From Vermamoeba vermiformis (taxonomy: Eukaryota), in contig JBEWZL010000030.1 in NCBI GenBank assembly GCA_045837725.1, forward strand, positions 62,001 to 126,000: a DNA stretch of 64,000 bases, in the 5' to 3' direction. Positions within the stretch are counted from its first letter, which is position 1, and every line of letters begins with the position of its first letter. This document shows positions 1-64,000 of the stretch, one piece after another. Position numbers and translations under genes: made by a program. The notes beneath the pieces are model-generated. The model saw only the letters and a list, made by a program, of their open reading frames with translations. It searched no databases and was not told where the DNA came from.

Positions 1-3000
1 GAATTTCAAGTCGAAATTTCCGGTCAAGAACACGGAGTTCAAGAAGAAGACCAAGCTGTAAATGTCATCGGTGTCGTACAAGGGTCTCAAGTGCGCATCA
101 ATCTCCCTGATCAAAGTGATCATCTCGTCAGCCAGGGCGTTGCGCTTGAGGTGATAAGGACTGCCCCAGAACTTGTCGCTGGCCTTGGTCTGTTGCGTCA
201 ACATCAGCATTTGCTTGTGCAATGTATTGACACGCTTCTGCAGCTCTTTTGACTTGTCATCTGTCATAGCAATACGTTCAATAGTCTAAGGGGACAATGT
301 TAGTGGAAGTGTCAACGAGGCACGTGTTCATCGTGTCAATGACTTACGGCTTTCTTGTAGGCCTGGACTTGCTCCAATGCACGAATGTGAGGGAACAACA
401 AAACTTCGAACTTGCGCAATGCTGCAACAAGTTTTTGAAGTCTGACTTCGCTGGTCTGATCGTTGTACCATTCAAAGTACAGCGTGTTCGTGGCCAAGAA
501 TTGACGTGTCAAGTCCAAGAAGGGCTTGAGCTCGGCTTTGGCAGGGAAGTCGGCCTTATCAACCTCGTCCATGTTTTGTTTCAAGGACGCAATCCACTTT
601 TGTTCGTCAGGCGAGCTGGTGAAAATGAACTTGGGCAAGTGCTTCGTGAACAAATCGTTGCCAGGCGCAATCTGAATAAGATTGAACAGCGCTTGAGTGA
701 CTGTCTCGTTGTTTTTGGTCAACTCGTGAATGGTGTTCGTCAAACAAGTCTCCCAGTGGTAGTACTTAGGGTCCACGAAGAAATCAAACGCCGTGCCCAA
801 GTTAAGCGTCGAGGCTATGACCGACTCCATAGGGTTCAACAGCACACCTATCGCATGTTAGCATGATATTAGGGTGTAATATAAATGTGATTAAGTACCA
901 TCAACATAGGCACCAATGTGCTCGTCACGACCCATGTAAGGGTTCAAGAATTGAATGTGCGTGCGATAATCGTTCACGGGTGTGTTGTCCCAAATCACGA
1001 GACGACGTTGAGGACCGAAAAATCCTCGTGTTCTCTTCAACAGATCCAAGCTGATCGTCTTGCTGATGGTTGTTTCGCCGGTCCACAAGAACACGACACG
1101 CGGATCCATCTTTGAAACACCGTCAGAATTACTTAGTAACGAATATAATAGGTTATCTTACCTTCTCTTTGAACTCAGTCAAATAGTTCACAGCAGGCAC
1201 TTCAGCGTTGTTTTTGAACTTGCACGAGTAATAAGTAGGGCACGTGGTCCATTCAATAGACTTCAATTCAGCCTTCTCAGTCAAGGTCTTGTTGGCAATG
1301 AATGCGTCGAAGTACTTGATGAGCTTGTTCATTGTGAAGGCTTGGGCGTCCACGAGACTAGAGAAGTCTTCCGGCAAGTCGAGTCCAATGTCATCGAACA
1401 GAATTGTGATGTGATTGCAGCCAATCTCTTCGTAGACCTGATGAAGCTTGCTAACCATGCACGACATTAGAAACAACCCTTATTGAATTCGTATTACAAC
1501 AAGGTTAACTTACGCGCAGAGTGCATCAAAATCTTTCACGTCACCGTGTTTAATGCCCCACGGATGAATGGCCATGTTGAAAGCAATGTTTTGTTGCTTA
1601 GAATAGGCGACTAAATCCTTAAACTCTGTTCGAATAGATTAGTACTACTGCCGCATAACATTCGATAATTAGACGGTACCTTTCACGAGTTCCTTCGGGA
1701 ACAAGTCACGCCACTTGACGCGATGATAAGGGTCCTCTTTCGGTGCCCAAATATAGTAATTGGCTTTCTTCTTGCTCATCCACGCGATCAGCCTCTTGCG
1801 GTTGGTCATGGTGTAAGGCTGACCGTAGTACCCTTCGACCACACCGACAGTTCTGACGGGATAAGTCTTTGACAAGTCAGTAGTGTCATTCCTAAAATGG
1901 ACAATTAGAGCACGGTCACGTGATGGTCGTTGATCGATCAATGAGTGACACTTACTTTGCGATTTGATCGAAGTCTATGAACTGGCTCAATTGTTCGCCA
2001 AACAGCTCGTGTTGCACTCTGTTCGCAAGCTTGGCTTGTCTGAGCTGCTTCGTGCGACTGACTTTAGCTTCTTTAGCCTTCTCTGCCTTCTCGGCTTTGC
2101 TGGCCTTAAGTTGCACGAGTGGGAATTGAGACTTGATGGGCACTTTCTCACTGGGATTGAACTCTTCGGATCCTTCAGCCTTGACGAACTTAGGTCTCAT
2201 TTTCACGTGCGGGTTGAAGTACGTGCCAATAGTCGACACAAATGTCTCGTCGTGCTCGCTTCGGTCGTCAGGCACAACACTCGTCTGAGCTTGAGTCTTT
2301 TGTGCTGGGCTAGGACTAGCTCCCTTTTTCTCGCCAGCTGAGGGAGAAGCACTCGGAGCCGGTGCAGGCTGTCTAAAGTCGCTGCCATGACGAGGCTGGA
2401 ACTCCTCTTTGAGTCTGATAATTTCATCCTGGAACCGTTTGTTTTCTTCCTCAATCAGATCTTGATCACTGATCACTTTACGACCAGCAAAATCGATCGT
2501 GATTTTGTACTTGTTCTCTTCGCGTTGTCTTCTGATCTCTTCTTGCTTTTTAATAGCAGCATCACGTTCTTCAGGCGACAACCACTTGGCGTTCATGTCG
2601 AAGTAATCGCTTTGATCGTCTAAGTAATCGCGCGTCAGCAACATTCTTATATGGCAACAACCCTTGCCAACGTACCGTAAATGATCGTTCTGCGCACTTT
2701 GTCTCTTTCGTACTCAAGCAGTTTGTTCCTGTGTTCTTCAGCCTTCTGCAGACCTTCGCGCTCCTTCATGCTCATCTTCTGCTCTGCTTGAGTGGCTGTT
2801 TTAGCGGCCTCAATCTCCTCTGCAAATAAAATATTAGTATATATTTATAGACCATTATAATGTCATTGTCAGTCTATTGATGAAGTGCCATATGTGTAGT
2901 GTTAATATTCAACTCACCCGGTGTAGCGTTTCTCGGAAGTACATAGTTGCCGCAGAAAAAGCACGGGCCAGGACCTTCTTGCTCACAAACAATCTTGCCG

Positions 3001-3815
3001 CACTTGAGGCAGTTGTTAATGAGCGGATGTTCGCGTGCTTGACACGTGCACGGAATTCTTTTGTATTCTTTTTTCGCGCCTTGAGCTTGTTTGTTTTTCT
3101 TCTTGACGACCATGATTTGCGGTCCTTTTTTCGAATAAGGATTGGCTACTACCGTGTAGTTCTGTTGTTTGTTCTTATTCTTACGACTAATAATATTAAA
3201 TCGTTATAATAATGCAAATAAAAATTCAGATTGAATAACGGATGCGCACCCTTTCTTTTTCTTTCCATCATCGTCGCTATCACTGTCCTCATCGCTGTCA
3301 TTATCGCCTTTTCTATAAGCTACAAATCCCTCCGGTGCCTCATCTTTAGGGGCAGGTGTTTGCTTTGCTGGCGATTGTTGTGGCTGTGGTGGGTCGTTGG
3401 ATGCAGGCACAACAAATCCAGCCTGTCTTCGTCGACTTAAGAACTCTGTATAGAATCTCCTGACTTGATCCGTGTCACCAAGAAAACCCTAAAATGAAAT
3501 ATACCGTTACTGTAACGCCTAAATGAATTTTACTTCATAAAAATAGCAGATTTGAGAAATCACGCAGAACAATATTTCCAACATAATAAATATTATGTAC
3601 ATAGACTATTTGTTGACTAACATAACATATTGCACGAGGAAAATATATTAATTGAATTTTTGTAAGCTTACTTTGAGAGTTGCGTCGAGCTCTTTGTCAG
3701 AGAGCTTTACCCACGAGTTAACGATGTCAGTGCTCTCATCGGGTGATATACCTAGCATAATCTGCACTTGGCCTTTACACCAAGTGTAAAAGTGGGTCTG
3801 TTGCGGATTGCTCAT
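1..3815 (-). CDS. ASC-1/TRIP4-like protein (zf-C2HC5) fused to a GH84 O-GlcNAcase-like domain; multi-exon, 3' end beyond the window
   Basis: ATG at 3815 (MSNPQQTHFYTWCK). C2HC5 finger CTCQAREHPLINNCLKCGKIVCEQEGPGPCFFCG and RTIIYDDQSDYF are TRIP4 hallmarks. Intron 1955-1892 joins in frame to GH84 motifs GVVEGYYG, YIWAPKEDPYHR, ILFDDI, CPTYY, LWTG, IWDNTPVNDY, LLNPM. Confidence 0.85.
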
Positions 3816-4239
3816 CTTCACGTTGACAAGAATAAAAATGATTCAACCAAAATCAGACAGATAATTTATTACCAACGATCAGCGAGCTGCAACACAAGCA
3901 CTGCTTGGCACTATTATAATAATGGTGTTATGTGAGGCTGCAACAGTTGCGTTATTATGAGCCAGGTTCGCTGTGTGGCTTCCATTAATCAATTCCCACG
4001 GGATTACACCTTGAATGGGAACAAGAAGCTCCAATGTATTTTTCCTCGACAACGGCAGCGATATTAAGACCCTACGTATGCTGGGAATAATTATTGGACG
4101 CGCAGAGGCTTCAGTTTAATTTTCCTCACAAATCTAGCCGTTGCAAGTTAATTCGATCTCAGCTCTCAAACTCTATCGAGGATCCTAGTGATAACACCAA
4201 CATATATTACATTGGTCAATAATACAAGGTACAGAGGCA

Positions 4240-7200
4240 TTACTTTTCTCCGTTTGTTTGTTGCAGCTGCTTGATCGTGTTTTGCGCATCTCGCAGTTGC
4301 TGCTCTAACTCTTCTTGCTTCTTCAATAACTGTTGAATAAGAGCTTGTTGTTGAGCTAATTTCTCTTCATATTCTCGTCGAATCTTGTCTTCGTGCGCGG
4401 CAGGGATGGGAGTGCTCGATGTCAATCCAGCATGACCACTCGGTGGAGGGACGTCTGAGATTGAGAATATTGATCGAGAGTTGGCAGTGGGCAGCTTGAC
4501 ATGCGAGGAAGCCTAAGCAAATATGTTAGAGAGGTGACCCACGAGTGAGATTCGTTAGCTAGATCCTGTTTCAGAAATTATGCTTACCTTGGGCAATGGC
4601 TTCATATTAACTCGCTTCTTCTTGCTGATGTCAACGAGGGGTCTTAGAGTATCCAAGTTACGAGCTTGCTTGATGAACGGATGCTACGCGAGCGTTGGTG
4701 GTTAGATCGAATCCGTTACACGTTCAAGATCAAGCACGAGACTTACCTTCAAGAGCTCAACAGCATCAGGACGCTTATCAGGTACCTTGGACATGCATTT
4801 CGATACAAAGTCGCGAATCTCTTGCGACACCTTGGTGTTCTTCAAGAACTGACGGCAAACGATGGATGCAGGCAAGACATTCTCGAGCAATTCAACGACA
4901 GTAATGCCTAACGACCATATGTCTGACTTATCCGAGCAACCCTTCTCGCCTACTTCTGGTGCACTCCATGCTGCTGCATCGCTATCTACAAGGCCAGTCA
5001 TCGTGTACAGCTGATCGCACAAGTTGTAGTCCGCTAAAGTGTTGTTAGTATGGAGAACAGCCTATATAATATGTACTTACTTAATTTAAGTTGACAGGTG
5101 TCTGTTAGTAGAATAGTGCTGGCTCGGAGGTGTTTATGAATCAGATGTCGACCGTGTAAGTAAGCCAAAGCTTTGAGGACCTGATCCAAAGGTTAGTATC
5201 GTCAGGCCATTGTAAAATTTATGTAACTTACCTCAGCACAGACAGTAGCAATATGAAGTTCAGTGAAGGGCTTTCCAGTGAGTTTCATCAGATCTTTCAA
5301 ATGCACACCGGAACAAATTTCTTGCAAGATCTAAAAATGAACGATTAGATCTAGGTTCGTATTAATATAGTATTATACGTACCCAAACATCACTATTGAC
5401 GGAGGAGGTGCCAAAGTACGAGAACAGGTTCTGATGTCGGCACTTGTTGATCGTGTCCATTGCTTGTTTCAAGCCCTGATATTTCTCGCGAGAATAAGCA
5501 CCTTGCAGGACTTGAACGGCCACAGAAGTCTCGGCACTGTCTCCTTTCTTATACACGGCCTTCCAGACCTCTCCGAAGTTGCTGAAATACAAGTTAGTCC
5601 ATCGGATCCATCAAGTGACACGTGTCATTATCAATGCAAGTACGTACGAATCTTCGAGCTTTTCTTCGAATTCGAGGGCATCGACATTGTCATCCCAGTT
5701 AAATGTGACTTGTTTCTGAATGATGTTGAAGCTCTCATTAGGCAACTGCTTCGTCTCATCGCGTGGTGGCAGCGTCGTGCAGAACATTTTCATCTTGGAC
5801 AAGTCACCAAATATGCTAAATACACGTTAGAACAAGTAAAATCAAGACACGAATCCTATATCACAACGTACCCCTTTTGCTGAACGGCTGATTTCTTGCG
5901 CTGATAGTCATTGACATTCGTTGTCATCGAGGCTAAAAGCATATTAGTTGCTGCGAAGGGATAAGCGGTAGGACTTACAGATTCCAGATACAGGGATCAG
6001 GTCGTTGAGTAGAGGTAGCTCAAAGTCGTCGGGACGAATCAATCGGCCGCCAAATATGTACATTGTGTCGTCCTGTCAAAGTGTCAGTTCGAGCGTGACA
6101 GCTGGCCAGATAGTATCGACTTACAATAATCGAGAGTGTGTGTGCGTGCACGGGGTCAAGAGGCACATCGAACCACGCGACTTGCCATTCACACGTCTCA
6201 GTGTTGAAGTAAAACACGTCTTGGAATGCAAGAGTGTTGATGCTAATGCCGCCAAACATGACGATTGTCTTGGTGCCCGGCAATAATGCCGCACTGGCCT
6301 CGGAACGAGCTACGACACGTGTCAGAAGAGTGGTTGGAAATTATTTTGCGAGAGGACTTACCAATGGGCACGAAGCCAACGGCAGTGATTTGTTGGGTCC
6401 AAGTGTTAGTCTCCGTGTCAAACACGAACATGTCATTCATGGCCTTGTGATCGATCGTCTTGCCGCCAAAGATGTAAATCTTCTTGTCCAGCACTACTGC
6501 CCAGTGACCGAATCTAGCTGGCGGTACTGCGCCATTGGGCTCAATCATCGTCCAAACATTGGTCGCTGTAAAGAATTTCAGTGAGTATAGTTAACAAAGA
6601 ACGGTTGTAAGATTGAGAGCTCACCGAGATCCAAGCAAAAGACGTCGTTGTAAGCATTTTGTTGCGTAATGCTCTTGAAGAAATATCCACCAATCACGTA
6701 CATCTTATTGCCAACGACGCTTGATGTGTGACTGACACGAATGGACGGAATATTGCCCGTAGTATTCAACTTTTGCCACGAGAGCGTTTCTAAGATGTTG
6801 TTAGATTACTAACTCCAGTAAAGAATGCCGTGTCATCTTACCAATGTCAACGGTGTACGTATCGTTCAAGAAAGGATTTTCCAAGTTTTGACCGCCAAAG
6901 AAGTAGATCTTCTTGCCGTACGCAGCGGCAGAATGACGCGACAAAACTGGCGGTTTGCAGCCACGTTGATTGGGAACTTTTTTCTCCCAGACACGTGTCT
7001 CCGTGTCAAAACTGTACAACTCGTTGAAATAGTTTGACTTGCGGTCGTTACCACCAAAAATGTAAATTTTCTTGCCAATAGCAACAGCCGTGTGATATTG
7101 ACGCGGTGACGGCGTGTTGGGCTGATTTTCAACGGGTTTCCAAGTACGTTCTTGAATAGCCTAATATGGATATTAGTGCGGAACAATAGATGAGTCCAAG

Positions 7201-10200
7201 GGCGTACCTTGCGAACAGTTGCAAAGCTTTCAAAGAAGTTCTGATGATCTTGCTTTTCAGCAAAAGCGGCAATAATTTCTTCAGTGCCAGTTTGAATAGA
7301 CGCGTAGTAACTTAGGGCTTGGACGTCCAGATCATCGGGCATCTTGGACATTTCCAAATTTGGTATTTTCTTGTTGACTAGAAGCAACATTAGTAAGGAC
7401 TTTAAACGGTTAAGGTACTCTTACCTTCTTGTTTGGTGAGTTTCTTAATCGTGAGTGCGATAGTGTTGAACAGGCCCAAGAACTGCAACTGTGAGCTGAG
7501 CGTCAGAGCACCAATGGTGATGCTGTGCGGCTTGACGAACATGACTGAGTCACTCCAGAAGATGACAGCTGCTTCAATGATCTCACGTGTTGACAACAAG
7601 TAGCACTTGGTCTCGCCACAGATCTTGCGGTCTTGAGTGATTTGCTGTCAAAGTGATTAGTTTGACACGTGTCAAAGTGTCATTGGTTGACTTACAGGTC
7701 CGTTGTAATCAGTGAGCAAGTTCTCAATTTCAACTGCTCGTGCCAACTGTTCTGCCTCTCTTTTAGCTTGATTAGCGTGATCAGCCATCATCGTCATTTT
7801 CTCCCACGCGATTTGAACGCTTTCATAATCGGGATGTGTTTTCTCCGTGTGTTTCTTGATTTCATTCAATAACAAGCCGTATTTAGTCAAGCGTTGAATC
7901 GGCTTAATCAACAACGAGTCGAAGTCCTCCATACGGAATTCGGCGGAGTTTTGCATTTCCTTTTATGGAAGGTTGGTTATTGGTGTTTGTATTTGAGGTG
8001 CTCGTCACTTACCTCTTCGAATTGAGCCCAGGCCTTGTTTTTCTTTCTCAATTTGTCGAGCAATTCGCTGGATTTGTTGTAGTTGTTCACGTACTCCACG
8101 TACATTGAGAAGTATTGGTACTGTGTCGGATTGTTAATTTGACACTGGCTATGTTGTGCGAGTACGAGGGACTTACGTATTTGAGGAAGACATCACCAAC
8201 TTTGAATGGCGGAGTGCAGGCCATCTTCTCCATCTCGTGCACAAATGTCTTGTGGAAGTTGAGAATGACCTCGGCATTGGCGATGAGCACTTTGATCTTG
8301 TCTTCGGGGATGATGGCACGAGTACGGAGCATTGGAACAGCGACCTGAACGACTTATTAGCATCGATTTCAGGTGGTGTATTGTGTCAGCAATACCCTCA
8401 AAAGAAGTTCTAATGACTCGACGTAAGTTCGTTCTGTGTGAAGTAACTCGCGGGTGACATTAGTGCGCAGACTGACGGGCTCAGCGGGCTTATTTTCAGC
8501 TGGTTTATCGGCCGGACAGACTTCCGTCTTGTTGCTCTCAGCCATGTTGTCCAGTGCTGTTCGAAGCCCCGTCGGTTCAGCGTGAATGGTCGCACGAGCA
8601 CTCGTGGTACCGTTAGCAGAGGGAATGTTGGCCTCAGTTAATGCAGCTGACGTGAACATGGTCGTCGATCTGTTGCTGACATTGTTGCTTCGAACTCGTG
8701 ACTTGTCGGACATTGTTGGTGATTGTGGGTTAGACGAGTTTGAATCGGAGTGTGCAGAGTTTGATTGCAGCTCAATGGACTTTTCGAGTCTGGTCTTCGC
8801 GTCCAAGACCAAATTGTTCTCGAACCACTCTTCGAAGGACTTGCTGACACGAGCCTTTGGATTTGATTCTTGGAATTTGAACAGTAATCGCACAAGATCG
8901 GCAAGTGCTGTCATTTTCTTCATGTGCACGAGGTTGGAAGGAATTGCTTGGTCGAGTGACTCGATTTCTCTCATGCGTGTCTCGACGATGTCTGTCACGA
9001 GTTGATAAACAATACGACACGTGATACCAATGTAATGACTTACCAACAGAGGGAACGCACGCTACGAATCGTTCCAAGTTGGTCTTGGCGTTGGACGATC
9101 CTTTCTTCAGCTCATCAAATCGCTTCGAGGTCGTGGGTGGCAACAACTTCCACGTCTCACGCAATCGATCAACAGCCTCGTCAGTGAGCGCAGCAAGAAT
9201 GGCCAGTGCGTTGAAGTGATTGAAGCGATCAAGAGACAACATGGCTACTTCAATGAACAAGCCGAGCATTTTCTTTCTGGTCTCGAGGTCTTTCTCAAGC
9301 ACAATCACCGTTGTGATCCAATCAGAGCGGAATTTGCTCATCATCTTGTATTTGAACATATGAGGCGCTCTTTGTTCGTTCAAATTCGAAATTGTCAAAA
9401 ATTCCCAGGGCTTCACGCGCATAAAGTTTTGCCAATCGAGTGCGTCGAAATGTTTCGCAATATCTTCGGGTGATGTGTCCAAAAATTTGCCTGTAATGCG
9501 CTTGTTAATAATAGGTCCCGGCTACATAAGGTGTATAGCATATTTGAGATTGGGTGATGAAGTATAGTTAAGTTCTACTTACCGAGATTCCACTCTGGAG
9601 TCGAAAGTGCCATCTCCGCTTGCGGTGTGCGGTGAAAAGCTTCTTGTTGCATGTCAAAAATAAACTTGTCAACGATGGTCTCTAACACGCTGAGGGCCTT
9701 AGAAGTCACTTGATGAATTAGCACCTTGAGCTCGGGTCGCTCATTGGCACTCTTCAAAAAATCTTTAATTTTGCGGATCATCTCGTTATCTTCTTTAAAA
9801 TCGTCCGGATAGGTCTGCAGCCACGATTTTATCAAATTTATGACGCTAAAAGATTTCAAAATGTCAGAGGAAATTTAGAATTGATGTTACGAGCTTTGCA
9901 AGTGAATTTACCGTAGTTGAATCCTCGTGCAGACATTTCTAGCCTCTAATTCGTTCATACTTCTCGGTGCTAATATATAAAATCTAATTTTTGATTAGAG
10001 AGGCAGCCTAATGCAATTTAAAATTGTCTTACCTCCTCAAAAGGCGTTCTAAAAATTCCTGTGGCGTTATAAAATATCTGTAGCATAATAATACTTCTTG
10101 GCTAACTCTAATATCTACAATAAAATATAAATAAGGAGAATACGGTTAATTAAATATTCTTACCGTAATCGTCACCAGCAGTGATGGATTCAATGAGTTT

Positions 10201-10585
10201 CGACAAAGAGGCCGCTAAAATAATAGATAGATAAATATGATGCTATAAATAATGCATAGAATCGTCGAGCAACGCTTATTAACGAAATTCTAATTTCTTT
10301 CTATTTTTCCAACCGGGTTGGATCTAATATCGCAATCGTCGTATATTAAATTGGACTTACCTTTAATAGACCCATCAGAGTCATATAAAATTTCGTCTGA
10401 CTCCTAAATTATTGAATTACGTCAGTCATTTTGTCATCCGTTTGTCACAATAAACAATTGAATGGCAAAATCGAACGCTGAAAATATCAATATAAATTAT
10501 TGAATATAGCTGGGTGCCCGTTAAGAGCATCGCAAATTCCATCTGGGTATGTCTGAATTAATACATCTGCGTCTATTTTTACCAT
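4240..10585 (-). CDS. Multidomain signalling protein: RasGEF_N-RasGEF-RhoGEF(DH)-PH-Kelch repeats-STE20-like pseudokinase-coiled coil
   Basis: RasGEF motifs (VINLIKSWLQTYPDDF; NHFNALAILAAL..AVDRLRETW). DH motifs (RELLHTERTYVESL; LLIKPIQRLTKYGLLL). Kelch repeats (KIYIFGG, KMYVIGG). Kinase-like FGEVWKA, WSAPEV, SDIWSLGIT. Junctions between domains splice in frame. The start (ATG-only first exon at 10585) is tentative. Confidence 0.8.
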
Positions 10586-10811
10586 TTAGCGGATCTCTAA
10601 AGGAACAAATTCCGTTACAATATCAGACCCTTGGTATTCGTCTAATATACAAATAAACAAGATACGAAAGTTCGTTTGGGAATGAAACATGTCAACGTGT
10701 CATTTTTTCATGAAAAAGCGGATCCTCCTTCCGTCTCCACAAACCGTAAACCTTTCTTATAGTATTTACATTGTTCATTTATTAGTGTTGTTATTATGAC
10801 AATCCAAAACT

Positions 10812-13572
10812 TTATTTCTTCGCGGTGATTTTGTTGAGTTCGGATCTTAACCGTTCATTTTCCACGTAGAGCAGTCGATAGGCTTGTAACAACTGTGCAA
10901 CATCGCCTATTTTTAGCTCTTCTATATGCACATTCATGAACCGCTCCTAAAATGAAAAGCATTAGCGCATCTAGAAGATGTTTCGTGCAGTTCACATTGT
11001 TTGTTAGGACAGCATTGTTATAATAGTTTGGTTGTCAATTACTTAAATGACGGTATTAATAGTTAAATTGACGACAAATCAAGTCTCAATGAAGCTTGTT
11101 ATACGAAGAGATACTTCATATCACAACGCCGTAATAATTAGTAGTTTGTGCTCATGTTATGTGGTATGATATTCCATAAATCACAATATAAACAACTACA
11201 AATTATTATTCATATGAATTAGCATCATAAGGCAAGAAATTTGGATCAATGTAACGTAATTGGATGTGGACGTACCTTGTCTACCTCGGTGAGATCACTG
11301 TTGCTGCCAGTACCATCGTACATGGTCGGTGCACTAACAAACGAGTCCCACGATGATTCACTGTCGAGCGATGAAGCCTCAACGGAGATAATGTCCTCGT
11401 CAATGCCCATGTTCGAGCCATTCGTGCTCAACGCGTCGGGTGTTCCATTAACTCGCGACTTGATTTCTATAGGCTTGGTGGGGGTCTTAACAGCAGGCGA
11501 GGAAATTTGCGGAGATTGAGTGGTGTCCCATGAATCAAAATCCATCAAAAGATCCGGTTTCGTGTTGGTCGAAGTTTTAGAATCAGGCGTAGTAGTGCCA
11601 GTATTATTGGTCGTAGTATTGTTACTACCGATATTTTCAACGCCTTTGTTGAATTGTCGTTCAAATTCTTGCGGATCTATCGTCACTCTTGTCGCATCCA
11701 ACTCGCTTAAGAACATTACAGCTAATTCAACTTGCGCATAGTAATACGCTATAATATGGTAATATTAGTAAGTTTTAATGCCAGAAATTATTACAAAATT
11801 ATTTATAAAGGGTACATACCAGTTTCTGAGGCTAACTTCTGCGGATCTCTAAACCTCATAATATATTGGAGGTTTGAAAATATGCTTGGCGGATTGGCTT
11901 TGAGCGTGATGTAAATAAGAATAGGCAAGAAGTGGTCGGCGCTGCCCGTTTCTGAATCCAAAACAGATCTGCCTCTGTTCAGTATGGCTGTTGAAAAGTT
12001 AAGGATCATAATGCGATATTAACGTATAATATAATATAAGAATAATATTTGTATGAAGGATACAGAAAATAACTTTGGAGCAATTCAAAATGCAGATCAG
12101 TTTGTCGCGAGGAGCTTTGTACGCGTTCATTTTCCTCAGCTCTGCATTAAATATAACGTTATAATATTATATCTGTATAATAATATATCCGCATTAGGCA
12201 TACCATTCATAGCCATTTGATATTTGCTTTCGTTTTGGTGGATCGGATCGATGTCAAAGTTGGCAGGGGTTAAAAATTGTAGTCGACTCAATCTCTTCGC
12301 AAATTCTTTATCTTTTTGAATTTCTTCGATTGAAGGCGCAAAACAGCTGCGAATAGTTCAAAGATTAGTTCAAGTCAATTCTTTCAACCACGAAAATTTA
12401 AATTCAAATAATTGTAGTAATTCATCGAGAATAAAATATGACTTACCAGCTATATAGTTTAGTCATTACATATTTTTCTAGGGTTTCAGCAGTTGCATCA
12501 AATTCCGCAGGCGGTAAAGTTTTCCATAGCGGATGTACCGCCAACGCGTTGAGAACTTTCTCGCGGAATTGTTGAACAGCATTGCTTTGTTCTTCTGCTT
12601 GCGGAGGATTTTGCAAAAAGCCTCCAAGAAATCGTTTAATATAATTAGCAATTTTAGCTGCGGACGGATCTTTCATTTTAGCGAAGAACTGGTCCTTAGG
12701 ATTCTTCATATCGGCTTTAGATGTCGTTGCTGGAATTTTAGGCAATGATTTCGACCTTCAGAATGAGGATTAGTCTCGGAGCTTGATCCGCGTACTGGAT
12801 GCTTACTTTTGTTCAATCTTGTTATTTGAAGCTATTTTGTGATTAGCCATAGCAAACACGTCTACTTGTTGCGCATTCTGCTTCCAAGTACCAATAGGAC
12901 CGGCAATCAAATTTATAATCATAAGTTGTTTGCCGACTTGGATCTCAGCATTCCGAAGGACTTGAATACTTTGCTTATATTCAGTCACTTCGAATAATTG
13001 CCTGTTAAATAACGGTAAATATCACGAGTAATAGCGTTATAATCTATCTTTACCTTCGGCTGAAAATATTGCCTGTCAGATCCGCAATCGTGAATGGACG
13101 TACGGTATCGATGATATTTAATACTTTCAAATCATTACGCATAGTGAATACACCTATGCAACCATTGAAGGTTACGAATTCGTTGCGGTTGGCTGGATTC
13201 GTGACGTAGATGTGGGCCCCGACAAATTGCGGGCTTATTTCGATTTGTGATATCGATACTAATTGAGGAATAAATATGGTGGCCTATATAATACCGGTTA
13301 ATTAGTGATTGGTTGCTTCGGGGCATTTAACTAATTTCTAACGAATTATTTAAATTTTTTTGTTTTATTTCTTTGTCAGATTTTATTAAATATAAAACGA
13401 ATAGCGTTTAATAATTGCAGTTGCAAAATCGTCAGAATTAATTATCGAGCACAGAATTAAATTTTCATACCTTGTATTTGATTGCTAAGTTGACGATTTC
13501 AGCAAATTCCGGTTTATTAAGAGCTGCTAATAAGGTGTTATTAGCTCGCTCAAAATCTAAGAATGAAGTCAT
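10812..13572 (-). CDS. VPS9-domain Rab5-family GEF
   Basis: [54 protein letters not shown]. Upstream exons splice in frame from the ATG at 13572. Confidence 0.85.
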
Positions 13573-14443
13573 CGTGTAACGGTAATTTTGCAATTTTTCG
13601 TGATCAGATCGGCTTGGTTTATCCGTTTAACATAAATAATAAAAATACAAAATAATAATATTATTGTTACTATGTACACGTTGTTAGTTTAGAACAACCA
13701 TTGAAGAAAGGTTGTTAGCATTGTCACGAAATTTAGTTCTCGACAAATTTAGTTGAAAATTACTTATGGTTTTCATTGAAAAGTTCTGTAGAGTTGTGAC
13801 CACACCTCATCAGACGTCTTATAAACATTAAAGCATAGGAGTCACAAGAGGTACATGTTCTTTCTGAACAACGCACTAAATATAGAACTAGATTGGGGAG
13901 AGAGGACCTCTATTTCACTACCGTAGTTATTTTTGAATCCCTAGGATATGATTTCTCCGATGCCATCAACTTTGTGCAGCCGCAAGTTGCACGATCCAAT
14001 CTTGAGGAAAATCCCAGATCGGATCTGTTATATTCCCAAGGGCGAAGAATCATGGTTGATAAGAATATACAAAATTAAACTGAAGTAAGTCATGCTAAAT
14101 AAGAAGCATAAGTTTGTGTTTTGGCTCCAACCGACATTAATTCTTGAATTTAGATCGTCACTTTAAATTAAATTATTAATTTCCGACGTCTAAATAAGAA
14201 CAACAGTTGGTTCTAATATTATAAATCAGGCAAATTCGAATTAAGCAGTTGACGAGAACACAAACTCAAATTTAATTTAATTTCGCGGTTAGTAGCAATC
14301 TCGGGACAATCTGAATAATTTCGTGCCTATTAATAACCTGATAAGGAAAGTATAATCCACGAGCCCAGCTAAAAAATCGTCGGTCGAAGATAAATTATTC
14401 ATTGTTTTTCTTGCATTTAACGGCTACCACACGTCCCGTCATA

Positions 14444-14920
14444 ATGTACCGAAACCTTGCTATTATTGGGGTATTTCTTGCTATTGCGGTCACTGCCTCA
14501 GCAGATCTGACTTGCTACTACAGCAACGGCAATACAATTATGACTTACAACGTAACCGACCCCTCCTACGTCTGCACCACTTACGAATTTACTTGCACTA
14601 AAGGAGACACCGCTTGCACTGCTGACGAGCAAGCTGCGGGCACTAACAAAACCGTCTACGCTTTCACATCCAATGCCACTTGCGACACTATGATGGCCAC
14701 TCCTGATACATACCGCAACGTTGTATGCTGCAGCACTGACCTGTGCAATGCCCCTCCTGCTACTCCTGCCAGAACTGCCGCCCCAACTGCCGCTCCAACC
14801 GCCGCTACTCCCACCGGATCTTCTGCCCCGAAGGCCTCTACCCCTGTTAAAGCTAGCTTTGGCTCGGTCATTGTTCCTTCAACATTGTTATTTGCCTCTG
14901 CCATTGCTCTTGTTTATTGA
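14444..14920 (+). CDS. Secreted, probably GPI-anchored Cys-rich protein with Ly6/three-finger-like signature
   Basis: Intronless ORF with signal peptide (MYRNLAIIGVFLAIAVTASA), an 8-Cys domain LTCY...CCSTDLCN, an Ala/Pro/Thr stalk and a hydrophobic C-terminus. Confidence 0.8.
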   Translation: MYRNLAIIGVFLAIAVTASADLTCYYSNGNTIMTYNVTDPSYVCTTYEFTCTKGDTACTADEQAAGTNKTVYAFTSNATCDTMMATPDTYRNVVCCSTDLCNAPPATPARTAAPTAAPTAATPTGSSAPKASTPVKASFGSVIVPSTLLFASAIALVY

Positions 14921-15110
14921 ACTTTGTGGGCAATTAAATTAATTATTTTAAAAGGGATCGTATTATTGCGGTTTCTTCTTAGGTGCATCGAGGAACAAGC
15001 GTCAAGTTTACAGTCTAGCGAGATTTTCGTTAGCAAAGCAAATTATTTTTTAAACGGTTTGGATCTCAAAAAGTTAAACTGAAATTACTGTCTAAAAGTA
15101 AAATTTGATT

Positions 15111-15413
15111 TTATTCCTCGGAGTCACTAAGGTCAGGTATATTTCCAGAAAACAGGTCTCCCTTTTTCACTTTTTCAGGCTTAATTGGAGGTTTATAGTC
15201 TCCTAAGCCATCCTTGCCGCTTGTAAACGACAGCATTCTCTTTGCAGGTCCTTAAAGAAATATATTATTAGATATTTAAATAATGCTCGCATTGATATTA
15301 ATAAAGCCAACAAACCAATCCGTACTTTCGTCGCCAATTTTTTTGGTTTTAATCTTCTTCTCTTTTGGCTTAATGGATATTTCAGCTGGCTCGTTAGGAT
15401 CGCGTTGACTCAT
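15111..15413 (-). CDS. Hypothetical 75-aa Lys-rich microprotein, two exons
   Basis: ATG at 15413, a phase-1 GTACGG...TTTAAG intron and TAA at 15111 give MSQRDPNEPAEISIKPKEKKIKTKKIGDERPAKRMLSF...PDLSDSEE. Not in the ORF track. Confidence 0.5.
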
Positions 15414-15492
15414 TTGTGGTATTATAAACTACGTGACAAGTTTGGAATTCCACTTTTCGAAAATGGCCACTTTTTTATTGTGGATCGAATTC

Positions 15493-18400
15493 TCAAAATA
15501 GATTGGTGTTATTATTGTTCAGCATTTGTGAGACACTTCCGGAACGCTTCAACTTTGGCGAAGACGCAATAAATGTAGCCAAGCTGTTCGTACGAACCAA
15601 TTGAGATCTCTCCGTCTTGATCCCCGATGCTGAAAAAACGGAATTCGATTAGCCTCTGTATTAGCATTACTATTATAATCTTTCTTACCGTTAGAAGTGC
15701 TCTTATTGCGTTGATAAAGCTCTTGTTCAGCCGTGTCATTCACAATGAACCGCACCACCGTTACGCGTTGAGTTTGACCTTGACGATAGGCACGACCAAT
15801 GGCTTGATTTTCATAAGCACGTGCTTCTTCGACAGTGCCGCTCATAGGGTCTAATAATACTACGTGCGTGGCTTCAACGAGGTTCGTGCCCGATGCAGCC
15901 TTCTCGAGACTCAACAAGATGACTTTAATCGGCGAATTCTCTTCTTTGAACTGCTGCAAGATTTTGGTCTTGTTGGTGACAGTGCTGGAATAATAAGGCC
16001 ATTAGATCAGGGACACAACTGATGTAAGTGACGAGACGTACCCTTCAAGGAACGCGCAAGGCACACCCGCGCGTTTGAGCAGATCTTCGACCGCGCGCAA
16101 GTAATCAGTGAACTTTGAAAACAATATCGCCCTGTGCTTGGGATCATCGTTGAATAGCTCTTTGAGCCACGAAGATAGACCGCGACAGTTTGCTGCCGTA
16201 GTTATTGATCATCTCGTGCTTTTTCACTTCTTCTTCGCTCAATTTTTTAATCTTCTTTTTGCTTGCTTTTTCATCTGCCTCTTTGTCGGGCAAGATAAGG
16301 TCCTAGTACCAGTTAAATGACGCTACAGATCAAGGGCGATTCGGAGCACTTACGACTGATTCCCACCGCTCCAAGAACGCAGTTTGTGTTGCAAGTTGTT
16401 TCTCGAAGCCCTCAACGAGTGTATCATAGTGCTCATAATGTCGCATCTGAGCTTGCGTCATAGGACTTTGTAGACGTTCAGCAAAGTTTCGTTGATCAGT
16501 TCTTGTTTGGGCAATTCTTTGCTGGGTGTAAGTGATTTCGTGCTACAAAACCGAATTAGTCAGTGCTAAAACGCACATTAGTAATATTCTTACCTTTAAA
16601 TTATTAATTTTTTGTTTTCTTAAAGTAATCAGATCCTCGCCTTCGTAGAACAAGCCGCAGCACAGCTTCAATTGTTGAACTTTGGATTTTGACGCTACAA
16701 ATAATGCAGTTAGCGTAATGTAAATAGGAAAGGTATTTAAATACCTTCATATTGATCGTATAAGATAGTTTCGTAAGGATGGAAGTCCACGAACACGAGT
16801 TCTTCGTCAGTATCGGGCACTGCATACTCGGATTCAACGCTCTCTTTTGTATTTCTCCAAACCAAGTTGTTGTAAATCAGATCCGATTCGACCCAGCTTA
16901 ATGAGAATGTCATTTAATTTATCACGTAGACTCGTATTAATACGACGTACCATTCGTAACGGTCGGCAGTGCTTGACTCGGCCAGGAAATCAGGCTCCCA
17001 TATTTCCAAGAAACGTTTGATGTAGTGCAGTAAGTCCCTACAGGTTCATTAAGGAGGTAATTAGCACTCACCGTGATTCGAATGGAGCGAGACACTTACG
17101 TATTTGGGAAGGGTGTGCCGGTCACGTACCACGCATAATTCTTTTGCAACAACTGAAGCATATCTAAGCGTCGCTCAGTTAATCAATGATTTCAGTCGGA
17201 TTGGAAGGACTTACTGCCGAGGAACTGGTCATTTAATGCTTCGTGACCTTCATCGAGTACAATGCGATGGAAGTGGAAGTGATCGAGAATAGGGAACTTG
17301 TTCGTAAGTCCCCCTTTCGCTTTGATCTCCTGATTATATTGTTAGCAAATATATTTTGTCTTGCAGAGCACGTACGTCTAAATTCTTCAGAACGACAGGA
17401 CGACGTTTGAGAGGTGCATCTCGGCCCATACCGGGCTTTTTGCCTTTAATACCGCCATCGAAATAGTTCTTGTTCTTCAACAGTTGGTACGTAACAACGA
17501 CCACATCTGTAGCAAATTGTCAAATTGTTTGTTCATCGGATCTGACAACAACGTACCTGCATCAACAACTTGTTGATAAGAAACGCTACGAAGGTCGTTG
17601 GTCGTTGATAATAGAACAGTTTTCATCTTCTTGTCGCTGTACTTGGCAATCTCATCGATCCATTGCTGCGCGATGTGATTAGGGCACGTCACGAGGGTGG
17701 CACGAGAGTTGTATAGTTGAGGCTCGTAATCTGTGCGCAATGTATCCAAGTCCTTTGGTGCAGGGTTACTAGCGATGAGTCCGATAACTAAAACGAGAGT
17801 TAGCACGTGTTCAGAATCGAGTGTTCAGGACGTACTTTCTACGGTTTTGCCAAGACCCATCTCATCTGCAAGAACGCCTCCCTTGGACTTAAACTCGCCA
17901 ACATACTCGCTTGCTTTCTCTGGAGTCACAACTTTTCCATTATGCAAGTCAAATAACGTGTCGATACGCGCAGATCTCCACGGGACCAGATCGCAGTATT
18001 TGAACGCTAAGCGATACATTAATGAGACACGTAATGATAAAATATTATGACCTACGTATATCCGCTTCGTTCTCGATGGATTTCATCCAACTAATAGCAT
18101 CGAGTTGGTAGTTATGAAGTTTGATGGATGAAGAGATCTCCTTCGGCTGTTCGATACGCGGTACTTTCTGTTCCACGAATTAAGCATGCTCATCAATAGT
18201 GCTCAGCACTTACATTAGGAATACACGCGGATTTGAGCTCTTTTGGTACGTCGTGCTTTATCAAGAACGCGGCAACTTCGGTTTCTACTCTGCCAATGAT
18301 ATCTTTAACAGCATCAATAGGCTCGCCTTTGTATACTAAGCGATCAAACCTGCAAGTAATTCATATTAATGTTTTTAACATAGGAATATCATAAGAGTAA

Positions 18401-19077
18401 TTGGATTCTTACTCTTTCAAGTTTAGGTGGACATCAACGCGAATACGCTCCATCTCATCCATTTTTGAGAACTCTCGGCGCCATAAATTTTCGTTCGGTG
18501 CGTAAAGACACTCGTAAGAGCTGTTTCCATACCAACTGGTAAGAAAAGCAACGGGGTTGCCTTCTTTGTCCAAAATCTTTGCCGATACGATTAGCCACCA
18601 ACTTTTATTTCCAAGAAATACCTCCCACCTTATTATTTTTTACCGCAAAAGGCTTGCCTGGATTTAATGCCTCCCAATTTTTATATATTTTCAAAGGATC
18701 GGCGATGGCAAAGTTGTTACCGTTGGGCCAAACTGAAAATAATTTAATAAGTATTTTTAAAATTATAATCGCATTAATTACGTACTATTTACGCCATTAT
18801 GCACTGGAGGATAGTCATAATGTGAATAACGAAATGCTTGGTTGACAAGGAACGGTATCCAGCCAAACAGCCTGTCTTGAGCGCACTCATGCCAATATTT
18901 GCATACGGAAAGACAAGTAAATAAGTCTTTTCTCTCAACCGACTCAAAGATCAAGGCCACGATCTCGGCGGGCAAGGGCATGTTTTCATAAGCGCTTGTT
19001 CCCTCGAGCTTAGCTCTCTTTAAGGGCTGGTGGGGCTCTTCTTCGTACTGTTCACGCTTTCTCTTGTTGTTACTCAT
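15493..19077 (-). CDS. F-box + SNF2-family (Rad5/16-like) ATPase/helicase; one apparent frameshift near 16182
   Basis: F-box LPAEIVALIFESV..DLFTCLSVCKYWH. SNF2 motifs KLHNYQLDAISWM, GGVLADEMGLGKT, LDEGHE, VTGTPFP. Helicase-C motifs SGTNLVEATHVVLLDP and QAIGRAYRQGQ. Confidence 0.85.
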
Positions 19078-19367
19078 TCTGGTAATAACAATAAAATAAT
19101 GGATCGGACAACGAGAAGGGCAACAAACGCCATGCATCAATCAACTTCATCAAAAAGTGTGAATCATGGTACTACCTGCAATTCGATGTCGATTTTATCT
19201 TCGCCTTCGACAGTATTAATTGCTGTTGGCTCTGCTGGCTTGAAATGTATCTCGGTTCGGGAGATTTCTGCATTTGAAATTTTTTTAATTAGGCGGTTCA
19301 CAAGCTCAAATTTTCTAGTTCGTTACAGTTTTTAATCGAGTTAACACAAGCGATCGTCTACAAAATT

Positions 19368-22003
19368 ATGGCTGACGCGGCACCACCCAAAATGCCTGGT
19401 ACCATTAATCCGCACATCTATTAATTAAAATTACTCACCTAATTGTAGGACCTCCCAAACAAAATGGAGTCAGCGAAAGAATCAAAACTATGCAAGTTGG
19501 TCAATTTGGAGCGAATTTGGCTGCAATGCTTCAAATGCAAAACCAAGTCACCGCATCCAAAGCTAAAATTCCTGAAGGAGCGGTTAAAATGCCTATGCCA
19601 CGAATGGTCGCAAAAGGAGAAAAAATCATTTCGTTTACTGTGGAGGCAAGCAAGGGTTCATCAGTAACTCTTAAATACTCGGATTCAACCACGGTACGTG
19701 TTATTATTTATTCGTTGCCCAGTATAACTGTAATTATTAGAAAACCGCTTCGACTCAATTAAATTGATTAAGTGATAATTATTGTGAACTAAATTGCAAT
19801 TCCATTTTTTACTTACACTTTTCCCAGGTAAACGATGTATTTAATGAGGCACAAACGCAATTATCACTCAAGAAGGATGCGGAACGTATTGGATTGTACA
19901 ACCCTAACACGGGTATATTTCTTAGAGGCGAACTGAGCCTTAAAATGCACCTGATCAAAGATGAGGTATGGATTCACGAGTTTTGTGAATTTTGAATTTA
20001 ATTGAACTCCTGTAGGACAAATTGGAGATTAAATCACGCAAAGACAAAGGTACTTTCGTCAAAGTGTTTCACCGCGGCAAGGATGAAATGGAGCTCGTCG
20101 AGATCTATCCTTCAACCACGACGATCGGCCTAATTCAATTATTGGGAAACAAAGACCCAGACACAGCCGATCAGTTTGGTTTATATTTATCCAATGGTAC
20201 TCGCCTTGAAAATGATTTAAAGCTGTCTTCTGTCATCAAAGGAGGCGTAAGTAAAGTCTCGAAATTATCATTCAATCGCTCATTTTATTGCTAAATATAG
20301 GCGACCGTTATTTTGGAATACCGACCTAGTAATATGCAAGTCGTAGCACCTACTCTCCCGCCTCCACCTCCTCTTGGAGCTATTCCATTGCCCTCAGCCA
20401 AATCTAATCCGAATCTGTTGCCGCCACCACCGCCAATGCCCAACATTCCTCCCCCTCCACAACTCGATTCCTCCGATGAAACTCCCGATACCTCTAGCGA
20501 AAAAGTAATTCCATCCGATATTTTCATGTTTTTCTTACGCTCACACAGGATCCTCAGAAGAAAAAACTTAAAATGTCAGCCAAGAACCAGAAAGACAAGA
20601 AGAAGGTCGGTAAGAAGGGCATTCCTGAAGAAAGCGAGGTCGATAAAGTCCCGCCTTTGCGATTCGACGTCGTGCAACAGTTGGTCGAGTACTTGGAAGC
20701 CAAAGGTCTCGAAGAAGTGGGCTTGTTCCGCGAGTCTGCGCCATTGACTGAAGTGAAAAAGCTTTATTCTCAATTTTTCAACGGTATGTACTAGTATTAC
20801 GCTGGTAAATACGCACCCGCTAACTTTCTATATGGCACAGATAAACTTGACATGTCACAAGTCTACGACCCTCACGTCGCTGCTGGCGCGTTGAAGCTGT
20901 ACTTCAGAGAGCAAACCGAAGCGTTGATTCCTCCTTCTACATGCCAAGAATACTCTGAGGCTGCGAGTACGTAACAAAAACGTGTTTGATTTGATTAGTG
21001 TACTAGAACTAACACGATGTAGAAGCGGGACAAGACAATGCAGCGCTGGTGACAATCATCAAAGAACAGTTCTTACCGAGACTGCCTCAGCCAAACAAAA
21101 ACATCTTACACGTTTTGCTTAATTTGTTGAGCAAGTTGGCCAAGCTCGAAGAGAAAAACAGAATGAATCCCAACGCAATTGCCATCTGCTTCGCGCCTAC
21201 TGTAATTTTTGACCGCAATGCCGCCACGGCAACGAGCATGCTGGAATTTGAAGCGTCTAAATGGACTGTACCTTTCATCGTGCGCCTTATCGAAAACTAC
21301 GAGGCGATTTATGGAGGACAACCTCTGCCTACAGGAGCCTCCTCACCGCTCAGAGGCAGCAGCAGTGGCACAGGTTCACCGATGCAATCTCGAAGAAACA
21401 GCTCACCGCCCATTCCAGGTGCCGCGACAGTACTACTTCCACCGCCTCCTGCCTTGGACCTAAGCTCAACTTTGCCGCCGCCACCAAAGCCAACAGTTCC
21501 CAGCTCACCGCGCAAACAGCCTCCAGAAGTATCTCCCCGTCGTAACGTGACATCAATGGAATTGCCCGCAGCGAACTCACCCAAGGGTCACTCGCCAAAG
21601 GGCGGCAAAAGACCAGTGTCCGTTGACATGACAGGAATTGCGAATACATTAGTGCGCGCTGTTAGCACGAACTCAATTGATCGCCCTACACGACCTCAGC
21701 CTCCACCTCCAGGTCTGCGTCAATCTACCTCGCAGACGTCAGCGGTGTTCGATCCCAAGGCCATCATCAACGCGTTAAACAACGGTACTCCCAAGGCTAA
21801 AATTGAGGCTGCTGTAACATTCATGGCATTGAAAGACGGTAGGAGCAGCAGTAATAATAGCTTATTGATACTCATATCTAATTTATCGTACAATAGACCA
21901 ACGATTCCAAACCTACGTGAGCAACTTGCCACCGAACTTTTTACTGGAACTTTTGATGAATGTGACTGCGACTCTGAGCAAGTGTACTGCTCCGAGCGAA
22001 TAG
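19368..22003 (+). CDS. RhoGAP with N-terminal tandem ubiquitin-like (talin F0/F1-like) domains and proline-rich regions
   Basis: EEVGLFRES (arginine finger), HVAAGALKLYFRE, NRMNPNAIAICFAPT. N-terminal GLYNPNTGIFL..DKLEIKSRK and QFGLYLSNGTRLE. Poly-Pro tracts. Confidence 0.85.
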
Positions 22004-22248
22004 ATTCGAACTTTTCCAATTTGTATTATTAGATAAAACTTGCGAACTTTTCAAATCACATTGGGGTGATCACGTGGCGCGGTTTTTAAATTAATTTTTG
22101 AAACTTGGCAAAAATTAGTATTTTTCTAACAGTAACAATGAGTCATCCACACGAGGTCTACGCTAACTTTGAAATAAGAATATGCAGCGATAACGATAGT
22201 ACAGCAATTAAGTCCACGTATGATATGTGTTTTTTTGACATGGTCAAA

Positions 22249-23275
22249 ATGTCGGAGCGATATTTTGCGTGGTGCGAATTAAGCGTCAGTGAAGATGAAA
22301 AAAATCAACAACATGATAATAATAAGAGAATCATATTATTGAAGTTTTTGCATCAAGCGTCAAGGTAATTAAAATTCAACAGATTTTTTAAATTAATTTT
22401 TAATTATGCAATTATTGTTAGGACTTCCGTTCCTTTAGGCCACGGCGAAAATTCATGCCCTGTACAATATTTTTATAAACCCGAAGTTCGTCAACGGGTC
22501 ACGCTGCCGCCAACGTTACGTACGCTAATCTGATCTCGATCCAGATCTTCTCTAACCATATATTTAGCCAAAGAAAAAACTATTAGAGTTGGAGTTTGCG
22601 TAATGGTGCATCATAATAATCGCATTTTAATTACCCGACGAACGGCTCAAATGAGAACATTTGCTTTGAAATGGGTTTTCCCAGGTGGGCATGTTAATGC
22701 AGGCGAAACTTTCGAGCAAGCTGGTGCGTAGCATAGCAACTATTTATTCAATACACGTATGAACATTAAATCACAGGTATTCGCGAGGTGGAAGAAGAAA
22801 CAGGATTAAAAGTTACCGATCTGAAGCTGTACGGCATGTGGGAGTCATGGTACGAATGAAACAATTATAAATAGCTATATATCTAATACTACATAGTTAT
22901 CCTACATACATTGAACAAGGTGCACCGTTAGCGCGTCATCTAGTGTTGTATTATATGGGCGAGTTAGTGGATGGAGCCTCGGACAAATTGACCTTGCAAA
23001 CAACTGAGTGCGACAGTGCCACTTGGTTGTCGCAAGAACAAGTCAATCAAGTGCTCAATAAGGAAGGTCCTAATGAAGAATTTGACGCTCTGACGTTAAA
23101 TACAGACGGACAGTTAGTGCCAACAAAATTCAAGTACAAACAACTGATCATTTCTGTGGACGACAATGCCAATGCTCCTCGCGAGAGTTTAGCACTAGGA
23201 ACTGATTTTGTGTTCAAACGATGGGTCAGTGACGTGTTTGCGCATCACTCGCTGGAAAAAGTTTCGTCGTTATAA
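22249..23275 (+). CDS. Nudix hydrolase, NUDT17-like
   Basis: ILITRRTAQMRTF..WVFPGGHVNAGETFEQAGIREVEEETGL (Nudix box across introns), then GMWES and RHLVLYY. Confidence 0.85.
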
Positions 23276-23306
23276 TAAAACGGACTTTATCCTTCTGATG
23301 TACATC

Positions 23307-24513
23307 TTATCCTTTGTAAAGAGTAGTAGGCACGCCTTTAGCGCCATGGCCGATGATTTCGAATATGCTGCCAGCGAGTGGTTCCTTCGCGGTGTCCAAG
23401 CCTCTTTTGGCCGTTGTCACGAACAATCTATCGAGATTTTTGCCGCCAAACCAGCACGAGGTTACTTGAGACACCGGGAATGGCACTCGTGTAATTACTT
23501 TGCCTTGGTTAGGATCGACTCTAGGTTAAAAATTAGTCGTAGATCCAGCCGTACACGTGACTTACTTGATGACACACGAGCCGCCCCACATAGCCACCCA
23601 AAGCATTCCTTCCTCATCGATAGTCATGCCGTCAGGAAATCCTTCCACAGCTGTATGGCTATTAGCTTAATATGCTAATAGAGTAGAAACTACGTACATC
23701 CGACAGTATGGAATATTACTCGTTTGTTTGAGACCTTGCTTGTGGCAATATCGTAATCGTAAGCGAAAATATTTTGAGTTGGTGAGTCAATAAAGTACAT
23801 TGTTTTGTGATCGTGAGACCAGCAGATGCCGTTTGAAACTGTAGTCTAAGAAGCGAAAAACTTTAGACCAAGTGCAAAATTAATAATAATATTACCTTAT
23901 CGTCCATCTTCTTTGATGAGCGATCTTCAAACAAGCAATATAAAGAGCCTAAAGGAGCTTTTTCGGTCGTATCCATTGTACCAGCCCAAAATCTACGAGG
24001 ATTGGAATTGAAACTACGTTCATTACCTCGGAAAATTCATACCTTCCCGCTGGGTCAACCTTGCCGTCGTTGAATCTGTTTCCTTCGATTTCTTTCTCGA
24101 GTTCTTGCACGATCTCGACCTTCTCAGTGTCAAGATCTAATTTAAACCCGAAATAATTAACAAAAAATATGACATAATAATATATTTGTATTTATGCCAT
24201 TAGAAGCCACTTAAGACGCGAAATTTTTTTTGGTGGTTATTTCAAATTGCAATTTTATCTTACCAAGGAAGGCAAATGCCTTAGTGGTGACGATTGCAAC
24301 ACTACGGGGCTTGTTTAATCGAGGAACAACAGTTCCTACTGACTGGTTGGGGATCTTGATCGTTTTGTCTGTTTTTGTTTCAGGATCGAACTCGTGGACT
24401 TCGCCATCGGGGATATTAACCCATAATAGCCTTTGAGTTTCAGGATTCCATATAGAACCTTCTCCTAAAGTTGATTTGCTATCAAGAATTAATTCTGCCC
24501 GTGGTGTTGACAT
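23307..24513 (-). CDS. SMP-30/gluconolactonase/regucalcin family protein
   Basis: [79 protein letters not shown] region ending ...LYKG stop. Confidence 0.9.
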
Positions 24514-24736
24514 GGTTCAGATTGAGTGAAAGAGAGATCGCTCTAAACATTCGTTTTACTTGTCGAATGGCGATAAAAATCATTGAATACTCTTTTACAT
24601 AGTACTTGAAGACAAACTAACAGATACGAGATTTGTTGTCGGCTTTCAGTTTGAGCGCGCCAAAAAATAGTCGATCTTTCAAAAGCATAAAATTAGCAAC
24701 AACGAGGTTAGGCATATTTTTTAATGTATTATATTA

Positions 24737-27543
24737 ATGGACTTACTTGCCTCGAGTCCCGATAAAGCAATCAAAAAACTGTTGGATTTCAGTTCTCCGC
24801 CCAAAGCCCGGCGCATCCAGCTTGCCCACCAGAGAAATTTTAGATTCGCCGTATAAATGGAAACCAAATGAATCCGTACCAGAGGCACTGCAGCCTGTAG
24901 TATTAATTCCACCGGTAAACGAACTTCAGAATTATTAATTCGAATAATATTTTAAAAATATGACGCTAATAAATCGAAATAATTGTAGAATATTATAATA
25001 CTATCATTTAAATAATAATTAATTTACAGCTCAAAATATCCGACTCACCGTTTGACTTGCCCGTACCCAATCCGGATGAAGAACCTTATATAGAATCATC
25101 CGATAACAGCTCTATGATGGACCACGATGAAAATTCAAGTTCATCAAATAAGAGTAAAAATCGCAAAAGAAAACGAGAGAGTAAGTTACAAACAAGGAAT
25201 TGAAATTTACGCGGATCTGCTCCCTGAAGTTAGTCCGCCTTACTAACCTCTAAATATAGTCATAGAAGAAGTCATAGATGTGGCCAGTGAAGAAGATGAC
25301 GATGACGTGTCAGGCGAGACCAAAGATGTTGCACCTTCATTATTGTCCAGAGTTAAAGGACGAAGGAGGTCAGCTGTAAGTGCCTAAAATTAGCTTGTTT
25401 TATTTGCAAAAATTAATCATGCATACCTTATTAGGTAAAACAATTTAATGTAGCTCCAGGACCTCTTTGGAAACAAGTAAAAAGAGAAAAAATTGCTGAT
25501 GAAGATTCATCACATTCAGGCAGTGAACATGATGACCAGACTGATGGTCCTTTGGAAATTATTCCACTAGACCAGGCTACATGCTTTCTTTGCAACGAAA
25601 AGTAAAATAATTATTTAATTTTTCCAAAAAAGGAAAAAATACTAATATTTTATTTTTAATTAGGGGAAACCAACGTTGCCAAGGAGGCATGCAAGAAATT
25701 GGAATTTTTAGGCTAGGAAAGAGGCCTATGCAATATTTTGCACATGAGGTAAATTATGAACTTTGAACTTTAAATTGTGCTCAAACTGTACTAAAACAGT
25801 GCTATAAGTGAACTAACACTGTACTAACTCATTTTAACTTAGAACTGCTCTTTTTATGCCAGCAAACATGCTGATGAATCTCCAGAAGCATTTTTGAAGC
25901 GAACAAATTCTTATAATATGGTGAGGCCTAAGAACTTTACTGACTATAGATTTGGCTCTGACTAACTATTCAAATCACCAGCCTTGCAAATACAAAGGGT
26001 GCAAGCTCAAAAAAGCAGCACTTGGTTGTTCCATTGGATCTTGTCCCAACATCTACCACTACAAATGTGCCAAGCTAGCCAAGGGTGAACTATGTGTCAC
26101 CAACACTGCTGTCAAGTTTTATTGTGCTGGACACATTGGCAAAGCTTTGGATGGTAAAAATAACACCCTGATTTCCTAATTTGGTAATAACACTTGGGAG
26201 CAGATAAAATAGCTGATGTCAAGTGGCCCTTGCCAAGTTCATTTCCTTATTTGTTCAGAAACAATTGGAGTGGAATTTCACAGGCAAGTATCAAAAACAC
26301 ATTGAATTTGAAATTTTCAAGCAGTTTGAAGCTAATTCTTGGTACCAGCAACACTCACTTGAGATTCAATCCAACAAATTCCTGTGGGAGAGATTTCAAC
26401 CAGAGTGGTTTCATCGAGATCTCGGAGCACGTGTGGCGGTGCGAGAGATATTTCCAGGGCATTGGGCGTGGTGTGAAGAGCTAGCAGCCAAAGGTACGTC
26501 AGATCTGGTCTTATTTGAGCAGCTGTACTAACACCTAATGATATGTAGGTAGTAGGAAAAAGCCATCAAAACAATACGAAGTGATTGCATTAGAGGACCT
26601 GGAAGAAGAAGATTTTATTGGCGAATATGTTGGCAAAGTTATTTATCAAAAGGTAATGTCGGGATTATTTATTACCAAATATGGCAAGTGTATACTAACC
26701 ACTGTCGTGCAGGATATTGATGACAGCAAGTACGTGGCGATGTTTTATTTTGGCCAGTCGTTGCCGCAATCACTGCGAGACAATCCGATGTGCATTGACG
26801 CGCAAGAGTGTGGCAATGAAATGCGCTTCATCAACTCGGTCTCGCCAATCACGCCACCAGATATCACGCAAAACGCTACCATGTCAACTGTGTGGTGCCG
26901 CGGTGAAGTACGTACTTGACACGATCACGTGACTTGCCTTATTTGGCGATAAATACTAACGGTGTTGAATGCACAGCTGCGTATCGTGATATCAGCGACA
27001 CGACCCATTGCGAAGAACGAGGCGATTGTGTTGAATTACAACGAGTACGCCAACTCATTTTTCGACGAAAAAATCTCCGAACAAGATCGCATTAAGAAAA
27101 CAAATCAAGGGTGCTACGTGTTGATTACCAAAGCTGATCAAGGCCCACCACCTAACAGTACGTAACAGCGCTCGTAATTATTCCGTTCATGAACTGATCT
27201 TTGTCGCGTCTTAGAACAAAATATGATCACCGCGAAAATGAACAAAGTCATATTTGAAGAGGGTGACATTGACGTGTCCGTTGAAAGTCACGAAAAGTCC
27301 CGCGGCAACAACACCACCAACAGTAACAATACCAACACGAAGCCGCGGGCGAAGAACCAGGCGTCCATTACAAAGTTTTTCAAGGCACCTGTTGCACGGC
27401 AAGAAAAGAACGGAGCAGTGCCACGTGCATTCAACAAACAATCGACCATTACTTCGTGGCTGAAACGAACGCCTAAAGCGAGCAGCGAGAACAAGAATAA
27501 TAAGAATAGCAAGAGTAGTAGAGGCGTAGTTATTTTAGATTAA
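24737..27543 (+). CDS. Extended-PHD finger + SET domain histone methyltransferase-like protein with C-terminal PIP boxes; 5' start uncertain
   Basis: ePHD: C.LC..HENC..CKYKGC..AALGCSIGSCPNIYHYKCA..FYCAGH. SET: FIGEYVGKV, CIDAQECGNEMRFIN, RPIAKNEAIVLNYN. C-terminal QASITKFF. Confidence 0.8.
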
Positions 27544-27675
27544 GTTCGATAGTAACTGCGTCGTAATGTTGTTTTATTAGTGTTAAAATCACCAAACTAA
27601 TTTGTTAATATTAAACCCTCGGATCCAGATCTTAAAATTTTTTTTATTCGCTACAAAAAATTACGATCAACCTGT

Positions 27676-29500
27676 TTATTCGTCCAATATTAGCCGCACA
27701 TTTGATATGCTCCGTACCGTTGTTTCATTGCCCGTCTTAGTTCCAGAAGAGGACACTTCCTGTGACTTTTTCTGTTTGATTTTCAAGTGTTTGAACAAGG
27801 TGATTTCAGCGGCGACAGTGGTCATGGTGAAGAACTGCGTCATGCTCAACACGAACATGTTCCACCCAGCATTCAGCATGTACAACGGACTGATGGTGAG
27901 CATCGAGACAAGTACGAACAAGATCATGGACACTCCTGTCAGTATCAACATCTTCACCAGCTATTACGATAATAATGAGTGTCAGAGAGCGTGTCAAAAG
28001 TGTCAAAATGTCATTTCTTGATTTGGAAGAGGTGTCACTTACGCGTTGAGGAAAACGTTGTTTCTTTGACACGACGTTGAGTTGGCGCGAGTTTTGAACG
28101 ATTTGATGCACGAGCACGGAGCCGACAATGACGAAATACAAGCCTACAATGAGTGCAATAATCACAATCAACACGAGCAAGGCCCACACTGCTCCACGGA
28201 AGAAAATGTTCGACAAAATGTTCAGGGCGAACAACGCCTAAATTAAAGACAATCAGTCGCCCGACTAATAACTTCCAACTTACGAGTAGAATGGCCAATA
28301 TAACACCAAACAAGTATTTGTTCCAAAATCGTTCTTTTTTATCGCCCCAAATCAATCCTGACCTGCACGAGTAAAGCAATTAGTTCCACGGTCAATATGT
28401 TGTGACAGTTGTTATATTGAACGTACCAGAACAGTCCGACAAGAATGGTTGAGAACACCATCAACAGTGGTCCCAATCCGTACAGTGTGAAGTATGCTGC
28501 GTCGGGCATGGGCCAGTAGTTGAAATGCGTCAGAACGGTGATATTAGCAATGCACGTGACTATATATAAGCATTAAAATCATTTCTAGGACGAGTTTGTT
28601 GTTTCACGTACTGGCCGCAGCAAGAGTTTGAAGTGAAAGCGCCACTTGAGCGATGGAGAACTGAGGACCGTAGAACCAAATGTAGCCAATCAATCGCACC
28701 AGACCATAGATCGTTACACTCAGGCCGACAACTACCAGTAATATGTACAATACCCAGAACGAGGGCAGTGCACTAACGTACGCCAGCTCGTTGAAATCTA
28801 ACCATGTGACGCGTGTCAAAACGAGATGACAAACACTCTGAATTTACCTCCTGAGGTCATTGTTATGATTACCGAGCCATTCGTCGCGCTCATGAATCCA
28901 AGCAGCATATCCCAGTCCTAAAATAGATAAAAGTAAAAAACGGTTTTCGGATGTGTATCGATCACAATCGGACTTTTAGAAGGGTAACAGCAGGCAACGG
29001 GATTGGCTCGGTCAATGCACGTGACATGATAACTGTGTCCAAAGAGGTAATGCCCTCAAAATACGTAATTAAACCCTAAACACAAATGTTTTGCATTAGA
29101 TCTGAAAATCTTATCGTGTTGTGACTTACTATACCATTATTATCCAATACATTATGCATAATAGTATCCGCTAAGCACGATAATTTATCTAAATTCGCGA
29201 TGACGATCTTTCCGGCAATGTTATTGTGGATCTCGCAACCGTTGATTGGATCTGCCAGAATAGCCTCGCCAGTCACATTAAACTCTTTAATAACGTATTC
29301 ATATGCAGGTGTTGGCGTAAAAATATGGCCCGACACCGACTCTGGAGCGATTATTGTAATCGAACAACTGCCTAATCGAATCTGTTTTCAAAAACTTGTT
29401 ATTAATATTATTTTTACCTCCTAATTTGTTATTATATTGAATATTATACACTTACCAAGGACAGAAGTGTAATCAAAATCATAAACGCCCAATTCTTCAT
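27676..29500 (-). CDS. PA-domain 7-transmembrane receptor-like protein, copy 1
   Basis: Signal peptide MKNWAFMILITLLSL, PA-like FNVTGEAILADPINGCE..IAGKIVIA, then seven hydrophobic segments after splicing. Confidence 0.75.
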
Positions 29501-30905
29501 GATTCTTTTGCGCCAAGTTACATGAATAGGTCAGGCCTTGTATACAACATGAATATCAATTATAATTGAGTCCCATTTAACACAATTAAAAAGCCGAAAA
29601 AACAATACGAATCACTTTGACACGCGTGTTCCACGCCTTTTCGGACCGAAATAAAATTAATCAAAAATCAAAATTAGAATAGTGCCACCATACGGCAGTG
29701 GGTATTATTAAACAATTCGTTATTATTATTTACATGTAATTACATTTCGCTTACATTAACATTTTTCGGCCTGGATGTGGTTACGTTTTTCTACCTGGTG
29801 TTGAGTGCAGAACTAGCTGTGGTGTCAGTGCCAGTGTTGGTCGAGGACACGGCCGCACTGCCGCTCGATGTCTTGGGCTTGTGTTTGACACTCTTGAACA
29901 AGGTGATTTCAGCGGCGACAGTGGTCATGGTGAAGAACTGCGTCATGCTCAACACGAACATGTTCCACCCAGCATTCAGCGTGTACAACGGACTGATGGT
30001 GAGCATTGAGACAAGCACGAACAAGATCATGGACACTCCTGTCAGAATCAACATCTTCACCAGCTAATGGGATAATAATGAGTGTCAGAGAGCGTGTCAA
30101 AAGTGTCAAAATGTCATTTCTTGATTCGGAAGAGGTGTCACTTACGCGTTGAGGATATCTTCGTTTTTTCGACACGACGTTGAGTTTGCGCGAGTTTTTG
30201 ACGATCTGATGAATGAGAATCGAACCAATGATCACGAAATACAAGCCTACAATGAGTGCTATTATCACAATCAACACGAGCAAGGCCCACACTGCTCCAC
30301 GGAAGAAAATGTTCGACAAAATGTTCAACGCAAACAAGACCTAAAATTGACCGTCAGTCATGGTTGTCAGTGACTATTCACATTCTACGTACCAATAATA
30401 CAGCCAATATAACGCCAAACAAGTATTTGTTCCAAAATCGTTCTTTTTTGTCGCTCCAAATCAATCCTGACCTGCACGAGTAAGGCGATTAGTTTCACGG
30501 TTAATATGTTGTGACAGTTGTTATATTGAACGTACCAGAACAGTCCAACAAGAATGGTTGAGAACACCATCAACAGTGGACCGAGTCCGTACAGTGTGAA
30601 GTACGCTGCATCGGGCATGGGCCAGTAGTTCAAGTGCGCAATCACCGAGGCCGCTGCAATTACAGTAACTAAACGAAGGTCAATATGACGATATATATCA
30701 TAGAATAGGTGTCACGTACTGGCCGCGGCAAGAGTTTGAAGAGACAGAGCCACTTGAGCGATCGAGAACTGAGGACCGTAGAACCGAATGTAGCCAATCA
30801 ATCGCACCAGGCCATAGATCGTTACACTCAGGCCGACGACTGCTAGTAAGATGTACAATACCCAGAACGAGGGCAATGTGCCTGTGAAGCCGTACTCGTT
30901 GAAAT
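27789..30905. repeat. Direct tandem duplication: about 27789-28800 versus about 29892-30905
   Basis: Long near-identical stretches (e.g. ttgaacaaggtgatttcagcggcgacagtggtcatggtgaagaactgcg), including some intron sequence. Confidence 0.9.
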
Positions 30906-31556
30906 CTGCACGTGTCACATGTCAATGTTATTACGAAATCTTTCTTAGGATAACTATTTCGTACCTCCAGAAGTTACTGTGAGAATAATAGGCTCATTGG
31001 TGGTGTTTAAATAACTTGACAAGATATTCCAGGGCTGTAAAAGTTGAACGGTTAGTCTTGGAGGTGTCATGATTTAGTCGCTCGTACGTCATTAGGGAGC
31101 GCAACAGCACCGATTTGAATACGCTCGGTCAATGCCCTCGAGAAGGTGTATGTGTCTAACGAGTTGATACCATCGTAGTGTAATATTACAGCCTGGAAAT
31201 AAAAGTCAAGAATGGATCTCAAAAAAGCAATTCATCGGCTAAATTATAAAAAGTACTCGACTTACCAATCCATTTGCGTCCAATACAGCGTTCATTATAA
31301 TATCTGACAAACACAATGTTTCATCCATTATTGCGATAACAATTTTGCCGGTCACATTATTGCGGATTTCGCACCCATCTGGCGTATCGGCCAGAATAAC
31401 TTCGCCAGTAACGTTGAATTCTTGCAAACCAATTGCATATTGAGGTGTTGGCGCAAATATTTGTCCTGCGATATCTTCTGGCGCAACTATCGTGATGGAA
31501 CAACGTCCAAGCTGAATCTGACATAAGGCAACAATAAAATTAATAAGAGGCCACAT
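29791..31556 (-). CDS. PA-domain 7-transmembrane receptor-like protein, copy 2 (tandem paralogue)
   Basis: Signal peptide MWPLINFIVALCQIQLGRC, FNVTGEVILADTPDGCE..VTGKIVIA. The TM region is near-identical to copy 1. An alternative in-frame ATG lies at 31583. Confidence 0.75.
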
Positions 31557-32135
31557 TATAATACCAGTATTAAAACCAAGCATTGTTCGGATATTTTCTT
31601 TCGAAAACTGTCATTGAAAAGAAATGCCGAAAATATTAATCCGTTTTGTTTCGCCATCCGAAATGGCAAATTGCTCTCTCGCACTTGGCACGTCAAAATT
31701 ATATGTAAACATGCGTTTTATGATATTTTTAGTCGTAAACTTGCTTACCAAAAAGAATAAAACTAGGGTTGCTCGGCTGATCCAGAATTGTGACGTCATT
31801 GTTGGATGAATATCATTAGATGCGCCTTCACTAATCTGCTATCTTGATCTTCATGGTAAAATCACTAAAAGAATGAGCTTCTACGCAACCAAAAATACTT
31901 TTTTGTGAGCGAGTAACAATTCACAGCGGATGCGGAATTAGCGCCGAATCAGTCTACGTATGTACTAATCTAACTGCAATTGTGGCATTTTTAAAGTCAT
32001 AACAATGCACCCTTCCGAATATTACCTTTTATTTCATAAAGTGTCGTTAAACTATTCACAAACTATTTACAAAAGCCGCGAAATCTGCGTAATTTAATGT
32101 ACTCGCTTATACTTCTTGATAGTCGACCGGCTTAA

Positions 32136-32597
32136 TTATTTCCAACGAATAATTGACTGAGGTCTTCGGTAAAATTCAATTTCTCGTTCAAGATCTGAAA
32201 AATGCGCATATTAGCGACATTTGAACACGTAATATTGTATAATGTTACTTACTATCTATTTCTTTCTTTTTCAATACAGCACGTCTTCCATAAACGCCTG
32301 CAATGACTGGTGCAGAAAAAGTACCGGCGACGGGGACCCAGAAGTATGTAGGAGTGGTAGCTGCGATAGTGACGTACTTTTGATATTGTCTCTTCGCTTT
32401 TTCCAACTTAGCAGTCAAGAGGTACACTTGAGAGTCTCGCGGATCGGCGACGACTTGCTGGTGAGGATCTATGGGAACAGCGACATGGTAGGGCTGGGAG
32501 ATATATACAGGTGTTGATACTGGTCAGGATAAGGTGAAGGAGTGACGTCTACCATATTAGCGGGTTGTGGCAAGAGATTGACTTGAGTGGATTCCAT
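32136..32597 (-). CDS. Hypothetical small protein (Pro/Tyr/Gln-rich N-terminus, one hydrophobic stretch, short coiled coil)
   Basis: ATG at 32597 (MESTQVNLLPQP); one GTAAGT...TTTCAG intron; ends EIEFYRRPQSIIRWK. Confidence 0.6.
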
Positions 32598-32827
32598 TTT
32601 TGGTTGGTGACAGTAAAAGGCTCTTGTATTGACTTGTGGTCTCTATATCGGTTGAATTGAATTAATGTAGCGAAGTGAGTTGGGTTTTATAGTTAGTTGT
32701 TTAAGTACCCGCTCCGCAATAGCGGAGGACGAAATTTACTTTTTTTCGTTTTAAATCATTATCTCGATTATTCACGTAATTTTGGTGCGTACTTACTGAA
32801 TATTCGCAAGAATGCAGGAGCGAGTTG

Positions 32828-33366
32828 TTACAAATGCCATATAAAAGCGTAACTGATATGAGGATGATCTGGATCGAATTGCTTTTTCATAATTTCCTCG
32901 CCTCCAAATTTGGAATAGAACCCACGAGCCTTTTCTACTGACCACACAATCATATGATCCGGCTTATAAGCGCTTACAACGGCGTTCCATATGGACTTCC
33001 ATAGTTGAGATCCGAATCCTTTGCCTTGATACCTCTTGCGCAAAAACAGATTTAGAACTTCGCACGCATTATCAAATCCTTCGATTATATGCCGCTCGAC
33101 AATGATGCCGCCTAGCAGAAGGAGAATTAATCAATACGTTCCAAAATGTGGATCGTACCTCGTGCCCAACCAACAATCTCATCCCCAATTCTTCCAACTA
33201 GTATAATGCATCGGTCACTAGAGACACGTTCTTTCCAGCTCTCAATTCTCTGTGGCATCTCCGCTTCATCTTGTTCGGGCGTGGTCGACTCCAAAGCCTC
33301 ATCCATGATCCGAAGTAATGTCGGTAATTCCTCAAAAGTTGCCCTCGTAATAGTTAAGCTGTCCAT
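32828..33366 (-). CDS. GNAT-family acetyltransferase, two exons
   Basis: ILVGRIGDEIVGWA, acetyl-CoA motif RYQGKGFGSQL, and ARGFYSKFGG. Confidence 0.85.
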
Positions 33367-33453
33367 ATCGTTGTATTTGGATTATTAAGCAACAATATAA
33401 AGTAATTTATAGTGAAAAGCTTTTCACGTGTTGGAACGACGTAGATTTTAATC

Positions 33454-34003
33454 CTAGAAAAATGAGAACGAAATGGTGGTACACAAAATAAATATCAGCT
33501 GCTGCAGAGACTTGCCGAGGACAGATGCGTGGCTAGTACGCGAGACTGGAACGGTGCTGGGTCCATTGGAAAGCGGAGCACCCGAGAGAGGCGTGTTGAC
33601 GCTTGGTGTCAGCGGCGCGTCAGCCATTGGTTCACTCACGGGAGGAATGCACTCGATGGCAGTCTTGTTGCCTGCAGTGCACACACCATTGAGGCACATG
33701 TCCTCGAGTGTGCAGGGATCGTTGTCAGTGCACGTGACATTTGACAGACCTGTTCCAATGCAGACGCCGATTTGACACGTGTCATCTGTAGTGCATTCAT
33801 TGGCGTCATCGCAGGTGACATTGCTGAGTGGTACACAGAAGCCTGTCTCCGCCACGCACGAGCCCAAGCACCGGCTGGCGTCGCAGTTGTCGGCCACTAG
33901 ACAACGCGACACGTATAGCTTGGCGTCTAATCCTAGCGCGTAAACAGATCCGTCAACTTGCGCTGTGTTCGCGTAAAAGTCCTGGACTCCAACCGCGTTG
34001 ATA
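33454..34003 (-). pseudogene. Cys-rich surface protein fragment (CTDC-like repeats, GPI-like tail); no intact 5' end found
   Basis: CDDANECTTDDTCQIGVC and CTDNDPCTLEDMCLNGVC repeats, Pro/Ser stalk, hydrophobic tail. The frame is closed upstream by TGA with no ATG or clear acceptor. Confidence 0.5.
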
Positions 34004-34765
34004 GTTCATAAATAAATTAATGTCGGGTGGTAGATAGAATGCATTATAACGAAAAGCCGTTGCCTGTCATATACCTTATATAGCTAACTGAACTAAATTC
34101 CATTCCGACGGTTGGAAAGGGAGATCCCTTGCGAACGAGTTTGAACCCTGAGTTTAGCAATCAAGCTATTGTAGTTATTGTGAAAAACGCCATTGGGTAT
34201 ACTAAACTGCTTCATATCAAATCTTTTCCAAGCCAAATACGTTTCAGATCCGTTGTGCCAATCTTTTGGTCAGACCCTATTTTTGGAATAAATTTAAAGA
34301 TGTAGTATATCATGATCGGGACGTCTTGATTTGAATAACAGCCTCAAAGCCTTTCAATATTTAATAATTAATAAATATAATATTGAATCCGGTCACAATA
34401 TGAAAATTATAGTATTTTTCTTGCTTACTCGGTTGTCTCATCCACAAACGCCAATTTTATTAATATTTGATTGTATTATTGCAAATACTATCTTTAATGG
34501 CGGCACAAAACTAGAGTTCGTTGAAAGCTTAAACCATTTCTACAGTGTGATATCTATTCGGTAAATGGCTCTATGGCCCTAAATGAATGACCACTAAGCA
34601 CATTAAAATAAACAGCAGCTTGTGCTCTTGTTTGTCGCGGGAAAATTGTTAAACAGCTCGAGAACAAGAAGAACTGAAACAAAATCAGACTTGAAGGGCC
34701 ACTTGAAGCTATTGTTTATTCAACCATCTTACAGACTGCACAAGACATCAACAGAACGAATTAAA

Positions 34766-36922
34766 ATGAATTGGTCAAAGTTGCCGAGCGAGATCTTGTT
34801 TCCATCGCTGCTTCAGCTTGATCTGCGTTCCGTACTTCGGTGCTCTTCTGTGTGCAAGAGCTGGCGACTGAACGTCTTCGATGACTACTTATGGAAGGTC
34901 AGTCTCAAGCGGCGTCTGTTTAATTAAATATTTTTGGTTAAATTTTTCTATATAATATTATAATTTTTCTAATTTTTCTAAAGCACCTTTACCACGTCAA
35001 TTTTCCGTTCGATAATACTCTGCCATATGAAAAGCAAACCTGGCGATTTTTACATATTCGAAAATCGAAAGTTTACAAGGCGATCCAAACTGGAAAGTGA
35101 GTTAGCAACGATTTTTTGTGCCGAAAATACATCATTAACCTCGTATTACTAGTGTATATATCAAAATTATTATTGCAAACCACGAAGTGCATTGGGAGAA
35201 CAGATTCATTGGCCCGCATATTTCGATGCATAAAGACAATGTAATTGCAACCTGTGGCACACAAGCGAGCGAGAAGTCTGTTAAAGTAGTCGGTTGTCAA
35301 GCAACAAATATATATACTGGGGAGGTCTCTAAGGTATGTGCTAGTTTAACTTTTTTTGGATCCGACTTACCTTGTATTTTTAGCAACTCGGCAGATCGTG
35401 GTACTCTTTAGCCATTGGAGATTACTTACTATCATTCGCATGTATAGTACAATATCCATTCTTCACTAACCTCCATATAGAACGTTGACAACTACTTGGC
35501 TGTCGAATGGCATACTTTAAAAGCCACTAAAATCTCGTCTGATATCTCCGAGATCAAACTTGCAGCTGAACGAAATCTCCCATGGCATGACGGTCAATTC
35601 AAACTAGCTATTTTTAACGCTGATCCGACGGTAACAAAAGTCATCGGAGTGGAGCCGAAGTTTCAGTCGGTGCAAATGTTTTTGAATAATGAGTCATATA
35701 CTATCAAATTTGGCAACTCTGTGCTATATGACTGGGTGAAAAATGAAAGAATTTACCTTTCAACGTACATCCAAGGACCACCGCTCGCGTTCTTTAAAAA
35801 CCTTATTGTTTCTACTACACCCGGTGTGTTATACATCTATGAAGACTTCAAACTCGTGCGCCAGCTATCGATTGACTCGGGGGTTTATTACGCGGCGTTG
35901 AACGATACCTTGGTACGGATCAAATTTTCACCTCTTCACTTGCGCTAATTTCTTTTGTTATTTTTACAGTTAGTTTGCTCAACGATTCAGTTCATATGGA
36001 TATTTGATAGACGCAATAATTACAAAGCGTTTAAGATCGAACACCAACAAAATTTTCCGCTCTTTTTGTTCGATGATCTGCTCGTGTATCTACTTCGATC
36101 TGGATTGACTTTTTACGACGTGAATGCACGAAAAATACTTGGCACAGTGTTCTACCGAGGATCTATGGCGAAACATGTCATTAGGGTACGTTTATCATCA
36201 AACTTTTTTGTGACGTTTCATTGACACGTGTCAAACGCAGCATTCTCCCAACGAGTTCGTGGTGCAGACCGACGATACAGTCATGTTGTTGCGCTTCGAT
36301 ACTAAGCCCAGCACGATCAGTGTGATGCGTGTCACTGAAGATAGCGAGATGAAGGTACGACTCGAGGTTCTGCTACAAAGTGCTAATTATTGTATTAGGA
36401 AATCTCTATCCAAAGCACTAACTTGCTGAGGTTTGCCATGGACGTATTGAAATCAACTGTGGACGAAGTTCATTCGTGCTACGTCATGAAAAATTCAAAA
36501 GGCAAACGGTGCGTCATGATGTGATTGGTCAATTCCAATTTAGGAGTGCAAAGACTAACCTCTACGTACTTAGATATACAATGCTGTTCAAAGGCAATGT
36601 CAATAAGAATGCCAAGCCGAATGTCAAAGCAAATGAATTGCTGCAACAATATTTCCGCGTGGCCAGTGGCACTGTGTACATGCCATTCTGTCCCTACGCA
36701 ACTGAATCCACAAATAGTACTGCAGGACTGCAAAAATTAGTCTCACTTGATCGAGATTTTGTGGTCACGGGCGATGTGCTGATATTCTGCGAACAAGTTG
36801 TCAACGGCAAAAGTGAGATAGTCAAGCCCGATAAATGGCCGACAGAACTGTACACGAAGACTGGTGTCGCAGAAAACACTGGTCGTATGAGTAACAATAA
36901 GAAACCGAAAAAAAAGAAATAA
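34766..36922 (+). CDS. F-box protein with degenerate beta-rich repeats
   Basis: MNWSKLPSEILFPSLLQLDLRSVLRCSSVCKSWR..DDYLWK. Multi-exon; the last exon ends KKPKKKK. Confidence 0.75.
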
Positions 36923-36949
36923 ACCGTGGAACAACAGTTTTGAATTATA

Positions 36950-38561
36950 TTACAATAGGCACGATACAAGTGCCAAAATAGCAGCGCCAATAGCGCACAA
37001 GAGTCCTATTAACAACATTATAATTGATTTTCGATCCACGCCTTGCCACTCTTTGGAAATGAGACCGTAGACTTGACTCGCAAAGATGATAGCGCACACG
37101 TAGAACATCCACGCTGTCACCATGCCATCATCCAGCATTCGATTCGCAAAGCCGAGCAGTAGCAGACCTGCAAATGAGAGGACTATAATATAGTTAGTAA
37201 GGGAGATCTAGGGTCTGAAAGTAGCGGATCCGCAACGACTTACCGCCCATCAACGCAGACATGCAATAAGTGTACCATAATGATCTATTGCCTATTGTAC
37301 GATAAAATCTTCGCCAATTTCTATTCTTGCTCAACAATATCGCTGCCCACACAAAATTCACGATGAATGTGCCCGTGGCGAGTAAAGCATAGACTGACAT
37401 GCTGTCCAAATATATCACCATATTGTGGTCATCTGAATCACCTGTCATTCGTCGACCGAGCATAAGACCTAAGTATAGAAACCATAATTAGTAAGGTCAG
37501 TACTGGATCCGTTAAAAAAATAATTTTTGTACCGAGATTTTGATTTGAACTCAACAGGCCTGCGAGAAACGCTAATAACACTGCGATCGAGTTTGGAATT
37601 TTGGTCGTTTTTGTTGCGACTTCTGGTGCGTGATAAATGCCGCGCAGTGAGCTGTATTCGTTGACAAAATAGCCGGTGTACTTGTTCTCCGGATTCGAAT
37701 TCAATATTTTGCCTTCGCGTTTTTTCTTCAAATTTTCGTCTTTTTTCTTGCCCGCAAAGCCCAATAAGAAACATCCGACAATAGTGAGGCCTATACTCGC
37801 AAATACTAAGGCTCCGTTGACGGATGCCGCATAATTCTCGCCAAACGCAGTTGAAAATATCATCGGCACAATCGCGCCTATTAAATAACATTAATATTTA
37901 ATTATTATTACATATTTTTGGATTAATACATACCGACTGTGGCGCAAACGGCCAAATAAATTGAAAAAGCAACTGAAATGCCAAGGACCTTAAATTTATC
38001 GTTAATAAGCTCAATGATGATACTTATATATAAAATTAATACGTACATCAATTGCCAGGCCAATTAATACCAATGAAATTCCGTACACAACACCTGTCAC
38101 GAATTTAGTTTCGTTTGAGCAAAAAAATGCGAAAGTGTTAAAGTATGGAGATGTGAACTCACCTGTTGATACTATAGACATAGCTAGCATCCTAGCATTC
38201 ATAAATAAATGAATTAAATTGCTGACTGTAGCGGTTGCCGCGATCTATCCATAAATAAATTATTTAATTATTTAATTCAATAGCTTCAAATTACTGTTAA
38301 TCGCTTACCCATGGCACTATTAAAAATCCTACAATTGAATATATCGCCCAAGCATTTTCCCACGACCATTCAGTTAAGATCCGAGGTAAGGGAGCTGCGA
38401 AACTGGCCGAGATCACGCCACCTTGATAAAAATGCAAGTATTATATTAATATAAAACGATTCGTAGCTACTATAATTGAGTTAAATGTAAAATATCAGAT
38501 CTCAATTGATTTAATTTGATAGCTTACCTGCGATGGCACATATCACTCCAGTCACGTTCAT
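36950..38561 (-). CDS. RhaT-like (L-rhamnose-H+ symporter family, DMT superfamily) transporter
   Basis: SASFAAPL..EWSWENAWAIYSIVGFLIVPW, LLGFAGKKKD, LAFLAGLLSS, VYGLISKEWQG. About 10 TM segments and several spliceosomal introns. Confidence 0.75.
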
Positions 38562-38840
38562 GTGGCAATCTAAATATGCGTTGCAACGATATTAATGTTC
38601 CGAATGTGGTTACATCCACTGCGGCTGAAATGAAAATGCACCTGTTAATTCGTCCGACTTTTCCAACCATTCCAGAAGCCTTTCATTAATCCTCTTAGTG
38701 AGTACAACATTATAGTGCACCTATTTCGTACGGTGGCTTGGTCACTACCGATTGCGGGTCGGTGGGAAGAGACCTGCGGAATTTGAATTAAAATTAATTT
38801 GATTCAAGACAAGCGACAACAAAGCAACAAGACTAAGACT

Positions 38841-40909
38841 ATGCAGCAAATGTACCGTGCTCTTGCTGCTTTGTTGCTCGTCTCGCTGGTTGTAGTTTAC
38901 AAAGGCTCAAATGCTGCAGATGCCGATGCAGATCCGTCCGATCGAAAAAATAATTTCACAGCCTCTGTTGATATCAGAATATATGGCATTAAAAGCATCT
39001 GGCGGTATATTGAAGGACGATAATATTACGGAGACTATAATGGGCGGTGGAATGTCAATTACTGGCAGCTATTTCGTGGAGGTCAAGATCGCAGGAAATC
39101 CGTTCCGCCTTGTCGTGGTAAATATCCCAAATACTATCCCTAACCCATTGATAATTATTCAGACAATATTCAAACCGTCAATGTTGAGAAAAAATAATAA
39201 TTGCAAATATTTTAGGACACGGGCAGCTCCGCAATGCTCGTAGTTTCCAATCGCTGTCGCACGGTAAATATTTAAATTAACTACTCAAAAATTAATAATT
39301 ATGTAATTACGTCATTCGAAAATACCTTCGCAATGTCAGATCACGAACACGTAATAATTAAAATTTCGATCTGACAGCCAAGCGGAGGTGATTGTGCACG
39401 AGCAGACAGTGTTTATATTATGGGATCATCTGCTTCATATGTTCCATGCTCGAATGATTGCAAATACTGCACAAGCAACTCTGGCAACGACGAAGGCGAT
39501 CAGATCTGCGGAATTCAGGTCAACTACGTTGATGGAACTACTATTAAAGGTAAATAACAATACTGTATTATAATTACCATATTACAAGGTGCCATGAAAT
39601 GCTGTCTTGTCGATTAGCATTCACAAAATAACTTTTATTAACTTTCCTTATTTAGCACTTGGCACACGTGACAAAATATCTGTAGGCAATCTCGAAGTGC
39701 ACGGAGAATTCGGACAATTAACGTTAGAGAACAAACTGACCACCGAACAAGTACGAAACTTTCTAACCACAAACCTCGATCCAACCACGTGACTGACTTG
39801 CCTAATTTAGGTCGATGGTATTTGGGGCCTCAACAACCGCAGCACAGTGCTCAGACCCGTGTTCGACGAGCTCGTGCATCGCGGCGTGCGTGACATGTTT
39901 GCGATGTGTCTGGGCGAGAAGGGCGGTGTGTTGATGGTCGGCGGTGTCAACGAGCACTATTTGCAGCGCGACTCGGTGGTGCAATACGCGGCGATGGATG
40001 TCGCGACCTATCGCATTCCCATCACGCACTTGATGGTCGAACAGAGTAGGTGTCAGGCACGCACTTGTGACACCTGTGCCTCGTGTCAAAGTGTCGTAGT
40101 ATGCTCGATTCATACACCACAATACTGACCTCTACACTGCAGCGAGTATCGCGACATTGCAGTCAAATTACGCGGGCACAGTGGACAGTGGCACGACCTT
40201 GTTTGTGCTGCCCTCGAGCGAGTACTCCGCACTCAAAGCCACGATGCAAAACAATCGCTGTGGCTTGGACTACATGTGCGGTGACACATCAATCTTCACC
40301 AAGGGACTCTGCTTCAAATTTAACGCTGCGACGATTGCACTGTACGTGACAAGTTGACACGTGTCAAAGTATACTTTCGAGACCTCACTGACACCGTTAC
40401 TATATTTAGATTCCCGACCATTCGCATTGTGACACTCACGCCTGACCGTCAGAACTTGACGCTCGAGTTCACGCCAGAAATGTACTTTTACAGCACTGTC
40501 AGCAAGTCTGGAAGTGCGTGTGTTGGATTTGGTATCAGATCTTCGGAGAATTTGCAAGGTCACGTGCTCATCGGAGAATTGTTCATGAGGTACGTATGCG
40601 ATGATAAACATACGGAACGAGTGTTAATATCGATATTGCAGACATTTTGTGACTATTTATGACCGCGAGAATAGTCGCATTGGATTTGGCCCTGTGAGCG
40701 ATTGCAACTACAGTACGTCACTAGAATAATTATATTATCATACCTTTTTATTAACACATCATTGTGCAGCTCTGGATGCAGTCGGCACTGAGCCCGAGAA
40801 GACGAAAATTGTGATTATAGTTGTGGGCTCGTTTGCCATCACCCTCGCCGTGGCCCTGATTGTCTTCTTCGTGGTTAGAAACAGAAGACGATACAAGCTC
40901 ATTCAATAA
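38841..40909 (+). CDS. Membrane-anchored A1 aspartic protease (pepsin/nepenthesin-like)
   Basis: YFVEVKIAG..FRLVVDTGSS and TVDSGTT catalytic motifs, LIGELFMR, YDRENSRIGF, a C-terminal TM helix and a YKLI tail. Confidence 0.9.
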
Positions 40910-41027
40910 GTACCTGTTATCACACGACATTGCGCCATATTTAATTGTTTTATTTTTTGTACAAAGTTGTTTAATATAACACCATTAATCATGTCACATT
41001 TTTTAATATTCTATGCCTTGGGTATTT

Positions 41028-42931
41028 TTACATGAATTGGTTACCTCGCCAAGTACACAAGGTGCCGGTACGAAAGTGCAGTAGATTAGGCAAATGGGTC
41101 GTTAGTTCTTGTTCCGTGTAAAAAGCAGTCGTTTGGACCTTTGTAAGTTCTACGGTTTGCAGTGATGTTAACGCTGTGAAATGTTCGCCAGTAATTCTGC
41201 CAGTAACGATTAAGGCAGTTAAATTTGTCAAGCCCGACAAGCCCTTGATTTGTTCATCACGTTCTCCAATTAATACGATCTCCAAGTGCTCTAAAGTTGT
41301 CATCTTTGCGAGAATGGGCCACAGATCCGGTGCGTCATGACAATCCATGCGGAGGAATTTCAACGGCATATTTTCCAAGAATTTAAAGTCTGTGTCGTTC
41401 TTAATTGATATTTGCAGCTTGGTCAATTGTGTCAGTGCGTGCAGAGTGCTCACAGCTTGTTTTGTACATGAGGTCAACCGCAACTCTTTGAGCTCGACCA
41501 GCGGTGAAAAATCAACCAGATCCAGATCTGAATTCCAAAATATTATTTCCGCACTCGTTAATCGCGTCAAATGTTTGATGGACTCGTTCAACTTGGGACA
41601 AACTTTGGCAGCTGCCAATGACAACACCTGCAAACCAGAAAATCGTGTCAAATACTCCGAATTGGGCTGCACGTAGGTCAAAAGATCTAACTTCGTGAGG
41701 CTCTCGTGCGGAATATTTGACAAAAATTCTCCGTCGTTTCTTGCGTGCACTTTCAAGTCTTGCAACAGTGGCATGGATCGCAAAAAGTCAAACTGGTACT
41801 GTTCCCCTGTCACAGTTAGCGATACCAAATTAGTCAATTTTGCCAGCGGATCTGTGTTTGGTTCATGAACGGACCACAGTGTCAGTTGCGTCAGATTCGT
41901 GAATAAGTGGATGTGCTGCAAGTGTCCCTCTGAACTGCATTCCAAGGATTCCAATTGCGTTAACTTGTATATAGGAAACACTACGGGTCCTGGCTCCTCG
42001 AGATCGTTCCGCCATGCAAAGCGCTTGAGGTTCGAAAATTTGTCCACATCCGCTTCAGAAAACAACACTTGATTATTCATAAAATTGAGTTCCAAGCTCG
42101 TCAAATGTTCTGCGTGTATTTTTGATATTAAATTGACGTTGTCTGGGGCCTCGGCAGTTATTTTAATGCTTTCCAAATGATGCAGTTTTTCAAAAACGCT
42201 TGCCAACTCTTCAAACTTGAAATTGAGTCTGTAAGTCTCCAGTCCTCGCAATTTTTTGAAATTTTCCAGTAATTTAAATGGATAATTATCAAAATAAACG
42301 CCAGACATGCAACTCCAGAAATACTCCAGATTTGTCAAAGTTGAGAATTGTAACCAGTATTTGTCGTCTATTCTATTCTCGGGAGCTAGTTGAAATGCGG
42401 TTAAATTCGTCAATTGCGATATTTTGACGAACTTTTCGGGGTCAAGGTTTGGCTGCTTTTTAAATCTAAGGCTGATCGGTTGAGTGTACCGTGCTAACCT
42501 ATCCACTAGCGCATCCATCACCGCATCGCGCGGTATCCATATACAAAAGTCAGTATAATTGATAATCTTGAACCACGTTGTGTTAGCTAAGCGCATCTGC
42601 CGTTTTGAACGGTTGTCCAAATACGACCCTATCTCCTGATGAACTTCGCGCGGCAACGAATTAATATCATGTATCTGTAGGTGCGTTAAGCTAGAATTGC
42701 CTTGTAAAACCGCGGATCTTATGTATTACCTCCATATCTTCAGCGTGTCGGAACTGTGCACAAATAATATAATTATTTAATATTGATTTGATAATTAATA
42801 ATTTAATTGTTATTATCAAGTTGATCGTTCAAATTCTAAGCATATTATTAAGAGAATGCAGATTTATTCTTTACCGTTACCTTTTTGAAGGGTCTTTCTT
42901 CGTCGCTCACTTCTATGCCTTTTCTTTTCAT
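41028..42931 (-). CDS. F-box-like + leucine-rich repeat protein
   Basis: INSLPREVHQEIGSYLD followed by many LTNLTxLxL repeats in a 542-aa exon. Two short 5' exons start at ATG 42931 (MKRKGIE). Confidence 0.85.
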
Positions 42932-43172
42932 AAATTAACAATAATATGAGTTGTGCATTAACGTGAACAAACTAAGCTTCGAAACTAATGCGCTAATTGT
43001 GGTTTCACAATAATGCCGCCAAAAAATTTAAATTTTCAAATAATATGGAGTTCGAACAATCTTAAAAACGCAACACTAAGGGGGATTTTTTCCATAGTAA
43101 ATAGGTGTAGGTATGTCATTACGGTTTATTTTAATGACGCCAAGCGGAATAAAGCAGGATCCAGAGAACCCT

Positions 43173-43767
43173 TCAAGCAGATTGGACGTAGATGTCAGTC
43201 ACAGGGTCGTTGCCACCGCAGTTCACCACGTATTCTTCCCAACAAGCTTTATGCGTGCTCCAATAAGGATCATCATGGCCAGGCATCACCTCAAAGACTT
43301 CCTTCCAAGCAGCAGCCAAACCATCGTAAGATCCTACGTACTTCTTCTTCAAGCAGGACACCTCAGGCACATCCATAACGAATACAGATGAGTCACCTTT
43401 TAATTGCTCGCGCACAGACTCGGGCAAAGTTGCAACAAAAAATCCACCGACGAGATCAAACTTTGGCGTTGGTCCAGTGAAGTAGTAAGCTACTGGAGGA
43501 CTGCATGGTTGTACCTAAATGATATGATATAGTTAGTAGGGGCATACGAGCTTTTCTAAGAATTTCTTAAGGAATATCTTGGTGCGGAGCGGTGAATTCA
43601 ACGTTAAACTGCGTTATTAACTGATTTCGAGCCCTATATACCTTGATTTGCGACAATACTTGATGGATTTTAGCATAGCTGGTCTTAAAAAACTCGCTCA
43701 TTTCGCTGCGCGACACGTGTGCACGGATGCCGATCAGAACTCTTGCTGGCACTGTAACGGGTTCCAT
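43173..43767 (-). CDS. GyrI-like small-molecule-binding domain protein, two exons
   Basis: VPARVLIGIRAHV..MSEFFKTSY, PPVAYY, YVGSYDGLAAAW, CWEEY..VTDIY. Confidence 0.75.
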
Positions 43768-43992
43768 TTGTCGAGTTAAGCTAATGATAATTAAGTTGTG
43801 TTAGTCGATTGTGTTGGTTGATGAAAATGAAACGCAAACAAACAACGCTATTTATGGCAAACGAAATCACATGGTAAAAAAAAAACGATCGGGAGGCACA
43901 AAATATCCGTGTGAAGTCACCGATTCCAGGAAATTCTACAACCGGCAATCACGCCAATATATTACAACGGAATAAAACAAGCTATTATAGCT

Positions 43993-46896
43993 TTACAGTA
44001 TTTTCTTGGTCTGTTTTCGTTTCAATTCTTCCAACTTTGAATCATTTTCTTTGGCAATGGCGTCGCTCAACAGCTTCAAAAATTGATCGACTTTGTCCAT
44101 TTCAGTCGAATAAAATGTTTCAATAGGGCCTTGATTGGACATCAGCGAGAATCCTTTATCTAAAAAGAACGAGGGTCAGATCCGACGAAACACAAACATT
44201 ACGCGCTACTTATAGTCGATTATATTCCTACAATAGTGCTAAAATCGTGCAGAATCTTGATTTAATACGAAAATGGAATGAAAATCTGATTTGTGAAATA
44301 TTATAATTTAGATTAAATTATTAATTAACGCAAACTGAGCTTCCCATAGTACTACTAATATCAATAATACTTACAGTTTTCCGTAATTTCATAAAATGGC
44401 ACTGTATAATACGGCGTGGTTTCAGCGGGCATCAGATCCAACAACTTGACACGATTTCGCTGCGTTAAATATTGCTTGTCTTGCACGCCCCACACTCCAA
44501 TGTCATTAAACAAAAAGAATTCAACCTAAATAAGGCAATGATTATTCCCTAAAGGCTTCAGTCGGAAAAATAATTTTCGTACCTTTAACTAGGCCGAGCT
44601 GATCCGGAGTTGGTTCTTTGCCTTTTTTCTTCTTAATTCCATTTTTGGGTGGTTGAAATTCAGGATCGACTATATATAGTGATAACTCATAAATAAATCG
44701 TCGACTTTCTTTCAACAAGGGCGGATCTTTCGGTGAAAATCTGTCTTGAATCTTTTGCACCATTTCAAGGCTGTCATGTTCTTTCTTGCGCTCGTTGATA
44801 TAATTAGCGATTTTTTCAACCTCATCGAGTGCACTTTTAATGTTCATGTAGTCTTGGTGCGATCCATCCGTCTTTTTCAATAGTTCCTGCAACATATTTA
44901 CTTATAAGTAAATATTATTCTATATTTTGAATGAATAGCACTCACATTAAGTAACAATACGTATCGTGGAATACGTTGAATAGGCATAATTAAGAAGTCT
45001 CCAATGCCTCGCCGTTGACTTTCTGGATCTTCACTAGTTTCCTAAAAAGGAAATCGTTATTAGCCACGACAATAAGACCTTGAACTTACCCTTAAGAAAT
45101 TGACGAAATGAGGGTTCTGAGCTTTGTACTTGTCAATCGTCTGAATGGCACCTTCGTACTTATTTACATAATCAATATACAATTTCATTGAAGGGGCCTG
45201 TACATAAGATTCATATTAATATTATTGAATGAGTATATTAATGGTACATACGAATAGCCTAAAGACTTGACCGAGCTTTAAGTACAGCGTGTTGTTGTGT
45301 TTGAGTGCCTGCAGATCTTGTTCAAAGGTCTTATTGAGCTCGTAAATAGTGTAAAAGCCGTAAAATATCTTGTTCAAATCTTCTTTGGGAATGACGACTT
45401 CAGATTTCAGTCGAGAAGCGTATTTCAATGGAATAAAATACAACTGTGAAAATGTGTTGTGAGATATTTTCACCGTTCATGAATTAGCACACGTACCTCG
45501 TTAAGCAATCGCAACGAATCAATGTAATCCTTCTCAGTAGACAATATCTCATCGATAATTTTCTCGCGCTTGTCTCTCTCACCCTTGGGCGATGTGACGG
45601 GTGAGGTCGTGTTGGAGGGGCTGTTGACACTACTAGGACTACTCAACTGAGAAGTCGATGCAATCTTCGACAATGTGGGCGTGTGCACGGTGGAGGGCGG
45701 TGTCTTGGTGACTTGATTGAACGATGTTTTGGTCGTGCTGGTCGGTGTAGTAGGCGATGATACAGCACTGCGAGGGGAGGCCTGCGGACTGCTGCTCGTG
45801 CCTTTAAGTGAAGCAGGACCCTGTGCCTTTGGTGACACTGGTCCTGTGTTGTTATTCGGTGCATTGAAGTGCAGTGAGCCTGAAGGAATGTACACGGAGG
45901 TCGTGCGGGACTTGGCTGGCGGCGTCGTGCTCTTTGTCTCAATAGCTAACGGGAGTCAGTATTATCATCAATTAAGTAGTATGAATAGCACTCGTACCGT
46001 GGCTATTAATGTGATCAGTACTCTTCGCCAGGCCCACTTTAGAAATTTCAGGTGAGTGCGAAGAGGTCACTTTGCTCTTCGGATCTGGCAATGCTATCAC
46101 AAATCGATGAGCTCATATACTTCCGTAATATTGTACTTACGCTTGGCTCCATTAGACTTGCCTCCATCAGCAGGTTTAGCTAGTAGAGACGATAAGAGAA
46201 CAGTCGTAACACGTGGATCTGCGTACCTTTCAACAACGCCAAACGAACTTCACGTTCAAATGATTTGCATTCATGATCTTCTACGAAATTAAATCCATAA
46301 TATTTCTAGAGTAATGTGAGTACGCATGGAGCAAAGATTATCGTCACGCATCCAAACTTACGGTAATATTAGGCGCTTCGATTTTATATTTGTGAAATTT
46401 AGGTTGAGCAGGATCAGTGGTGTATTTATGATCTTTAGTCATATTCTCGTTCACGAGGACCTAACAAGTAGCGGATTTAGTGGATTTATTCATCGGAAGT
46501 TACCTGCAGCTTAATTGTACTTACTTTGTTATTTTTCTCTAATGATACCACTAGTCTATAATTATCACTGCTATTTTTGTAAATACAAACGTGAGATACG
46601 TCAGTCGCTCCCGCGATAGGGTCCCACGTCGATCCACCCTTGGCGAATTGAAATACGACCGCACTAGCTTTCGTAACTAATGTATCTTGACTATAATACG
46701 AAATCAATACAAGTTAATATTTGAAGAGAATTCAGGATCAGGCGGTAAAATTTCGAAATTTGGATCAAGCTCTTAAAATTGGCCCGTTAATTTTTGTTAT
46801 AGCCAAATAAATTTAATTATGATTTTTGGCAAGCGTATTTATGCAAAATAACATGATTTATTTTTTAAACTCCGTGAGATCCATTACATACCTCAT
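43993..46896 (-). CDS. EVH1/WH1-like domain + DH-PH RhoGEF
   Basis: N-terminal ASAVVFQF..TWDP..VCIY..YRLV..FH..YYGFNF, a Ser/Pro-rich linker, then DH (REKIIDEILSTEKDYIDSL, LIMPIQRIPRY) and a PH-like tail. Confidence 0.8.
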
Positions 46897-47294
46897 TTTA
46901 CTCGTCTCTGCTGTCCGATTACAATCTCCACTATGAGTATAATTCCATGTGGCTAATAACGTCGAAGTATTGTGTTTCGCTGAGCCACTGATCTGTCAAC
47001 TGACAGCACGTAAATCTTTGAGCAACAAAATCTTTTTTCGCGCGTTTGAAATCTCATTTTGCGGCAACTGTGCACCTTGATTATTAACGCTAGGCATAGT
47101 CTAGTATACTGTAGAGTCAAGTAGCAGGACGAACACAGCTTTTATTGAACATTATATCGTTGATAGTCGAAAACTAATTATTTTCAAACCGATGACGTAA
47201 AAGAACTTAGCGCTTGTAATGATAAGACTCATTACAGCGCTACATACTTCAACAACATTTTCATCGAATAAAGCTGAGAGATAGAATCCATTTA

Positions 47295-47663
47295 TTATGT
47301 AACTGAATAGAAAATAATAGTCATCACGAGTGCCGCTAAAGTGATGTAACCAAGGAAGGATCGAAGAGCAGCGCGTGTCCGGGCCTTTCTTTCCTCGTCT
47401 TCTAAGTCTACCTTCGTCTGGCACGTGCGGCACCTCATAGACAAGTGCTCCTTGGCCACAGTATGCACTAAACAGATCAGTTCTTGACAACCACGGCACC
47501 TGGCGTGTGCAGCAAGGGTGCAGTCTGCGATGGAACAGGCAGGTGCGTGAATAGCTATGCGAACTTCTCGTGATTTAGAGGCCTCTTCGTTGTCGCATGG
47601 TGTGGCACTGGCTAGTGGATCTGACGGTTGCGGAGTTTGTAGTTGTGATGCAGTAGTTTGCAT
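47295..47663 (-). CDS. Small tail-anchored protein with Cys/His zinc-finger-like cluster
   Basis: CSIADC..RCRGCQELICLVH..RCRTC followed by a C-terminal TM (FLGYITLAALVMTIIFYSVT). Intronless. Confidence 0.65.
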   Translation of the reverse strand: MQTTASQLQTPQPSDPLASATPCDNEEASKSREVRIAIHAPACSIADCTLAAHARCRGCQELICLVHTVAKEHLSMRCRTCQTKVDLEDEERKARTRAALRSFLGYITLAALVMTIIFYSVT

Positions 47664-47989
47664 ACTTTAACTGTTGATGTTGAGTTGGTGGTAGTTGTGG
47701 TGAATATTAGACTATTCTAATCGGTGTACACCCTCGTCTTATATCCCCAGACTTACGAACATTTGCAGCTTTTACCAAGTTGCGTGTTTCGAATTTACGT
47801 AAATCTCAATGTTCCGAGATATTTCAGGGACTTTAGCTAAAGTTTAGCGGAACTTGGTTGTTCCACGTAGCTCCTGACAAATACTTCCGACCACGTTTCG
47901 GACGAGCACGATCGGATCTAAATTCCACTGCTAGTGATAACCTAGTCTTATCTCTATACACAACGATGCATATATATATAATATTGCAT

Positions 47990-49277
47990 TTATTTCAACA
48001 GCGACAAGCCTCCATCAACGACAATCACTTGGCCCGTCAAGTACTCGTTGCTCGCTACAAAGTTAACTGCACTGACAACGTCCTATTAAATTTTAAAACA
48101 ACGTTAATGCACTGTAATATTTAAATAGCCAATATTATCAAGCTTACGTCTGTTGTACCGATTCTTCCTAGCGCGATCTCTTTTGGATCAATGTTGGTTG
48201 CTACAAATTGATTAGTATGCGTATCACATTGAGATAAATCGTATATATAAGCTTATTATATCCATATTATCGTATTCTTACTTTTGATCATATCAGTGTC
48301 TATGAATCCAGGAGCGACTAAATTTACTCGAATATTTCTCGAGCCCAATTCACTCGCCAACGTCTTCGTCATTCCTATAATATAATATTGAGTCTATATA
48401 TAGCAATGTAATAGATATATAGCGTCTTAAGTACCAACTAATCCTGCTTTTGAAGCACTATACGCGACTTGACCACTACGCCCTCCTTCAATGCCGACTA
48501 CACTGCCTATATTTATAATAGACCCTGATATAATATCGATTAAGTATATTTATAGCATTGAAATGTTAATTAGCGGTATTAGAAGGACTGCGGATCTGGT
48601 ACCTTTGCGTGGAGTCAACATTTTCTTGACAACAGCCCGAGCCATAAGAATAGGGCCCATTAAATTAATATTAAGTTGATTCATTAAGTCTTCGTCTTTC
48701 AATCTTAATAATAAGGCATCTTTTGATACTCCTACAATAAATTTTGAATTAGATCCACGGAGATTGAACTGCACTCGTACCTGCATTATTAACTAATATA
48801 TCTACTGCTCCATATTCTTTTTCGACCTCTTCCATGGCATTATTAATCTATAATCATTGAATTAAACAATAATTACATTCAGTGCAATTCGATGATTTTA
48901 CCTGCTGCACTTGAGACACATCACACTGCAGTCCCAAATGTCTCTGTGTATTATATTGCTTTGATAGATTGTCTACCGTATTTTTAATAGCTTCATTATC
49001 GCGGCTAAGCACTAAAAAGGGATTAACAAAATAAATATTTCGCTTTCTTGGTTGGATCTGGTTGCTTACCGACAACATTAGCTCCTAAATTCGCAAAATT
49101 ATTCGAAATAGCTTTGCCTATTCCCTTTGAGCCACCAGTGACCACGACGACTTGATCCTTGAAACTGTCTTGTTTGAAAATATTCTTTGTTGAATAACTG
49201 CGTGCACATTGCCTTTTTATGACACTATTATACGCCCTCGATGTGCGTTGTATTAATTTAACACATGTGCTGTTCAT
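47990..49277 (-). CDS. Short-chain dehydrogenase, 3-oxoacyl-ACP reductase (FabG/CBR4-like), probably mitochondrial
   Basis: VVVTGGSKGIG, NNAG, YSASKAG, VNLVAPGFIDTDM, GQVIVVDGG, and a basic N-terminal presequence. Confidence 0.9.
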
Positions 49278-49374
49278 TCTCGTGAAATAAAATTGAACGA
49301 ACTGTTTCGCGCCATTTTCATCTGTTATTCCCACAGCAACGCAACATGAAAGCACAATACGAACTGCATTAAAT

Positions 49375-52300
49375 ATGAGCTCTGCAAGAACATTGGCACT
49401 CGTTGAGAAACTTGTGCGCTCTTTTTTGACAGGCGACGATAATCTACCAAATTTTATCGACGATTTAAGGTAAGGAAACGTTATAAATCGACGTTAATTG
49501 TATCATAAATTGTGTTTAATGAATTATAAAATTAATTTAATTTTTTTAGCGATGATCAAGTCGAGGATCTGATCGGATCCATCGAAATTTACGCCAGACA
49601 AGATCCAGCGGCACTTATAAATGTAATCAAAATGCTATTAAATCAATCAAGGACAAGACATTCTACAGTGTTAACATGCGTTCAATTAATCCAAGAGGAA
49701 CTGATTCGAGGTAATTTTCTTTAATTATGCAAATAGTAGATCCGCTAAATAATATTATTTTAGACAAAGAGTGCTTTCAATGCATGTCCGAGCTTCACTT
49801 AGCATTACTATCGTATAAATTAAGCGATCACGATCAAGCTAGCAATCAAATTGAAGAACTCGTCAAGTTAATTATGCAGCCCATGATGAACTGTAAGAAA
49901 TTAGCCATAATTAAATTAATTTTATGCTAATATATCCATTATAGTATCCGATAACAAGAATGGCATAACAACTACGTTGGACCTACTGCCGAGTTTGTTA
50001 ACTTTAGCAAGTCTCAGCAAAAATGCCTTGAGTACGCTAAATAGTTCTTTCTTTCAGTTAAATATTTTATTAATTTTATTTTTCGTGCATTAGATGAAAG
50101 TCAACGCATATTAGACGCGATATTGGACTCGCCACTCTCCTCAAAAGTGATTGCCCTGTCCAATGTACTCATCGATATGCAACTCACAACAGCTCAAGTA
50201 AGATCAATACTTATAGAATACTTATATTAACTGTGGCGTATTATCAGATTGGCAAACTACAGCAGCGCATGTTAGAATACGCGTCAAAAATTGAAGCGGC
50301 TGAATTTGCGGGCATGGTCAAGAACTCGATTAATTTCGTAGAAAAATCTAATAATCCCGTGCAATGGATATCTATATTACGTGAGATACTTAAGAATGTG
50401 AGTACAGTACCTTAATTAAGATCGCAACTAACCTATCGGATCAGATCCCGGTGTCAGAATTGCAAATAGTGTTGTATATATTAGACATATCACTACAACA
50501 CAACGAATCATTTCCGTTGTCTATAATTCAGTACTACAACGATTCACTGAAACAAAATCACGTGCTCGAGATGAACTTGTCGGATCTGTTCTTGTTGCTG
50601 TTGTTAATCAAATCGGAGAAGCACCGAGAGATGGCACTCAAAATTATATCAAAATTATTTGCGATGGCTACGAGCAACAGTTTTGATGCAGCACTGGCAT
50701 TAATGATGAAAATGATCAGTTTTCAAGGCATTGAAATGCAGTCAAATTTGATCCTCAAACTCGCCTTGTATTTGTGCGAGAAACAACAGCCACAGAAAGT
50801 GAGAACATTAGGCCACGTCACCTTAATAGAGGTACGTATAATACCCTTAGTAGCTGTTCTAACCGTCATCTAGTTGTTCAAACGTCACAGCACATCACGC
50901 GCAGATATTTTGTCCCTCTGTTTTTCATTAATTTTCGAAGAAAACACAAGCGAGAATAAGCAGATTGTAAGTCGTAAATAACAATAGGCTACCTTGCTAA
51001 TATGTATTACAGTCTGTTACTAGTCGAGAGTTCTGTCAGACGTTGGAATTGATCGCTAAAAACCACCTGTCGATGCTGTCAGAATTCCTCACAAAAATTC
51101 AAGACTGGCTCGGATACTTGCCTAATTATCCTTTACCATTAGCCAAAAGACTATTAGTCTTGTTTTTACCTCTCGCTCAAGTCAACCCACAGTTCTACGT
51201 AAGTTTGAGGCCGGATCTACAAATTCAGTTTTCTAACTCAAACAATAGGACTCGCTGTTGAAACTATTCAGAAAGTTCTTAATTTTGAAAGTCAAAGATA
51301 CGAAGATCTTAGGCGTGCATGGCGTGTGTCAGTTATTGTCGCACAACATTCTGCGCAAGTCGGTACATTCAGGCTCACAATCGCACTTGAATGACGATGA
51401 AATTGAATTGCTTGCCCTTATCAAACAAGTAAGTGCCGGGTATTAAAGGATTATACCCACATTAATCCTATTAATAGGGTCTGTCCATCTCGATAGAGGC
51501 CAGATCTGATGTGTACACATCGATTTTGTTGCTCGTGAAAAACACTTACTTTTGCAAGGTACATATATTTTACCTACCATAGTCACATTAGACTTATAAT
51601 GTATAATCAGGGGTCCGCTAAAGTAGAAATATTGAAGAGAATAAGAGCCATTTTATTAGCGAAGTTAAAACGATTTCAAAAAGACAACGAGCAAGGCGTG
51701 TTGTGCATGGAGAAGTGCTTCGAAGACATGAAGAGCCAAGGCGTGCGTGAACGAGAAAACATTCTTTACCTCATTGGTGCTCTGTTGGCCACTGTTCTGT
51801 CACTCAAACATTCGAACGTTGAAAGTACGTCCACTACAAACTCACGCTAATTCATCTGTAACGCTAAATATAGGCCCTAAAACAATCGAATACATCGTGG
51901 AATTGATAAACCAAGTCGGAAATCTCAAAGAAATGATGGCACTAGCACGTATATATTACAACCGTGAAGACGATGTAGAACCACCGCTCTTCGCTCTATC
52001 ACGCAATCACACTCGATTGGACGACGAAGAAGAGTACTCTGAATTGAATTGGCTCGATGCTCCGTCCAGCCAGCTCGTTCAAGTCATCAAAAACTCCGCG
52101 AACATGACGTGTGACCCGTTCAAAATTCCCTCTGAACCTCGTCTTGCTTTACTTATTCCCATACTCGGACTCTTAATAGTACGTACCCGGTACCACCTTC
52201 AATGTATCTAATGCCCCTTCTACATAGGATCTATTATACCAAATGCCGTCCACCTTTGACAAGTACAGCAATTCAGTGAACAAAGCGCGCAAAGTGTTGT

Positions 52301-54608
52301 TCGAGGAGTTTAGTTTCTTAGTCGTCAAAAACAAGTCAGCACAAGGTAACACCAACGCTGCCTATGAATACAATTGACTAACTTTTTCGTAGAGCCCGAG
52401 TCTATTTCAATGGCCACGATGTCAACTCTGTTGAAAGAACACATCGCATTGATCTCGCGCAAGAAAGATCCGTGCATGAACTACTTCACACTGCACAGCA
52501 CACTGCTTATTCTTGAACGAAAGCTCTCATTCTGGACGAAGAATTTGATCGAACTTCACTCAGCCTCGCTTGGTTGCGAAAGATTTTTGTCGCAGGCCAC
52601 AACAGCCATTGGATTTTTATCGTTGACGGCGCTGCAAGTGCAGTACTTGCCGTTGATGGGAGGTCTAGAACTGTCAGGCTATGAATTTGGCGAAGATATC
52701 TTGATGAATTTATTGAGCACCATGTTCAACTTGTTCAAGCACGTGCATCAGATTGAAGACGATCAAATTGACGCGAGTTTAGAGCTGTTGAATAAGCTGC
52801 CTGAAGAGTCAAAAGTCAAACTCGATGGCAAGCACGCCAGGTTCTCAGTGCTGCAGACGTGCGTGCTGATGATTGGCTCGTTGTTGACTGTCGCACTAGC
52901 AGCCACGCAAGAGCCCCTCAATTTGCTGTCATTAGCGCTCACTGAAGACGAGAACGGTCGACCAATCAGAGACTGGCTGCACGTGCCTGACTTTGACGAG
53001 GATAAAATCGTGTTGGGCTCAATTAGGACAAAAGAACCTGCCAAAAATAGCAAGAAGAAAAGGAAAGGCAAAGCAAAGGCGAACGGCAATGGTGTCCATA
53101 AAAGGAAAAACGACTCGGATATTAATGAACGGCCGAACAAGCGACAAAAAGTGATCGAAGACAATGTTATAACGAACAACAATAACGCACCTGTAAGATT
53201 TAGTTTTTCAGCGACAGCACTCTACTTTGCCAAGTACTTAGCGGTGCAAATTGAACAAGGACTGCCGAGCTCGTTGATGAAGGCTTATTTGACGTTGATT
53301 GACCAGCTCTACAACCAGCACTTGAGCGGTAAGTTTGCCGGATAAGTGCTTTTATATCAATACCTAATATGGCTGTTCGCGTAGTGGGCGGCGAGAAGGA
53401 CACGAATATTACGCAAATAAGCTTGATCTATATTTGGATATTGAAGAGCTATCCCATCGAGACTGGTGTCCTCGTCAAATCCATGCTCGCATTTGCCATG
53501 AACAACACGACTTCATTGAGCGAGAAGATGAGCATGGCCGCTGAGATCGTTGAGACGTGTTTGGATATTAACGTACGCTCTTGTTATAGTCACTACAACT
53601 AGGGTAGAATTAACACTTGCATCGCTTAGGCTGACGACGATGAAGACAAGTTACAAGTGGCTGGTTCAAATGCCACCAAACAAGCCGCCATGACGGTCGT
53701 AGCCGCGTTCTTTGATTCAATTCTCGCAACTCTTACCAAGCCTGCCTGTAAGTACTATACTCGCAGTCATCTCTTGGACCCGTCTAACATGATCATGAGC
53801 AGATCTGCAAGAGAACATGAGTGTTATAATGGCCATGTACAAAACATTCAAAACTATCCTCGGTGCTGAAACAGATGTGCGCAGTATCGCCATGTCGTCA
53901 TTAAGAAGACTGCTCGTCCTCGCTGAGAAGTTGTGCAGATCGAGCACATCCGCGGTCAAAGCACTGAAGAGCACTGCCATCATTGAACAAATATTCGACG
54001 AAGAGACCAATGACGTCACTTTGCTCGAGTTTTTGCAAGAATTGAAGTCGGTGACTGTCGCAGCACAAGAATGGACCAATAAGAATCGAGCTAATTTGAC
54101 TAAGGTAAGTGTCAAACAGCATAATACAGTCACCCCTCTAATCGATCTGTTCAGATTAATGCAAAGAAAGTGCCAATGTTGTTGTTCCAAATTGAGACCT
54201 TGGATGTCACCATACTCAAGTTTGTGCATTCACGCATGGTGCCTGATGACCTCAAAGATGGTACGTGTCAGAGTATGTCAAGTGTTTAATAGTGTTAATA
54301 TACTTATAGATCTTGCGAATATGTTCGGAGCGAGCAAAGGGCACGCAGCCAATGGTGAAGACACGGATCAAGGCTCGGATGCAGAAGAAGAGAATGGCCA
54401 CGATGAGATTGATGAAGAAATAGACGGAATGATGCTCGATGAGTTGATGGATGAGAAGCCAGTGCGTCGTTCGAAGAAGAAAAGGAGATCGTTGCGCAGT
54501 AGAAATCCGTACATTGACGACCAACTCGCCGTGGATGTGGAAGCAGAAGATGACTACGCGGATCTGGAAGATTGGATCGTCGTTAAGAAAGGAAAATCAT
54601 ACGCTTAA
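49375..54608 (+). CDS. FANCI: Fanconi anaemia group I protein-like (large helical solenoid)
   Basis: KIQDWLGYL..LPLAKRLL..LFRK..ILGVHGVCQLL..IELLALIKQGL..ARSDVY, which resembles the FANCI solenoid around the ubiquitinated Lys. About 20 exons. Confidence 0.65.
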
Positions 54609-54748
54609 TTAATGTCTGTATACGAAATAACCTGTAAATTAAATACTATGACCTCGGAACTGGTTTTTATTGAATAAAATATTACGCAATGGTGGATACA
54701 AGAGCCATTGAAACAAACACTATCACTCATATCTCTAGAGACTCGCGA

Positions 54749-56211
54749 TTAAGCATAAACGAGTTCAATGGATTGAATTCTGGCTGTGGATCCACTTCCT
54801 GCCTTAGATTCAATTGCACCAGAGCCAGCATTGAAGGTGTATAATGTATTAATCAATTGATTCTTATGGGACGTCATTACATAGCCCAGGCCAGTCTTTT
54901 CGTCATAGGTGAAAGCATTAACAGTGTCTTCTTGTGTAAGACCAATTTTCTTTTGAACACACTTGCCAGCCATTGATATTTGTTGGGTGTAATAATCGAT
55001 AACGCCTAATAAGGATAAATCTCGTTAACCTTGAAGATTACAATTAGAAGAATTTCCCGTTACCTGGACCTTCAAACGCGGGTCCAAACATGAATAGTTG
55101 TTGTCGCTGAGAGTCCCAAACCAGTTTTTGAGGGAACACCATTCGCTGGCAGTTCAATTTAATCGCGGAGGTCATAGCGCCGCTGTTCAAATTCGATCTG
55201 CACCAAATTAGTTTGTATCGCTACTAATGCGCCATTTAAAGGATACACACCTGATAAAGAAAGAGGTCTGAATAACTAATGTTGACTTGTTGAGCTGCAA
55301 TGAAGTAATATTGTTGATTGGCAGAATCCAGAGCAGATGTACGGAATGTACCGGCAAACTTGAAGTCAGGTACTAAGATTGGCATTAACCGTAAGCATTT
55401 ACCATATGTGACCACATATAATACGTCTATAGGAGTGTATTCGCATCTACTTACTGTAACTGAATCTAACGGATTCGTCCGTTGGAAATGAAACCAAGTA
55501 GGGTTCTCCCTTGTCACTGCCAGCAACTGTTTATACTATCTATTAGTGAACTGGTTTCATTCAATCAACTTTGAACATCGATTCGCATCTCGTGAACCGG
55601 TTGTTGATCATCCACCTTTGGAAGCAACTTACCAAGTAGACGCTTTTTGACCTGATCGTAATTCAATCTATATATTTATATTAGTATCAATGCAGTGCGT
55701 AGACGTAACTGCGCAAATAACGTACTGCTCGACCGAATCCAGAGGAAATCCGATCGGAACCTTTGAAGAGCCTCTGAAAACATCGGCACGGAAGCCCAAA
55801 GCCCCAGAACTACCATCGTTGACGTAATAATACACGCCCTCGTCAGAATCAAATGCAGAAATTCCAAGATCACCGGCGCTACATCAAAAAGGAGGTAAGT
55901 GGAGTAGAAGAATTAGTAAAATACGTACGCGCTACCGAGACTATAGAAGGTTCTGACCAATTCGGTGGTAATACCAGAGCTGATCTCGGTCTGCCCCACA
56001 AACCAGTAAAAATTGCCTTTGTGATCAAAGGCTGAACTGAATAGCACCGGATTCTTTTGAGCGATAGCCTAGAATAAATAAGGTGTCAATATGAACTCGT
56101 AATAAGGTTGTTAAAGGCAAAGATGTTTTGATCCGATCTTTGCGCCGGATCCTCGATTATAACTTTACTTACAAATGAAATAAAGGAAAGCAAAACAATA
56201 ATTGTCTTCAT
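54749..56211 (-). CDS. Secreted hypothetical protein, probably beta-propeller
   Basis: Signal peptide MKTIIVLLSFISF|AIA and repeated beta-rich units (SALDSANQQYYF, LVWDSQRQQLF, FTYDEKTGLGY). Confidence 0.65.
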
Positions 56212-56644
56212 TTTTAGATACTTTGGTACACTGTTGCACACAGGCAAAGTTGAAATACTTTTCTTTTCATTCTTCGCAGGGATAGTATTTTCAAGGAAAT
56301 TCTGCCAGGGCGCAGCACGTGAGTACATTTTTGCTTTTACGTCTCACCGAAAAAATATCATTACTGGAATGAGCTCGAAGTTTCGAAAAGACGTAAATTA
56401 GGGAGGTCGTCGTTCGCCGGAAAATAGGCATTTTTGTGCGCCAGGAGATAAGCCGGTAGAAATAAATCAATTGTTAACAATGTCAATTCGTCTAAATATC
56501 AACCGCGCAGGCGTCTGACACCTATTAATATAACTGTTTCGACTGCTTTGCCATAATAACTTCAGTTCGAAAAAATTCAACACAACAGAAATTTGATGAA
56601 TGTGGCTCAAAATTCTCTCGTTCGTCATTTGTTTCATTGGCATT

Positions 56645-57854
56645 ATGTTCTTGCGGCAGTTGTGGAGAAGCGCAGTAAGTATTCGCAATTCCGCAACAAA
56701 ACCGTTAGCTAAATCCATTAAGCCGATCTCAACACGAACGTACAACACAATGAGCAACATAGGATTAGTTGTATTACCTCCTAAAAAGACTCCTCAAACC
56801 GGCACTGTAATTTTCTGCCACGGTAAGCTGAAACGGAGATCGCAGGTTAATTTATTTTAACTGCGAGTTTTTATTTTCAATTATTAAAAATACGATAATC
56901 CCTCCTTGCCTAAATGTCGTTACAGACCGATACAACCGGCTATACAATAATTAATTTAAATTAAATTTAATATTTTTCTTCAGGTTTGGGCGACACCGCT
57001 TATGGCTGGAAAGATGCCATGGAAATGGTGCAAACTAAATTGCCCTCAATTAAATTTATTCTCCCCACTGCGTAAGTTTCGCTTGCAACCACTTCGAATT
57101 CAATTTCGATAGTAACCGTTCTCTTTAGCCCCAAGAACCCTGTAACATTGAACGGTGGTATGAAGATGACATCGTGGTACGATATTGTTTGTAAGTGTAT
57201 TTGTTTCTGATGCGCGCACTGTTACTAACTGGATTCGATCGCAGCACTCGACAAGTCCGATGTAAAAAAAGAAGCATTTGCCGGCATTGATGACTCGCGC
57301 AAAACAGGTACAATTGATATTAATCTCATATTAGTATGTTCTAATGCTGTATTATTGTAGTGCAAGGATTTATTGAGGAAGAGATCAAGAACGGCATTGC
57401 TCCCGAGAAGATTGTTGTTGGTGGATTCAGCCAAGGTATGCATTTAGTAATAATAAACAATAGATATTAATACTATGCACTCAAGGAGGAGCAGTGAGCA
57501 TCTACACAGTGTTCCAACAACATCACGTGCTCGGTGGTGCTCTCGTGCTCAGTTCTTACGTGCCTTTCTACCACGAGTTCGCTAAGGTGTGTATCGATAA
57601 TGTACTTGCCGGCTAATGTGTTATTAATTGCGCTACTGTAGAGAATTACTGAAGAAGGCAAGAAGACACCGCTGTTCATGGCACACGGTGATGAAGATCC
57701 GCTCATTCGACTCGAGTACAGCAAAGAGAGCTTTGAGATTTTGAAGAAGTCAGGCGTGCAAGGTGTATATAAGGTGTACGAAGGCATGGCTCATTCCGCC
57801 AATTACGAAGAGATCAACGATGTCACCGCTTGGTTGACCAAGATCTTGAAATAG
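56645..57854 (+). CDS. Acyl-protein thioesterase / lysophospholipase (APT1/LYPLA1-like)
   Basis: VIFCHGLGDT..GW, PVTLNGGMKMTSWYDI, VGGFSQGG nucleophile elbow, HGDEDP, YEGMAHS. Confidence 0.92.
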
Positions 57855-58071
57855 TTTCATCTCCCTATAAATTGCGCTTTCAGATCATGATCCCTCAGGC
57901 TTGATGATTTTATTTTCAATTCACAACCATTACAGCTTGTACCTACAACCGAGAAATTTCTCAGATTTAACGTAACTTAAACAGTTAAACGTGTCAAGGC
58001 CAAGCCAGTTTAACTGTCACTTTATTGCAAATGCTACGGAAACAAACACAAACACAAAAACAATCGCAACA

Positions 58072-60152
58072 ATGGAGAAAAACGACTTCGAAAAAGAAAA
58101 AGAACAAGAACAACTATTTGACGACTTTGACGCTGAGCTACGCGTAGAAGAGCCTGCGGCAGAAGACGGTGACGGTAAGCGGAACGACAACAAGCCGAAC
58201 AACAAGCGAAACAAGAACGAAAAGAAAAACTCGAAAAGGTACGTTAAATATCACTAGTGCAGGAGCTTGGCGGTCGTTAAGAAAAATGTCATTCGGGGAG
58301 TTATCCCGGAAAAATTTTAATGGTCCAAATTTGCTGCTTCCCTTTTATTGAGTATCTACACCATAATAACAACACATTGGCGTTATTACTTTGAAACTTA
58401 CTCAACATGAACAGATCGACTGCTTTGGATTTGGATTTATTCCGTGAGGAGAAGGGAGGAAACCCTGAAGTTGTTAGACAATCGCAAAAGGCCAGATTTA
58501 AGGACCCCGAAGACGTCGACAAAATTATTGGCGTCGATAAGGAGTGGAGAGAAAGTACGTTAAGAAATACATCCACAAATATTTTATTAATTTTTTAAAA
58601 AATATTCTGCGTCCCTGAACAAAGCGAAAATTATGCCGTTAGCGCTATATCGTATTTATGCAACTAACTCCCGAATTATTATGGATTAAATTAGTGTTCT
58701 CATTAAATGAAAATATTTAACCGCATCCTCTAACTTTTATATTAATAGAGCGCTTCCAACTTGACCAAAAGAAAAAAGACCTCAATAAAATCCAAAAGGA
58801 ATACGCTCCTAAGAGAAAGGTAATGGTGACAAAGTTGCGATCGTGGATGCTGAGTATTTACTGAATCTTATTTATTTAGACTGGTGAGAAGGATGAAAAT
58901 ATTGAAAACCAAATGAAAGAAATCAACAAACAAATTGAAGAACTTGAAAAGGAAGAAAAGGAAGTCATGACCAGATTGCACGGTATGGTCAACAAGATCG
59001 GCAACATCGTTCACTCGAGCGTCCCAATCTCGCAAGACGAGGTACTTATATTAATACCACTTAATTATTCTTATTTAACTGACACCGCTCGCTACATCCA
59101 GGCCAACAACGGAATTTACAAAGTTGTGGGTACTGAGCGCCCCTACGAGGACTGGTTCAAGCACCACCACGAATTGTTGTACATGATTGACGGCTACGAC
59201 GCTGAAGCTGGCTCGAGAACCGCTGGTCACCGTGGCTACTACTTGAAGGGTATTGCCGTGCACTTGAACCAAGCCTTGATCAACTACGGCTTGCAATTCT
59301 TGGCCAAGCGAAAGTACACCGCCGTTCAAACCCCGTTCTTTATGAAACGAGACGTTATGGACAAGGTTGCTCAATTGGAACAATACGACGAAGAGCTCTA
59401 CAAGGTCACTGGCAACAACGACGACGGTGACATGTATTTGATTGCTACTTCGGAACAACCTCTCTGCGCCCTCAACTTGGACGGTGTCATCGAAGGCAAG
59501 GACTTGCCTTTGCGCTACGGTGGTTACTCGACTTGCTTCAGAAAGGAAGCTGGTGCTTACGGCAAGGACGCTTGGGGTATCTTCCGTGTTCATCAATTCG
59601 AGAAGATTGAACAATTCTGCATCACCAACCCCGACAAGTCGTGGGAGGAACACGAAGAGATGATCAAGACTGCTTGCGAATTCTACGAGTCGGTAAGTCA
59701 CGAGTCACCATTGACATGCAAGTGCTCGAGTACTAACGCGTTGCATTCAGTTCGGTTTCTGCTTCCGAGTCGTGAACATCGTCTCGGGTGAGTTGAACAA
59801 CGCTGCTGCCAAGAAGTACGATCTTGAAGCCTTCTTCCCCACTTTGCAAGTCTACCGTGAACTTGTCTCGGCCTCGAACTGCACTGACTATCAATCGCGC
59901 CGATTGGGCATTGTCACTGGTACCGGCAAGGACCGCAAGTTTGTGCACATGCTCAACGCCACTCTGTGCGCCACCACTCGTACCATGTGCTGCATCTTGG
60001 AGAACTACCAAACTGAGAAGGGTATCAACGTACCCACCGTCTTGCAGCCCTACTTGGCTCCCTTCCTCGAAGACCCCACTTTCATTCCCTTCGTCAAGGC
60101 TGCTCCCAAGCGAACTGAAGCTGCCAAGCAAAAGCCCGCTGCTAAGAAATAA
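58072..60152 (+). CDS. SARS1: Cytosolic seryl-tRNA synthetase
   Basis: [74 protein letters not shown]. Confidence 0.97.
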
Positions 60153-60277
60153 GTCCGTGAATAGATGTGGACCTATTCGTAACATTAAATGTTTCTAACG
60201 CAGTATCTCGTTAGAACTAATAAATTATTTAATAATAATTAACGAGTGCGATCCACATTTAAATTCAAAACTCCGAC

Positions 60278-61496
60278 ATGGAACCACAAAAGAAAGAAGA
60301 TCACAGTTCAGACGAAGAAGTCGCCAGTGAGGTGATTGAAGACTTATTCAATGATGAGTCGTTCTACAAGCCTGAACCGCTCGACACTTTCGACGTTTAT
60401 GAGCGCAAGTTTGATCACAAGGATGGTGAGTCCCATTGCTTTAATTTATCGATAAAATATCGTGCATATTATTCTTACACTCATTATCCTCAGGAACTCC
60501 GAAAAATATTACAATTCGATTGGCTGGATCGCATCCGGTAAAATAAAAATAAATTATAATAATTCTCCTACTAATTTTTGGGACGCAGTTGTGGGCTACT
60601 AAATTGTGGAACGCCTCAAAATTTATTGCAGAACATATCGACGATCCTTCCACAGATTTCCACCCTCAAAACAAAACGTGAGTATTCCCTACGATATAAA
60701 GGCTAAAATATAACGATATTATTATTTAGTGTTTTAGAACTTGGTGCAGGTACGTCTAATAACATATTTTTCGTGATCCGTCAAGCCGGTATTGATCAGA
60801 TCCAGGTGGCGCTCTTCCCTCTTTGATTGCTGTCCTTCGAGGAGCCTCAAGGGTACGTAGTCGCCGCTAACCAATACAATTGTTACGTGCATGAATATAT
60901 ACTGACATGCACAACGCGCAGGTTGTGTTGACAGACTACCCCGACAAGCCTCTCATTCACTGCATGGAACACAACGTCAATGAGAACATTCCTGCTAACT
61001 TGAAGGACCGCGCTGCTGTTGTGGTATGTAACGTTTAATAGGTAGACACCTGATACTGTACTAAAACAGCGTCATGCATTAGGGTCACATCTGGGGCAAG
61101 GACATTCACGAGCTGACAGACGAACTGAAGAAGGTCAATCGCACCAAGTTCGATGCCATCATCTGCTCGGACTTGTTGTTCAATCACGTGGCGCACAAGG
61201 CCTTGTTGGAAACCATTCACACTTGCTTAGAAGACGACGGCAAAGTACGTACAAAGTTATTTACATTAACAGGACTATATACATAATAAGGACTTAAATA
61301 GTGCTACGTGACATTCTCGCACCACAAAGTTCGAAAGATGAAAGAAGACATGGTGTTCTTTGAGCTCGCACAACAAGAGCCGTTCAACATGAAAGTCGAA
61401 AAGGTTGGCGAAGTCAAGATGACACCAATGTTTGAAAAAGATGAAGGACCCGCTGAAATTCGTGCCACCGTTCACTTCTATATTCTGCGTAAATAA
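60278..61496 (+). CDS. EFM7: EFM7/NNT1-like protein N-terminal/lysine methyltransferase (family 16)
   Basis: IRLAGSHPLWATKLWNASK, VLELGAGGALPSL, VVLTDYPD, GHIWG, SDLLFNH, FSHH. Confidence 0.85.
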
Positions 61497-61676
61497 AAAT
61501 TAAATTAGAAATGGATGGACGTAACGGTACCAGGTTGCTAACAAAAAAGAGTGATCCTCAGTTAAGTTTAGGTCAGAACATGGTTATGTTCATATAAATC
61601 CCTTATAAAATTTTATAATCACAGGAGAAGTAGGTATTTAACAATAAAATGATTAAAGATCGTTGCAACTTACTTT

Positions 61677-62217
61677 TTAATAAGTGAAATCTTTCTTTAA
61701 GTGACCAATGCAGTAGTTTGGCAACTCTTCCTCACGAGCAATACCACTATGGTGGTTATTAGCGAACAACTGGGATGCATCAGTTCCAGCACCGTCACAA
61801 ATTCGATCGCCTCCAGGATGACGTACGACTGAAAAAATTAAAATAATTAATGACATGCCGATAATAACTAAAACTATAGAGTATGTAATATGGCAATCAA
61901 CATTTGCGGTATAAAATAAATATTTAAAAATACATACTCCATGGTGTTACGTCGTAAACTTTGTCATCGATGACCAACCAAAGATCGTTGTTCTTAGTGT
62001 CTTTCAGCGAGCATTTAGTATGCTTCTTCACGTCATCCATAGTATACATTTCTTCAGGGCAAGTCTTCTTTGTCTTTACATTATTCTCTTCTTGCGTCGG
62101 ATGCTCCTCGATCACCTTCTTCTTCTTTGAGCTGCCCGTAGGGATAACAGCCAAGTAGAAGAACAAGAAGACGATGAACCCGGCAACAATAGTACGAAGG
62201 GTTTTTGCTGAAGCCAT
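61677..62217 (-). CDS. Cytochrome b5-like protein with N-terminal membrane anchor
   Basis: YTMDDVKKH..DLWLVIDDKVYDVTPW..RHPGG..GAGTDAS..H (both heme His) and an N-terminal TM. Confidence 0.9.
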
Positions 62218-62454
62218 TCGTGGTGTTGCGTATCAGTATTAGCTACGATTGAAATTTTTTGACTGAGCTAAAAATAACTGAGTTCAAAAAACGTTTGCCG
62301 ACGTACGCTGGACTCAAAATTGTAATTCTGTTGTACCAGGTACTTACTTGAGTCTGACCAGAGCGTAGAATACGAGCGGAGGAGAAAAAGAAGGAAAGAA
62401 ATTTGGTTGGGAACTCGATCTGATTCACAAAGTTAAAAAAACGAAGTTCTTGCG

Positions 62455-64000
62455 ATGCAGAATAATAATCAAGCTTCAGCTGACGAGTCGAATAGTGGCA
62501 AGAGAGCATCTTTCACGAAGAGAATCGCTGCCATGTCTTCACGAGAACCCAGTGCAGCTGAACCGAGCTTTTCAGGCTCATCTGGCTTGTTAACTCCAAG
62601 CTCGCACAGAAGAAACAAAAGCGATGATTACAAGAACCTCGATAGACAATCTTCCTCTGCACTTATTAACAACTCAGAGCAAACGTTCCCAAAGTTTGAA
62701 GGACAATTATATAAGTGGACTAATTATGTAAAAGGTAACAAAATCGTTCAAAATCTTTTTATATGTGATCACATATGAATAATGTATTGGATTGATTCAT
62801 AATATTATGGCAGTTAATTTTTGAATTCAAGAAAAAAATTTCGTTTTTCAGGGGAGATTGCGGAAAAGATTCTCAAAAAATAAGAAAACCGGAAGATTTT
62901 AATTAACTTAATTATTAATAGGATGGAGAAAGCGATATTTCGTCCTCGAAAATGCAGTTTTGATGTATTTTATGAGCGAAAGAAGTTTGAATAGCCGAGG
63001 ATCTATCAACCTTTTGACAGCCGTAATTTGCGTCACCAAAAAGCACAAAACTCGCTTGGAGATTGATACTGGCGAGGGAGTTTTCCATTTAAGAGCTAAG
63101 GTAGAGTTGATTTCTTATTCTTGGTTTAGCCGAACGGGTCTTATCATTCTGCAGAGAACGAACAAATTTTTATTCTTACCGAATATGGAATGCCTAATAT
63201 TAATTACTATTATTGCGCCTTTAGACTAAAGAAGACCGAAACCGATGGGTTGACGCTTTGACTAAATCCAAGGAAATGCTCTCGCAGTTGTCGAGAACTG
63301 AAGAGAACATCAACAAGCACATCAAGTCTTTGGGCTCACCTGTCGATACGTTGAAGAAGACTTTGAGCTTGACTCAGTCCTTCGCTGGCGTCTTGAAAAA
63401 GGAGCTGGATCTTCTTGAAAGCACCGAGTAAGTATTGGGATTATACTTTATTCCATTATAAAAATGGTGCTAAGCACGATTTTATAGGAAAAAAGAAGAT
63501 AAAGACAATAAGGACAAAGACAAGGACAAGCACAAGAAAAAGAAGAAGGAAGGGGATGAAAAGGCTGATTTTGTCTCGCAGGCCAGTCAATTCCATCAAA
63601 ATGCATTGAAGCTGATCTCAGCCGTTGAGTCTGCTTTGCTTGCTGTGAACAAATTTGACGAAGAGCGCACTGCTATTCAAAGAGACTACGAGGCATTCGC
63701 TCGTCAACAAACTCAACTCAAGGAAACTGTCAGAATCTTGAAGGCTGAAAACGCTATTTTGAAGCGTAAATTAGCCCTGTCTGGAACCCACGGCGACGAT
63801 GTTAGCGATGGTGAAGCCTCAGTTGAAGAGGGCGTGCCTACCATGAAGGTGCCTTTGACTCCCACCGTCTCCAACACCGTTTCTCCCGCTATTCCTAGAG
63901 CCAACGAAGAGCGCGAAGAGATCTCTAACATTATTACTGGCACGCACACCATTGACTCCGACAGCGATGACGAGAGCGACGACAGCACAATGTACTTCGA
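62455..64000 (+). CDS. Oxysterol-binding-protein-like (PH domain, coiled coil, FFAT-like motif); 3' end beyond the window
   Basis: EGQLYKWTNYVKGWRKRYFVL..RGSINL is an OSBP-type PH domain. DDESDDSTMYF at the window edge is FFAT-like. The lipid-binding domain itself is not in the window. Confidence 0.75.

Follow-up and report, generated by a model that had tools for sequence, protein, structure and literature searches.

A single spliced gene at the edge of the window (the whole 64,000-nucleotide stretch of DNA analysed here) joins a TRIP4-type protein in frame to a GH84 O-GlcNAcase domain, which occupies the place of the ASCH domain of animal TRIP4, and very probably continues beyond the edge into an AlkB-type dioxygenase. 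The first part of this architecture, put forward in the earlier note, is confirmed by the gene model, the Pfam matches, the splice joint 1890/1955 and the alignment with canonical family members, and the splicing itself was observed in mRNA of close relatives. Our best explanation, to which we assign a probability of roughly 55%, is that a gene of an amoebozoan-type eukaryote, with 11 exons inside the window and two or more beyond it, encodes a member of the TRIP4/Rqt4 family with the C-terminal ASCH domain replaced by GH84 and its stalk and then by AlkB, and that its TRIP4 docking part, by analogy with the human complex, would deliver both enzymes to an ASCC3-type helicase. TRIP4 assists the helicase by which stalled ribosomes are rescued, and few hints from sequence alone that proteins work together are as strong as a natural gene fusion. 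One gene here physically joins three processes that are usually studied apart, those of TRIP4, of O-GlcNAcase and, very probably, of AlkB-type oxidative repair.

Gene structure and splicing across the junction

The gene lies on the minus strand, where its 11 exons run from position 3815 down to position 1 and past the edge of the window (Table 1). Removal of ten GT..AG introns of 51-183 nt from the ATG at 3815 onwards leaves a frame of 1023 codons that is still open at position 1. The upstream neighbour gene ends near 4240, at an intergenic spacer of about 425 nt. A scan of all 64,000 nt of the window against Rfam gave no match.

Table 1. Features of the fused gene on the minus strand of the window
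Feature	Coordinates	Strand	Remarks
Exon 1	3672..3815	-	Starts with ATG 3815; N-terminal helices, aligned with the TRI4_N region of canonical TRIP4
Intron	3671-3489	-	183 nt; absent from X1 and X3 contigs
Exon 2	3250..3488	-	Remaining N-terminal region and acidic/basic low-complexity linker
Joint	3186/3250	-	Present in X1, X3 and X19
Exon 3	2918..3186	-	C2HC5 zinc finger at about 3053-2928 (Pfam zf-C2HC5, Cys/His alignment)
Joint	2819/2918	-	In X17/X19 raw reads; matching loose ends in X1
Exon 4	2676..2819	-	Helical linker from zinc finger to third domain
Exon 5	1956..2619	-	TRIP4 third domain 2617-2468, fast-evolving linker, conserved pre-ASCH motif RVQHELF
Phase-2 intron	1892..1955	-	64 nt, GTAAGT...CTAAT...TTTTAG; holds the apparent stop TAA 1954-1952
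GH84 catalytic domain	681..1891	-	Exons 6-10: 1891-1680, 1625-1514, 1450-1162, 1109-899, 847-681 (Pfam, exon-wise alignments, motif table)
Catalytic Asp-Asp codons GAT GAC	1395-1390	-	Within the GH84 domain
Post-catalytic helical stalk-like region	1..680	-	Rest of exon 10 680-348, intron 347-286, exon 11 285-1

The TRIP4 half appears to end at a stop codon, which the earlier note placed inside a splice donor; it further held that an intron with recognizable signals follows, and that the GH84 frame has neither a start of its own nor room for a promoter. The letters bear out each of these points. The ORF 2713-1952 ends with GCA AAG TAA (TAA at 1954-1952), and the donor GTAAGT begins with the GT at 1955-1954; CTAAT occupies 1909-1905, the acceptor TTTTAG reaches to 1892, and excision of 1955-1892 (64 nt) joins GCA AA to G AAT GAC in frame. 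The GH84 frame, a stop-to-stop ORF at 1974-1669, contains no Met ahead of GVVEGYYG, the first one following this motif, and about 100 nt separate the TAA from the first GH84 motif.

Two sets of transcript contigs and two of raw RNA reads were compared with the gene model. X1 and X3 are contigs from two studies, belong to two close relatives and resemble the window at 95-99%; X17 and X19 are raw reads of a more distant relative. The contig runs had been labelled as RNA by guess, and their nature was read from intron joints and empty intergenic bins: X1 has joints for eight of the ten introns and matching loose ends for the other two, and none of the four runs has any depth in the intergenic bins 3889-4176. 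The X1 and X3 contigs are cDNA. In both, the junction 1956/1891, for which the earlier note had called for spliced cDNA, is present as joint 1890/1955, which skips 64 nt with CT..AC ends and has a shorter side of 211 nt in X1 and 78 nt in X3; one X1 contig (record 3), 726 nt in length, extends from 2347 across exons 5-7 and reaches exon 8. The depth of the bin 1873-2016 is exactly 80/144 of that of the spliced contig in both runs (4.87 of 8.77 in X1, 1.39 of 2.5 in X3), and therefore neither run holds an intron-retaining contig. The raw reads of X17 and X19 support six other introns and have zero depth over 1873-2304, a region that includes the key junction.

TRIP4 part of the protein

The N-terminal half carries the zf-C2HC5 domain (PF06221; E = 1.6e-14, passing the curated cut-off), with a Cys/His pattern that aligns with canonical TRIP4, and the TRIP4_3rd domain (PF23134; E = 4.1e-18; score 65.9 bits, cut-off 27.7). 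The TRI4_N domain, whose sequence would be shared between exons 1 and 2, gave no Pfam match on exon 1 alone or on the full-length Rhizamoeba orthologue P0078, and in the alignment the helices fall on this region of the canonical proteins. At the end of exon 5, RVQHELF is the aligned counterpart of R-I/V-Q-D-x-E-L, the motif that canonical TRIP4 has just ahead of ASCH. Pfam detected no ASCH domain in any exon of the window, and the alignment places the start of GH84 at the onset of ASCH in the canonical proteins P0031, P0044, P0052 and P0067.

GH84 domain

The Pfam profile NAGidase (PF07555) is matched from position 2 to 292 over exons 6, 8, 9 and 10, with 1.3e-21 for the best exon, and exons 6 and 9 find only GH84 structures in the PDB. 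Exon 6 aligns with residues 146-204 of NagJ and 62-114 of human OGA, and exon 9 with residues 243-301 of human OGA; exon 8, with a weak PDB match (E = 0.89) that served for local alignment only, beside the Pfam match, aligns its FDDI with FDDI of 9qep. Membership was judged by the Asp-Asp pair, the strand-1 Gly/Tyr, the Lys of APKDD, the Tyr of CPTxY, Trp-Asp-Asn, Asn-Asp-Tyr and Asn-Pro, residues whose individual roles we assume from the GH84 literature. The corresponding motifs GVVEGYYG, APKED, FDDI, CPTYY, WDN..NDY and LNP are all present in the window, and the Asp-Asp pair (LFDDI), described earlier as intact, is indeed encoded by GAT GAC at 1395-1390.

Selection was estimated by comparison with L001, a contig of a close relative taken from a metagenome. 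Its exons are 79-88% identical to those of the window and its introns 46-53%, and dN/dS is 0.053 over 328 codons. In the catalytic exon 9 dN/dS falls to 0.015, with 68 of 70 residues identical. The GH84 domain of the window has kept a complete set of active-site motifs under strong purifying selection.

The origin of the domain within the family is less clear-cut. Exon 6 scores nearer to NagJ-type enzymes and exon 9 nearer to human OGA, so that neither group is clearly favoured; for exon 10 the nearest Protein Atlas clusters are bacterial GH84 proteins with post-catalytic domains, at scores of 0.92-0.94 with low recognition, a lead that we do not count as evidence for a bacterial origin. The stalk-like region aligns with a helical region of the orthologs described below. 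A structure model of the Rhizamoeba orthologue, based on four sequences and with a mean pLDDT of 53.6 (only the GH84 and AlkB cores being moderately confident), matches the catalytic-plus-stalk structures of TtOGA, human OGA and OgOGA, at a TM of about 0.5 on the target, which supports the fold class alone. The C-terminal pseudo-acetyltransferase domain found no Pfam match in the exons of the window, in L001 or in the four orthologs; in L001 and the orthologs the C-terminus is PF13532.

AlkB domain beyond the edge of the window

The orthologue in L001 has 85% protein identity to the window in exon 10 and extends 260 codons past the equivalent of window position 1. These encode a linker, interrupted from what follows by a 66-nt intron, and a PF13532 domain (2e-18) with HxD and the second His, followed by the stop; HID and the second His align with ALKBH8. 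The domain was judged by a 2OG-Fe(II) oxygenase fold with the HxD...H metal triad and a C-terminal Arg motif, and L001 conforms, as do four further fused orthologs and the protein P0004, which all carry PF13532 at the C-terminus and in which the AlkB motifs are invariant. The closest solved relative is human ALKBH8 (3thp), at 3.3e-18 for L001 and 2.6e-24 for P0004, and it is followed by ALKBH6, ALKBH7 and a 6mA demethylase, not by ALKBH2/3. The gene in the window therefore very probably continues into an ALKBH8-like Fe(II)/2-oxoglutarate dioxygenase, a domain that lies outside the window and whose presence rests on the 85%-identical relative and the distant orthologs. This continuation shifts the functional reading of the fusion towards nucleic-acid repair or demodification.

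Misassembly was also considered as a source of the fusion and ruled out: TRIP4 and GH84 are linked within the contigs of X1 and X3, and GH84 and AlkB independently within L001.

The same fusion in other amoebae

The earlier note knew of no parallel to this fusion, a view that does not survive the search for orthologs. Among 77 matches, all four of the cluster representatives with at least 900 aa combine zf-C2HC5, TRIP4_3rd, NAGidase and 2OG-FeII_Oxy_2. Echinamoeba, Arcella and Rhizamoeba, all Tubulinea, contribute three of them through Trinity transcriptomes, and the fourth is one uninterrupted ORF on a contig of 23,307 nt. Both sides of the TRIP4/GH84 junction are conserved in the alignment of the fused proteins. 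A word-index search with a profile of the four returned one of its own members and three fungal TRIP4s, and word-index searches for longer proteins with exon 5 or exon 6 came back blank, a result uninformative on distribution because the index evidently misses the family. In the literature, with supplementary domain-architecture tables outside the scope of the search, we found no report of TRIP4 joined to GH84 or AlkB.

The orthologs differ from the window in their active site. The catalytic Asp-Asp pair is lost in all four, each time differently (SG, NE, AD and DA, the NE state being confirmed against the sequence of 5diy), and the motif table shows the loss of several more substrate-contact motifs. 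In P0004, TRIP4-N is joined to AlkB without any GH84. Since the Asp pair is gone in four of four orthologs and GH84 itself is dispensed with in P0004, GH84 catalysis is not the conserved point of the fusion, which excludes de-O-GlcNAcylation at stalled ribosomes as the conserved role of the module.

Possible function and alternative explanations

In the mechanism that we propose, an ASCC3/Slh1-type helicase would bind the zinc finger, the third domain and the lasso-like linker up to the pre-ASCH motif through its C-terminal cassette, in the manner of the human complex; PMC10076317 reports that there the zinc finger of TRIP4 alone suffices for stable binding of ASCC3, and that ASCH is positioned at the DNA exit. 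Docking of this kind would put the enzyme domains at the usual place of ASCH, the exit of the nucleic acid. AlkB could then oxidatively clear single-stranded RNA (or DNA) passed on by the helicase of alkyl lesions or modifications, a scheme that would amount to a covalent version of the ASCC3-ALKBH3 partnership. Judging from its motifs, GH84 in the lineage of the window may act as a beta-N-acetylglucosaminidase on nearby O-GlcNAc proteins (the ribosome, collision sensors or subunits of the complex), and in the Asp-less lineages it would be a scaffold, a dimeriser or a GlcNAc binder only. AlkB is akin to ALKBH8/6/7 and not to the repair enzymes ALKBH2/3, and it may act on a tRNA modification or on a protein instead of alkylation damage.

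The simplest alternative to a fusion is that of two adjacent genes, a TRIP4-like one terminated by TAA 1952 and, behind it, a GH84 gene of its own, the intron being a chance occurrence or a trace of rare read-through RNA. The TAA does close an ORF of 253 codons, a TAA in a phase-2 GTAAG donor is common (L001 has a second case at 1637-1702), and the raw reads of X17 and X19 leave the junction uncovered; yet the contigs from two runs and two studies are spliced and none is unspliced, the GH84 frame has no in-frame Met before its first strand and only ~100 nt of preceding space against the ~425 nt of a real intergenic spacer, and four other cluster representatives are fused with a conserved junction, one as an uninterrupted ORF, so that two genes are hardly credible. 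Regulated retention of the 64-nt intron, which would yield a substantial TRIP4-only isoform of 487 residues beside the fusion, also seems very unlikely. The product would be a clean one, because the stop sits immediately inside the donor, and proteins of this shape exist, yeast-type Rqt4 and many of the 77 matches being devoid of a recognizable C-terminal domain. Against it stand the depth arithmetic of X1 and X3, although contigs drop rare variants and a minor isoform could escape, the fact that no pile-up of molecule ends is reported, and the third Rhizamoeba isoform, P0079, which is a C-terminal fragment and not TRIP4-only.

Other alternatives accept the fusion and concern what it does. GH84 stalks dimerise in OGA, and the fused domain might be no enzyme in vivo but a spacer, a dimerisation unit or a GlcNAc reader that positions AlkB as the sole catalytic cargo. 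The loss of the Asp pair in all four orthologs, each in another way, together with that of other substrate contacts, the GH84-free P0004 and the invariance of the AlkB motifs throughout speak for such a role; we nevertheless hold it rather unlikely for the window, which keeps every catalytic and sugar-binding motif and shows in exon 9 a degree of conservation unexpected for a mere spacer. It is possible, if on the unlikely side, that the protein acts away from stalled ribosomes, as a nuclear or tRNA-directed factor (a wobble-uridine hydroxylase of ALKBH8 type or a DNA/RNA demethylase) with the TRIP4 part serving helicase-assisted access to the substrate or transcription co-activation. In favour of this are the relationships of AlkB given above, the transcription roles of TRIP4 and the roles of ASCC3 in DNA repair and mRNA dealkylation described in PMC10076317 and PMC11214414. 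Overexpression of the TRIP4 ASCH domain in E. coli lowers tRNA ac4C, according to a 2026 preprint, and a tRNA-directed eraser at the position of ASCH would therefore be a like-for-like replacement. Such a function is compatible with delivery of the enzymes to an ASCC3-type helicase by a single fused gene, our preferred explanation, and differs from it only in the place of action.

A stronger version of the preferred explanation would make the protein the amoebal RQT4 subunit and the rescue helicase a self-contained repair station, in which AlkB reverses stall-causing base alkylation or modification after ASCC3 has extracted the mRNA or tRNA from a collided ribosome, and a still-active O-GlcNAcase resets ribosomal or collision-sensing proteins by removal of their O-GlcNAc. 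We regard this as decidedly unlikely; if true, the TRIP4-type and AlkB-type functions of ASCC3, mutually exclusive in humans, would ancestrally or repeatedly have been one pathway. Nothing supports the bolder variant that GH84 and then AlkB act on one glycosylated, oxidisable nucleic-acid modification.

PMC10076317 reports that ALKBH3 and TRIP4 compete for ASCC3 and that TRIP4 knockout in human cells leaves alkylation sensitivity unchanged, and ribosome rescue and dealkylation have therefore been treated as separate uses of the helicase. The conserved amoebozoan weld of a TRIP4 docking module to AlkB argues that both can be one machine, and it provides a system to ask whether ribosome-stalling lesions get repaired on the spot. 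The fusion would also tie an O-GlcNAcase-type domain directly to the ribosome-quality-control machinery; the sole literature that we found on such a pairing, PMC11567021, reports only an association of OGT and OGA with ribosomes. The intact GH84 site in the lineage of the window, against decayed sites in four relatives, offers a built-in test of catalytic versus scaffold roles.

Comparison with known systems

With TRIP4/ASC-1 of human and Rqt4 of yeast, subunits of ASCC/RQT, the protein shares the zinc finger, the third domain, the N-terminal helices, the lasso-like linker and the pre-ASCH motif, and the N half of the orthologs matches the human TRIP4 chain of 8alz at 5e-24 and 5e-21. It differs in the lack of ASCH and in being about twice as long, with 1023 residues seen and approximately 1283 expected from L001. 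Likewise, it shares a near-full NAGidase profile, the Asp-Asp pair and the sugar-contact motifs with GH84 O-GlcNAcases (human OGA and bacterial TtOGA, OgOGA, CpNagJ and BtGH84). However, it has neither the HAT-like C-terminal domain of animal OGA nor the CBM and signal-peptide context of the bacterial enzymes, and its GH84 lies midway within a TRIP4 protein.

The predicted AlkB domain has the HxD...H metal site and the NxYxPGQGI motif in common with ALKBH8, the animal tRNA wobble-uridine hydroxylase/methyltransferase. In contrast to ALKBH8, the fusion protein contains neither RRM nor methyltransferase, and the partners of AlkB are TRIP4-N and GH84. A further parallel is human ASCC3-ALKBH3, where an AlkB dioxygenase also stands beside the ASCC3 helicase but, according to PMC10076317 and PMC11214414, is bound non-covalently and competes with TRIP4. 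In the fusion, by contrast, a covalent link connects the dioxygenase with the TRIP4 docking module, and the dioxygenase belongs to the ALKBH8/6/7-like branch rather than to ALKBH3.

Structure of the fusion gene

On the minus strand from 4500 to 1, sequence reading and a stop-to-stop frame listing show a series of short ORFs, the intervening stretches starting with GT and ending with AG. The resulting 11-exon model (see the table) gives a single stop-free frame of 1023 codons, unclosed at the window edge. Its ten introns, of 51-183 nt, all have GT..AG ends, and most have a CTAAY-like branch site. The start codon ATG at 3815 lies about 425 nt from the end of the preceding gene near 4240, a distance therefore taken as the normal spacer size at this locus; only about 100 nt lie between the apparent stop TAA of the TRIP4 part and the first GH84 strand.

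Exons, domains and related features of the fusion gene and of its ortholog on the metagenome contig L001
Feature	Location or extent	Strand	Evidence
Exon 1	3815-3672	minus	gene model
Exon 2	3488-3250	minus	gene model
Exon 3	3186-2918	minus	gene model
Exon 4	2819-2676	minus	gene model
Exon 5	2619-1956	minus	gene model
Exon 6	1891-1680	minus	gene model
Exon 7	1625-1514	minus	gene model
Exon 8	1450-1162	minus	gene model
Exon 9	1109-899	minus	gene model
Exon 10	847-348	minus	gene model
Exon 11	285-1	minus	gene model
zf-C2HC5	exon 3	minus	Pfam, 1.6e-14
TRIP4_3rd	start of exon 5	minus	Pfam, 4.1e-18
NAGidase (GH84)	exon 6	minus	Pfam, 1.3e-21, from profile position 2
NAGidase continuation	exons 8, 9, 10	minus	Pfam, up to profile position 292
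Exons 9-11 together	328 codons		dN/dS 0.053, window vs L001
Exon 9 (catalytic)	70 codons		dN/dS 0.015, window vs L001
L001 intron	1637-1702		66 nt, phase-2, GTAAGT donor with in-frame TAA inside; splits AlkB domain
L001 AlkB C-terminal part			PF13532, 2e-18
L001 stop codon	2178-2180

The Pfam scan, made exon by exon, detected no ASCH domain in the window product. Among solved structures, exon 6 aligned to residues 146-204 of NagJ and 62-114 of human O-GlcNAcase (OGA), and exon 9 to residues 243-301 of human OGA with the WDN and NDY motifs retained. The FDDI of exon 8, which contains the Asp-Asp pair (codons 1395-1390), aligned to the FDDI of an O-GlcNAcase chain, a match weak by itself (E 0.89).

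Neighbouring coding pieces (4240-5061, 8775-9521, 21013-22029, 41031-42725, and 58880-59788) contain a protein kinase domain, RasGEF, RhoGAP, a leucine-rich repeat protein, and a class II aminoacyl-tRNA synthetase core; the kinase domain (4705-5061, minus strand) has the same orientation as the fusion gene. Such signalling-rich gene content is typical of amoebae. No ASCC, OGT, or AlkB genes were found among the eight longest ORF pieces scanned in the window.

Splicing of the stop-containing intron

The earlier note had placed the apparent stop of the TRIP4 part inside an intron, and its reading proved exact in every element: the stop in GCA AAG TAA (TAA at 1954-1952), the GTAAGT donor starting at 1955, the CTAAT branch at 1909-1905, and the acceptor AG at 1893-1892 belong to a 64-nt phase-2 intron, excision of which restores the ...AK/ND... 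frame. As it had also claimed, the GH84 frame has no Met ahead of the first GH84 motif.

Public runs contain sequence near-identical to the window, and 4 of the 19 runs listed were compared with positions 1-4300. Two of them, X1 and X3, are contig runs with different organism labels and from different studies, mostly 95-99% like the window. In X1, joints with CT..AC ends mark eight of the ten introns and loose ends matching the next exon mark the remaining two; X3 has joints for seven introns. The earlier note had called for transcripts across the TRIP4/GH84 junction, and contigs of both runs contain the spliced joint 1890/1955 with 64 nt skipped. On its shorter side this joint is backed by 211 nt in X1 and by 78 nt in X3. 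Record 3 of X1 (726 nt) extends from 2347 across exons 5, 6, and 7, reaching exon 8. Since the depth of bin 1873-2016 is exactly 80/144 of that of the spliced contig in X1 and X3 alike, neither run has a contig retaining intron 1955-1892, with the proviso that contigs can drop rare variants. Intergenic bins 3889-4176 have zero depth in all four runs, as RNA would give, and going by these silent bins and the intron-free contigs, X1 and X3 are presumed to be RNA.

The raw RNA reads of X17 and X19, from a more distant relative (mostly 90-95% alike), confirmed six other introns. They cover both flanks with zero depth over 1873-2304 at the 90% likeness threshold, and are silent on the 1955-1892 junction. 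This linker from the third TRIP4 domain to GH84 (1873-2304) is evolving much faster than the domains. Exon edges (285-351, 3691) show whole-codon differences among relatives: the frame is kept both by three extra letters at joint 285/351 in X17 and X19 and by a 3-nt deletion at 3691 in X1, and joint 285/349 with one extra letter in X3 is counted among the frame-keeping differences.

The same fusion in other amoebae

A HMMER search of 1.84 billion cluster representatives with exon 5 (220 aa) yielded 77 matches at E up to 1e-3. Pfam was applied to 21 of them, comprising all of at least 900 aa, most of at least 300 aa, and two near-identical fragments; the 56 left out are mostly short fragments. 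All four long matches combine zf-C2HC5, TRIP4_3rd, NAGidase, and 2OG-FeII_Oxy_2 (AlkB type), and one further protein (P0004) has the same set without GH84. The canonical architecture with ASCH occurs in four scanned matches, and twelve have no recognised C-terminal domain. According to source names, three fused orthologs are Trinity transcriptome ORFs from Echinamoeba exundans (P0008), Arcella intermedia (P0012), and Rhizamoeba saxonica (P0051), all Tubulinea (Amoebozoa); the fourth (P0027) is a single ORF on a 23,307-nt contig. Because word-indexed protein search misses this family, these sources set only a lower limit to how widely the fusion is distributed.

Alignment of the spliced window product with the fused proteins demonstrated conservation of both flanks of the TRIP4/GH84 junction. 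The amoebal proteins match canonical TRIP4 up to the R-V/I-Q-D/H-x-E-L/F motif directly before ASCH, where GH84 follows; on this alignment, the change from ASCH to GH84 is a clean domain replacement. In P0012 and P0027, one polypeptide matches solved chains of TRIP4 (8alz), GH84 O-GlcNAcase, and ALKBH8. The fusion protein is a TRIP4-family member with a replaced, enzymatic C-terminus.

In P0004, encoded by a 1971-nt metagenome contig, the zinc finger, third domain, and pre-ASCH motif are directly joined to the AlkB domain. It is the closest to the TRIP4 part of the window among non-fragment matches; it might be ancestral, might have lost GH84, or might reflect exon skipping in a transcript.

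The architecture is already in public transcriptome protein sets, unremarked: full-text literature searches (TRIP4/AlkB/O-GlcNAcase; GH84 in Amoebozoa; O-GlcNAcase in ribosome-associated quality control; Pfam names), supplementary files aside, found no paper describing it. Such a Rosetta-stone fusion is of real value to the ASCC/RQT, AlkB, and O-GlcNAc fields.

The AlkB domain and the fate of the GH84 active site

Exon 10, used as a query against metagenome contigs, detected L001 (3949 nt, 85% identity), orthologous from the tail of exon 8 to exon 11. Beyond the point that corresponds to window position 1, L001 encodes a linker and an AlkB domain, the N- and C-terminal portions of which are separated by an intron, and then reaches a stop, adding 260 codons; the full protein of the window organism is therefore probably about 1283 residues long, and we infer its AlkB domain from relatives. 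The L001 intron is a second one with TAA in the donor, like window 1955-1892, and because of its TAA-bearing introns ORF-based gene callers would be expected to split this gene into several apparent genes. Of the solved structures, human ALKBH8 (3.3e-18) comes nearest to the L001 AlkB domain, with ALKBH6 and ALKBH7 next and not ALKBH2/3; ALKBH8 is likewise nearest for P0004, P0012, and P0027. No change in the AlkB metal site or the motifs around it is seen among the four fused orthologs.

Identity between the window and L001 is 79-88% in exons and 46-53% in introns, and 68 of the 70 residues of exon 9 are identical. The GH84 motif set is complete in the window product. The Asp-Asp pair is missing in all four fused orthologs, each time differently (Ser-Gly, Asn-Glu, Ala-Asp, and Asp-Ala), and further GH84 contact motifs are also lost in several; the Asn-Glu state of Arcella was reproduced in an independent alignment to a Thermobaculum OGA sequence. 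The differing losses of the Asp-Asp pair suggest that GH84 catalysis decayed repeatedly while the domain stayed. Although its confidence is low (pLDDT 53.6), the predicted structure of the Rhizamoeba protein still resembles the catalytic domain plus stalk of bacterial and human OGAs. Given the decay of the GH84 site in four relatives and the absence of GH84 from P0004, the conserved core of the fusion, as far as sequences tell, is TRIP4-N plus AlkB, and GH84 catalysis is lineage-specific at best.

Possible role and comparison with human TRIP4

According to one report (PMC10076317), the human TRIP4 zinc finger alone is enough for stable binding of the ASCC3 C-terminal cassette, and the lasso peptide and ASCH of TRIP4, then placed at the nucleic-acid exit, stimulate the helicase. 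ALKBH3 can bind ASCC3 only by competing with TRIP4. A proposal given there is that ASCC3 removes ribosomes that have collided on alkylated mRNA, letting ALKBH3 repair the mRNA. In the preferred reading, the amoebal protein would be a helicase-docked adaptor presenting an AlkB-type oxidase to whatever ASCC3 works on, and in the window lineage a putatively active O-GlcNAcase would be presented to the same target. If it were the cell's sole TRIP4 and sole GH84 protein, it would serve as Rqt4 and OGA at once. Since the oxidase is ALKBH8-like, its substrate could be tRNA or another RNA modification. A 2026 preprint reports that TRIP4 ASCH overexpressed in E. coli lowers tRNA ac4C, which would make a swap of one nucleic-acid eraser module for another plausible. 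Relative to human TRIP4, the docking parts are retained in the amoebal protein, and GH84 plus AlkB stand in place of ASCH.
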